A stretch of DNA of 64,000 nt, taken from assembly GCA_976551045.1 (NCBI GenBank), contig CDPCPM010000020.1, positions 2,418,001-2,482,000 of the forward strand, written 5' to 3'. Under the pieces are notes generated by a model that worked only from the letters and a program-made list of their open reading frames with translations, was not told the origin of the DNA and made no database searches. Source of the stretch: Glaucostegus cemiculus (Eukaryota). This document shows, piece by piece, positions 1-64,000 of this stretch (positions are counted from its first letter, which is position 1; each line of letters begins with the position of its first letter). Made by a program: the position numbers and the translations under genes.

Positions 1-177
1 TCTTGCTTCCTTGTATGCCTTCCCTTTTGATCTTATTTTAGCTTTCATCTCTCTCGTTATCCACATTTGTCCTATTTCCATTTAAAACCTTTTTTCTTGG
101 AATATATCTATCCTGCATTTTCCTTATTTCTTGCTGAAATTCCACCCATTTTTGTTCTGCCATCTCTCCAGCAAGCT

Positions 178-404
178 TGTAGCAACTCACGATATCGGGG
201 TCTGAAACGCCGTCGGCCGTCGTGGGGAAATGCGCAAGGTCGAGATAGCGCCGGAAGGCAGGACTTTCCGGCGGGAGTATGACGTCACTTCCGCCGGCCA
301 TGTTTTTTGTAGTTCTGAATATGCGCGGCTTTTGGTGAGTTATTAAAAACGTGCTCGATCATGTCCTCGTGTTTTTTCTAAGTCGCACCCTGCTGGCTGC
401 TACA
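178..404 (+). mobile_element. Solo LTR (227 bp, Gypsy-type) inserted in CR1 ORF2
   Basis: Termini TGTAGCA...TGCTACA (7-bp inverted), 4-bp TSD AGCT at 174-177 and 405-408, ATTAAA ~60 bp before the 3' end. Removing it restores CR1 codons W-K-Y-K-L-A-G-E-M. Confidence 0.85.
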
Positions 405-408
405 AGCT

Positions 409-1130
409 TATATTTCCAATCAATCTGGGCCAACTCTTCTCTCATCCTTCTGTAATTCCTCTTGTTCCACTGAAATGTCGACACTCCAGTCATCAGCTTC
501 TCTTTTTCAAATTTCAATCTGAACTCAATCATATTATGGTCACTAGTTCCTAATGGTTCCTTTACCCTTAGTTCTCTAATCACCTCCGGTTCATTGCACA
601 ACACCCAATCCCCTGGTGGGCTCATCAACAAGTTGCTCCAAAAAGCCGTCCCGTAAATATTCAACGAACTCGCTCGCCTGAGAACTGCTGCCTTGCTGGG
701 TTTCCCAGTCCACCTTCATGTTAAAGTCACCCATAATTATCTTAACATTGTCACTCCGACATGCCTTTTCTACCTCTGGCTGCAACTTATGGTCTACCTC
801 CTGATTGCTATTAGGGGGCCTATATATAACAGCTACAACTGTCCTCTTACTATTTCCTTAGCTCCACCCATAAAGTTTCCACCTCATCTGACCTAATGTC
901 CTTCCTTTCTATTGATTTTATCTCATTACTAACCATCATGGCCACACCACCCCCTCTACCTACCCACCTATCCTTCCTATACACTGTGTACCCCTGGACA
1001 TTGAGCTCCCAGTCACATTCATCATAAAGCCATGACTCAGTGATTGCCACAATGTCATATTTGTTAATCTGCAGCTGTGCTACTAGGTCATCTACCTTAT
1101 TCCTAATGCTACATGCATTTAAATATAATA
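409..1130 (-). pseudogene. CR1 ORF2 apurinic endonuclease domain, disrupted
   Basis: Motifs AITESWL, YRKDR..GRGGGVA, MGDFN, PTRG, LGTSDHNMIEF split over three frames. Reading resumes left of the solo LTR (KLAGEMAEQKWVEF...). Confidence 0.88.
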
Positions 1131-1450
1131 CCTTTAGTTAGTTATCCACTGTTGATTTTGTTGTGCCTCCATTTTTCAGCAACTTATCCTTAATTTTCAT
1201 TTCCTCGTCCTTCTTTCCATCCTGACTGCTCACTGTCATGGACTTTTCTATTTGCCTCCACCTCTAGTCTAACATCCTGTGTCCTAGCAGCCTCATTTAC
1301 TGTACTACTATCATTCAGCATGTTACCCTGATTAATTACTTGCCTGTCCGTCTTGCCATCCTTATCACACACTATCTTGGACCTTTTTTAATCTCCTGCC
1401 TTTCTCTATCATCTTTTACCCTAATATCCTGGGTCCCATCCCCCTGCTTG

Positions 1451-2299
1451 ATTAGTTTAAACCTTCCCCAACAGCTAAGTTAAACATTCCCACCAGGACT
1501 TTGGACCCTCGAGTTTAGGTGTAACCGATGCTTGCAGAATAGGTCCCCCCTCCCCCAAAAAAGGTCCCAATGGTCCAGGAATCTGAAGCCCTGCCCCCTG
1601 CACTAAGCCACGCATTCATTTGCCATATCTTTCTGTTCCTGCTACTGCTTGCGCGTGGCACAGGCAGCAATCCTGAGATTACCACCTTAGAGGTCCTTCT
1701 CCTCAACTTCCTTCCTAACTGTATTCCTCCTTCAGGACCCCTTCTCCTTTCTTGCCTATGTCATTGGTGTCTACATGTACTAAGACCTCTGGCTGCTCCC
1801 CCTCTCCCCTCAGAATATTCTGGAACTGGTTAGTGATATCCCGTACCCTGGCACCAGGGAGGCAACACACCATCCGGGATACATTGTCGGTCTCACAGAA
1901 TTTACTATCTGTACCCCTCACTATCGAATCTCCTATAACCACTATATTGCTCTTACCACCCCCCCCAACCACAGTACCAGGCGCGGTGCCAATGTCCCAG
2001 TTGCCATGATCTTCTTCTGTCGGGTCATCCTCTCCAACGGAATCTAAGATAAGATACAGATTCTCAAGGGGAACCGCTCCAGAAGAGCTTTCAACAAACT
2101 CCTTATAGCTCCCATCTATCTCTTGCTCACTTTCTCTAATCAGCCAAAGGTCATAAAGCTGCAGCTCCAGACTCTCCACACGTTCTTTAAGGAGCAGCAA
2201 CTCGGTGCACTTTGTGCAGATGTAGTTATCGGGGAGTCTGGTAGTCTCCCAGGATCCCCACATCTGGCACTCTACACACAAAACCAATCCCAGATGCAT
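1451..2299 (-). pseudogene. CR1 ORF1 (zinc finger/leucine zipper plus SGNH esterase), frameshifted
   Basis: CVECQMW...YICTKC zinc finger, heptad LLLLKERVESLELQL, esterase motifs VIGDSIVRG, CCLPGARV, VHVDTNDIG, then VVISGLLPVPRA in the next frame. Confidence 0.9.
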
Positions 2300-2587
2300 G
2301 CTTTACTCCCTAGTGCTTATTACACAATATTGGGTTAACTAAATTTATAACTTATACAAATTAACCCGTTCTCACCTAAGCCCGTTGAGCCAAAGCCTAA
2401 ACCACTGCTACCGCTCACTCCGCTGCCCGCTCCGACGCTGCCCGCCGGATAGGGTAGCCTGTCTTTTAAATCCCGCACTCGCCTCCAATGACGTCACGTG
2501 CCTGCGCACTGCACTCTGCAGCTACCTGAATGCTAGAGAAAAAACTCAACTCGTTAATTTCCGAAGGTCTCCGTAGTCACCTGCTGA

Positions 2588-3085
2588 AAAGGAGGTTTAT
2601 GAGAATTGTCCCAGGGGTTAACATAAAAGGAATGTTTGATGGCTTTGGGCCTGTACTTGCTACAGTTAAGGATTGGGGGGGGGGGGGGGGGGGAAGAAGG
2701 GAGGGGCAGAATCCCAATGAAACTTGAATATTGAAAGGCCTGGATAAAGTGGACATGGAGAGGAAGTTTCCAGCTGTGGGAGAGACTAGGACCAGAGGCC
2801 ACAGCCTCAAAATAAAGAGAGATGTCCCTTTAGAACAGATGAGGAATTGCTTTAGTCAGGGGGTGGTGAATCTGTGGAATTCATTGCTACAGACGGCTGT
2901 GGAGGCCAAGTCATTGGGTATATTTAAAGCAGAGGTCGATAGGTTCTTGATTAGCGAGGGTGTCAAAGGTTACAGTGAGAAGGTAGGAGAATGGGATTGA
3001 GGGGAAAAATAAATCAGCCATGATCAAGTGGTGGAGCAAACTTGATGGGCTGAATGGCCTAATTCTGCTCCTGTCTTATGGTCTT
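2588..3085 (+). mobile_element. 5'-truncated CR1 3' end
   Basis: RRFMRIVPG; ORF 2731-3000 (TRTRGHSLK...FSQGVVNLWNSL...FKAEVDRFL...GY); CR1-type 3'UTR ending ...ggcctaattctgctcctgtcttatggtctt. Confidence 0.9.
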
Positions 3086-3089
3086 AAGG

Positions 3090-6000
3090 TAAGAAAAGTT
3101 CAAACATAGGATGAAACTCAAGCATTATTGCAAGGCAGGTAGCAGGTCAGAAAGTTGAACAGAATAAATGGTAAAGAATGACTAAAAGGTTAAGAAAAGC
3201 TTTAAAAACACAAAAACAGGTAGTAAGAATTTCTATAGTTATTTAAAAAGGTACTAAAGTGAGCATAGATCCTACAGAAAGCAAGCTAGAAGACAATAGA
3301 AAATAAGGAAATGGCAGATGAAACAGGTATTTTGTATCCTCTGAAGATTGATGCAAGTAACATCCCAGAAATAGCTCTCAGTAAAGAACAGAGGGAGTAA
3401 CTCAAAATCATCAGGGTAGTGTTACTGAGCAAATTGTTGGAGCTGCATATTGATGAGTCTCCTTGTCCTGATAGATTTCATCTTAAAAGTGGCTCATGAG
3501 ATAGTTAATGCATTAGTTTTGGTTTCCAAAATTCCCTTGATTTGGAGGAAGGTTTTATTAGAATGAAGAGTAATAAATTCATGCAAAAAAGGAGACTGAA
3601 AACAGGAAACTACAGGCCAGTTAGATTAATATCTGTCATAAGAAAAACACGAAGCAAAATGCAATGTAGAGCACTTAGACAATTAGTCAGGTAGTCAATG
3701 GTTTTGTGAAAGGGAAATCATGTTTGACCAATTTATTAGAGTTCTTTGAAGAAATAAGTGTTGCAGATAAAGGGGAAACCAGTGGATGTACTTATCTTGG
3801 TGGTTTTTTTTATATAAGGTGCCATAAAGGTTATAGCAGAAATTAAAAGCTTAAATTGAGTAGGAGGTAATGTATTGCATGGATAGAAAATGGCCAGCTA
3901 ACAGGAAACATGGCAGGCCTATGGTTCTCGTTCTGGTTGGCAAGATGACGAGTGGTATGCTATGGTGAGTGACCAATGCTGGGTCAAAGTGTTTTTGTAC
4001 AAAATTCATACAAATGATTTGTATGAAGGCACTGAAGCTCTGGCTGCTAAATTTGTTGATGGCATAAAGTAGGAAATCATGAAGAGGATACAAGGATGAT
4101 ACAATATATTAGTAAAAGAGAGACGCGGGTTGATATAGGACCGATAGAAAATGATGCAGGAGAGATTATTATGGATGATAAAGAGATGGCGGAGGTGCTA
4201 AATCAGTATTTTGCGTCGGTCTTCACGGTGGAAGATATTAACAATATACCGGTTAGTCAAGGGTCTCGAGGGACGGAATTGAGTACAGTTAAGATTACTG
4301 GAGAGAAAGTGTTGGGGAAGCTAAATGGGTTAAAGACTGATAAGTCTCCGGGACCGGATGAGATACATCCCTGGGTACTGAAGGAAGTAGCTTTAGAAAT
4401 ATTGGAGGCATTAGTGATAATTTTTCAGGAATCGATAGACGCTGGCGTGGTTCCGGAGGTCTGGAGGGTCGCGAATGTAGTTCCATTGTATAAGAAAGGT
4501 GGGAGACAGCACAAAGGAAATTACAGACCTATCAGTCTTACGTCTGTGGTGGGAAAGATACTAGAATCGATCCTCAAGGACTAGGTGATGGAATACCTGG
4601 AGGTGCAAGGCAAGATAGGTCCTAGTCAAGATAGGTCCTAGTCAACATGGGTTCGTGAAAGGAAGATCCTGCCTAACCAACTTATTGGAGTTTTTTGAAG
4701 AAATCTCAGGCAGGGTGGACAAGGGAGAGGCCGTAGATGTAGTGTATTTAGACTTTCAGAAGCCATTCGACAAGGTGCCGCACAAAAGGCTAATTAGTAA
4801 GATGAGAGATCACGGAATAACAGGCAGGATAATAGAATGGGTGGAGTGTTGGCTGGATGGCAGGAAACAGAGGGTAGGAATAAAAGGTTCCCGTTCTGGT
4901 TGGCTGCCTGTTACTAGTGGTGTTCCGCAGGGGTCGGTGTTGGGGCCCCTTCTTTTTACCTTATATATTAATGATTTAGACGAAGGAGTTAATGGGTTTG
5001 TGGCCAAGTTTGCGGATGACACTAAGATTGGGGGAGGAGTGGAGAGTAGTGAGGAGACAGGAAAGTTACAGAGACTTGGATAGTCTAGGAGAATGGGCGA
5101 AGAAATGGCAGATGAGGTTCAATGTGGAAAAATGTGCAGTCGTACACTTCGGAAGTAGAAATAAACGGGCAGACTATTATCTAGAAGGAGATAAAATTGG
5201 AAACACAGAAGTACAAAGGGACTTAGGGGTGCTCGTACAGGATAACCTAAAGGTTAACCGCCAGGTTGGATCGGCGGTAAGGAAAGCGAATGCTATGTTG
5301 GCATTTATTTCGAGGGGTATAGTATATAAAAGCAAGGAAGTGTTGATGAGGCTATATGGGGCACTGGTGAGGCCTCATTTAGAGTACTGTGTACAGTTTT
5401 GGGCCCCATACCTTAGGAAGGATGTGCTTTTGGAGAGGGTTCAGAGGAGATTTACTAGGATGATTCCTGGGATGAAAAGGCTTACATATGATGAGCGACT
5501 GTCAGCACTTGGACTGTACTCGTTGGAGTACAGAAGAATGAGAGGGGACCTAATAGAAATGTACAAGATGTTGAAAGGAATGGACAAAGTGAATGTGGTC
5601 AAGCTGTTTCCCTTGGTGGGGGAGTCCAGGACTAGAGGACACAACCTTAGAATCAGAGGAAGCAGGTTCAAAACAGAGATAAGGAGGAATTTCTTTAGCC
5701 AGAGGGTGGTGAACCTGTGGAACTCCTTACCACAGAAAGCAGTGGAGGCCAGATCATTGGGGATATTCAAGGAGGAAATGGATAGATATCTAATTGGTAG
5801 AGGTATCAAGGGATATGGAGATAAGGTGGGGATTTGGACTTAGAATAGGTTTTGTTTTTTTCTTTTTTCTCTTATCCTCTTTTTCCCCACCCTCCCTTCC
5901 CTTTGGAGCAGACTCGATGGGCCAACTGGCCTGCTTCTGCTCCATTATCTTGTGATCAAAAAGAGATAGGATAAGGAAGTAGGCAAAGATTTGGTCAATG

Positions 6001-6740
6001 GAGTATAATGTCAAATGGTCCAGTTAGGCCAGAATAAAAGCACATTATCTAGAAAGGTGAGCAATTATAAAGCTGAGATGCAGAAGGATCAGAGTTTCCC
6101 CATACACAATTTGCAAGACTTGTACACAAGTATAGTAGATTATTTGTAAAGCTAACAATGCTGTTTATCACTGGGGAATTGAATATTAAAGCAGGGAGGT
6201 ATTACTTCTATTATATAGGGCATTGATGAGACCACATTGAGGACTAATTTTGGTATCCTTTATTTAATGGATGATGTCAATGCATTGGAAAAGAGTTCAA
6301 TAGATTTATTAATAAAACCTAGCATGGATGGATTTTACAAGGACAGATTGAACTATCTAGGCTTGTATCCTTGCGTTTAGAGGAATGGGGGGGGGGGGGG
6401 GAGAAGACAGAGGAAGGGCAGAAACTTGGTTGAAATATACAAGACCTGGAAGGGCCTTGATAGGGCATATATAGAAACTATATATTTTTTTTTAAAATAG
6501 AACTAGGAATTATTTAAAGAGTGAGTCACCCACTTCACACAGATGAAGTGTTTTTTTTAAAATAAAAAAGGTGGTTCTTTAGAAAACTGGTATTTTAAGG
6601 TGGAGGTAGACAGATACTTAAGGGGCCAAGGTTACTCCTGAGAGAATGAAGTTGAGGTTACAAATCAGATCAGCCATCCTATTGAATGCTGAAGCATGCT
6701 TGAAAGAACCAAATGGCCCATTCCTGATCTTAATTCATAC
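3090..6740 (+). mobile_element. Old degenerate CR1 ORF2 split by a younger CR1 at 4096-5957
   Basis: Decayed RT motifs (ggaaactacaggccagttag, tcatgtttgaccaatttattagagttctttgaaga) left of 4095; homology resumes at ~5960 and ends in a CR1 3'UTR near 6740. Confidence 0.75.
4096..5957 (+). mobile_element. Relatively young 5'-truncated CR1 (RT to 3'UTR)
   Basis: Three consecutive ORFs (4096-4584, 4655-5083, 4992-5843) with KSPGPD, NYRPISLTS, YLDFQK, GVPQGSVLGP, FADD. Lesions seen: a TAG at 4582, a 16-bp tandem duplication at 4611-4642 and a frameshift near 5070. Many CpGs retained. Confidence 0.96.
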
Positions 6741-9511
6741 AACTTAAGGATTGGAAACATTTGAGAGTCCCTCTTTGCATTTTTTAAGATGCTTTCTATT
6801 GTACATAGTATTGGAATACATTTTGGGCATTGCTTAAAAAATAAACAGGCATCATTCTTTGATAAAGCCTGCTAGTAAGTTGTAGGACAGATTCTATAAC
6901 CAAATCTGGCCCAAACTGAACTGTACAGTCTGTCCAGTGAATTAATTGCAATAGACATTTGCTGTGTTTTAAACTTTCTATTAGTCACAACCTGTTGCAC
7001 AAGATCACCAATATGATCATATTTTGGACTGAACTGCAAAAAGGGAAGAGATCTGATACTTGGCTTGTGTTAAACTGAATTGAAAATCATGAAGGAACGC
7101 AAGTCTCTCTGGGTTACACAAGGAGCACAGAATAGTTGCTATTAATCAGCAATAGGATACAAGAATCATTACACTAAAAGTTACTGGCAAGATTGTTTTT
7201 GTAGCTTCCCAAAACCATACAAACCAGCTGATGAAAATTGATAGGAGGAATTTATTAACCCTGATCTTATGGCATTTTATTGTATCGAGGCAGAAGATGA
7301 TTCACAGTAACTGAAAGCAAGGCTGACGTTGGAAAAAAATCACAATCCTTTAACCACAGAACATAGAGTATCTATTTGACCATTACATTGGAGAGAGACT
7401 TGATTCTTCGTTCTAGAAATGTGGTCCTATTTCCACATATCAATTTCAAGGACAGAAAGCTCAGAATACACAAGATCCAACTTTATCAGATATCAATCTA
7501 CATGCTCAAATAACACTGGCTTTCAATATCATTAGCTTCTGCTATTTTCAGGTCACAGTCACACTGGTCTCTTACTCGTGTGCACGCAGTGTCTGCATGC
7601 ATGTGCAGTGTTAATTCTCTTCAAGATAATGTAAATGACCTTTGGCTGCTTTCAGCAATTCCTCCCAACCCCATTTTGCTGAAATGTTGCAGTTTCAAAA
7701 AAAAGAGCCTATTTTAAATTCATAGTTTTATTTCAACTATCCATGATTGTAAGATGAATGCCTTCTGAACCCATTACCCTTGAATTTGGAACTTAGAGGG
7801 GTAACCATTTGTAACCAGCAAGTGAGATAAATATTCTGAAGATAATTTATAACCCACTTACTTTACCCAAACCAGTTTTCCTTTTTTAAAAAACCCTCAG
7901 TTCATTCAAACACTTGTTAAAACCTAACTGCCATTTTTTGATATGGTAGTAACATTCTCCCAGTGTTCCATTCACTGATTTTACTGAACAGTTGAGTGAA
8001 GATGAAGCTACTGAAACGTCATAAAAATCACATTAATCCTATTGGAGGAAAATTTAGACTAATGTCCAAGATAAGCAGCTGACTACAGTTTCAATATGGG
8101 TTAGAGCAGTTGAGAATTTTAAAATTCAAAAAAGATAAAATGACTGAACTTTGTCAAATAGGGTGATGTACACATTCAGGAATTCCACTGGATTCTGTAC
8201 ATTTGGCCGAAGGATTTTTTGACTCAGTGAAAGACTGCTCCTTGCAAGAATAAAGCACTGCCAGAAATCTTTTGTACAATCCAAATAGAATGGTACTCAA
8301 GACTGGCAAAAGAGGAGAGCTTGCATTTACACAGCACTGTTCAAAACCTCAGGATGTCCCAAAGTACTTAAGAGTCATTGAAATACTTTTGATATGTGCA
8401 CCCAGAAGTTTATATAATTTTTCTCAGCTTTAAAAACTTCAGCCTACATAACACTTAAATTGTATAATTCATTCATGCCAGTTCCACAAATAAGGAATTC
8501 TACAAGTGAGAATGATACTATACTTCACTCAGGCTTTAATCCAAGTAATTTATAAATAGCAAAGTGCAGTTTGCATATTAAGGTGACCTGCTCCCTTTGA
8601 GCAACAGAAGCATCAAATCCCAGTGAGCAAAATTGATTAATCCCTTTTAGCCCTAGAAATGTCCTGCAAGATGCATCTTCTGGACATTAAAATTTAACCT
8701 GGCAACCGATTTACTTGAACGATGTTTAAAAACAATAGTCTGTTGTTGTCTCCCCTACTACCAATACACAAGAGTTCACATAACTGGATGCACCGAGAGG
8801 CAGGGGCAATGACCCATGTGAAATTAAAATAAGGAAAATATGCACAAGCAATAGTAAGCAGGTTTCAAACCAGCAATTAAGTAAAGTAATCAAAGTTCAT
8901 GTAAGCAAAGTGGGAATCTTACAAATCTTGTACACTTTCTGGAGTTAAGCAATCACAGCTCAAAGTAGGAAGAACTTAAATTGCACATCTAATACAAGTC
9001 TCTGACTTTGACAAAAGCTGTAATAAAAAGTGAAACTATCCCACCTAGTACAGATATCCACAGCCTTTATCAGTTAACCAGATGTATAACCACTGTTCAA
9101 TAAGTCACATTTTAAGGCCTATTGCACTGAATAATTGTTGTGAACATCCAAAGTCGAGAGACACCAAGTAACAATTTAAGTTTGTTTTTTGGTGGATTGC
9201 ATCTTTAAATTAGCTAATTAGTAAAACCAATAAACATTGGGTTATTCTCACCCATTTGTAACAAGACAAATGGGTATGAAAACAATGTCACAATTCAGTT
9301 GTATTGCTCATGACAACTTTACACAGGTTGCATAAATAAACACATTGCTCTGTTACAATTGTTTGTGAATTATGTGGACTAAAATCAAAGTCGGGAGGGA
9401 ATTATGGTGTCATTCACACTTGTAGACCTCCATCTTCCTCAATTGTTTCACACAAATGTTTTCATTTCAAAAGTTGATAACATCTATTACATGAGGATTT
9501 CCAGAATCTCC

Positions 9512-9682
9512 AAAGTGCTGGAGATACCCAACAGGTCAGGCAGCATCTGTGGAAAGAGAAACAGAATTAACATTTCAGATCAAAGACCCTTCATCAAGAC
9601 CACAGGGTCTTTGAACTGAAACGCCAACTCTGTTTCCCTTTTGTCAGACGCTGTCTGACCTACTGAGAATCTCCTACATTTT
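9512..9682. repeat. Short palindromic Penelope-derived element
   Basis: Inverted arms (gctggagatacccaacaggtcaggcagcatctg / cagacgctgtctgacctactgagaatctcc) centred near 9598; same sequence family as the pLTR ends at 53390-53570 and 54771-55597. Confidence 0.7.
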
Positions 9683-10049
9683 GTTTCAGTTATCAACTTT
9701 TATCACTAGGCTAGAGGTGGCAAGGCATTTATCCAGTACAAAGGAAAGCACAGCATCTGCTGTAAAATTGGAGTGTAGTGTAGGAATTACAATGCTTCTC
9801 ATTAATTTTTACTACTTTCTTAATAGGTCCAGGTCGATTACATTTCAGGGAACATATACATTACCTCCATTGTGCATACTCCCACAATCCCCCACCTGCT
9901 CTCCATGTGGAATATGTACAAGTATCATGGTCAGATCATTAAGGTGGCAGCCACATCTAACCTGTACTAGTGTTAACTCCACATACAAGCTATTTCCCTG
10001 CCCTTTCCAAACAACTTCTTCCCAATAGCTCAGGATTTAAATGCTGAAG

Positions 10050-10405
10050 CATTTCACTTCCAAATGCATTTCAAAGTCAATGATATTAAAAATAAATACT
10101 AATTTGCAAGCAGCATAATCCCTCAAATGAACTGGATACACCAATTTTGTTGGTGTTGATAAATGCTTAAATATTGCCCAAGGGACAGAACTAACTTGCC
10201 CTTCTTCCAATGGGACCCTTTACAAAGCACCTGAACATTGGGGGAGGGGGGGTGTTTGTTTTATATCCTACCCACAGTTAATTCAAGTTAACAACTCAGG
10301 CACTATTCCTTCAACACTGCACTGAGGGGCAACCCAGATTAAGTGCTCAAGTCTGAAGTCAGGCTTTGGCTCTCAACCACTGGCTTAAAGGCAAGAATGC
10401 CATCT
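10050..10405 (-). mobile_element. Degenerate Deu-domain SINE (SacSINE/AmnSINE-like)
   Basis: Resembles the copy at 61415-61790 (aatttgc...tggtgttgat...cttcttccaatggga...gtgctcaagtct...aggcaagaatgc). Confidence 0.55.
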
Positions 10406-12869
10406 TTTCAAAACAAACTAATGTATTCCATATTTTAAAAGTCCTGTATTAAAAATGATACACCTCCAAATGGTTTTATGGCTATTTCTGACCTCAGTGC
10501 CAGTGGAATCATACCCACCACTCATTGGCACCTACAAGATTATAAACACCAAAAGTGAAAGAAATATACAATTATTGTACAATACCAGTTTTGTAACAGG
10601 TGAAATGTGCATTCTGTATCAAAATACACAGAAAATAAACGTTTCCCCAAAAAGGATTCCAAGAATACTGTGGATTACAAAGAATTCTGTGGTTACTCTC
10701 ATTTAATTCCACCTCAATTACTGACATAAGGGAATTTTGACACTGCCAAAGAAAAATCAATGTTCCTGACATAAAGCAGCGTGCCAAAGAAATTGTGTCA
10801 TCTACTGAAAATACAAAGGACACTCAGCATTCAGAAGAATCAACTGACACTAAAAAGCCTGGATTTGAAATGTCACCACCAACAAATACACATGTACAAA
10901 ACATCCCACATTGCATGCATTCAAATTACAGAAAGCACATGTACAGGGTTGTAAAGATGGAGGTTATGCAAGCAAGCTCAAGTGTCAGAGGAGCAGTTAG
11001 TGACATGTGACTGCCAAGTTCAAATGGGACCAAGTAATTTATTTTTCCTTATTTCCCACCCCCCAAAGCTGAAAGAGGACAATATACAACTTAGTGGTGG
11101 CAGTATTGAGGACCATGTAGTATCTTCAAAGTATCAATATGTCCCAACATTTAACCTAGCACAATTTTACACCACACCAAAGAGAAAGCCTGACAAAATG
11201 AAGTTGGCATGCATGAAGACTTCAGCAGCAGTAAAGTCAGGGGCAGAATGGGTTAATACTATGGGAGATAGAAGTAGTAAGGCCTAGCTGTAATGCAGAT
11301 ATGCAAATTAAAAATCCAGATCATTTACAATGCCAAGATTACAAATCTTTTTGTTCAGCTTCAGCCATTTGCCAGAGAAGAATAAAAGTCTTCTCAATAT
11401 TTTGTTGGAAGGAAGCTCTTGCAGCATAAGATATCATTCAAGCAGTCTGACCATTTACAGCTAGTGGAGGGAGGAGTCAAGAGAGGTAGTCATGCAAAAA
11501 TGATGTCATTAGTACACATATTTAAACTAGTACCATGTTTTTTTTTGAAGGATGTTGCCAAGGGACTCATTTAGGTGAGAGGTTACAAACTATAGATCTC
11601 AAGCTGAGGCATAGGGTTCATTCCCCTTGGAGGGGAATTCTCCAGTATGCAGTACCCATTATCCAGATTAGGGTCCAAAATACACAGAATGACTCCTTTT
11701 CAAATGAGGCATATAACATTTAAAAAAGTGTTTTAAGTATTACTTACAGATATACTTGGAAGATTGCTACATCTACTTCTCACATTTGAGACTAAATCAC
11801 CACCTGTACTTGCTGGCTTACATTCAAACCCAAGTAATAATTTAGAATTCTCATCTGTTCTGCCTGCCCCCACCCCCACTTAATTACCTCCATGGTTTTT
11901 CCTTCCATCCAACTACCATTTCTGATCTTCCCTAACCCAATAACCACAAAATAACATTCCTTTAACTCTAGCTGCTTGATCACTTAGGATTTTGGCATGG
12001 CTGCTAATGGTGGAGCAATCAAAATCCTAAGCTTTAAAATTGCACCCCTTCTCAAACTTACCTTCAAGATGCTCTGGCTCTGAAAACCTTTGGAACTGGT
12101 ACTGCATCTCTAACAAAGCAGATGGTCAAATTTTTCCTCTGACAACTCAGTATCATGGAATGTTTTGTTACATTAAAGACACCTCCCTAAATGCAAATTG
12201 TTATCACATTACGTATTGCAACTTCAGAAAACCCCTGGAGAGCTTTTTTTAATAAAAGATTACAAGGTATTTATAGATCTGAGTATGAGAATCACTGGTT
12301 TACACTGCAGAAAAGTACTCAGAATCTGGAGCAATGAAAGGCCACATTCTTGTCATCCATGGAGGGAAAGACAGCCCAGCCCAGCTCTGAGCCTATGCAC
12401 TACAAAGGAAACCAGACGCCAGTTAGCTCAGTGACATTTGGTCTACAAGTTAGTTCAGCAGGTTTGTTATTTTACAGTATGAGAATACAGCATTAGAATT
12501 TTGATTGATTCTCATTGTGAAAGCTATGTTCTTGTAGAATGCTATTTTTGATTACATGAAAGTTTACAAATCAACCTCATTACTTGACAGCTTTTCACCA
12601 TACCTTCAGAGAAGCCAGGAGAATGTGTGATGGCATGCAGAAATTCAATGCATTTGGTACATATTATTATAGCCAATGCACTTGGTATATATGGTCAACT
12701 GGATATTGAGCAGGTCACAGGCACTTATTGGAGAAAGCCAAAATAGAGTGCACCAGGGACACATTTTCTACCACTGATATGAGAGTTATCAGGATATACA
12801 ACTGGATAGAGAGATATTCCAAAAGTGAAAAGTGATTATCTTTTTAAAATCAGGCTCAAAGGTCTGGTA

Positions 12870-13325
12870 GCTTTGAAGAGCACAACCCCACTCTCCCCAA
12901 TCACTTATCTTCATCCCCCTCATGGTTCCCATTATCACCTCCTTTACTAAGAGTCCACTGGTTGCTCTGTGTTTGTGCTCATCTCCCTCCAGCAGCCATC
13001 TCCAATATTCACAATCCCTTCCTCCCACTGTGCCCCACCTGCCTCCACCTATCATTCATCTGCCACTGTATCTAAATTCCATCCCTCTCCCCTGCCTGGC
13101 ACAACCTGCATGTCCTTTTACACCCCTCAGTCCACCAATCACCTGACTGTCTCACCACCCCCTCTTTATACTGGCCAGTTTCCCCCTCCGTCCTGATGCA
13201 GGATTTCAACCCAAAACATTGACAATTCCTCCCCCTTCCCCCCCCCCCCATCACTACAGATGAGACCTACTGAATTCCTCCAGCAAATTGTTTGTTGCTC
13301 TAGATTCCACTATCTTGTGTCTCCA
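12870..13325 (+). mobile_element. Penelope-like 3' end/pLTR remnant
   Basis: C/T-rich tract followed by gtcctgatgcaggatttcaacccaaaacattgac and gacctactgaattcctccagca...ctctagattcca. Confidence 0.7.
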
Positions 13326-15760
13326 TTGTTCCTGTTGTATCTCCTTGCAGCATAGTAATAAATGCCAGGTATCAGCTGGGAAGCTCAATGTTAGCCATTC
13401 ACCATGCTATTATGCCCTTCCTGGAATTGTGCACATCACTCCATGACCCTACACCCTGCTACAGGTTTGGAAACAATCCTATGATCCCACTTCTACCTCA
13501 AACAGGCCAATTCGTGTTTTTGTTTTATTTGCTATTGCTGCACACTGATGACAATGACAACATCCTGTCCACCAATTCAAATGTCTCCCCTCATCACCAA
13601 CAGACCTTGTTCCTGAGCTTTACTTTGTGGACCATTTAGGGTTCAGTGCCAGTAATTATTCTCCTTCAAGATGTCACCATTAAATTCCTTATTTCTCAGC
13701 TTGGCCCCCAATCAGCCTGGTTTTTGTGATTTACAATTTCTTTCCCACCTCGGTAACTTAAATTTTCTTAGAAATGTCTACAACCACACTGCTAGAACAC
13801 AGTCTTTGGCCACTTGATTAAGCACCTTTTGCCATTTAAACATGTCCATCTATAACACTGTCTGCCTCTCAGTTTATTACAGGGTGGTGGGAAAACAACA
13901 ATTACAGTTTGCATGGTGTTGATAGGGGACTGTACCCAAAGCAAAAACTGACAGCCCAAGGCAAATAGTAGTTGTGCAATAAGACGGGAAGAGGTGGAGT
14001 GTATGAGTTAGTATTACCCATAGTCCCCTTATAATTTGTTGCAAAGATATGGTAGACTTCTCTTCCATATCAATGTTATGTACCTCCATAGCCCAAGTTC
14101 AACTGTTGAGATTTATTTTAGAATGCATGCTAACAGTCGACAGAGGTCAGAATACAACTATGTTAATGAGAGAGAAAAAAATGACACATCATTGCTTCAA
14201 GGATCTTGCTTCAGGAGAAAATGCATGGGGTTGTAGAGAGAATGTACAAACTTCAAAAGAATCTTATTCAGAAAATTGGATGAACCAGTTAGGTGATATC
14301 TTGCACTATACTCAAGACCAGGGTTGCCTGGTTACACATATCCAAGGTTACAAAGTAATTTGGTCACAGCTATCACTTTTCTCTTTGGAAGTTGAAGCAC
14401 TCACTACTTTTTTTTTTGAAGAGAGTTTGTTGTAATAAATGAAACCTTGAAGAATTTATCCATCCTGCAGTTAGTCTCAAAATTACTGCAGTGGACAATA
14501 GCAAAAATATCTTCCAGAATATTTCTCAACAAAATTATCTAAATTAAACATTCCCTGAACCAGGCAGGCTGTAATATTACAAAGCACTGCAACTGACCAG
14601 CCAATCTGTCCCAGTCCCACCAAGAAATAGCAAGCAACTCAATGCCCACTGCTAAACAAGGGAATTGCTGTGCATATTTGGACAACATTTAGAGTTGAGT
14701 ATTCACTTCATCTCAAATACATTAACTCTGTTAGAGGGAGTCTTTCAATAGCTTAGATTGAAATCTCACCAACTAGGTAAATAGGCTTCCAATGTCAATG
14801 CCCATCAGACAACAACCATTATGCAAGAAAGGAGCATCAGAAAGTCTCAAAGAACAGACCAATTAACTCCAATTCTTGATCAGAATGTAGCTCAGTGTTT
14901 AAAGACAGGAGTATTGTAGCACAACAACCTGATGTGCACAGCACACAAAAAATAAATCAATTAACTTGCTAATCAAACTTCTCACTAGGTACAGCCACAC
15001 TTTATGCACATCCCTTTCTTTTCATCAACTACTGCCCCTCAACTTTAGGCAATGTCTATCCCTCAATCACCTTCCAGACTAAAGATTCTACCCAGCACAC
15101 ATGACTCACTCAGATGTCTTATCTTTCTCTACTTGTATAGGATTAGAGCACAGAAAAGAGGGAATGAGAGATAACCAGAAATTCAACTAACTGCACATGC
15201 CAACTGGTTTAGAAAGGTACAATTTTGAAGACAATATGCTCAGACTGCCCACACCTTCACAATGAAAAATACAAAGTAACTTCCCAGAATATGCTCTACT
15301 CATATTTGATTTATATAATACATCAAGCCCATGACTGCTCAATTGTAACCAACATACAAAGTGCTACAAACCAAGGGGCTAAAGGAGAAACTGAGCCAGA
15401 TGTCTGATGGCATTATATTATGAGAAAGGCTCCAGTGTAGTGAACACCAAGAAAACACTCCTCAATGAAAGCAAAGGTCTTGTCTCCTATTCTTTTGTTC
15501 AAATCTGCTCAACATCTACTGTAATATTATCAAAGATGTGTCTAATTATTTACTCCAAATTATGATCAGGTTTCAGTGACATTTGCTGTACTTGTCTTGA
15601 TCCTCCCATTCTCAAATAGTCATCACCTGGCACTCTATTCTCAATTCTGCACTTTTTCTCCTCAGCTTTTACTTCATACTCAAGGTAGCCACACCCACTC
15701 ATAGGGTAAAAATTAGGCAATTTAATACCCTTGCATCTTTCAATATGATCAATTTACCAT

Positions 15761-16470
15761 GAGGAGGCAGTGGCACAGTGGTATCATCATTGGACTAATA
15801 ATCTAGATACCCAGCGCAAAAGTCCTTGGGACCCGGGTTCAAATCCCACCACAGAAGAGGGTGGGAAATTTGAATTCTGGAATAAGTCTAATGATAACCA
15901 TGAACACCATAGTTAATGTGGCACATAGTTGATTTTTGTAAAGAACCATCTGGTTCACTACTGCCCTGTAGGTGGAGGAAATCTGCATTCCTGACCTGGT
16001 CTGGCCTACACACGACTCCAGACCCACAGCATTGAGAGTGACTCTTAACTGCCCTCTGAAATGGCTGAGCAAGTCACTGGAAAGGCATAAAGAAAACAAA
16101 ACATCACCAGAATCAACCAAAACACTGGAAATGACAACAGCAAAAACTGCCTTGTCAACCCTGGAGAGTCCTTAGCACACCTGGAGGTCATCTCAGGTTA
16201 GTCCAGCAACAGCCTGCCATCGACTGCAAGTATGTTCCCAGCATATGATTATGTCCCAGACACCACCTAGAAGTTGCCCTCCAAACCACACACCATACTG
16301 ACTTGGTAATGCATTACCATTCCTTCATCACTGGGTCAAAATCCTGGCACTCCCTCCCTAACAAGTGTAGGTATCCCCACACCTCAAGGGCTGTAGTGGT
16401 TCAAGGCAGTAGCTCACCACCACCTTCAATGCTGGCTCAGTCTGAAGCCCACATCCCTCAAATAATAAAA
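15761..16470 (+). mobile_element. tRNA-headed SINE-like element with LINE-derived middle and 3' tail
   Basis: A-box TGGCACAGTGG (15771-15781), B-box GGTTCAAATCC (15836-15846). The 3' part (16260-16460) matches LINE tails at 32600-32830 (-), 52215-52450 (-) and 63240-63330 (+). Confidence 0.75.
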
Positions 16471-17309
16471 AACAATACATCTGTTTTAATAGCCCTATCC
16501 GATAAAATCCAGTAATCTCCATCATCCAAACAACAGCATTTGAAACATTTCCAGCTTTGCACAGCACCCACGTGCAAAAGTAAAACATAACTTCACTCAA
16601 ATGTCTAGTTCTAATTTTAAGATTGTTTTGTGTTCCAGATTCCTCCACAGAAGAATATCTTTGCATTTCCCATACTGAAGCCTTTTCAAAAAAAATCAGG
16701 TTAAACACCAATTAGATCACCACCTTCTAACACAAATACAAGCAAAGTTTATGCAACCTGATAGAACTGAACTTTCAAAGACACACTTGCACTCTGAATC
16801 TGATCATGACAAGGTGTCAGCTCTTGTTCACCCAAAAACTCATTAGCTCCAGGTCTTTCTATAATATAGATTAGAGTCAAGGTATAAAAATGCCCAAGAT
16901 TTATCATTTCACGATGAAAATCACTGCCCTAAACCAGAAAGATGCATCTCTTCCTGAAATAAAAAAAAAGTGCTTAGTTTTAAATTTTAGATTGCCAACA
17001 TATGCAGTTTTAGCCTTACAAATTCCTACATCTTCCCAAGAGCTACAACTGTGTAGCTCTGCTCCTAGTCACATTGGGACATTCACTTCCAAGAGCAACC
17101 CATCCTCGGATTCAATATTCCCGAGTTAACTTCATGCTCCCCTTCCGATAAAGGGGACACTAACACCCAACATCAAACCTGATTGCAATATTTACCTGGG
17201 AAACATTGTACATTTAAATCTGAAAAATATACTCCTGCTTGGAATTGAAGTTGTGATGTTAAGTATTTTGACCTTGCTACTGAGAGCAGCAATTAGTACA
17301 GCCTGAATC

Positions 17310-18160
17310 AGATGACACCAAAATTAGTGGTATAGTGGATAGTGAAGGTTGCCTATGGATTATTGATCCATAAGTGGTCAAAGGAATGGCTGATAGAATT
17401 TTATTTGGACAAGTGCAAAGTGCTGCATTTTGGGAAGTTAAAGCAGACCAGAACATACAGTGAATGGCAGTGCCCCAGGGAACATTGTTAACCAGAGACC
17501 CAAGGATGCAGGTACATAGTTCTCTAAAAGTGGTGACACAGGTAGACAGGGTTGTGAAGGTGGTGTTTGGCACACTGGTCTTCAATCATGGCATTGTGTA
17601 CAGGAATTAAGACATCATGTAAGTTATACTAATTATTGGCAAGACCACACTTCAAATATCATGTACAGTTCTGGTCACCATGCTATAGGAAGGATGTGAG
17701 CAAGCTAGAGAGGGTGCAGAAAATATTCACAGGAATGTTGCCTGGACTGGATGGCTTAGTTAGGAGAGATGGAGACTAATTTCCCTGGAGTGAAGGAGGC
17801 TTAGGGGCGACCTTAGAAGTTTATAAAATTACATGAGGCACAGATAGGGTGGATAGTCAGTCTCTCTTTCCTCCCCCCACCCCCCAAGGTAGGGGGAGTT
17901 AAAAACTAAATAAGCTCAAGCTGAGAGGGTTTAAGAGGGGATCAGAGGGACAAGTTTCCCCCCCCCCCCCCCCCCCCCAGAGGGCAGTGGAACAAGCTGC
18001 AAGGAGGTGATAGAGGCAGGTACAATTAGAACATTTAAAAGACGTTCAGACAGGTAAACAGATGGGAAAAGGTTTTTGAGGGATATGGGCAAAACACAGG
18101 CAAATGGGACTAGTGGCATGGACAAATTGAGCCAAAGGGCCTGTTTCTATGCTGTACAAC
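17310..18160 (+). mobile_element. CR1 3' fragment (RT C-terminus and 3'UTR)
   Basis: gatgacaccaaaattagtgg (DDTKI), agaccacactt...cagttctggtcacc, ends gggcctgtttctatgctgtacaactatga. Confidence 0.85.
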
Positions 18161-19679
18161 TATGAATGCAAGAATTCAACCCCATGATTGAATGTCTAGT
18201 ATACATTCAATAGCCTCACTATGGATAGTGAAAAGTTGACTTATCAAATTTTCCAATTACTTCAACCACAATAGCTACAGAGGAAGTGGGACTGATTTGC
18301 TATTGGCCAAGAGGAATTTGTACCCCAACAACTTGCCTGCTTATGGTTTTCCTGCCCACCAATAAGCCTCTAAACTGCATCTGGGTTGCCCTACTTCATT
18401 TTTATGCCAAACAAAGATTTGCAGTAAGAGATGGTAGGCAATTCAAAAGTGGCAGAGCTGTTCTCTGGTAACATCCAGATGCACTGGGGTGCCTGGTAAG
18501 CAGGGGGAGTGGGGCTACAACTATCCTCCAACAAACTGGGGAGCCAAAGCTCCAGACTCCTGTCCAATGACACTTTGCCAAATACTATATGCATGTGGAA
18601 AGTGTACAAATGCCTCTTGGCCAATAGAAAATGGTGGAAGGGAGGTAGTTTAGATGAGGAAAAAGGAGGCAAGGGAACAAAAGGGGAAGAAGACCAAGAG
18701 GGAAAACCAAGAGGTCACATTATAGAGAGCATGGCACAGTTACAGCAGGAGAGTAATTTGCTGATGGGGGTAGGGAAGATTTGAAAATACCAAATATTGT
18801 TTGAGGCAAGTCTGCCTTAGACTTCAATTCATAAATAAGTCAAAGGCCAAGTGGTGCTTTTTCATTACCCAACATCCTTGCCACACAAATAGATGCATTC
18901 AACATGCTCAAAGCTCAGCAAAACTTAGAAATCGATAAAGCATTATAGTTCACATAATTACTGCCCTTTAAATGCAAATCTATGTCACAATTTTCCAATA
19001 TGCTGAGTAATCTCACCATTGGCATTCAATTTCAACTTCAACACATAGTCAATACTTTTTCTGCTCTTTATTTTCTCCATTAAAAGTAGCATACAAAATT
19101 CTCATGGAGATTATATTGTCTAAAGTATTAGAACTGCCGCAGCAGAGGGGCCGAGAACCCTGCACTTCAGTCATAGCCTCCAAGGTGCTTTTGACAATTC
19201 CCTTTGGGGCAGTTCCATTTAAATTTACCTTGCTAAAGAAGGGAATCTTTCTCCCACTCAAGATACAAAAATGAAATACTGCTTATCCTGGAAAATTCCA
19301 CCAAGAGGTCACTGCCATAAAATGTTAACTTGGTTTCTCTCTTAACAGATGGTATTGACCATTTCTAGCAGGTTTTTATTACCACAGCTCATGTTAAGAT
19401 GCTAGTTCAGTGAGAGGAATAGAATCACACCCCACACCTTCCTCCTGTTGCCATCAAGTTACACATCTCAAAATGGATTCCAAAGATTTCATTACAGAAA
19501 GGGATTTCCTCAGTAACACAGCTAATCCTCTACTCTCTGCATTGCACTAACAATCCTCTATCTGCACTAACATTTTAGTGCCCAATCCTATGAACCCTAC
19601 AACAGGTTGCAGCAAAAAAAAAATGGCAAATCAAACACTGATCAAAAACTCAGATACACCACACTGATTTCCCCCTTAA

Positions 19680-20950
19680 TTACCTTATTAGTTGCATCCT
19701 GAAAATACTCAGATTTGTCAGATACTAACCCTAGACTCTGCTTACCAGTATGATTTTCCAAGTTCTGTTACCACACTTAAAGGTTACTGCATTTTGCTGG
19801 CATTATGCATTGGGCTAATGGGTATGAATTCCTTTCTTTCCCTCCTTCCCTGCACAGCACTGCAGCATGACATTTGCTACCATTCTAATCTGCTAGAAAT
19901 GTTCCAGAATACAACATTTTGGAAGATGACTTCTAATGCATCAACCAACTCTGCAACCACCTCTTTCAAAACAAGGATGCAGGCCATCAGATGCAGGGGA
20001 TTCCTCAGTTATCAGTCCCCTTTATTTCTCCAGTACTTTCTCTTTAGGTGATACAGAAGACTTTAAATTTCTTGCTGTCATTAGACCCTTGCTTCCCTTC
20101 CTTTACTGTTACTTCTGCAGCAAAGACAAATAGAAAATATTTAATGCTTCTGCCAATTTATTCCCCATTATAAATTATGGGCTTTTTAAGTTGAACCTAA
20201 ATTTCTTGATAATTTACTGTCCTAATTCATCTCATCCCTTTTAACCAATATTTAGTCACTCATTCCTACCTCTGGAAAAAATCTCCCAGCCCTCAAGCTT
20301 ACTGAATTTTTGGCAACACAAGCTTTTTTCTGAAAAAAATCATCAAGCACCTTAATCAACCATTGATAGATAAACTCCACATGGAAAGTTATTTCTCAAT
20401 GGAATACAAAGAATTAATTTTTTTTTTAAATACATGCTATTGCTGACCTACAAACAAATATTTTTAATCTAAAGTTTCCCAACCCACTTTAGCCAAAAAC
20501 ACCCACCACAGCCATCAATGCCAAGCTCTAGTTTCCAACTGACCCATCACCATTGAATTACATTCAAAATTCAATGATTTTTTTCCTTTGATGATCCCCA
20601 TACCACAAGATTACTAATTAACCTCATCTTAAGCAAAATAAAGGTGACAATAGCCCATTCCCCAATTGGCTCTGATGCACCATTGACCTGAATGATCCCA
20701 TGCTCCAAACTACTTTTGCCAAATTTGGTCTTTACAGAAAATAGGAGCAGGAGTAGTCCACGTGGCCCCTCAAGCTCATCTTCTACCTTCCTCCCCAAAT
20801 ACTCTATGATCATGGCTAAGCTGCCCCAGGCCTCATCTCTTCCTCGGTCAGTTTCTCAATGTTCAATTACCTTATCTTTCAAATGTTTAATCTATTTCCT
20901 CCAAGTACCCCTCAATCCTCCAGAGTAGAGAATTTAAAAGATTCACCACA
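19680..20950 (-). mobile_element. Old minus-strand CR1 fragments
   Basis: Antisense decayed ORF2 (19680-20720) plus a CR1 3' end (aaataggagcaggagtag...ggcccctcaagc, 20740-20950). Confidence 0.55.
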
Positions 20951-22925
20951 CTCTTCAGGTCCACGTGGAGATTAGTCCTCCATTACCCTTGGTTAACTTT
21001 TTATACAAACTTTATCCATTCAGAATTCAGGACTGGTATGTTCCAGTAAAGAGGAAAGACAAGGATGGCAATGTTCAGGAACCTTGGATGAAGGGAGTTT
21101 TAAATTTAGTTAAGAAAGAGGAAGCATATGCAAGGTTTAGAAAGGTTCACTTGAGGAATATTATTTTTTACAAAAAGCAGGAAAGAACAAGCAGGGTATT
21201 AGGAGGGTCAAAGGGGGCCATGAGATGTCCTTGGCTAGTAGGATTAAGGAAAATCCAAAGGATAGTTAGGTAGAGTAGGACCACAAGGATAAAATGGAGG
21301 GAATCTGTGCCCAAACCCAGAAGATGTGGTGACGTACTAAACAAGTACTTCACATAGATTCACTAAGGATAGCAAGATCAATGAGGGGTGTGCTGATGTT
21401 CTATGGCACGTTAAGAAGCTGGTGCTGCTGTTGGGAGTATTGAAATGCATTAAGGCAAATAAGTTCCAGGGGCCTGATGGGATCTATCCCAGGTTATGAA
21501 GGTCAAGACAGGAGATTGCTTGACAAAGATCGTATCAAGCCCCAGGTGAGATCCTGGAGGACCTGAGAGTAGCCAATGTTGTTCCTCTGTTTGAGGGCAA
21601 TAGAGACCAAATTGGAAATTATAGGCCAGTGAGCCTTGCATTAATGGTAGGGAAACTACTGAAGATTTACAGATAGGATCTACTCACATCTGGAAAACAT
21701 GACCTTATTAGGAATAGTCAACATGGCTTTGAGGGGCAGGTCACATCTTACAAACTTGATTGAATTTTGAGGTGATGAAGACGAGGGTAGGGCAGTGAAT
21801 TTGACTACATTGATTTTATCAAGGCATTTGATGAGGCCCCTCATGGTAGGCTGATCCAGAAGACTGAAGTGCATGGGATCCACAGATTGGATCCAAAACT
21901 GGCTTGGCCATAGAAAACAGAGGGCAGTGGTAGAGGGGTGTTATTATGGCTGGAGGTGTGACCAGTGGCATTCTGCAAGGATCAGTGCTGACTTGTACAA
22001 AAATGAAGGTGGGTTAGTTGGTTAGTAAGTTTGCAGAAGACCAAAAAACTAAAATTAGTGAGTTGTAGATAATGAAGTTAGTTATCAAAGGATACAGCAG
22101 GATATGGATCAGTTGCAGATATGGGTAGAGAAATGGCAGTTAGGGTTTAATCTGGCAAGTGTGAGGTGTTGCACTTTAGAAAGTCAAACACAAGGGGACA
22201 GTACACAGTAAATGACAGGACCCTTGATGTAGAGGGGGATCTTGGGGTGCAAATCCTTAGCTCCCTGTATGTGGCAAATGCAAGTAGATAGTGTGGTAAA
22301 GGTAGCATATGGCATACTTGCTAATTTTTATACCTAGCATCCTGACCACTGAAGGCAAGTCATGTTACAGCTGTATTAACTTGGTTAGGCCTCACTTGGA
22401 GTATTGTATGTTGTTCTGGTCGCCACATTACATGATATGGAAGCTTTGGAGAGGGTGCAGAAGAGTCTCACTAGGATGTTGCCTGGATTAGAGTGTATTA
22501 GCTAATAAAGAGCTTGGACAGACTTGGGTTGTTCTCTCTGGAGCTTTAGAGGCAGAGGGGAGACCTGATAGAAGTATACAAAATTATGAAAGGCAAAGAT
22601 AGGGTAGATGGAGTAGTTCTCTCTTCTTTCCCCCTGCCCACATGCCCCCCCCCCCCCCCACCAAGGATAGAAATGTCAAATACAAGAGGGCATAGCTTTA
22701 AGGTGAGAGGGAAAGAATTTAAGGGGGATGTGCAGGGTAAGTTTTTGTTTTAAGGTTGAAGCAAACACTGTAGTGGCATTTAAGAGGCATTTAGACAGGC
22801 ACATGAACAGGTGGGGAATGAAGGGATATGTGTCATGTGCAAATACATGGGATTAGTTTCACTTGGCATCATGGTCAGCACAGACATCGTGGGCTGAAGG
22901 GCCTGTGCTGTACTGTTCTATGTTG
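20950..22925 (+). mobile_element. Decayed CR1 ORF2 and 3'UTR
   Basis: ggcctgatgggatctatcccagg (GPDGIYPR), aattataggccagtgagcct (NYRPVS), aagtttgcagaagac, LVRPHLEYC in ORF 22309-22491, tail gggctgaagggcctgtgctgtactgttctatgtt. Confidence 0.88.
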
Positions 22926-23629
22926 CAATCTGGAGCAAAAAACAAAATGGTGGCAGACTCAATCACTTTCTAGCCTTCAGTTTGAATGAAGACCTACACT
23001 TTTAAAAGCATATCAAATATAGGCAAGATAGTCAAATTATACAATACACAAAAAATTTCCAGCAAACTTTTGTAAAATATCAAGCTTTACATCCAGTGAA
23101 ATTTTGTGATACATGTTATACCAAACTCAAACCAAACACTGGGGTTTATCTATGTAGAGGTAAAATTGAAAACTTTACCCAAACCTGTTAGGATAACTGT
23201 ATTGCAGTGTTTTGGTCACCATATTAAAATGAGGAAGGAAAATTGTTAAGAGTGCAGAAGTGTTTAACACTGAATGATACCAGAAAAGTAAGGGTATAAA
23301 GATGAACAACTGGGTCTCTTTTCTCCTGAAGAGAGGCTGAAGGAGAATCTAACCAGACTCTTTCAAATGATGAAAAGTTTGGATGAAGTGGATAGCTCCC
23401 ACTCATACAGAAAAGCCTAACTGGATAATTATCTTGCATGGAAGCCTTCAAAGAGCAACGAGAATGTGCAACCCATGAAAGTGTGCTTGAACCAAATAGT
23501 ATAGATGTATTTAAGGGGAAGCTGGACAAACAAGGGCAAAAAAAATTTAAATAAAGGAAGTGGCTCAAATGGAGCATAAAGTTTGGTTTCAATGGCTTGT
23601 TTCTGTGCCACACAAAACTGGATGAACCA

Positions 23630-26600
23630 CCCAATGTCAACCTAGGCACCAAATTTGGACATGGAAAAGTTGCTCCCAGGCCAGTCAACCTAGCTATCAC
23701 CTCCTGACAAACATCTGGGGATGGTGTTCAATCTGGGACAGTTCATAGATTTAGATTGTACAGGACAAACAGGCCCTTTTGGCCCACCTTATCCATGTTG
23801 TCCACAACTAATCCCGTTCACCTGCATTAGGCCAGTATCCCACTACACCTTTCCAATCCAAGTACCTGCCCAAATGCCTTTTAAACATTGTAATAAAGTT
23901 GTTCTGCAAACTAATCAAGCAATGCTCTGACAGTCATGCTCAGAATCATACACTACAGATAATGTGCCAGACTCACAATTCCTGGATACATCTTATCACA
24001 CTGGCAGGACAAACACCCCAAGTAGTGGCACACTGGCATATAAATGGGACAGAGTAGCCCTTTGTGTCCTCAACATCAACTCCAGACCCCCTGTAGTTTC
24101 ATGGTATCAGTCAAAAAAATGGGCACAGAAACTTCTTCCTAACTACAACCCCCTATCAGTGTTCTTCTATGTCAAGCAACATTTGGAAGTAGCACTTAAA
24201 GGGGCAAGGGCACAGAATGGACTCTGGAAAATGGACTTCAATGTCCATCACCAAGAGTGACTTGGCAACACCACCACAGAACAAACTGGCCAAGCACATA
24301 GGACATCACTGCCAGATTAGTTCACTCACTACTTGCTGCAGATCCAACATAAGGGGTACACTTACTTGACCTCATCCTCACCAAATCTACTTGTGGCAAA
24401 TTCATCTGTCCACATGGTAGGTGACCATCAACCACTGTACAATTCTTATATAGACAAACTCCCAACTTCACAGCTAAAAACTGGGCTTCCACAAGATGTT
24501 GCTGCTGCTGGTCCACAGCAATGTTCAGCACCACAATCTATAACCTTGTAGGCCAGTAAATCCCTCACTCCACCATTACCATCAAACCAGGAAATTAACC
24601 CTAGTTCAATGACATGTGCAAAACAGCATGCTGAAGCAGCACAAGGCATAGCCAAAATGAGGAGGTGCCAGCCTAATGAAGCTGCAGCACAGGACTACAC
24701 ACATGCTAAGCAACAAAAACATGCAAAAGATAAAGTTAAGCAACCTCACAAAACAGATCAGATCGAAGCGCTATAGTCATAGCACAGCTAGCTATGAGCA
24801 GTAGTGGACAATTAAACACTTATTGGGAGGCAGTGGCTCCAAAAGTATCCCTATCCTCAATAGCAGTGCTAAACAAAAGGTTGAATCATCTGCAACCACA
24901 TCCAGTCTGAAGTGCCCAAAAGAGGATTCATCCCAGCTTCCTCCTGAGATCTCCACCACACAGTCTTCAGGCAACTTGATTCACTCCATGTGATATCAAG
25001 AAGTGGCCAAGCACACTGGATACAGTAAAGGCTATGGGACCAGAGATCATCCAGACTGTAGTACTGAACACCTGTACTCCAGAAGCAGCTACTCCTCAAG
25101 CCAAGTTGTTCCAGTACAGTTACAACACTGCCATCTGCCAGAAAATACCCCAGGTACATCTGTTCATAAAGGACAAACCCAATCCAGTTAATTACCACTT
25201 AGTCTACTCTCAATCATCAAGTGCTATTAAGCAACACTTACTCACCCATAACCTGCTCACTGATGCCCAGTTCAGTTTAGCCAGGATCACTCTGCTCCAG
25301 ACCTCACAGCCATAACCCAAACATGGATCAAAGGGCTGAATTCCAGTGGCAAGGTAACTTCCTTCAATTCCACACACTGTCAAGTGTCATCTTCACATCA
25401 AATGACCTTCAAAACTGAAGCCAATGGGCAAAGGGAAAACATCTCAAAGGAAGATGGCTGCAGTTGCCAGAGGTCAATTCAACTCAGCCCCAGAACATCA
25501 CAGGAAACAGAAAAAAATGAGAATAGGTCATCCGGCCCTGGTCTGTTATTCAATAATATCATGGCTGATCACCTATCACAACATCATAGCCCTACTCTTT
25601 CACCATACTGCTTCATGCCTTCTGAACCTATAAATAACATTTATCTCCTTAAATATATTCAGCAACACATGATCTCTATTCAAGTAAAGAAATCTCTCTT
25701 CCTTTCAACCCCAACTCTTTCCCTGCAGCCTGAGACAGACTTGTTTTAGACACCCCAGCCAGAGGAAACATCTTCCTGGCACCCAGGCAGTATAGACCTA
25801 CCAGCATACCACATGCTTCAATGAGATTCCCTCTCGATCTTTTAAGCTAGTGAGTACAAATCTAGTTGACCTACTCTCTCCTCGTGCAGCAGTCCCATCA
25901 CCCCAGGAATCTGATCAACTTCCACTACATTCCTTCATCCCAAGTGCATCCCTTCTTAGACAAGGAGACCAAAATGGCTTACAATAATCCAGCTGCATAC
26001 AATACATTAATCTCACCAAACTAGTTTAATTGTAGCAAGACATCTTTGCTCTTGTATTCCAATCCTTACAATGAAGACAACATACCATTTGCTTTGTTAT
26101 CCACCTGCTGTAACTGCATGTTTGCTTTCAATGACTGAAGTACTAGAACACCCAGATCCCTATGTGCATCGACACTTAAATCCAAAAACATTTAATAAGG
26201 CACCTTTGTTTTCTCCCCACTAAAGCAGATAATTACATTTATCCACATTGTACTACATCTGTCAAGTCTTTTGCCAACTAGCTCAATCTGTTGAGATCTC
26301 TTTACTTGCTTCTCACAACTCACTTCTCACCCAGTTTTGTCATTAGCAAACTTCAAAGTTTAACATTTCTCCCCTCATCCAGATCACTGATACACATGAC
26401 AAATAGCTGACATCCAAGCACTAATCCCTGTGCTACCCCACTTATTATCTGCCACTGTGAAAAGGACCCATTTATTTCTACTGTTTGTCTATTAAACAAT
26501 TTTCAATCCATACTATTCCCCCCACCCCCAAAAAAAAAACTATGTACTTTAATTTTACTCACTATCCTTTCTATGCAGGACTTTAAAGGCTTTCTGGAAA

Positions 26601-27012
26601 TCCCAGTACCCTGGCTTTTCCTCATCTATTTGGCCATTCTGAAAAACAAAATTTCCCCAAACACAATTTCCCTTCCAAAAATCTATGTTGATTTTGTCCA
26701 ATCCCATTGATACCGAGTATCCTGCTGTCCTATCCTTCATAGGAGCCTGTAACATTCTCCTCCTCTCCCCCCCCCCCCCCCCCCACTACTGACCCTAGGT
26801 CTAACCATCTCAGCTGCTTCATCACAACTTTCCTTCCATCACAAGGTCAAGTGGGGACACTTGCAGATAAATGCAGATTCAATTCCACTCACCATTGCTC
26901 AGCAAGTGAACTAGCCCATGCCTGCATGCAGCAAGATCTTGACAACATTCAGACATGGTGGCAAGTGACATGTCAAAGTGAGAGGCAATAACCATCTCAA
27001 ACAAGAGATTGA
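23630..27012 (+). mobile_element. Old EN-RT LINE of a second family (CR1/L2 group), interrupted by minus-strand CR1s at 23745-23895 and 25505-26760
   Basis: Endonuclease remnants (ARAQNGLWKMDFNVHHQE in ORF 23964-24260) and NPVNYH in ORF 25034-25315. RT sequence resumes at ~26790 (cagctgcttcatca...) and is homologous to the minus copy at 34860-35060. Confidence 0.7.
25505..26760 (-). mobile_element. Old CR1 RT-to-3'UTR fragment
   Basis: WDFQKAFK in ORF 26555-26755; antisense RT and 3'UTR (gaataggtcatccggccc). Confidence 0.75.
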
Positions 27013-27019
27013 ACTACCT

Positions 27020-28270
27020 ACCTCAAGACCAAGGATATATAACACACAGGTATGGTAAATAGTCAGTCTTTCTCCTCCCACCCTCCCCCACGAGGGCGTC
27101 CAAGACAAGACAGCAATAGGTAGCAAGGTAGGAGATTGAGAATTCCTTCTTTCTCCTCCACTGACTCTCCCCCCCCCACCCCCCCAAACAGAATGGCTAG
27201 AATCTGAAACACACTACTTGAGGGGATGGTAGAGGCAGAGACACGTAGTAATTAAAAAGTATCTAGATAAGCATTTGAGTCACCAAGGTATAGACAGCTA
27301 TGAACCTAATATAGGCAAATGGGAGTAGTATGGATGGGTACAATGGTTGTTATGGATATGCTGGGCCAAAGGGTCTGTTCCTGCACTGTATGACTCAGAC
27401 TTTCTAAAGGGCAACAAATGCTCGTCTCATCAGTACACCCAGATCCTAAAATTGAATTTAGAAACAATCCAGATAACACTTGAATTTGTATATTTCCATT
27501 TGCTCCAGCCTCTCAATCTCCAAGCAGAACCACATGCCTCATCCTAACTTTGCTGTTGGTTCCAACAAAGGCTCAGTCACTATTTAACAGATTGATAGAT
27601 TATCAGATATTAAAGAATAGAGAACAGTATAGCACAGGAACAGGCTCTTTGGCCCATAATGTCTGTGCCAACCATGCCAATCTAAACTAATTCCATCTGT
27701 CTGCACATAGTCTATATCCCTCCAGCCCCTGCCTGCTCATGTTCTTATCTAACTATCTCTTAAGTGTTGCTACTGAAATGTGCTGACAGCTCCCCTGACA
27801 CCACATTCCAGCACCTGTCATTCTCTCAAAGGAGAGAACTTTTCCCCATCTCACCTTAAAGCTACATCCTAGAGTATTTGACACTTCTGCCCTGGTTAAA
27901 AATAACTGACTACCTACACCACCTATACCCTTCATAATTTTATACATTTGTCCCCTCAACCTCTAACACACCAGAGAAAACAATTCAAGTTTGTCCAACC
28001 TCTCCTTATAGCTATAATCCAGGAAGCATCCTGGTCTCTCTTTTCCAGATGAGAGTAGATACTATCCAAGAATCTCCTCCAATAATTTCCCTACCACTAA
28101 TGCAAGGCTCACCAGCTTTTAATTTTCTGGTCTCTATGGACCTTCTTAAATAGGAAACAACACTGGCTATTCTCCAGTCCTTCAGGACCTTGCCTGTGGC
28201 TAGAGGATACAAAGATCTGTCAAGGCACCAGTAAACTGCTCACTTGTCTCTTAATAACTTGGGATGGATC
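27020..28270. mobile_element. Two CR1 fragments: plus-strand 3' end (27020-27400) and minus-strand fragment (27620-28270)
   Basis: gggccaaagggtctgttcctgcactgtatgactc tail; agaacagtatagcacaggaacaggc antisense tail; ORFs YKIMKGI and ATGKVLKDWRIASV on the minus strand. Confidence 0.75.
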
Positions 28271-30309
28271 CCATCAAGCCCTGGACTTGAATACACTTCA
28301 GCCCATCAGCTCCACTGTGTTCAAAAGGAATCAAGAAATATAGGGTTATGTGCAGGAAAGTGGCACTGTGGTAAAAGAATAACCACAATCTTATTGATTG
28401 GGAGTGCAGGGAAAAAATATCCTACTTACCTCTAATTCTTAGATTTTTATGTCCTTAAGTCTTTGTTCACACCCACACATGCAGCAAGTATGCCATAATT
28501 GTTGGGCAAGGCAAAGGGCTGAGATTCTTCCATCAATAAACTCCAATCCCCATATCTGCCCAACTTGGCCATATCCTCCTGCCCCTCATACCACCCAAGA
28601 CCAGGTTCCTACTTCACCTAAACTATGCAACTGCTTCCTGAATTAAATAATCCCCCTCCCCCAGTGTATCAGTGTTTACAACAGAGGCTCCAGTTCAACA
28701 GCACTGAGCCAAGTTCAAGATACAGTAATTGGGGGCTCTCACTGGTCTCTACAGACTCATCACATACCCCACTTTTGACCATGTCTAACAAAACTTATTT
28801 TATAGATTCAATGATACATTGTTCTACATATTCAATTAGCAGAGAATACACTTAACAAATTTACTGCAATTTAATTAGTCATTGATACTATTTCTTTAAA
28901 AAAGCTTAGTGTTTTATTTTAAGACACTCATTAAACTGCATCAATCACTGCATAAACATTAACTACCAACTCAAACTTGCACAAGCCAGTATTGACAACC
29001 AAAATATCAGCATCTCTTCCCCTCTACACCACATTTCCAGTGACAATATCATCAACTTCAGTACTCTGTCATATCACCCTTTGTTCACGTTTGGTTTGAC
29101 CATTCTGAACCTGTTGATTGATGAAAAGGGAGCAATACTAACCAGTGAAGGCATTAAGTAGATGTCCTGTTGATTTTGCAAATGGAAACATTAACAAACA
29201 AAACAGATCCAAAAAAATCATTCAATTGAAAAAGTTTAATGAAAAGAAAACAAAAAGGTAAGTTTTAAGTTAAAAAGTGAGAGATGTTAAAATACCAGTG
29301 ACCAAATTATCCTAGAATTGAAGCTTGTAGGTTGTAGTAGGTATACAAACAAGACGCTGAAAAGCTCAACAAGTACAGAGAAAAAATTATGAACCTTAGT
29401 TTTAATGCTGGGAGATGGATCAATGTATACTAGATGGTGCATTCCAGTCCAGGAGCAAAAGCAGAAACTCTGAAGAACCAATGACTATGCTACTGCTGAT
29501 GCAATGGAAAGAGCAATAAAACAAAAAAGGGAGAATGAGCAGCAGATCAAGAACCTGCTTTTCATGGACTTCTGAAGCACTTCAATTTCTTACTTGAAAC
29601 CTTTTGTAAATAAAACACAAAGACTCATGCTCTAATCAGTATCCTGCTAGGGAAGTACCTACATGGGACTTAAGAACACATTCATGGTTTATTTTAAATG
29701 AATATCAATGATGTTCAAGCACTGGAAGCAGTGTAGAAGAGTTACGTTGTAGATTCCTAGCATCATGGCCCCCAAAGTAAAGACAAGAGGGACTCTAATG
29801 TTTCAGTCTGGGAAGAAGACATCCAAAAGATAGCCCATAATAAAAGGCTAATTCAGGACTTACTTCAGGAAGCTTTCCTGCATACAAAAATAATCAAAAT
29901 GGATGAAAATGCAGAGACCAAGATCCTGGAGTAATTTTAGAACCAATTGGAAGCTGCATTGGGAGCATTTTCTCACATCTTGCAAAAATCAGTTGCAAGT
30001 GCTTTGTTTGAGCTCACAAATGGTTAATTAGATAAACTACTCAATGGTCATGGAACTGGCACCTCAAATTTAATTTCAGGCTTCTTGCAAGCAGAGGGGA
30101 GGATGCTCACTAAAAATACATCTCTGATCCATTTTTGGGAGGGTCTACACACACTTGACCAATAGTCTAAGAAGTGAAAAATTCATTTTTGCCACTGATG
30201 AATACAACAATGGGGAACAAAACAAAAAAGGTCAGAATGGAACACAACGAAAACACAGGATAAAATCATTTTACTTCAATCAAAAGGCAGGTGAAAGTAA
30301 GAGGCAACA

Positions 30310-30545
30310 AAATTCATTCAGCTTCAGCCCTTTGTCACTTCTACCCGTCACCTCCCAGCTTTTGACATCATTTCCCATCCTCATCCACTTATCACTCACC
30401 AAGACCCACCACCTTTTTATACCAGCTATCTCCCTTTTCTTTACAGTTCTGATGAAGGGTCTCAATCAAAAACATTGACTGTTCATTTCCCTCCATAGAT
30501 TCTGCCTCACCTGCTGCATTCCGGCAGCGGGTTTTGTGTTGCTGC
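30310..30545 (+). mobile_element. Penelope-like pLTR remnant with decayed hammerhead motif
   Basis: cagtt CTGATGA agggtctcaatca aaaac att gactg (30444-30481), followed by catagattctgcctcacctgctg. Confidence 0.75.
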
Positions 30546-30845
30546 AGGTAAAAGTAAGAAACTTCTTACAGAAACAGTCAGCATGAACCAACTTTATCTG
30601 GTGGGTCAAATGAAGAGTTGAAGACCATAACAAAATGGACAGGGAAGGCGAATCATCTTTTGTAGAACTAGCACATTATGGCATGGCATGTTTTCACTTC
30701 TTATAACTTACCACAAATCTTTTATGGAAAACGTAGAGAGTTTCCATCAAAACCAAAGACTCCCGTTGACGCTGTGATGCCATGGAACACAATCGCTGAA
30801 GTATACAAAAGTTCCCATTCTGACGTCCAATTTGGATAAACTTAC

Positions 30846-30927
30846 CTGTCACGTCACAGTCTGTTCTGGAGTACACACCAAGGACTCTGAAGAAGTGGTG
30901 AGAAAGTGTCTTTATAATCTCACAAAT
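30846..30927 (-). other. Putative exon 2 of an unidentified host gene (alternative acceptor at 30886)
   Basis: Strong donor CAG|GTAAG at 30846/30845. Pyrimidine-rich acceptors tctttttctttcctcctggtggctag (exon start 30927) or ctttctcaccacttcttcag (30886). Non-repetitive, 1.2 kb downstream of the CpG-rich promoter. Confidence 0.45.
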
Positions 30928-32088
30928 CTAGCCACCAGGAGGAAAGAAAAAGACAACCTTGAAAATTGTATGAGAATATTCAGAACCAGCATGGCGAACA
31001 CCCAAAAGACAATTTGAAAAGTACCTAAAGTGTCTTAATATTGGAATAGAGCACATTGTATGTCACCAACTGCATCTTGATGTATTAAAGGTACCAATAC
31101 ATAACTAGAGCTTCTGTTGTAATGTTCTAATGTAAATAGAGTTTGGCATCAGTACAGGGAAAAATAGTTGACAAATCAATTACCCTTCAAAACACCATCA
31201 CACTCTTCCAACAGTTCAGTGTTTGCATTTGCAGCATTCTGCAGTATGGCCAAATCCTAAAGCATCTAATGATGCAGTGCCTTTAAGAGCATACCTACCA
31301 TTATACACATCCCACAGAACTCTCAGTGTACAATATATTGCTCACTTTACAGTGACCTACACACTCAAAACATTAGAATATAGCTAGAAATAGACAAACA
31401 TGACACACATACAATCAATAGCAAAATGCAGCATACTCCCACAATCCAAGCAGATAGGAAGAGCTCTCACAATACCAAATGAAATGCATTTCAAGACTAA
31501 AATAAAATAGAGAGGAAAAAAACCAGGATTATGATACTGAACGACACTGATAAAACTTTATTAAAATATTCATATTGCAGCAAAACAGATCAATCATGAA
31601 ACTACCAGTCATAAAATTTAGCAGGCTAATATCTTTGACAGGTTCTTGGCCCGGAATTCATTCTCAGCGCCCTCAAGGTTAATCTGTAATGTACAGGCAT
31701 CAGTGATCCGACTCCTTCCCCTCCCCCTCATCATCCCCCACCCCCTCTCAGCATCCCTTCCGATTGACCGTTCTGAGCTCTTTTATACGAAGCACATCCA
31801 CCAGCAGCAGCCGGCACTCAGGAAGGCAGAACATGCACGCAGCACACATGACAGAAATATTCAATGTCACTGCCGCATTGACTGGGACAATATTACCTTC
31901 ACAGTGAGGAGTTTAAGACAATGGATCAAACATTAAGCAACGCTCATCACACCTTGCTTGAAGTGAGTCAGGAACCTCCCATCCTACCCCATTTAAAGGC
32001 AAACACGAGGTGTTAGAGCAAGAGATTCCGGCGTCCTATTATATATACATACAAACACACACACGACGTACTTCAGAGGTCACAGTAC

Positions 32089-32310
32089 CTGATAACTCAG
32101 AGTACATTCAGATTCCTGGCTCCCAGACGGCATGGTTGAATCTGACAGAAGGGCTCTTTCTTTTACCTTCGCTGTTAGCCGTAGCCGAAGCCGAAAGGTG
32201 TCCGGTGTCCGATGGCCGCGGCGGGCGGGGGGCGGGCAGCGCGTGCTCAGTCTGGCCCAAGACACCGCGAGCTCGGTCCTCACACCACCAGCTGCACCAG
32301 CGGCAACACA
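32089..32310 (-). other. Putative first exon of an unidentified host gene
   Basis: CpG-rich leader starting ~25-30 bp below the TATA motif. Candidate donors AAG|GTAAAA (32167) and CAG|GTACTG (32089). ATG at 32133 in context accATGc gives MPSGSQESECTLSYQ. Confidence 0.5.
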
Positions 32311-32410
32311 GGCGGCAGCGGCATCAGCACCATCCTTATATCTTCCCTTCTGAGTGGGTAGACCGCCTCGGAGCCGACCAATCAGGATCCTTGGCCCTTT
32401 AATATATGCA
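32190..32410 (-). promoter_or_regulatory. CpG-rich Pol II promoter (CCAAT box, TATA box, GC boxes)
   Basis: CCAAT at 32378-32382, minus-strand TATAAG at 32335-32340, GGGCGG boxes near 32220-32237. The clearest non-repeat CpG-dense patch in the window. Confidence 0.65.
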
Positions 32411-32599
32411 TAGGGGAGGACTGCTGGAGGAGAGCATTTGAGGGATTAAAACAAGATCGCTATGGAGATATACTTTTAAAAGATACAGTAATTGCCATTT
32501 CTTTTTATAAACTACAGATAAAAGCTGTTCATACTGCCCTGCATATTATTTCGATAACTTAATTATTTGAAACTTTTTTTAGTCATTTTTCAGGCTCTT

Positions 32600-35060
32600 T
32601 GCCTCACTGGCCAGGCCAGCATTTATTGCCCATCCCTAATTGCTGCTGAGAAGGCGGGGGCAAGTCACCTCGTTGAACTCTTGCAGTCCGTGCGGTGAAG
32701 GTACTCCCACAGGGCTGTTGGGGATTCCGGAATTCAGACGCAGCAGAAATGAAGGAACGGTGATGTATTTCCAAGTCAGGATGGTGCAAGTTGGAGAGGA
32801 ACCTACAGGTGGTGGTGTTGCTCTGCACCTGCTGCCCTTGGTGGTAGAGATCACAGGCTTGGGAGGTGCTGTCGGAAGAGCCCAGGCAAATAACTGCAAA
32901 ACATTTTGTTGGTGGTACACAATTGCAGGCACTGTGCACTGGCGGTGGCCAGAATGAATATTTAGTGTGATGGATGGGAGAGAGATGGAAATCGAGCAGG
33001 CTAGTTTGTCCTCCTTTTTGAGAGTTTTGGAGCTGTTCTCACCCAGGCAAGTGGAGAGTGTTCCATCACACTCCTTATCCTGTAGATGGTGGAAAAACTT
33101 TGGGGTATCAGGAGGTGAGTCATTCACAGTCAGATACCCAGTGTGTTCACTACTCTTGTAGCTACAGTATTTATGTGGACAGTCCATTAAAGTTTCTGAC
33201 CATTAGCAATCCCCAAAACATTGAAGGATGGAGATTTAATAACAATGTCAAGAAGTAGGGGTTAACCTCTCTCTTGTCGAGATGTATGTCTCACGAGGAA
33301 CTGAGTTGGGCCACAACTATTCCCAATGGTCCATACAGTGGTATTGAAAACCACATACCCAAGTCCGCTTATGAACAAAGATTGATGACATTGTAAGCAA
33401 TGCAGATGGAAGCACTAAACTACAAAGGGATATTAATAGATTGAGAAAATGGGTAAAAATGTGGCAAATACACTTCCATGTTGAATAACGGGAGATTATT
33501 CATTACAGACCTTGAAGGGGGGGGAAAAAGGATAGGGTTGTAAAGAAGGCATTGGTATGCTTGTCTTCATTGGCCGAGGCATTGAATATAGGAGTTGGGA
33601 CCTCCTGTTGCAGTTGTATAAAATGTTGTTCAAGCCACACTTGTGTACCATTCTGGTCGGCACACTAGAGGAAAGATGTGTTGGTAATAGAATGCAGAAG
33701 AGACTCACCAGGATGTTGCCTGGAATGAAGGGCTGTAGTTATAAGGAGAGGTTGGATAGGCTGGGTTTATTCTCACTTGAGTATAAGAGGCTGAGGAGAC
33801 CTTACAGAAGGTTATACAATTATAAGGGCTACAGATAGAATAGATAGAGTCATTTTCCCAGAGCAGAGGAGACTAGAACTAGAAGGCAGAGGTTTAAGAT
33901 GAGAGGGGAGAAATTTAAAAGAGATCTGAAGGATAAGTTTTTCACACAGAGGATGCTGGTTGCAAGGATTGAGCTGCCAGAGGAAGCAGTTGAGACAGAT
34001 GTAATTACAATGTTTGAAAAGTATTTGGACAGGTACTTGGATAGGAAAGGTATAGAGGGATTCAAGCCTAATGCAGACAAATGGGATTAGTTTAGAGAGG
34101 CATCATGGTCAGCATGGACAAGGTGGGCCAAAGAGGCCTGCTTCTATGATGTATGTTTCTATCATTCTATGAGTACTTTGAAAATGGTGACAAGCTGGAA
34201 GCAGTGGAGTTCCAAAGAGACTTGGAGATCCATGTACATTGGTTATTAAAATGTTATGGACATGCAATACAGGAAATAATCAAAAGACCCATGGAACGCT
34301 GACCTTCATATTTAGAGAATGGAAGCACTGAGGTGTTATGCCTTTACTTAATGTTATGTTTTTACAGAACTTCAGTTAGACCATACCTGAGGTTTCAGCA
34401 CCAAAACATCAGAAATATCTGTTAGAGAGATAGCAGTGTAGATTTACCAGAAAGGTATATAAGGGTTGGATCATAAAGAAAACTAGTTAAGCGATTAGAA
34501 TAGAAATTGAGAGACTACTTTCACTGATTTGGGAGTCAAGGGCAAAGTGGCAGAGTGTAGGAATTAGAGCCAGACCTTTCGGTGTGACGTTTGGAAACCT
34601 TTCTACATACAGAGGGCGTGAGAAATTTGTAATTGCATCACACAGATAGCAATCAGTGCCAGGTGAATTGTTAATTTTAAATTTGAGATTGATGGCATAA
34701 GCAAAAGTGTTAAGGGATGTGTGGAAAGGTAGGTATGTGGAATTAGATAACGGATCAGCCAAAATCTCTTTGTAAGATGGGAAAGGCTTGAAGAGCTACT
34801 TTAGTTCCTGTTAATGTGCTGCTTGATAGTCAATGACTGGTGCTTCTCTGGTGTAATTCTTACTTGCCATTTATTAGCCCTTGCCTGAATGTTGTTTAGG
34901 TCTTGCTGTGTGCAGGCATGGGCTACTTCATTAGCTAAGAACCTACGAATGAAATATTATACTTTGCAATCATCAGTGAACATTCTCTCTTCATGTTTTA
35001 TGATGGGAGAAAGGTCATTGATGAAACAGCTGAAGATGCTTGAGCCCAGGATGCTGCCCG
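32600..35060 (-). mobile_element. Minus-strand copy of the second LINE family (3' tail to RT), split by plus-strand CR1s at ~33300-34810
   Basis: Tail gccaggccagcatttattgcccatccctaattg at 32610; RT remnant gcaatcatcagtgaac...aggtcattgatgaaacagctgaagatg at 34965-35040. Confidence 0.7.
33300..34810 (+). mobile_element. Nested CR1 3' fragments (younger copy at ~33530-34170 within an older one)
   Basis: ORFs 33557-33838 (FIGRGIEYRS...RMQKRLTRMLPG) and 33899-34090 (FFTQR...FEKYLDRYL). Confidence 0.85.
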
Positions 35061-35289
35061 GGGAGAGTTTTCCCCTTAATACCCACTAACCAGGGTCAAT
35101 TGAGCCAGGTGTATCTTTCTTTTGTTGAACCTGATGGCTGGGTCAACATAATAAACCAAATGCTTTTTAATATCTCCTCCCACATGTTTAGTTTTCAAAT
35201 CATATGGATAAATAAATGAAATTTTGTACTGCGTTGCAAGTAACCTGCGGATTGAGGAAGGTCCACACACTGTGATACGTGGCATTGTA

Positions 35290-35520
35290 GAGAAAGCATA
35301 TAACACACAGGAACTTGTGCACAGGGTAATGAGCAATGTTCAGGATATGTGAAAAATCCAAATTAAATGCTATAGTGCTTCCAATGAAAAGTGTCTGACA
35401 ACCCATTTCTTTTTATTACAAATAGATAGAACATCCTTTCTTGAAGATCCTCATGATTACAATGTCTCTGCAATTCCCTGGCATGTCTTCCTCTTCCCAG
35501 ATGTGGAAGATGGAACACAG
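35290..35520 (-). mobile_element. RTE-clade LINE RT fragment
   Basis: Reverse complement of 35435-35512 reads IFHIWEEEDMPGNCRDIVIMRIFKKG, the RTE-type IWxxExxPxxxRDxxIxxIFKKG motif. Confidence 0.6.
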
Positions 35521-38459
35521 CTAGAAAACACATTCCCGTGTGAGTTACATGTTGTGCTGCTCAGTCATTATAAATGCTTTAACATTTGTGAAGTACACTT
35601 GTTAACCCAACATTTTTATAACTATTCTTTATTATTCTAGACTTCTCATAAGGCAAATATTGGTCACTTCAGGGCTTTTATTCTTTCCACCCTGCATTAC
35701 TATTTTCTCAAATTTGCTACACACTCTTTACATTCTTTAAATATATCAAGTGAACATCAGACACTACAATAACCTGTTGCCTCTCAATGTATTCCCCAAG
35801 CTGATGTAACTGTGAATGGGACTTTCCTCTTACGCAAAGAGCAGGGAGATGCAACTGAAGGGAGCCAGTAACCCTCAAGAAGACAAAATAAAATTCCATA
35901 TTCCAAAGCTGAACTTTAGATTTTCAAGATTCAAAGTAGGAAAGCACCAAGACCCTGGTACGCAATGTTGTCAGGCCTGAAAATCGTTGGAGAAGGCAGG
36001 TAAATCAGGAACTAAGTCACACCAGACTGCACATTAAAAGCCTCCACATTGTCGAATGAAGGATGGGGAAACTGGAAAGTGTTAGGAGCTCCCCAAACTG
36101 GATTTGTTAGTTTTAATTTGAATGTGAAATTCTGCTGTAAATTTTGTCTGAAGTGATTTATGAAGTGACAACAAGGTCCTGGCCAATTGGTTCCGAAATC
36201 TAATTTAATTTTCACATTTTAAAGGGAAGGTAGTCTGGTATATTAGCATATAAACATTTAACATAATTTATCTTCCTTCCATAATATCTGGCTTTCTTAT
36301 TTGAACAAAGACTTCGGCCAATTTAAAACTAAATGAATTAAGGCCCCCTGTAAAACAATAAATGAACTTACTCATAAAAATAACATCGATCAGAACTTCA
36401 GGCAAATGCATTAGGTGCTCATACCTAAATATTAGCAAGTACCATATTCCTGAACTGGCACTGTTGACAATGGAATCATGAATCTTGGGATCCTGCCAAT
36501 TAAAAATGAGTGGGCTGTTAAAAACGGCATTACATAGACTCCAAGTCACCAACTGCTAAACACATAGGAGTTCTAAACCCTTCAATTATGGATATTTTTA
36601 TGCAAACAGCGCTCCAGCTCCCTCACCATCAGACATCAGATGTGCTCGCAGGCTGGAAAAGAGAATCCATACTAGAGTAAAGCTCCTCTGGGTACAGAGT
36701 AAATAGTGTTCAATTAGTCAGTGCAGGAAACTAAGTGTTTGAGGGGCAAACCACAATCTAGGATCTTGCTGCTATTGGATACTAAGGGGCTAGGCCCTGT
36801 ATAACAGTCTCTCAAACTTACGGAATATTTAAGGTTGGAGCAGTAGTGATGTTGTCATACTGTAAGTGAATGTATTGAATTGCTTGGTGCATTGAACGAG
36901 GATAACACAAGAACACAAAAAAGTAGTAGGAGGAGGAGAAGACCACAGGCCCCACAATCTGCCAGCCACACCATTCAGTAGGATTGTGGCTAATCTGCCC
37001 CATGCCTCAACTTCTCTTCTGTGCCATAAGCCCTCAATTCCTTAATGTTTCATAAATTCATAGACTCTTTTAGCACAGAGAATGAGGATGGTTAAATCAT
37101 ATGAGGAAGAAGCAAGAGACTGGAATTAAGTGGTGGCTGGTGTAGAGAAAAATGTGGAACTGAATTTGATGGGCTGAATGACCTGTAGCATCCAATGCTC
37201 CTAAAGTAATAACATTATTGTATGGAACTTACCTGAAAATAATAGTTTCACGGTTATGGGCTATACTCGACCAGTTTTACAAAGCTAATTCTGCATATGA
37301 CAGCAGATCACTTCAGATGTCTGAAGCTCCAACAAACATTTCTATGCTCTCCATAGGCCATCAAAAAATTCTACAGGAAATGATTTCCTCACAATCACAT
37401 CATCACCAATGAAGAGGACACTTAAAATAACCATCTAAAACAAAACCCTTCAGTCTCAGCCAGGATTATGCCAATTTGTTCAGACTATTTTGTAAAAGCC
37501 GTCATAATGTTGACACATTCATACGACCACATACGAAAGCAAGACGTCCTGGTGTTTTTGTCAGTATAGCTCACTCAGATAGCACCATCAAATGCTAAAC
37601 TGGCCATTCATCTAATTGTACTTTGGGGATGATGCTGGTGCAGGAATGGATCATGTATTGCCAAAATTAACAGTCACTCCCAAAGAAGTCATTCTTTGGG
37701 TAAAACACTTGGCGAGATTTCAGAGTGATAAGACATTACATAAAAGCAGATCATAAAAGTTTCATCTCTGCTAACGCACTGCACTCTACATCAGCACCTC
37801 AATCTTTCCACAGCCACCTTCAATTTATCACACACGCTTCCCATTCATGACTTGCAACAAACTGGGAGCGGACCTCCTCCATTTGCTACAATTAATGAAA
37901 GTGTGCACAGAGGAACAGAGCAATCTTCCTGACTTTTTAAATCATCCCACTTTCTTTGTTGGTCAAATTAAGAACTGAGGAAAAGACTTCTCTGAGTTAC
38001 TTTAAAAAAAATTATGATTGCAAGAATTTAAGAACGTGCAAAATACCATTTGCAGTAAATGTTAAATATGTTTGGATAGAAAACGGCAGGAAGATGAGTA
38101 ATGTGTTGATTACCTTTGGGAAGATAACATTCTTGAGTTTTAATAAACCTCTTCTGCAGAAAATAGCCCAAGCCCTGGACAGGCACAGTTGTAGAAACTT
38201 AGTGCTCGCAATTTAAGTCCAGGAGGCTTTCCCAACCTCAGGCAAAAGGGGCAAGGTGCAGAGGGGTGGCTACATTTCTTCTTGGCCACTAAACCAGGTT
38301 AAGATTAAGTATTATCCTCACTGCAGGACAAGTGGAAATGGATAGAAACTGGTAAAAGGAAAACATCTGTCTGCTCTTATGAAGATCTCCTTTTAATCAA
38401 TGCCTGGGACAGTTTTCTGGTCAGTTAGTGGGGACACAAACTACGCAGCAGGAACAGTT

Positions 38460-38665
38460 AGCTACCTTTCCATCTCCACCAACCATTGCCCTCCTCACAG
38501 CACCTTCCATTCAACTGAGGGGATGCAACACCTCTCCTTTCATTTCTTCCCTTCCATCATCTAGGGACCCAAATAGTCCTTCCAGGTGAAGCAGTGATTC
38601 ACTTGTAATTCCATTAATCTAATGTGTATTGCATTCAGTACTCATGATGCAGTCTTCTCTACATC
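38460..38665 (+). mobile_element. Penelope GIY-YIG endonuclease remnant
   Basis: ttccaggtgaagcagtgattcacttgt...aatctaatgtgtattgcattc...gatgcagtcttctctacatc resembles FQVKQxFTC..xNLxYCIxCxxCxLLYI. Confidence 0.6.
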
Positions 38666-38877
38666 TTGGTTGACAGAAATCTGGTTGAAAATTCTGTCTA
38701 GTACCTCAGGGTCCAGAAAACTGGCTTCCACTGAGTTTTGTTGGTTCTGAGGTGCATGGGATCTGGAAACTCAGCCATAGGTGGGGCTGGGGGTACCTGA
38801 TGGAATGGCTGGGTAGGTGGTTTTGGAGGTGCTGTACTACTTCTGCCATTTTTCGCTGGGCTTCTCATTTCCTTTTA

Positions 38878-39183
38878 TGACATAGAAGGAGGTCATTTGG
38901 TTCTATGCTGATTCTCAGAGCAATCCCATCAGTCCCATTCCCCCACATTGCCCTGTAAACTATTCTCTCTCACATGTCTATCAAATGCCCCTTAATTTTC
39001 CAGCCACACAACTACAATGAGAGCAATTTACAGCAGCCAATGAACCCATTGACCCACATGTCTTTGGGAAGTAGGAAGAAACCAGAGCACCCAGGGGAAA
39101 GCCATGTGTTCACAGGGAGAATATGCAAACTCCACACAGACAGCACCTGAGGTCAGGATTGAACCTGGTGTACCGTGTCACCC
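38878..39183 (-). mobile_element. V-SINE (HE1-like)
   Basis: Antisense V-domain ggaagaaaccagagcacccaggggaaa...cacagggagaatatgcaaactccacacagacagc, plus B-box remnant ggattgaacc. Confidence 0.8.
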
Positions 39184-39989
39184 AATTGACATTTCATGTT
39201 TCCAACAGAACTAGCGTTCTCAGTACCATCCCAGATATCCCTTCCCCCCCCCTATTCTGAGGGATCATGGGCCAATAATCCTCACAAATAATTCTCACAA
39301 ACAACTATCATGGGTGATGGAAAACAACAGAAAAAAATTGTCTCATGTTTCCTTATATAACTGAAAGACCTCAACCCTGAAACTTGATCACTTATTGATT
39401 GCTTCTGTATCTTTACCAGAAATGTACTTAGGAAGGGGAAGGCAAAAGGATTGGGCAAGGATTAACTGTACTCCATCTAGTCAATTAAAAACTATGTTAT
39501 CTCCTGAATAGATTTGGTTGCATCAGTATCTCCTGCTTCGATCAATCCTCCAGCTGTTGTTTTTTACCTTTACCTCTATCCAAAGCCATTCCTGTCTGCC
39601 AATATGTCAACACTGTCCGGGAGACAGCAAAATAAATACATCTGCAAATTGCAAAACCTTGGCCTATTAAAGGGCGAGACAGGGGCAGAGAGTGCACAGG
39701 TTCATAGATTCTTTTGAAGAGTGTTTTTCATCTATATGCAGTTTGCACCTTGCATGTGTTGACAGAAGATATTAGGGAACCTCGGTGCAGTTGGGTCTAG
39801 TGTGTTTTAATTAGGAACATTGGTTTTGTATATCTCATCCAAACCTAAGGGACGGTGTGGTGGGGGGGGGGGTGGGGGGCAGTGTATGATATGTCCCCAT
39901 GTGTAAAATAAGAAAATTAGAAGAGCTGAGGTCCATCCTCCCTGGTCAATTTTCTCAGGCTCCCCACCTGTCTGAAGGAGAATCTGAAA

Positions 39990-41968
39990 TTATTCTCTAA
40001 CTACATCAGGAGCAAGAAGGTAACTAGGGAAAGAGTGGTTCCCTTTTGGGATCAAAGGGATAATCTATGTGGGTGATACCCTCAATGAATATTCCTCATC
40101 TGTATTCACTAACGAGAAGGAAGTGGAGGGTATTTGGTCAGTATTAACGTCAGACCATGTCAGTATTAATAAGGTGGAGGTGCTAAATGCCTTGCAACAC
40201 ATGTGGGAGGATAAAACCCCAGGACTGGATGAGATCTAGCCAAGAAAAATGGAAAACGAGGGAGGAGATAGGTGGGGCTGAGACTTTTTGCATCTTCATT
40301 TGCCACAAGTGAGGTACCAGAAGCCTGGAGGATAGCTAATATTGTTCCTTTACTTAAGAAGGGCAACAGGGATAAGCCAGGTAACTACAGGCCAGTGACC
40401 CTTATGTCAGTGGTAGGGAAATTATTGGAGAAAATTCTAAGGGTCAGAATGTATGTATGTTTGGAAAGGCAGGGACTGATTAGGGATAGTCAGCATAGCT
40501 TTGTGTGGGGGAAATTTTATGTCATTAATTGAATTTTTTGAGGAGGTAACAAAGGAGATGGATGAAAGCAGTGCGGGAGATGTTGTCCATATGGACTTTA
40601 TTAAGGATTTGACAAGATTCCACATAGTAGGCTGGTCCGGACGGTAAAGGGACATGGGATCCAAAGTGAGTTGGTTAATTGGATCCAAAATTGGCTTGGT
40701 GACAGGAAGCAGAAGGTAATGGTGGAAGGATCTTTTTCTGATTGTCAGTCTGTGACTAGTGGTGTACCCCAGGATCGGTGCTGGGACCTTTGCTATTTGT
40801 GATATATATTATCAACTTGGACGTGAGTCTAGGAAGTATAGAATCATAGAAACAACGGCACAGAAGGAGGCCCTTTCAGCCCACTGCATCCATGCCGACC
40901 GTGATACCAATCTATGGTAATCCCATTTGTTCACATTCGGCCCGTGTCCCTCGATGCTTTTCCTATCCAAGTACCTGTCTAAACACCCTTTAAACATCGT
41001 AATTGTTTATGCCTCCACCCCCCATCTCTGGCAGCTCGTTCCAGATATTCACCACCTTTCAGATATTCACCACATGATTTGATAATTTGTGGATTACATG
41101 AAAGTTGGTGATATTGGGAATAGTGAGGAAGATTGTCCAAGGCAACAGCAGGACATAGGTCAATTGGAAAGTTGGGTGGAGCATGGGCAGATAGAATTTA
41201 ATCCTGACAAGTGCGAGGTGATGCATTTTGGGAGGTCAAATAGGGTTCGGGCATGTACAGTAAATTGTAGGGCGCCAAGGAATGTTGTTAAACAGAGATA
41301 CCTTGTGATCCAAGTCTATAGTTTCCTGAAAGTGGCAACACAGGTCGATAGGCTTGTGAAGAACGCCTGTCTTCATAGGTCAGGGCATAGAATATAAGAA
41401 TTGGGACATTTTGTTGCAACTTTACAAAACATTGGTTTGGCTGTATTGTGTGTAGTTCCAGTCACCACACTATAGGAAGGACATCATTGCACTGAAGAGA
41501 GTGTAGAGGATATTCATTAATGTGTTGCCTGGATTGGAATTTAGTTATAGGGGGAGATTGGATAGGCTGGGCTTGCTCTCCCTGGAGTGAAGGAAGCTGA
41601 GAGGTGATCTGAGGGAAGTATATAAGGTTATGAGAGCCATAGATATTCAGAATCTTTCTCCCATGGTAGGGGTATCAAAAACAAGAGGGCAGAGGTTTAA
41701 GGTGAGACAAGTGAGTTTTAGCAGGGTTCTGAGGGGTAAGTTCTTTACACAGGGAATGGTTGATATCTGGAATGATCTCCAGAGGAGGTGGTGGAATCAG
41801 ATACAGTCACCACGTTCAGGAGGCATTTGGAAAGACACAGATAGGCAAGATGTAGAAGAACATGGTCATAATGTGGGCAAATGGCATCAGTGTAGATAGG
41901 CATCAAGGTTGGTATGGATATGGTGGGTGAAAGGGCCCATTCTGTGCTGTACAACTCTATGATTCTAT
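39990..41968 (+). mobile_element. Decayed CR1 ORF2 and 3'UTR with a minus-strand CR1 3' end inserted at ~40838-41073
   Basis: ORF 40272-40532 (VPEAWRIANIVPLLKKG..PGNYRPV), 41089-41397 (FNPDKCEVMHFG), 41630-41899; tail ctgtgctgtacaactctatgattctatt. Confidence 0.9.
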
Positions 41969-43486
41969 TAAAGTCAACCAGGGTCTCCAGAATTAGAAAT
42001 GAATAGGGTATTAAAAATGTGTTTCATTTTCACTTTCTGTGCACACTTTTATTTATTATTTATTAAAATGTCAAAGCCCAAAAAACAGGAAACACAATGT
42101 CCCGTTCATGAGTTGATTGTACAACACCCAGGATCTCTCAGTGGGTCATTTTCTGTGTCTGTGGGAGAGTGCATAGTCTCCATTCCACCCCCACGTTAGC
42201 ACACTTCCCTCGAGTTTAGGAACTGAGTAGTGAGGTCTGTGAGTGTGAGCTTTTATTCTATTTCTCAACAGCAAGAGCACATTGGGGAACAATGCGTCAA
42301 CTGTTTTCACTATTGAATCAGAAAGACTAGCTGGACAGGCAAATTTGGTAAATTAACAGACAGATCCGATATATTTCAAAGCAAGTCCAGAGGTAAGATC
42401 ATTACTTTGAATGTCTAGCCAGATTAGATTAAATTAAATTAACATCTGTTTTTCAGTACCTAATGCAGGTTTACAGATTTCACTTGATAATACAAATGAC
42501 GTCAAGATTTAATCAATAAAATAATCACTTTTGTTTATCAATGGATCCTGGAGAAACCCAATTTTCATTAAAATGTGCTTGTAGATCAAACATTGGCACT
42601 GGTCAAATCAAATCACATCACATTCCAGAACTTGCGTGCAACGTAATTGCTGCAAAAATGATGTGTGGCTTTCTCTGGCTCTTTTCTTTTCCTCTCACCT
42701 CACCCCCACCCCCAACCATCTTCCTTTCCCTAAAAATAAAGGCTTGCCAAACAATTTTCATGAAACCAATGACTTTCCAAAAAAAATAGATGTTAAGATC
42801 ACAAAAATTTTGAGGCCTTAATATCATACAGTAGCAAAATGTTTATTACGCCTCTGTTAAAAAGTGGAGGAGAGGTGGGAGGTGGAGGGCAACATTTAGC
42901 TCAACCTCAAGATATTATAGTTCAAGTAAAATTAAATCATCCATAGTATCACTTGTGGAATACAGCATTAAGGTTTAAATCTCAACTTAAAATAGAGATA
43001 TATAAAAATAGAAAGATCTTAAGATATAGCACATTTATTTAAGAAAATATGTTAATATTTAACAGACTTAGCTACAAAATTAAAAGTATTGCACTTAATC
43101 ACACTTTCTTTTCTCCCCTTGCTCCCTGTGCCCTAATATTGTCGCACCTTGTGACAGGCAATCTTGTACTTTTGCACTTCCCCTTCAGTCCTCCAAGCAC
43201 TAGGTAGTACTGTTACCATTCCAAACTTGTCTCCCAGCTCTCCACCTGCTCAGTAGAAGCTATAACATTTTAAAAGTTTAGACATTTTCAAAGATGGAGC
43301 TATTGAGCAAGTTTTCTTTTAAAATCACTCCTTGCTGGATTCCAAATGCTTCTATCTCAGTGATCTCTCACTCTTTGACTGATCACACTGTCCACTCCGT
43401 CATTTCTGCTGATCTACCCAATAAACCTGCCCTTAAGTATCAGTGACTGGATGTGCGACCTTTTACCCTCATAAATTAATCTTCGT

Positions 43487-43588
43487 AATAAGATCTTTAT
43501 TAGTCACATGTACATCAAAACATACAGTGAAATGCATCTTATGTGTAGAGTGTTCTGGGGGCAGCCCGCAAGTGTCGCCACCCTTCCT
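43487..43588 (-). mobile_element. Short 5'-truncated SINE/LINE 3' end
   Basis: taataagatctttattagtcacatgtacatc... gives antisense AATAAA plus a short (TTA)-type tail; local CpG retention. Confidence 0.45.
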
Positions 43589-44039
43589 AGTCACTCAACA
43601 ATGATCACCCTCCTCACTCCTGCTTCTCATTGTATTTCATCTTCACCACCAGTGCAAAGTAGGCCTTTTTGAAGCACAGGATTGCTCTTAGGTCCATAGT
43701 GTTGGTTATCCCGAATAGTAAAGGTAAGGCACCAAAAGAAAATCAAGAGTAAGGCGATAGGGAGCAGAGCCACAGTATTATAATGACAAATCAGATGGGG
43801 TAATAAAAACAGAGTAAGATCAATTGTAATAGAAGTACTTGGGGTAATCTTGGAAGTCGTAGGCATTGACACATGTCTGATAAGTGAGAGTGGTATAGAA
43901 ATGATGAGTGACACAATGGTATACGTTATGGCACTACACCATACTAGAATGGACGGTGCCAAGCATGGGTAATAGCACTACATCACAACATAATGGATGG
44001 CATTATGGCGCAAGTAATGATGCAGTTGACAATTGATAG

Positions 44040-44861
44040 TGTTACGAAGTAGCTTACTATTGGCAAATATCCCTTTAAGATGGGACATTGTGTGTGTGTG
44101 CAACGTATTACGTCAACAGAAGATAAGACTAACGTGATGAGGTCATTACACGAAAGAGAAAAAAAAGAGAGAGAGAGAGACAAACAGACGGAGAGAGAGA
44201 AGAAGGAGAGACGACAGCCTGTTTTGTTTCTGTCGATGGATGAAGGACAGTAACTGTGTTTGTCACTACAATCCACAGATGGATTTCTGGAGTAGTCCAG
44301 TGGAGTTCACTTTGTCGGTAACCTGTAGAAGGACACAGGTGTTTGCGTGGACAACCACATTTTGGATGCTCTTCAGAGTGGCAGATATTGTGGAACAAAG
44401 TGACAGAATTCACTTTGCTGTTAACCTGTAGAAGAACGCAGGTATTTGCATGGACAGTCACGATCCAGGAGTTTTCGGGGTGAGAAAGTCACTACCGAGT
44501 AAGCCCTGAAGTGTCGTTTGAATTTTGAGTGGAACATTCGGATTTCGTGATTCCTCTCTAATCTCTCTCTATATCTATGTTTTGTCTTCGGTGGACAGTG
44601 CTTGTGGAGAAGCCTTTATTTGTGTTTCATCTTACGGTTTACTGAACTGAACTTTAAGAACTAATTCCTGGACTTGGAGTTTAGGAATTTGCCACCCACA
44701 CACGATGAGTAGTTTTTGGGGTTATAGTTTAAGATTCTAATATTTTGTTTTGTACTAATATACTAACTTTTTGTTCTTATTTTACATATTATCGGAAGTA
44801 GTTATTAATAAAGTAGTTTTAACACTGAAGTACGACTTGTTTTGTTGCTGGTTTCGTAACA
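44040..44861 (+). repeat. 5' LTR (822 bp)
   Basis: Direct repeat of 49050-50781 minus its insertion; 9-bp inverted termini; AATAAA near 44807. Confidence 0.97.
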
Positions 44862-44866
44862 AAAAT

Positions 44867-44884
44867 TGGGGGCTCGTCCAGGAT
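44867..44884 (+). promoter_or_regulatory. Primer-binding site, tRNA-Pro
   Basis: TGGGGGCTCGTCCAGGAT, 17/18 match to the canonical tRNA-Pro PBS TGGGGGCTCGTCCGGGAT, 5 nt after the LTR. Confidence 0.92.
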
Positions 44885-45044
44885 CTTCCCAAGATTAATG
44901 AGTGTCGTTCTGGGATCCAGTCCAAAGATTGACTAGGGTGGTTTGCAGTCAAACTTAAGACTGGTACTGGAGGTCTGAGTTTGAACACATTGGGGTTGGT
45001 CTAATAAATTCTCTTAATTGGCGTGTGTGTGGAAACCAGTAACA

Positions 45045-48000
45045 ATGGATGCGTTTATGAAAAAACCCACCCCAAGTGGATTGCAGAGAATGAAGGAGTC
45101 TGATTTATTAAATCTTGCTGCAGAGCTAAAACTTGAGACAGTAACAAAATCTATGAGAAAAGCAGATATCCAGAGAATAATAGCTGGTTATTATGTGGAG
45201 ATGCAAGTGTTTGACTAGGGAGTAGTAAAACAATTTCCTGGCAGTGAACAAATGATTTCTGATGCTCAAGTTCAGCTAGCCAAGATACAAGCTGAACAAA
45301 GAAAGATAGGTGCTGAGTTAGAAAGGGACCGATTGAAATTTGAGGCTGAAGCAGAGCAAAGGAAACTAGAACCTGAACAGGAAAGGGAACGACTGAGATT
45401 TGAAGCTCAGGCAAAGGAGGTTGGAATTAAAGAGGATGGAGCTGGAAAGTAAGGAAAGGGAGAAACAAAGGAAATATGATTTAAGACTGAAGAGACAGAG
45501 TTCGGAACCTGATTCTGATGATGAGTTTTCAGCCAGTAGGGAGGTTAGATTAGTCCCTCCTTTTGATGAAGATCAGGTTGAACAGTATTTCCAACATTTT
45601 GAAAAGGTTGCTACGGGTCTAAATTGGCCAAAGAGGAGATGGGCTCTTATGTTACAGAGTGTAATTAAAGGCAAAGCTCAAAAAGCTTATTCTGCTTTGT
45701 CTGTGGAGGAGGCAGCTGATTATGAAAAGGTAAAACAAGCAATCTTGAAAGTCTATGAGTTGGTACCGGAAGCATACAGACAAAAGTTTAGAGATTTGAA
45801 GAAAACTTCAGATCAAACATACATGGAGTTTGCCAATGGAAAGAGAACATGTTTTGAAAGGTGGTGTATGGCGAAAGATGTAGTTGATGATTATAAGAAA
45901 TTGGCAGAATTAGTTTTAATGGAAGACTTTAAAAGATGTGTACCAGCTGAAATAGCTGCATACCTAAATGAAAAGAATGTGGACACTTTACAAGAAACTG
46001 CTAGGTTGGCAGATGATTATGCTTTAACCCATAAATTCAAATGGGGACAAACTAAAACCTTTCAAAAGAGTTACAGAGACAATCCAGGTAAACCAGAGAT
46101 TAAATTGGGAGATAATCCGAAAGGGAAGGATGACAAGAAGCCAGTGCTGGAGAAATCTGTTGAGCGTCTTTGTTATTACGGTAAGAAGCCTGGTCATATG
46201 AAATTTGACAGTTCTGTTTTGAAGAAAAAGCAAGAAAAGGGAGCTGTGCCAACTGCTTGTTGTCAAGTTATTAAACCCGAAAATAAAAGAGGTGTTGGGG
46301 AGGTTGTGAAAGATCAGTCCTTGCCAGAGGCGAAGACTGAAAAGTTGGATGAGGTGAGGGAGGAATTCCGTTCTTATGTATCAGAAGGTTTTGTTTCACT
46401 GAATGATGGGTCACCCCAGGTGCCAGTGAAAATCCTTAGAGATACTGGAGCTTCCCAATCTCTCTTGCTGGACAGTGTTTTAAATTTTGGTAAGGAAACT
46501 GAAACTGGTGAGGTAAATCTAGTGCGAGGTGTTACAGGTGATACTATGTTTGTCCTTTGCACAAGGTGATTTTAAAATCAAAGTTCATAGAAGGACCTGT
46601 TGAGATAGGGATACGACCAAGTTTACCAGTGGAGGGTGTTTCTTTGTTATTGGGAAATGACCTTGCAGGTGAAGAATTTGTTCCTGTGGTACAGTTAACA
46701 ACGAAACCAAGCTTTACTGAATCTGAGAATGAGGCAGACGTTTATCCATCTTGTGCAGTAACTCGAGCTAAAGCTAAAGAATTAGCTAAGGCCGAGAATT
46801 CTACACAGTCTGAAATTTTTCCCTGTGATAGTCCTAAACAAGAGGAAAATTATGATGATTTGTCTGACACTTTTCTGTCTTCACTGGAGGATCAAAGTTT
46901 TGGTAGTGGGCCTGAATACAAAGATTTGTCTTTGTCAAGGAAAGAATTTATGGTGGAACAGAATAAAGACCCTGAGCTCACTGAACTGAGGGAAAAAGCA
47001 CTCTCATGTGAGGAAATTGAAAAAGTGCCAGTTGGATATTATGTCAAAGATGGATTGTTAATGAGGAAATGGAGACCGCCTCATGTCCCTATGAATGAGG
47101 AGTGGGAAGTTATTCATCAGGTTGTAGTTCCTAAAGTTTATCGGGATGAGATTTTAAACCTGGCCCATAGCATGCCTTTAGGTGGTCATTTAGGGGTGAA
47201 TAAAACTGTGGGGAAGATTTTGAAACAATTCTATTGGCCTGGTTTGAGAAAGGATGTGGTGATGTTTTGTCGAACCTGTCATACATGTCAGATGGTAGGT
47301 AAACCAAATCAAAAACCCCCTGTGGCTCCTCTGAAACCCATTCCTGAGTTTGGTGAATGTTTTTTGAAGGTGATTTTGGATTGTGTTGGACCATTGCCAA
47401 AGTCTGAAGTTGGGAATCAGTGTGTGAGGAATGCCCCTGGGACATTTGTTGTTGACAATGAGGAAGGCCAATGTAGACCAGATATTGTTTCAGCAAGGCT
47501 AGAAAACCAAAATATCTTGGAGAACCTTGAGACAAAGTTGGACCATTTACAAGATTCACAGAAACAGCAGATGAAACAGTTACTTTTAAAATTTAAAAAT
47601 CTTTTTCCCAATGTGCCAAACAGAACATCAATAATTACCCATGATGTTGACGTTGGGGATGCAAAACCAATCAAACAACACCCATATCGAATGAATGTGG
47701 ATAAAAGTAAACTTGTTGATCAGGAAATTGAGTATATGTTAGAAAATGATATCATCAGACGTTCCAGTTCAAACTGGAGTTCGCCCTGTGTTATTGTGCC
47801 TAAACCTGATGGGACCATTAGATTTTGTACAGATTACAAAAAAGTGAATGCTGTGACAAAGTCGGATGCATACCCCATTCAAAGGGTGGATGATTGTATA
47901 GATAGAGTGGGGAAAGCCAAATTTCTTACAAAGATTGATTTACTAAAAGGGTACTGGTGTGTTCCATTAACAGAGAGAGGAAGGGAGATTTCTGCCTTTG

Positions 48001-48923
48001 CAACCCCTTCTGGATTGTATGAATACAATGTTTTGCCATTTGGAATGAAAAATGCCCCAGCAACATTTCAAAGAATGATTAATTCAGTGATTCATGGGTT
48101 AAAACATACAGATGCCTACATTGATGATCTAGTGACAGGGAATGATACATGGGAGGATCACATCATTGCATTAGAAAGGTTGTTTGAAAGACTTTCCAAA
48201 GCTAACCTTACAGTTAATTTGGCTAAAAGTGAATTTGGCCATGCCACTGTGACATATCTTGGTTATGTTGTAGGTCAAGGCAAGTTAGCACCTGTTCAGG
48301 CAAAAGTTCAAGCAATATCTGAATTCCCTGTTCCTACAGGTATCAGGACTGTTAGAAGATTTCTGGGAATGGTTGGATATTATCAGAAATTTTGTAAAAA
48401 TTTTGCTGATATTGCTCTTCCCTTAACTAATCTTCTGAAGAAGGGAGTGAAATTTGTTTGGACAGATTCTTGTCAAGAAGCATTTGAGAAGCTAAAAGCC
48501 ATTTTGTGTTACTATCCTGTGCTCAAGTCACCTGACTTTGAAAAGCCATTTTCATTAGCAGTAGATGCCAGTGATGAAGCTGCAGGAGCTGTGTTGTTGC
48601 AGAAGAGTGACCTTGATGATATTGACCATCCTGTAGCTTACTTTTCAAAAAAGTTTAATGAGCACCAGAAGAATTACTCTACCATAGAGAAAGAATTGCT
48701 TTCACTTATTTTAGCCTTACAACATTTCAATGTGTATGTTTGCACAACTCAGAAACCGCTGATTATATACACAGATCATAATCCGTTAGTGTTTCTGAGC
48801 CGAGTGAAAAACAAAAACAGACGGCTGTTAAACTGGAGCTTAATTCTGCAAGAGTTTGACCTCATGATAATTCACATTAAAGGCAAAGATAATGTGATTG
48901 CTGATTGCCTTTCTCGATGTTAA
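45045..48923 (+). pseudogene. gag-pol polyprotein (SCAN-related capsid, degenerate zinc knuckle, protease, truncated integrase, RT, RNase H)
   Basis: LVPPF..YFQHFEKVA..W, YELVPEAYRQKFR; CYYGKKPGHMKFDS; ILRDTGASQS; HSMPLGGHLG...CRTCHTC; RFCTDYKKVN, PFGMKNAPATFQ, YIDD; VDAS, TDH, ADCLSR. Lesions: TAG at 45216, frameshifts near 45410 and 46555, internal deletion near 47420. Confidence 0.95.
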
Positions 48924-49658
48924 ATGAAAGACCTATATCATTACTAATCTGATATACTGTTATTATGTAGGATGATAATTATTAACATCACTAACTATAT
49001 GCGCGGGTAATAATTTTTTTTTGAAAAAAAATTCTGTTTGTGTGGGAGGTGTTACGAAGTAGCTTACTATTGGCAAATATCCCTTTAAGATGGGACATTG
49101 TGTGTGTGTGCAACGTATTACGTCAACAGAAGATAAGACTAACGTGATGAGGTCATTACACGAAAGAGAAAAAAAAGAGAGAGAGAGAGACAAACAGACG
49201 GAGAGAGAGAAGAAGGAGAGACGACAGCCTGTTTTGTTTCTGTCGATGGATGAAGGACAGTAACTGTGTTTGTCACTACAATCCGTGGATGGATTTCTGG
49301 AGTAGTCCAGTGGAGTTCACTTTGTCGGTAACCTGTAGAAGGACACAGGTGTTTGCGTGGACAACCACATTTTGGATGCTCTTCAGAGTGGCAGATATTG
49401 TGGAACAAAGTGACAGAATTCACTTTGCTGTTAACCTGTAGAAGAACACAGGTATTTGCATGGACAGTCACGATCCAGGAGTTTTCGGGGTGAGAAAGTC
49501 ACTACCGAGTAAGCCCTGAAGTGTCATTTGAATTTTGAGTGGAACATTCAGACTCGTGATTCCTCTCTAATCTCTCTCTATATCTATGTTTTGTCTTCGG
49601 TGGACGGTGCTTGTGGAGAAGCCTTTATTCGTGTTTCATCTTACGGCTTACTGAACTG

Positions 49659-50562
49659 TTTTTTTTTGGTTTTTTTTAAGATGGCGGCGCACACAGTTGC
49701 AGCGGCCTCTCCCAGGTCTGTAGTGCTTGTGTTTTTTTGTTAGTCTTCTAGTGTTTTTTCTGCTTTTTTTCTTGTGTGGTCTTTGTTCCTGATGCTTGTG
49801 TGCTTGGTCTTCGTTTTATGGAGTCGTTGTCGGTACTTACGGCTCCGACGGCTCGTCGGAGCTCATCGGAGGCGGCAGCGTGGCGAAGGCCCTGGAGCCT
49901 CGTGGTGGCGTCGGGATGCGGGCGGTGAGGGGGCTGCTCGGGCCGGAGGTGGTCGGCCTGCGGGGCTGGAGGTCGTCGGACTGCGGAGCCCGGGCCGGAG
50001 GTGGCCTGCGGGGCTGGAGATCGTCGGACTGCGGAGCTGGAATTCGGGGCTGGAGGTCGTCGGACTGCGGAGCCGGAGGTGAAGGAGCCGGGGGTCGTCG
50101 GCCTGGGGGGCTGGAGGTCGTCGGACTGCAGGGCCGGAGGCCGTCGGACTGCGGGGCCGGAGGTGGTCGGACTGTCGGACTGCGGGGCTGGAGGTTGTTG
50201 ATGGTCTGTGGGCCCTGAGGTTGTAGGACTGCGGGGGTTGGAGGCGGTCGTCGGTGCGGGGTGAGGCTGGGGGGCTGTTAATGTTTTGATGTTTTTGTCC
50301 CGGTGTCCTTTATTGTCTTTGATGTCTTTTGCACAGGTAGACGTGAAAGTGACAATAGATAAATTGATTCTGAATTTAATTTCAATCTCCATAGCTTTTA
50401 ATGTATAATGTTTTGTACTGTGTATTCTGCCAAGTGTGTATGTGTCTCTCTGTTGGTTGTTATGTTATTTTTTTTATGGCACGAGCACCTGAGGAGGACG
50501 GTATCTCGCTCCTATGCATACTTTGTATGTATATGGTTGTGACAATAAAACTGATTCTGATT
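49659..50562 (+). mobile_element. Non-coding non-LTR retroposon (possibly a Rex1/Babar-group non-autonomous derivative) inside the 3' LTR
   Basis: TSD CTGAACTG (49651-49658, 50563-50570). Starts with a T-run then AAGATGGCGGC; ends AATAAAA(CTGATT)2. Confidence 0.85.
49930..50260 (+). repeat. GC/CpG-rich imperfect minisatellite
   Basis: Recurrent ~20-30-nt units of type GGGGC(T/C)GGAGGTCGTCGGACTGC. Confidence 0.85.
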
Positions 50563-51109
50563 CTGAACTGAACTTTAAGAACTAATTCCTGGACTTGGAG
50601 TTTAGGAATTTGCCACACACACATGACGAGTAGTTTTGGGGTTATAGTTTAAGATTCTAATATTTTGTTTTGTACTAATATACTAACTTTATGTTCTTAT
50701 TTTACGTGTTATCGGAAGTAGTTATTAATAAAGTAGTTTTAACACTGAAGTACGACTTGTTTTGTTGCTGGTTTCGTAACAATAGCGCAATGCTGGAATG
50801 GATGGCACTATACCACACTATGAAATGTATTGTAATCACATTATAGATTACAAGTAACTAACAAATGAAAAGATGTAAAGGTAATTAAGTCAGTGAAAAC
50901 CAGGTACAGAGCAATATTATTTTAGCACATCAAAGCAGTTTCATACCCTTTTGGGTTCTCACAATAAATCCCTAACTGATACCAGAAGTAAAAATAATAA
51001 GAGGAAACTTCTTTATCTGTATTGTTTGTAACAGAGTCAGAAATGTAGGGAAATTAACTCAGTCCAGTCTGTTGATGACAGTGTATTCTTGACTTGCAAA
51101 CAATTAGTT

Positions 51110-51560
51110 CTAATTACATTTACCTGTCCTGTTCCCATAGTCCGTCATTCACTGTTCCTTTAACGATCAATTGAATCTAATCTTGAATAATGTCTGTCTT
51201 AATCACTGTGAACTCCACAACTCTCACTGTGAAGAATCTGCTCCTGTCCTCTGATGGAAGTCTTACATTTAATTCTGTGTCCAAGACCCGTTGTCCTTGA
51301 CCTCTCAACTACTGGATACAATCTGTCTCTGTCTGCTTTAAGCCAACATTTCAGGATTTTAAATACTTCTATTACATCCACCCAATGATCAGTCTTGTTC
51401 TAGCAAAAAAGGTAAAATGTTGTCTTTCCTCATATTTTTTATTTCTGGTAAAATCTTTCTGAATCTGTGTTAAACTCTCTCAAAAGCCTGCCAATTCTTC
51501 CAACAGTGTGCACCCTCCAAAAGCACACAGTATTCCAACTGAGGTTTTTGTTACAGGGTC
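51110..51560 (-). mobile_element. Old CR1-group 3' fragment
   Basis: ORF 51199-51381 DVIEVFKILK...SRTTG.GHR. Confidence 0.6.
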
Positions 51561-53389
51561 TGGTATTTGGCTTCTGAATTGTACGTACATTAGCTCAGCT
51601 TATCCAGAGATTCTACTCTGCCCCACGCAGTCTGGCATAACCTGCAGATCTATTCCATTTACACTGAGCTTCAGAAAATGAACTGTTATCAGAAACTGGA
51701 TACAATCTAACAACACAACTACAATCCAATAAAGCATTCAAGAATATAATGAATTTACATCATATGCCCTTTGATTGTAAAGTGCTTTGGGACTTTTCAG
51801 AGATGCAATAAGACATTTATGAAAATGTAAGATTTCCTTTTAAAAAAGCTGGAAAGCTACACATGATGACATCACCAAAGGTAGACATACACCTTTCAGA
51901 AATTTCTGATCTCACTCAAAGTACAGGCAGTGGTTTTATTCTTTCCTGTAGAGCAATTGCTACCAGTGACAGAGCTCACAGCACAAGAGCAAGGACAAGT
52001 GAAGGGCAGCACTGAAATTATCTCTTCATTTCCATCCACCAGATGGGGCACAGCTCCATCTATTTACAGCTCTGAAAACACTGTGCTGTATCTCTCAAGT
52101 CTTTGAGCAAAACGCAGCACGTGGGTTAATTAAACAGCTCCATGGCCAGCTCCCCACACAAATTAAATGATAAAATGTTTGTTTCAAAAAAAAAATCACA
52201 CACAGGCTCTAGGTATTGCTGGCAAGGGCAACATTTATTGCCCATCCTTAATTGCCCTTAATTGCCCTTGAGAAGATGGTGGTGCGTGCCTCTGTTAACT
52301 ACTGCAGTCCTTCTGGTGCTGGTTGGTGGGGGGAGGGGGTGGTGGAGTTCCAGGATTCAGACTCAGTGGCGAAGAAGAACCCGGCAATGAGTTTTGAACT
52401 CAGGATGATGTGAGGGGGGCGGTTTTCCCATGTACCTGTTGCCCTTGTCCTTCCAGATGGTAAGGGTGATGGATTTGGGGTATAATGGTACACATTTCAC
52501 TCTATGTTACAGCACAGAAATAGGCCCTTTGGCCTATCATGTCCATTCTGACCATCAAGTACCCTTCTATACTAATCCTATTTTCCAGCACTTTGCCCAT
52601 TGCCTTCTATTCCTTGGCGATCCAAGTGCTCATCCGGATACTTCTTAAATGTTGTGAGAATCTCTGCCTCCATCACTTCCTTGCGCAGTGGACTCCAACC
52701 ACGCTCCAGGTGAAAAAAATTCCTCAGGTCTCCTCGAAACCTCTTTTCGCTCATCCCATACCTACGCCCTTTGGTTGTAGACACTTCTGCTATGGGGATA
52801 AGTTTCTTACTATCTACCCTATCCATGCGCCTCAAAATTTTGTATCCCTCATGCAGGATCCCCTCAGACTCCTCCGCTCCAAGGTAAACAAACCCAGCCG
52901 ATCCAGTCTCTCCTCATAACTGAATCACTCCACCCAAGACAATACCCTGGAGAGTCTCCTCTGCTTCCTCTCCAATGCCATCATATCCTTCCTATAGCGT
53001 AGCAATCAGAACTGTACACAGTATTCCAGCCGTAGCCTAACCAGTCTATTCTAAAATTGTACCAAGACCTCCCTGTCCTCATATTCTGTGCTCCAGATAA
53101 TGAAGTTAAGAATCCAGATACCTTCTTCACCACCTTATGTACCTGTGCTGCCACCTACAGAGATCCTTGGACTTGTACACCGAGGTCCCTCTGTACTCTC
53201 TACACTTTCTGTACTCCTGAAAGGACCTCCTCTCAACAGGCCATTTGCTTCCTTTTTTTCTTTTATCCATATCTCTTGACATCCAGGGCTCCTTGGACTT
53301 GTTGGCCTTACCTTTCACCCTTATGGGGGAACATGTTGGCCCTGTACTCTCACTATTTCACTTCTGAATGACTCCTGCTTGTCAGGTTT

Positions 53390-53570
53390 AGATCCATCCA
53401 CCTTCTTATTCTGGCTTCTGCCCTCTTCCTTTCCAGTCCTGATGAAGGGTCTCGGCCCAAAACGTCGACTGTTTATTTCCCGCCATAGATGCTGCCTGAC
53501 CTGCTGAGTTCCTCCAGCAGTTTTTGTGTATTGCTCCAGATTCCAGGATCTGCAGAACCTCTTGTGTCTC
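53390..53570 (+). mobile_element. Penelope-like pLTR
   Basis: Contains the hammerhead motif and gatgctgcctgacctgctgagttcctccagca...ccagattccaggatctgcag. Confidence 0.85.
53434..53471 (+). ncRNA. Minimal type I hammerhead ribozyme motif (GAAA core mutated to AAAA)
   Basis: CAGTC-CTGATGA-a-GGGTC tc GGCCC-aAAAC-GTC-GACTG: stem I CAGTC/GACTG, core CUGAUGA, stem II, palindromic ACGT stem III, GUC cleavage triplet. Confidence 0.75.
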
Positions 53571-54770
53571 TGACAAAGTTACTGCTCCCAGTCTACTTTT
53601 GCCAGGGCCTTTCTAATGATATCCTGCAACTGTCTGTGACATCCTTGACTCTGGCACCAGGAAGGCAGCACACCATCCTGGACCCATGCCTCCAGTCACA
53701 GAAGCACCTGCTTATTCCCCTTACTGTCAAGTCTCCTACCAATATTTCCCTTGAACTCTTGCTCCTCTCCCTTGTACAGCTGAGCCACACACGGTGCCGT
53801 GATCCTGGCTCTGGCTGGACTCCCCAGAGATACATTCACTCTCACCATTTTCCAACACACAGCCTGTTAAGTTTAACCTTGGTTTTTATAAACAAATCTC
53901 TGCAAAAGATGTCATGACTTTGTTGCTAGAGCAAGTCACTTGAAGAGCTTATAAATTTATGGCATTTAAAAAAAATATTTTAAGCACAGATTGTTTTGGG
54001 TTTCATTGTCTTTCAGTTACACTCCCTCTGATAAAGCCAAGGGCTCATAAGTGACAATACCCAACTCCACTAGGCTTTGTGTTGTAACAAAAAGCAATCC
54101 CTTTATTTCTATATAAGAACAGCATTTGAGATCCCTTTCAGACCAGGTACTCCCAGTTTTCATGACATGCAAGGATTCTACATCTGTCACTGCCTGAGAG
54201 TACTTGGTTTAAAAGGGTTCTTTTCTTTTAGTCTGAAAGGTATTGTTCTTAAAGCCTACTGGAGTTAGCTATTGGTAATTTTTGGACACCTTACTGTATC
54301 AGCTCTGCATTGAAAAGAAGCAGTTTCACGCGTGTAATGCACTCAAGAGGTGACTCAAGTCAGTGACCTGCACAGAATCTAAGAGGTGTGAAACCATTGG
54401 CAGAGTCTAATTGCAGCACGGTGTGAACCAGAGCAAGAACACTGAGCTTCCTCTGAACCATGCAAAGAGATGCAATTTGAAATGAAATTGAAATGGGATT
54501 TGAAGGCACGAGAGAGATTTTCCAGTTGCTGGAATAATGTGAAAGTTAAGCAGAGATCTCACCCTTTAGGTTAAAGGGGAATGTTATGAAAAATAACATA
54601 AAATAATTCAAAACCACTGTATTCCATTTTAAAAATGCTTGTTTTCTCACCAACTCCCTAATCCATCTGCAATTGGCCTCTAACCAAAAACATCCCCACA
54701 AACTGTGACACTGCAGGATTGTTGGAGTTTAACAGTACATGAACTCCAGTTGGCAGCCTGGTTCAATGAA

Positions 54771-55597
54771 TACTATGATGCTGGAGGAACTCAGCAGGCC
54801 AGGCAGCATTCATGGAGAAAAGCAGGCGGTCAATGTTTCGGGTCAGGACCCTTCTTCAGGACTGAAGATAGGGAAAGGGGAAGCCCAATATATAGGAGGG
54901 AAAAGCAGAGCAGGGATAGGTGGACAAGAGAGGGGAGGTGGGGTGGGCACAGGGTGGTGATAGGTAGATGCAGGTAGGAGACAGTGATGGGCAGGTGTGG
55001 GGGAGGAGGGGAGAGCAGGTCCACTGGGGGATGGGTTAAAGGTAAGGAGAAAAGGGAAAAAGGAAACGGTAGAAAAAAAGAGATATGCTAGGAAAGGGAA
55101 GAAGAGAAGAAGCCTGGTTGGGGGGAGGGGTGTGTGGGGATTAAAGTGGGAGAATTCAATGTTTAGGCAACATAAAATGTTAAGTAATCCCCACAACCCT
55201 TCCCCACATCCCCCCTCCCCCCCAACCAGGTTTCTTCTCTTCTTCCCTTTCCTAGCCTATCTTTTTTCTATCCTCCCTTTTACCTTTTAACCCATTTCCT
55301 GGTGGATCTACTCTCCCCTCCTTCCCCACATCACTGCTCATAACTGTCTCTTACCTGCATCTACCTATCACCACCTCGTGCCCACCCTGCCTCCCCTCTT
55401 TTGTCCACCTATCACTGTTCTGTTCTTCCCCCCTATATACTGGGCTTCCCCTTTTCCTATTTTCAGTCCTGAAGAAGGGTCCTGACCCAAAACGTTGACC
55501 GCCTGTTTTTCTCCACGGATGCTGCCTGGCCTGCTGAGTTCCTCCAGCATCATCATGTTTTTCATCTCGATTCCAGTATCTGCAGTCCTTTGTTTCT
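54771..55597. mobile_element. Penelope-like element made of two inverted pLTRs (long palindrome)
   Basis: Arms ~54775-55143 and ~55186-55553. Flanked by ctggttcaatgaa / ctggttcagtgaa (13 bp, 1 mismatch). Centre encodes a PLE-type ORF end NIEFSHF on the minus strand. A hammerhead motif lies in each arm. Confidence 0.88.
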
Positions 55598-55629
55598 CTG
55601 GTTCAGTGAAATAATTACACCATTGGAAA

Positions 55630-55810
55630 TGAAAACTGAAACTGCTGGAAATACTCAGCAGGTCAGGCAGGGTCTGTGGAGAGTTAACATTTCAAGTCCA
55701 GGACCTTTCACTAGAACTGACCTGACCTGACCTTCCGGAACAGAACTTATGAGCTGAGTGTTTCCAGCATTTTCTCTTTTTATTTCAGATTTCCAACATC
55801 TGCTGTTTTT
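55630..55810. repeat. Older short palindromic Penelope-derived element
   Basis: tgctggaaatactcagc ... gctgagtgtttccagca inverted arms. Confidence 0.65.
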
Positions 55811-57821
55811 TTTATTTTTGGCCTAAATTTTAAAACTTTGGCATAACTGTCCTGCAGTGAATTGTATTGAAGGATGCATAGAACAATGCACTTCCAATGC
55901 CTTTGAGTTAATTTGACTAAAATAAAACTATTACTTTATGTAAAAGGAGTACAAAATAAATTTTTGATCTAAATTCCAATTCTCTCATAACGGGCATCTA
56001 TTCATAACCTCTAATAAAGAGCTCTGCTGCCCTCTTCTGTAATTAATAATAACTGCATCACACATGTTCCACACAGTTTGAATATCACCAGTTTGGTTTT
56101 CTGATTATCTCAAAGCATTTTACAACTTTTGAAGCATTGTCACTGTTTTAATGGAGGAAACTTGGCAGTCAATTTGTGCTTCAACTTCAACTGTACTATG
56201 GCAATAGTCAGATAATCTGATTTAGTTGTCACAAATCAAACTGAATCAGAAGAGAGTTAGTAATAAAGTCACAACTGAAACATTAAACAGAATTTATGCA
56301 TCTCGCACAAAATGCACATGTTAAACAATGCAGTGAGAACACTTCCTGTAGATGGGGCAGATGGCAAAGTGTTCTGCGAATGTTAGATGGGAAGGAGAAG
56401 AAAGACACAAAGTCTTTCCAGAAAACTGCTGAGTATGCTTCACAGAAATGCTATTCAGATATCTAAAAATAAGTTCAGTCATTTGAGGGATCATGTTTAC
56501 AGTTACTAAATAAATTTAATTTCAAGTAGTAAATCAGGGGGGAGAGAATCAGGATGAGAGGGGAGATGAGAATATTTTTCTTTCACCCAAACGGTGGTTG
56601 GAGTCTGGAACTCACTGCCTGAAAGACTGGAGGAGGCAGAAACTCCCATCACATTTGAGAAGTACCTGGACCAACATGTGCCATAACCTACTGGCTAACA
56701 GGTGAGAAGTGGATTCAATCTTATAGCTGAAGGATGAACTTTAAAAAAAATACAGCACAACACAGACAGAACTGTCAAAAAAGTAATATTTTTATTTATC
56801 AGGCAGTAATTTGCAAAATTCACTCAGCATGTTCATTTCCAGAAGGAAAAACAACTTAACTTAGACAGATACCTGTTTAATGATGTTGCCTCGTGGTTCC
56901 TGTTGAGAACTGGCCGCTGTTCTTCCTCAGACATCATTCTTCAGCAAGGACTGGGGAGCAAGAACGCCGGCCATCAGCATTAATGGCCCTATCCGAAGGA
57001 ATTTTGTGATGCAGACCTAATATAAGGTCAAGACTTGTCAAAAGCCCTTTTCCTGCCAACATGGTTATGATAAGCCAATTGGACCTAGTCTATAATGGGA
57101 ACTTCTGTGATCCAGTTCTGGGAAGGCAGAAGTGGTCCATACAAAAAGGAAAATCTGCATTGAGCAGCAGTGCCACTGACAGCAAAGCATCACTGAGGGA
57201 AGAGAAAGTTTGTTTACACTATTTTGTACAGGGTTGTTACTGTTTGTTATTCAGCTTTGCTAATGTAGAAACACCTCAGTCCTAATAAGTCAGTGTGAAG
57301 AATTTAATAACAGTTCTGCTAAATGCTCATTTCTTAAGTACCTCTTCTGCAACAACTTCAACTTTCTTAGAATAGTGGTTACTTATCAAACTTACTCAAG
57401 GTCCTTCATCACTAACTTGGAGTAATCCGTGCTGCGGCTGAGCAATAATGAGAGTCAGACAACAGATTTATTTCCAAGTGACTACCTGGGTTGATCATTA
57501 GTTGTGTCTTGCTTAAGACAACAGGTGTTCCAATTGCAGCTGGTGGAGTATTTAGGTGAACCTCAAAGAAGGTGGAAGCAGCAGATGGAGAACAGTAGAG
57601 CTGGGGAGAGAACACAGGCAGAACAAGTAGGTTTAAGAAAGCAAAGGTTTGTGGCATGCGGTTATTGAACTCAAATGCCTCAAGCAATGATCACGCTGTC
57701 CCACAGTGGGATGTCCAGGGCAGTGGTCACTCTGTCCCACAGTGGGACGTCCCAGAGTGGGAGCGAACCAGAGATCGAGAAGGTAATCCTTCTGCGGCTG
57801 GGATGTGGTGGGAAGGGAGCT

Positions 57822-57950
57822 CTCTGAAAGTTGACATTCACTCCCAGGTGGACAGGACCACAGCTGGTGCTACTGACAAATGGCACCCACATCTGTGTTC
57901 AGACCCAGCGTGACAGCCATTGGAAACAGTGGACTCAGGTTCAACCTAAG
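57822..57950 (+). pseudogene. Retroviral-type integrase C-terminus
   Basis: Frame starting 57843 reads PRWTGPQLVLLTNGTHICVQTQRDSHWKQWTQVQP, matching the retroviral PRWxGPxxVLLT...WxHxxxVK pattern. Confidence 0.7.
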
Positions 57951-58029
57951 GACTCATCTTCTTCTCATTCATGCAGACCGGCCGAGGGAGTCAGGTAGGC
58001 CACCGACACTCCCACTGCAGGAAACTCAA

Positions 58030-59325
58030 ATAATGAACACCCGCCTCCTGTTCTCATCTGACTGCTTCTGATAGAACTAGACCTCTGGACACAAGGGAAC
58101 GGGAAGTGACGGACTTGGAGAGGGCGCCGCAACAGACTGCAATGGAAGCGTCGAATCCTTGTAGTGGTACTTTTTATAATTGTAGTTCTGTAATGGAGGC
58201 TGGTGTGGATGTTCAGTGTTTAATGGGACAACTGGGAGAATGACAGGGAAGAGGAACATCTGTCATACATCAGTGTAGGGAAGGGAGGGAAAACTGACAT
58301 GGGAAGGGACATGAATTATGACAAGGGACAGCTTAGATCGGGGACAGCTATGCCAGTTATAAGGAAGGTCTGAGGGGAATACCACAATCTCACACTCGAG
58401 AGTATCAGCACTCGACGTGAGAAGGGTGAGAATCGCAACATCAAATACAGGAAGCTTGTGGCGTTTGAAGGAAACTGGGGGGTGGAAGTCCTGCAATTGG
58501 ATTGGACTGGAGAGGAATAGCAACTTTCTCCACCTCACGGGCCAAGCAGGCCAAGCCAAGAGAGACGGGTCAGGATGTGACTTTATATTACCCTGGATGG
58601 TGAAAGGAAATCGAGGGATATAGACTTGTGCGAGACCAGACACACTCCTATGGCCAACCAGCTTTAAGGAAACAGTAATGCAACCTATCAGAGCATATCA
58701 AAAGCTAGCCACTCCAACCTGGATGGGAGCGATCACCCATGAGCTGGGCGCCTTCAGTTGTAACAGGACACGTTTTTATGTCTCAACAGAGGATACGGCA
58801 CCTGACTGCGGACTTGACTGGGACCCTCAGCCTGGAACTGCAGGATGGAAGTCAGCAAAGGACAGTGACTGGCAGAGCAGGTAACATACTGTGGACAATA
58901 CTGTGTCACCACAATGACTTGGGAGCAATACTGTAGGCAGATTACATGCCATTTCCCTCAAAACACATCAGCTGGGTCAATGAAGAACAAACTTGGGAAG
59001 GAGCAGATGGAAATCATGGCAGAAAATTCCTTAGGGCCACTAACTCCACACATTACCAGTTTTGAACTGACATTCCCAAAGTACCAGAACAGTTAACTGA
59101 ACTCTCAGCACACATAAATGAATCACAAAACAATTATAATACCCTCACAAAGGATGACAAGACCACTAAAAGTGAAATAGCCACCATCTGGGGTGACTCA
59201 GAATGGTGGGACACAGGAATGAACATTCAAATTCCCCCACGGATTCAATTTCCCACATTATTTAGTCAGTAAGTTAGGAATAATCATAAATCTCCTCTAT
59301 ATTAGCTACAGCATTAAGCAGTTTG
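58030..59325 (+). pseudogene. Decayed env-like glycoprotein gene
   Basis: WKRRILVVVLFIIVVL (58143-58190); Cys-rich DCG...NCRMEV...YCGQYCVTT...C; heptad-like PEQLTELSAHINESQNNYNTL; WGDSEWWD; then a hydrophobic LGIIINLLYISY. Confidence 0.55.
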
Positions 59326-59532
59326 GGCACACCAGATACATAGTGTAGATAGGAACAGGTTTTGTAGTCACTTAGGGACTTGCACAGGATTTTTAGTGGG
59401 GACCATTGCAGTCTTAATTGTCCAGAATTGGGTGAGAATTTGTCCAGAATTTGTCTGGGGACAGCATCTCTAAATCAGTGCCCAGGTTTGACCTTCTCGG
59501 GACGGATTTCTGTTCAGGGGGCAACAGGAGGG

Positions 59533-60641
59533 TGTGTTAGGGAGCAGTGAGCCATAGTCGGAGGGTATAAAGTATAATAACCATTAATACAAGCAAGAAC
59601 CCACCTTCAAACCACTCCCAAATGTAATTGGTTTTGAAACAACACGTAAACAAGCCGTGAAGAGAGCAGAATGACTGGGCTCATAGTGGAACTAAAGGGG
59701 TCCTTCTCAGGTTGGTAGTAAGTGACTACCTGAGCTCAGGACCCCAGTTATTCACAATCTGCATCAATGATTTAGTCTAAAGATCCAAGCGTCATATTTC
59801 TGAGTTTGCTACTGATGTGAAACTAAGTAGAAATGTGAGTAGTGGTGAAGAAGCAAAGAGGCTTCAGGGGATATAGACAAGCTGAGTGAGTGGGCAACAA
59901 CATGGCAGATGGAGTACAATGTGGAAGTCCAGGTTATCCACCTTGGAAGGGAAAAAGCAGAGTGGGTATATCGTTAAATGGTGAGAGGGAAATGTTGCTG
60001 AATGGTGGAGCAGCCTCAAGGGACCAAATGTGCTGCTCAGACTTCTATTTCTTATGTTCTTATTCCAAGCAGAATCAAATGACAATGGGGCTGTGTTAAT
60101 TGGCCTACATCATCCAGGCATCAGCAGTATTCAGCTGAGTTGTTTTGCGCCACTGTGACAGAGATCAAGAAAGGTTCCAGAGAAGACTCATTATTTTGTC
60201 ACTTAGCTCATCAAACACGGTCATGTGCATATTGGTTCTGTTAATCAATAATTGGGATACTGTGCACCCAAAGTCAGCACTCACAACACTAATTTTGAAT
60301 GCCAGGGGTTTCTGTCCTCAGCTTTTAGACCATTCAAGTTGAGATTGCTCTCTTGTAAAAGTGTATGTCAGTGGAAGCATTTCTCTACACCCAGAATATT
60401 GAAGTAAACCATGTCATTGTAACTACTGAAATTATATTCAAGCACCTGCTATTATCTGTTAACTAATACTATAAAAACTTGATGTACTTTGTTCAGTGAG
60501 ATTCTCCAGAGATTCCACTGAGAGATTCTCCCAGGGGAAGAGTCTTCCACCAGGTCTTCTCCTGAATGTCTGTTTGTGCTGAATAAAGACCTTTTACATC
60601 GACAACTCCAGTTTTGATGTGGCTCATTCACAGTCACAGCA
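59533..60641 (+). repeat. Possible 3' LTR of the ERV-like relic, interrupted by a CR1 fragment (~59660-60060)
   Basis: Purine tract AGGAGGG then TG at 59533/59535; TATAAAA at 60470, AATAAA at 60582, CA near 60641. No matching 5' LTR seen. Confidence 0.35.
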
Positions 60642-61414
60642 CCATGGTGTTGCTGAATGTTGGAGCAGGCACAAAGGACCAAGTGTCCTGTGCCTGCTTC
60701 TATTTCTTATGTTCTTATTCCAAATAGAATCAAATGACAAGATTATATTTGAAGTTTTTGACCTTGTAATAAAAAAGAGGGTATGGCCCCCTTTAAAAGC
60801 CAGCAGTTATAGGCTCAGCTAATGTTAATTATTTTTTGCTGCAAGTTTCTCACAGGTTTGAAGGATATTAGAGCCATATTCGCAAGGCTTTGTAAGTTAA
60901 AGGCTGTGAAGTCTGAGAGAGAGTTTACAGCAGAAGTGAAAATGAAAAGTAAATTGAATCGTGCTTGTGAGGATTGCTTGCCCGTTAAGGAGTTTTGTAG
61001 TTCAAGTCTGAAAATTGCAAGCATTCACTCAGTTCCAATATGATTGATTTACAATAGAGTAAAGAAAATACATTAGATTGATTTTATTAACATTGTCATT
61101 TTTGTTCAATTACTGTTAAAGGTCCAATATAGTTGTTGCTGCTTTTCCTTTAGCGCACTCAAACCAATAATCGTTCCATCTCTTAGAAAGTAGTCTTACA
61201 CGAATCAGACCCAGCTGAAGAATGAGCAGATTGGCCATTTCATTCAGTTTTATTTCAAGAATGTGTAATTTTTTCTCTTACATAGTAGAATAGTGAAGAG
61301 TTTTGCATGGAAAAAGCAAAACAAGCAAGGCCCTAAACGTATTCTGTGCCAAACAAGTAAAATGGAGCAGACAAGAGGCTCCACACAAACCAACAGCTTA
61401 CAGCTGGATAGGCA

Positions 61415-61790
61415 AGAGTTGTATTTCTCTAGCACTTTTCACAACCACAGATCATTCAGTACAGCTATTGAGGAACTGCTTAAGTGTTGTCACTGTTGTA
61501 ATGTAAAAAGCACAGCAGCTAATTTGCGCATAGCAAGCTCTCACCTGTAGCAGTGCAGTAACAACCAAATAATCGATTAAATGATATTGGTTGAGGGACT
61601 ATTGTTAACCCCGAGACACCAAGGAGAATTCCCCAATGCTTCTTTGCAGTAGTGCTGTGGGATCTGAGTATGCATTAGAAACAGCAGCTGTGGTTATTGT
61701 ACTCAAGTCTCTCAGGCAGGACTTGAACCCACAACCTTTTGACTCAGAAGCAAGAACGCGACCTGACAAACCAAAGCTGTCACACAAGGG
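61415..61790 (-). mobile_element. Deu-domain SINE (SacSINE/AmnSINE-like)
   Basis: gtcactgttgtaatgta...gcagctaatttgcgcatagcaagctctcac...ttggttgaggga...tcttt...gtgctgtgggatct; antisense tRNA head ggacttgaacccacaaccttttgactcaga. Confidence 0.75.
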
Positions 61791-62384
61791 CAGCCAAAGA
61801 ACTTGTAGCAAGCTGGCATTGTGTAGGTGCCAGCTAAGAGCCAGTCTGAAAAATCAGATGTGTGCAGTATGAATACTGCGAGATTCATTGCTGCTTTGGA
61901 TACCTGGCTCCCAATTATCCTAACAGATCATCTTCAATCTCACAAGGTACAAGGGCTGGTTTTGGAAAGGTAGAACCTAATCAATGAGAAGCATGCCTCT
62001 CTGCTGGCCATTTGGAACTTCTGTTTCTTCATTGTTAGAGGAATATCAATCTACATTTACTTCCCAGATTATGTAAAACGTACTTAGGTTTATGTTCTGG
62101 AGTTATCTTGGCTTTGCTGTCACATCACAATCTAACACAACATACCACACCTTAAAATGAGAAGAGTCGTTCCAGTTGGTCTCTAATTAACAGGCACCAC
62201 GTGCCAGTCTGTAGGTCCCGTGGCCAGCCAATACACATATCATATCATCACAATGGAGGTCAGGTGGCACAGTATTGTTACATGGACATGTTTGCACACT
62301 CGTCATTAAAAGTGGTGGGACAAGTTGAGAAAGTGATTAAAATGGCAGGTGGGATACTCAGTTTTATCCTTGGGTTTATGGCAA

Positions 62385-63330
62385 CATTGTAGTTAAATTA
62401 TTGGATTTGAAATTAAGAGGCACAACTGTTAATTTGGAGATATTGCAAATCCCACCATGGCTGCTGGGGAATTAAAATTCAAATAATTAAACAAATCAGG
62501 AATTAAAAAGCTGGCAGTCATGAAAGGTGACCATAAAGTGACAGGACTGCCGTAAAAATTAAGTCCATCGGGGAAGGAACTCTATTGTCAATGGCTGGTC
62601 AACCCAATTTTGACTCCAGACCCATAACAAAGTGATCCACTCTTAATTGCTTCTGAAAAGGCCTGGAAAGCTGTTCGTGGGCAGTAAATATCAATCTTCC
62701 TGACAATGCCCATGCCCTGTAAATAAATGGAAATGTAGTGTAGGTTCATTTATGCTGAACCCTAATAATATCTAATAGGATCCTTAATGATTAGGCCCTG
62801 GCCAGAGTACTATGGCCAATTCTGTGCACCACACTTTAGAAGAAGGGGTGCAACGTGGAATTATGGTGTCAGGGATGAAAGACTTTAGTTAGGTGGAGAA
62901 GCTGGGTCTGTCCTTCAGAAGGTAAGGGAGGTTTTTGTAGCATCATGTTACAACTGATTGGCTTGCTTGGCCATTCCAGAGGGAAGTTGAGAGCATTATA
63001 GGTCTGAAGTCAGACCTGGGCTAGACCAGGTAAAGGTGGCAGATTTCCTTCTTTAAAGGGCATTAGAGAACCGGCTGGGTTTTACAACAATCTGGTGGCT
63101 TCATGATCACAATTACTCATTCCTTAATTACTAAGTTTAAATTTATGATGGGATTTGAGCTTAGATTTCCGAATTATTAGTCCACACCTCAGCGTTACTA
63201 GTCTAGCAACGTAACCGCTAAACTTTCAGACCACAGCAACAGTTCAGGACAGCAGCTCACCACCACCTTCTCAAAGGCAATTAGAGATGAGCAATAAATG
63301 CTGGCCTTGCCAGTGACACCCAGATCCAAA
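62385..63330. mobile_element. Two further copies of the tRNA-headed SINE (62385-62730 plus; 62950-63225 minus) and a LINE tail (63240-63330 plus)
   Basis: Share caaatcccacca, gactccagaccca, actcttaa(c/t)tgc with 15761-16080. Confidence 0.65.
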
Positions 63331-64000
63331 AAGTACATTTTAAAAAGGTGATCAAAATCATGAAGGTTTTGGCTGCATTACATAAGAAGACACTGTTTTC
63401 ACTGACAGCAAGGTCAGTAATGGAAAGGAGACACTTTTTACATAGTAATTGGCAAAAGAACCAGCAGAAAGATAAGTAAAAAATAGACGGCAAGGATGGT
63501 AAAAGCAGATCCATTGATAACTTTCAAAATGAGAATCAGATAATGTCTTTAAGTGGGACAATGTGCAGAAATAAAGGAAAAAAACAGGAGGAGAGACCTA
63601 AATAGATATCCCTTTTAGAAAGCTGATGCAGACATCATGTGTTAAATGACCTCCATCTGTGCTCTCTCATTCTCTGATCTAAGATAATGCAGTAGTCAAC
63701 ATCATAATATATAATATTGATGCAGTGGAGGTCAAATCCAATATACTGTAATGTCACTGGGGTTCATTTTACATGTCTCCAGGTTATCTATCTGAAACAA
63801 CAAAACTGCTCTCTCTGTTGACAGTGTAATGTGAACCCTTCCCTGATGAGTCACTGCCTGATAACACGCTCCTGTTGCGTGTTATTCTATGGAGCACGCA
63901 CTTCCAGCCATCTGTTCTCTGCACTGCATAAGAGTATAAAGTGGTCTTGTGTAAAGCAAATTCTGTTCTTCTTACATTAGTTTGATTATCTCTTCCCCCC

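Follow-up and report, generated by a model that had tools for sequence, protein, structure and literature searches.

A dead endogenous retrovirus fragment in Glaucostegus cemiculus, probably of an SnRV-like shark and ray lineage, with a predicted F-type envelope

The analysed window, 64,000 nucleotides of Glaucostegus cemiculus DNA, contains what is left of a dead endogenous retrovirus (ERV), namely its 3' part. This element is likely to represent a class III-grade, SnRV-like lineage of sharks and rays, and its envelope protein (Env) is predicted to be a class I fusogen of the F type. A sequence-only reading of the window had proposed an ERV relic with an F-type env, perhaps lokiretrovirus-like. 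That interpretation is partly supported and about half right: the F-type env is backed by Foldseek rankings and by hhalign comparisons against shuffles, a chondrichthyan-type host by the env homologues, and the polymerase points elsewhere.

Anatomy of the relic

The relic is a truncated ERV consisting of an integrase tail, env, a purine tract and a 3' LTR (about 57761-60641, Table 1). In blastn comparisons with fetched loci the family match begins near 57761, about 60 nt to the left of 57822, where the start had originally been set, and the element is truncated 5' of this point. No family match was found in 56000-57760 when this region was compared with 11 loci. Just left of the 5' break, at 57684-57752, lies a 36-nt tandem duplication.

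The integrase tail recognized from the sequence proved to be genuine. The query piece 57828-57995 matched the Pfam families IN_DBD_C (E 0.0098) and MLVIN_C (E 0.023) over 57828-57940, both below the curated cut-off, and stronger matches were obtained with sister copies (MLVIN_C E 7e-6). In an alignment of 28 copies, the integrase frame contained 9 stops in 921 codons (18 rows), about 1%, compared to about 5% in the other two frames. The AG of the candidate splice acceptor is present in 10 of 21 aligned rows. A hydrophobic run led by an ATG (58033-58100) overlaps the 3' end of the pol frame; its codon-position variation (0.26/0.25/0.34, 24 rows) is highest at the third position, and it is likely to be the env signal peptide. 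The basic-then-hydrophobic run that was perhaps meant as the signal segment in the earlier reading (58110-58190) is probably off-frame, according to a weak test on 11 rows.

The N-terminal env domain, which we infer to be the receptor-binding or SU part, gave no Pfam match in the window or in sister copies. It resembles a single protein, P0002 from a skate, and this weakly (E 0.011 for the window, 5e-4 for sister copy L022), and it is unlike the corresponding domain of the shark protein P0013. Downstream, window position 58754 corresponds to L022 position 1178 and window position 58832 to L022 position 2328 (blastn), thus about 1.07 kb of env are missing from the window. Lost with the deletion were the F2-like strand, the cleavage site and the fusion peptide, together with the first heptad and the larger part of the core, all of which are present in L022. 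Since the copy is devoid of a fusion peptide and its longest open env piece is 86 aa, it encodes no working protein; the description of the relic as internally deleted and frameshifted was accurate.

The Cys-rich block, the heptad-like segment and the WW motif seen by eye were recovered by the env-family profile with the scores given in Table 1, whereas the best control frame elsewhere in the window reached 2.5 bits (144 control frames yielded any domain). The heptad and Trp-rich segment also matched P0002 (tblastn E 2.7e-4) and P0013 (E 0.01). Neither a CX6CC nor an immunosuppressive motif is present in the three forward frames of the window, as stated in the earlier reading, nor in the L022 frames or P0013, whereas both were found in a gamma control. 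The purine tract and the TG start are both present and recur in sister copies, the tract in 4 of 4 copies inspected. The LTR starts with TG at 59533 and ends with CA at 60640-41, ends that are likewise found in sister copies. A search of 1-59500 showed no second LTR copy (5' LTR) in the window. The LTR is split by a piece of a CR1-type LINE, visible as a gap in the LTR matches (blastn), and the 93-nt tail of this piece is repeated at 60648-60740.

Other repeats were observed in the window. A decayed Ty3/gypsy pol is located at 46911-48920 (+); its integrase zinc finger precedes the RT, suggesting a rearrangement or two pieces. A fold-back of about 780 nt (54775-55553) consists of two inverted copies of a SINE/LINE-tail-like repeat with arms of 229 nt (89%) and shorter arms nested within. 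A GC-rich array of 23-nt units spans 49922-50245, and a similar array occurs in locus L115.

Table 1. Features of the ERV relic in the window
Feature	Position	Strand	Basis
Integrase C-terminal (SH3-like) tail	57761..57945	+	Weak Pfam IN_DBD_C/MLVIN_C matches; blastn to sister copies; frame kept across copies
Candidate env splice acceptor (pyrimidine tract and AG)	57959..57976	+	Sequence
Putative env start and signal peptide, broken	58033..58100	+	Codon-position variation; tblastn to many copies
N-terminal env domain of the subfamily, frameshifted	58100..58760	+	68% nt identity over 1033 nt to sister copy L022
Internal-deletion junction, about 1.07 kb lost	58754..58832	+	blastn to L022
Cys-containing beta region of the fusion subunit	58836..58964	+	Env-family profile positions 500-544, 8.4 bits; E 0.011 to P0027
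Second heptad repeat and Trp-rich membrane-proximal (WW) segment	59066..59248	+	Env-family profile, 5.7 bits
Transmembrane anchor, past a frameshift	59254..59320	+	Hydropathy; blastn to L022 over 59204-59304; same place in P0013
Polypurine tract	59516..59532	+	Sequence; tract shared with sister copies
3' LTR, TG...CA, AATAAA at 60582	59533..60641	+	blastn to many loci including solo LTRs
CR1-type LINE fragment inside the LTR, edges approximate	59650..60085	+	tblastn to LINE ORF2 at 59855-60049, E 3e-9

The relic belongs to an old multi-copy family

A DNA search of the genome that contains the window, G000 (2.85 Gb), with window 57800-59600 as query yielded at least 42 matches (40 of 74 candidates scored). 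The closest other copy is 68% identical to the window over about 1 kb, and copies in the 28-copy alignment are 45-70% identical to it, showing that the family is old and decayed. Together, the sister copies carry a gag zinc knuckle, protease, RT, tether, RNase H, integrase and env. In the sister copy L021/L022, gag retains the remnant of a zinc knuckle and is accompanied by protease, RNase H (E 2e-5), integrase (E 5e-4) and env, and RT is missing; a CX2CX4HX4C zinc knuckle is visible in the L018 gag (zf-CCHC_4 E 0.098). Locus L099, whose integrase tail is 74% identical to that of the window, carries RT and tether in a single frame interrupted by five stops. The sequences flanking the L099 RT match those on either side of the L021 gap, and the RT was therefore assigned to the family. 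L022 has retained the env part that the window lacks, in one frame with three stops (P0001), in the order beta-strand segment, helix, basic site, fusion-peptide-like run and long heptad. The relic in the window has neither RT nor fusion peptide, and both are known from sister copies that are 68-74% identical to it.

L021, L100 and L101 pass from protease to RNase H and integrase with no RT in between, and L099, L209 and L210 retain it; the RT-less copies are likely to be non-autonomous deletion forms. Solo LTRs and RT-less copies fit a long residence with deletion and recombination. In addition, G000 contains several further, quite different subfamilies of this F-type env, in some of which the N-terminal part is short, and all copies are broken as far as seen (L097/L098 (C29), L104, L115/L116, L119, L122, L125, L126 and L105-L113). 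In L029 the first-heptad region of env is duplicated in tandem (1299-1749). The genome is also rich in young class I ERVs whose frames are long and open and whose TM is of the gamma type (PF22307; L080, L086, L090; about 150 integrase matches).

Homologues of the envelope are found in cartilaginous fishes

A profile built from 19 natural env pieces was run against 1.84 billion representatives. This search gave 10 matches, eight of them from sharks or skate and one an unrelated repeat protein. A second search gave 24 proteins, and the 22 with an organism name were all from sharks. Every named true homologue in both searches is thus chondrichthyan, and the ERV in the window is likely to be a shark- or ray-type element. 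P0013 (714 aa) shows the complete layout, consisting of signal, N-terminal domain, strand and helix, RSKR, fusion peptide and heptad A, followed by a Cys-containing beta core, heptad B, a Trp-rich segment, a transmembrane segment and a tail. No member of the family gave a Pfam env match, Fusion_gly included, and env-profile searches of PDB sequences did not find an F protein. One homologue, P0003 from Pristiophorus japonicus, is annotated as 'Niban 1-like'; its first ~230 residues are family env, and it is likely a chimeric gene model.

The envelope is very probably of the F type

Two unaltered shark proteins were modelled with AlphaFold2, resulting in poor mean pLDDT values of 49.6 and 52.8. 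The Foldseek comparison with fusion proteins suggested by the sequence-only reading placed pneumo- and paramyxovirus F at the top with these low-confidence models. For the first model the top 10 PDB rows were all pneumo-/paramyxovirus F (best RSV F, E 8.6e-4), and for the second all were pneumovirus F (best E 0.18). In BFVD, Env of walleye dermal sarcoma virus (WDSV) ranked first (E 1e-6), followed by F-type glycoproteins of invertebrate viruses, WEHV1 Env and feline foamy Env. The matches to F had TM-scores below 0.3 and an rmsd of 25-40 A, and VIA-align of the models gave generic helix matches alone; the fold evidence by itself is therefore suggestive.

Profile comparisons were carried out with hhalign using two alignments, A5 and A6, and column shuffles as null. 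Against the Env pair of two loki-type loci, retrieved via the lokiretrovirus RT motif, A6 reached a probability of 92% (E 5.5e-7, score 58; shuffle maximum 19.3, n=18); the pair themselves match Pfam Fusion_gly (E 0.002 and 1e-5). A5 matched Env of the WDSV-sized L203 over 452 columns (probability 88%, score 58; shuffle maximum 25.5, n=19) and Env of the SnRV-sized L157 with E 8e-4 (score 36.9; shuffle maximum 23.7, n=19). These results depend on the alignment, with A5 against loki at 8%, A6 against WDSV at 5% and A6 against SnRV at 1.5% (score 25.3), and in hmmsearch the same Envs scored 0-5 bits, barely above shuffles. Foamy and gamma Env gave no match beyond chance or the transmembrane segment (mammalian foamy Env, E 0.1-0.25). 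The length of L203 (12,708 nt) presumably identifies it as a WDSV-type genome. The SnRV genome has 10,688 nt (PMC12193657), as does L157. The Envs of both loci match the family env, and neither has a Pfam env match; they are likely to be F-type themselves.

The F-like signal could in principle be a long-helix artefact, with an env that is unrelated or of the ordinary gamma/epsilon type, and the low model confidence, the helix-only VIA-align matches and the missing Pfam match would fit. We regard this as improbable. The profile matches extend through the beta-rich core (285-452 columns) and exceed every shuffle, the top of both Foldseek lists is occupied by F proteins aligned over 350-500 columns and not by generic coiled coils, and the CX6CC and immunosuppressive motifs of the gamma control are missing from the window, L022 and P0013. 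Taken together, the env family is very probably of the paramyxo-/pneumovirus F kind. It shares predicted fold class and order of elements with pneumo-/paramyxovirus F and with the errantivirus/baculovirus F-type Env, as the latter is described in the accessible part of 10.1101/2023.10.26.564294; it differs in belonging to a vertebrate retrovirus, in its low identity (9-15%) and in the extra N-terminal domain.

Given this layout and what is established about class I F proteins, a mechanism for the ancestral virus can be proposed. Env would have been made from a spliced RNA, with the signal peptide and a lineage-specific, presumably receptor-binding N-terminal domain ahead of the F2-like strand and helix. 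A furin-type host protease would cut at R-X-K/R-R and free the fusion peptide, and heptads A and B would then form a six-helix bundle that drives membrane fusion. Surface and fusion parts would be joined as in F proteins, not via the CXXC/CX6CC switch of gamma-type Env.

Placement of the polymerase

The RT was analysed with P0012, the translation of RT and tether of L099 in which stops are read as X. P0012 contains the motifs LPQG and YVDD and scores 158 bits against MLV, 116 against foamy virus and 62 against Ty3. In trees with 34 and 21 rows, in which the Ty3/gypsy pol of the window served as an outgroup row, P0012 fell inside Retroviridae, where it shared an open fork with the foamy viruses and SnRV. 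One branch (100/98-99) sets lokiretroviruses and gypsy apart from the family RT, and another (99-100/98) sets class I and II apart from the family, SnRV and foamy viruses. AU tests rejected a clade with lokiretroviruses (p-AU 0.006) and with epsilonretroviruses (0.0007) and rejected neither a clade with SnRV (0.417) nor one with foamy viruses (0.415). SnRV RT is the row nearest to P0012 (34% identity), and no supported node joins them. Since the placement comes from one decayed, long-branched copy and from trees built without ERV-L, CmiERV and fish foamy-like RT, 'SnRV-like' is the best label and not proven membership.

Other domains were compared by score, not by trees. RNase H reached 51.6 phmmer bits against the WDSV-sized element, 35.9 against gamma, 28.5 against SnRV, 7-10 against foamy and 0.5 against lokiretroviruses. 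The integrase core scored 53 bits against class I ERV, 45-48 against loki, 38 against gamma and 30 against SnRV, with no CGIN1 reference in the comparison. Its PDB matches are to PFV integrase only, and the integrase tail is closer to gamma/epsilon by score.

The RT phylogeny recommended earlier thus puts the family outside class I (gamma/epsilon), and a class I ERV was rejected on this ground, together with the lack of the CX6CC motif and the immunosuppressive domain. The epsilonretroviruses WDSV and WEHV nevertheless provide the best structural Env match, one of the two best Env profile matches and the best RNase H score; they differ in the rejected RT clade and in the size of Env, about 1229 codons in WDSV. 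An errantivirus or other Ty3/gypsy element with F-type env was discarded because of the RT scores and a position in the tree outside gypsy.

The suggested likeness to lokiretroviruses holds only for Env, where the homology is detectable by hhalign and where the layout of signal, F2-like strand, R-X-K-R, fusion peptide, heptads and transmembrane segment is shared, according to the accessible text of PMC7947760. There, the defining traits of the group are an RT that forms the sister of all retroviruses, an RNase H that groups with foamy viruses, an integrase near CGIN1 and an F-like Env, and none of three chondrichthyan genomes contained it. That the relic is the first lokiretrovirus in a chondrichthyan is very improbable, even with its loki-like integrase core score, because P0012 reads RLPQGF where lokiretroviruses have RCPFGY, the tree and the AU test separate the two, and RNase H is of another type. 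In addition, the lokiretrovirus RT pattern is absent from G000 in an exact-match search, and the family Env carries an extra N-terminal domain and has no direct Fusion_gly match. Some lokiretroviruses contain an smc-like gene; the gag regions of the family are heavily decayed, and Pfam scans of the copies gave no such match.

A foamy-like ERV of cartilaginous fish is likewise improbable, if slightly less so than the helix artefact. It would agree with the PFV integrase matches, the foamy Env in the fold-search lists and the AU result, obtained with mammalian-type foamy references only. An F-like fusion core, as described for foamy Env in the accessible part of PMC11468914, and the unresolved RT grade are common to both. 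RNase H, however, scores below 10 bits against foamy compared to 52 against WDSV, and mammalian foamy Env is not matched by the profile of the family env. Furthermore, Gag of the family has a Cys-His zinc knuckle, which foamy Gag is not known to carry.

The more serious competitor is a deep lineage of retroviruses, restricted to no strict SnRV likeness and peculiar to cartilaginous fishes, with a mosaic genome, with a class III-grade RT, an epsilon/gamma-type RNase H, a class I- or loki-like integrase core and an F-type Env. The placement of RT among SnRV, foamy viruses and the root at modest identity, the best RNase H score to WDSV, the best integrase core scores to class I and loki, and the Env, which matches SnRV less well than WDSV and loki, are all consistent with it. 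We still consider it less likely, since the poor resolution is explained by the long branch that a decayed pseudogene produces, the SnRV clade was not rejected, scores are no trees, and an SnRV-related lineage has been published for the elephant shark (PMC4422223, in its accessible text).

The SnRV-like assignment is accordingly preferred. With the SnRV/clade Huo (class III) ERVs, which include CmiERV lineage I (accessible parts of PMC4422223 and PMC8922424), the family shares the RT motifs and its highest RT identity. A single gag zinc knuckle, the RNase H group and an MLVIN_C-type integrase tail are common to SnRV and the family, and SnRV Env is non-gamma and weakly homologous to the family Env. 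Differences are the shorter family Env with another N-terminal domain, its better matches to WDSV and loki Env, the integrase core nearer to class I and loki by score, and the unsupported RT node.

Discussion

The combination of an ordinary retroviral polymerase with an F-type envelope suggests that F-type envelopes are likely widespread among fish retroviruses. Parts of this picture are already known. SnRV-like ERVs of sharks have been published (elephant shark, PMC4422223 and PMC4977317; clade Huo, PMC8922424), so that the host group is better described than originally assumed, and class III RT predominates in cartilaginous fish (10.1101/2023.10.17.562709). F-like Envs are known from foamy viruses (PMC11468914) and lokiretroviruses. 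As far as the accessible parts of all these sources and of the following ones go, Viro3D expects further F-like cases in Retroviridae (PMC12583693), the work on the F-type errantivirus Env left vertebrate ERVs to later studies (10.1101/2023.10.26.564294), and the baits in Env surveys of sharks and fish were of the gamma and beta types or syncytins (10.1101/2021.11.23.469661; 10.64898/2026.05.06.723177). Such baits, together with the blindness of Pfam, have likely caused a whole class of chondrichthyan ERV envelopes to be missed. Our literature search found no paper that names the Env of SnRV, epsilonretroviruses or shark class III ERVs as F-type, and subscription papers or preprint supplements may do so.

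Tentatively, and at somewhat less than even chance in our judgement, the F type may be the ancestral retroviral Env. One fusogen would then run through lokiretroviruses, foamy viruses, SnRV, the walleye epsilonretroviruses and a large radiation of Pfam-invisible ERVs in sharks and rays, perhaps a deep lineage of their own, and the gamma and beta Envs would be later replacements. The annotated shark proteins of the env family make a structural test of the F-type reading possible. The locus itself is a dead fragment; its family matters for the origin of the retroviral Env. If F-type Env does link lokiretroviruses, foamy viruses, SnRV, epsilonretroviruses and shark ERVs, it would likely be an old retroviral state and no oddity of lokiretroviruses or foamy viruses, and this would bear on whether mononegaviruses acquired F from retroviruses or vice versa.
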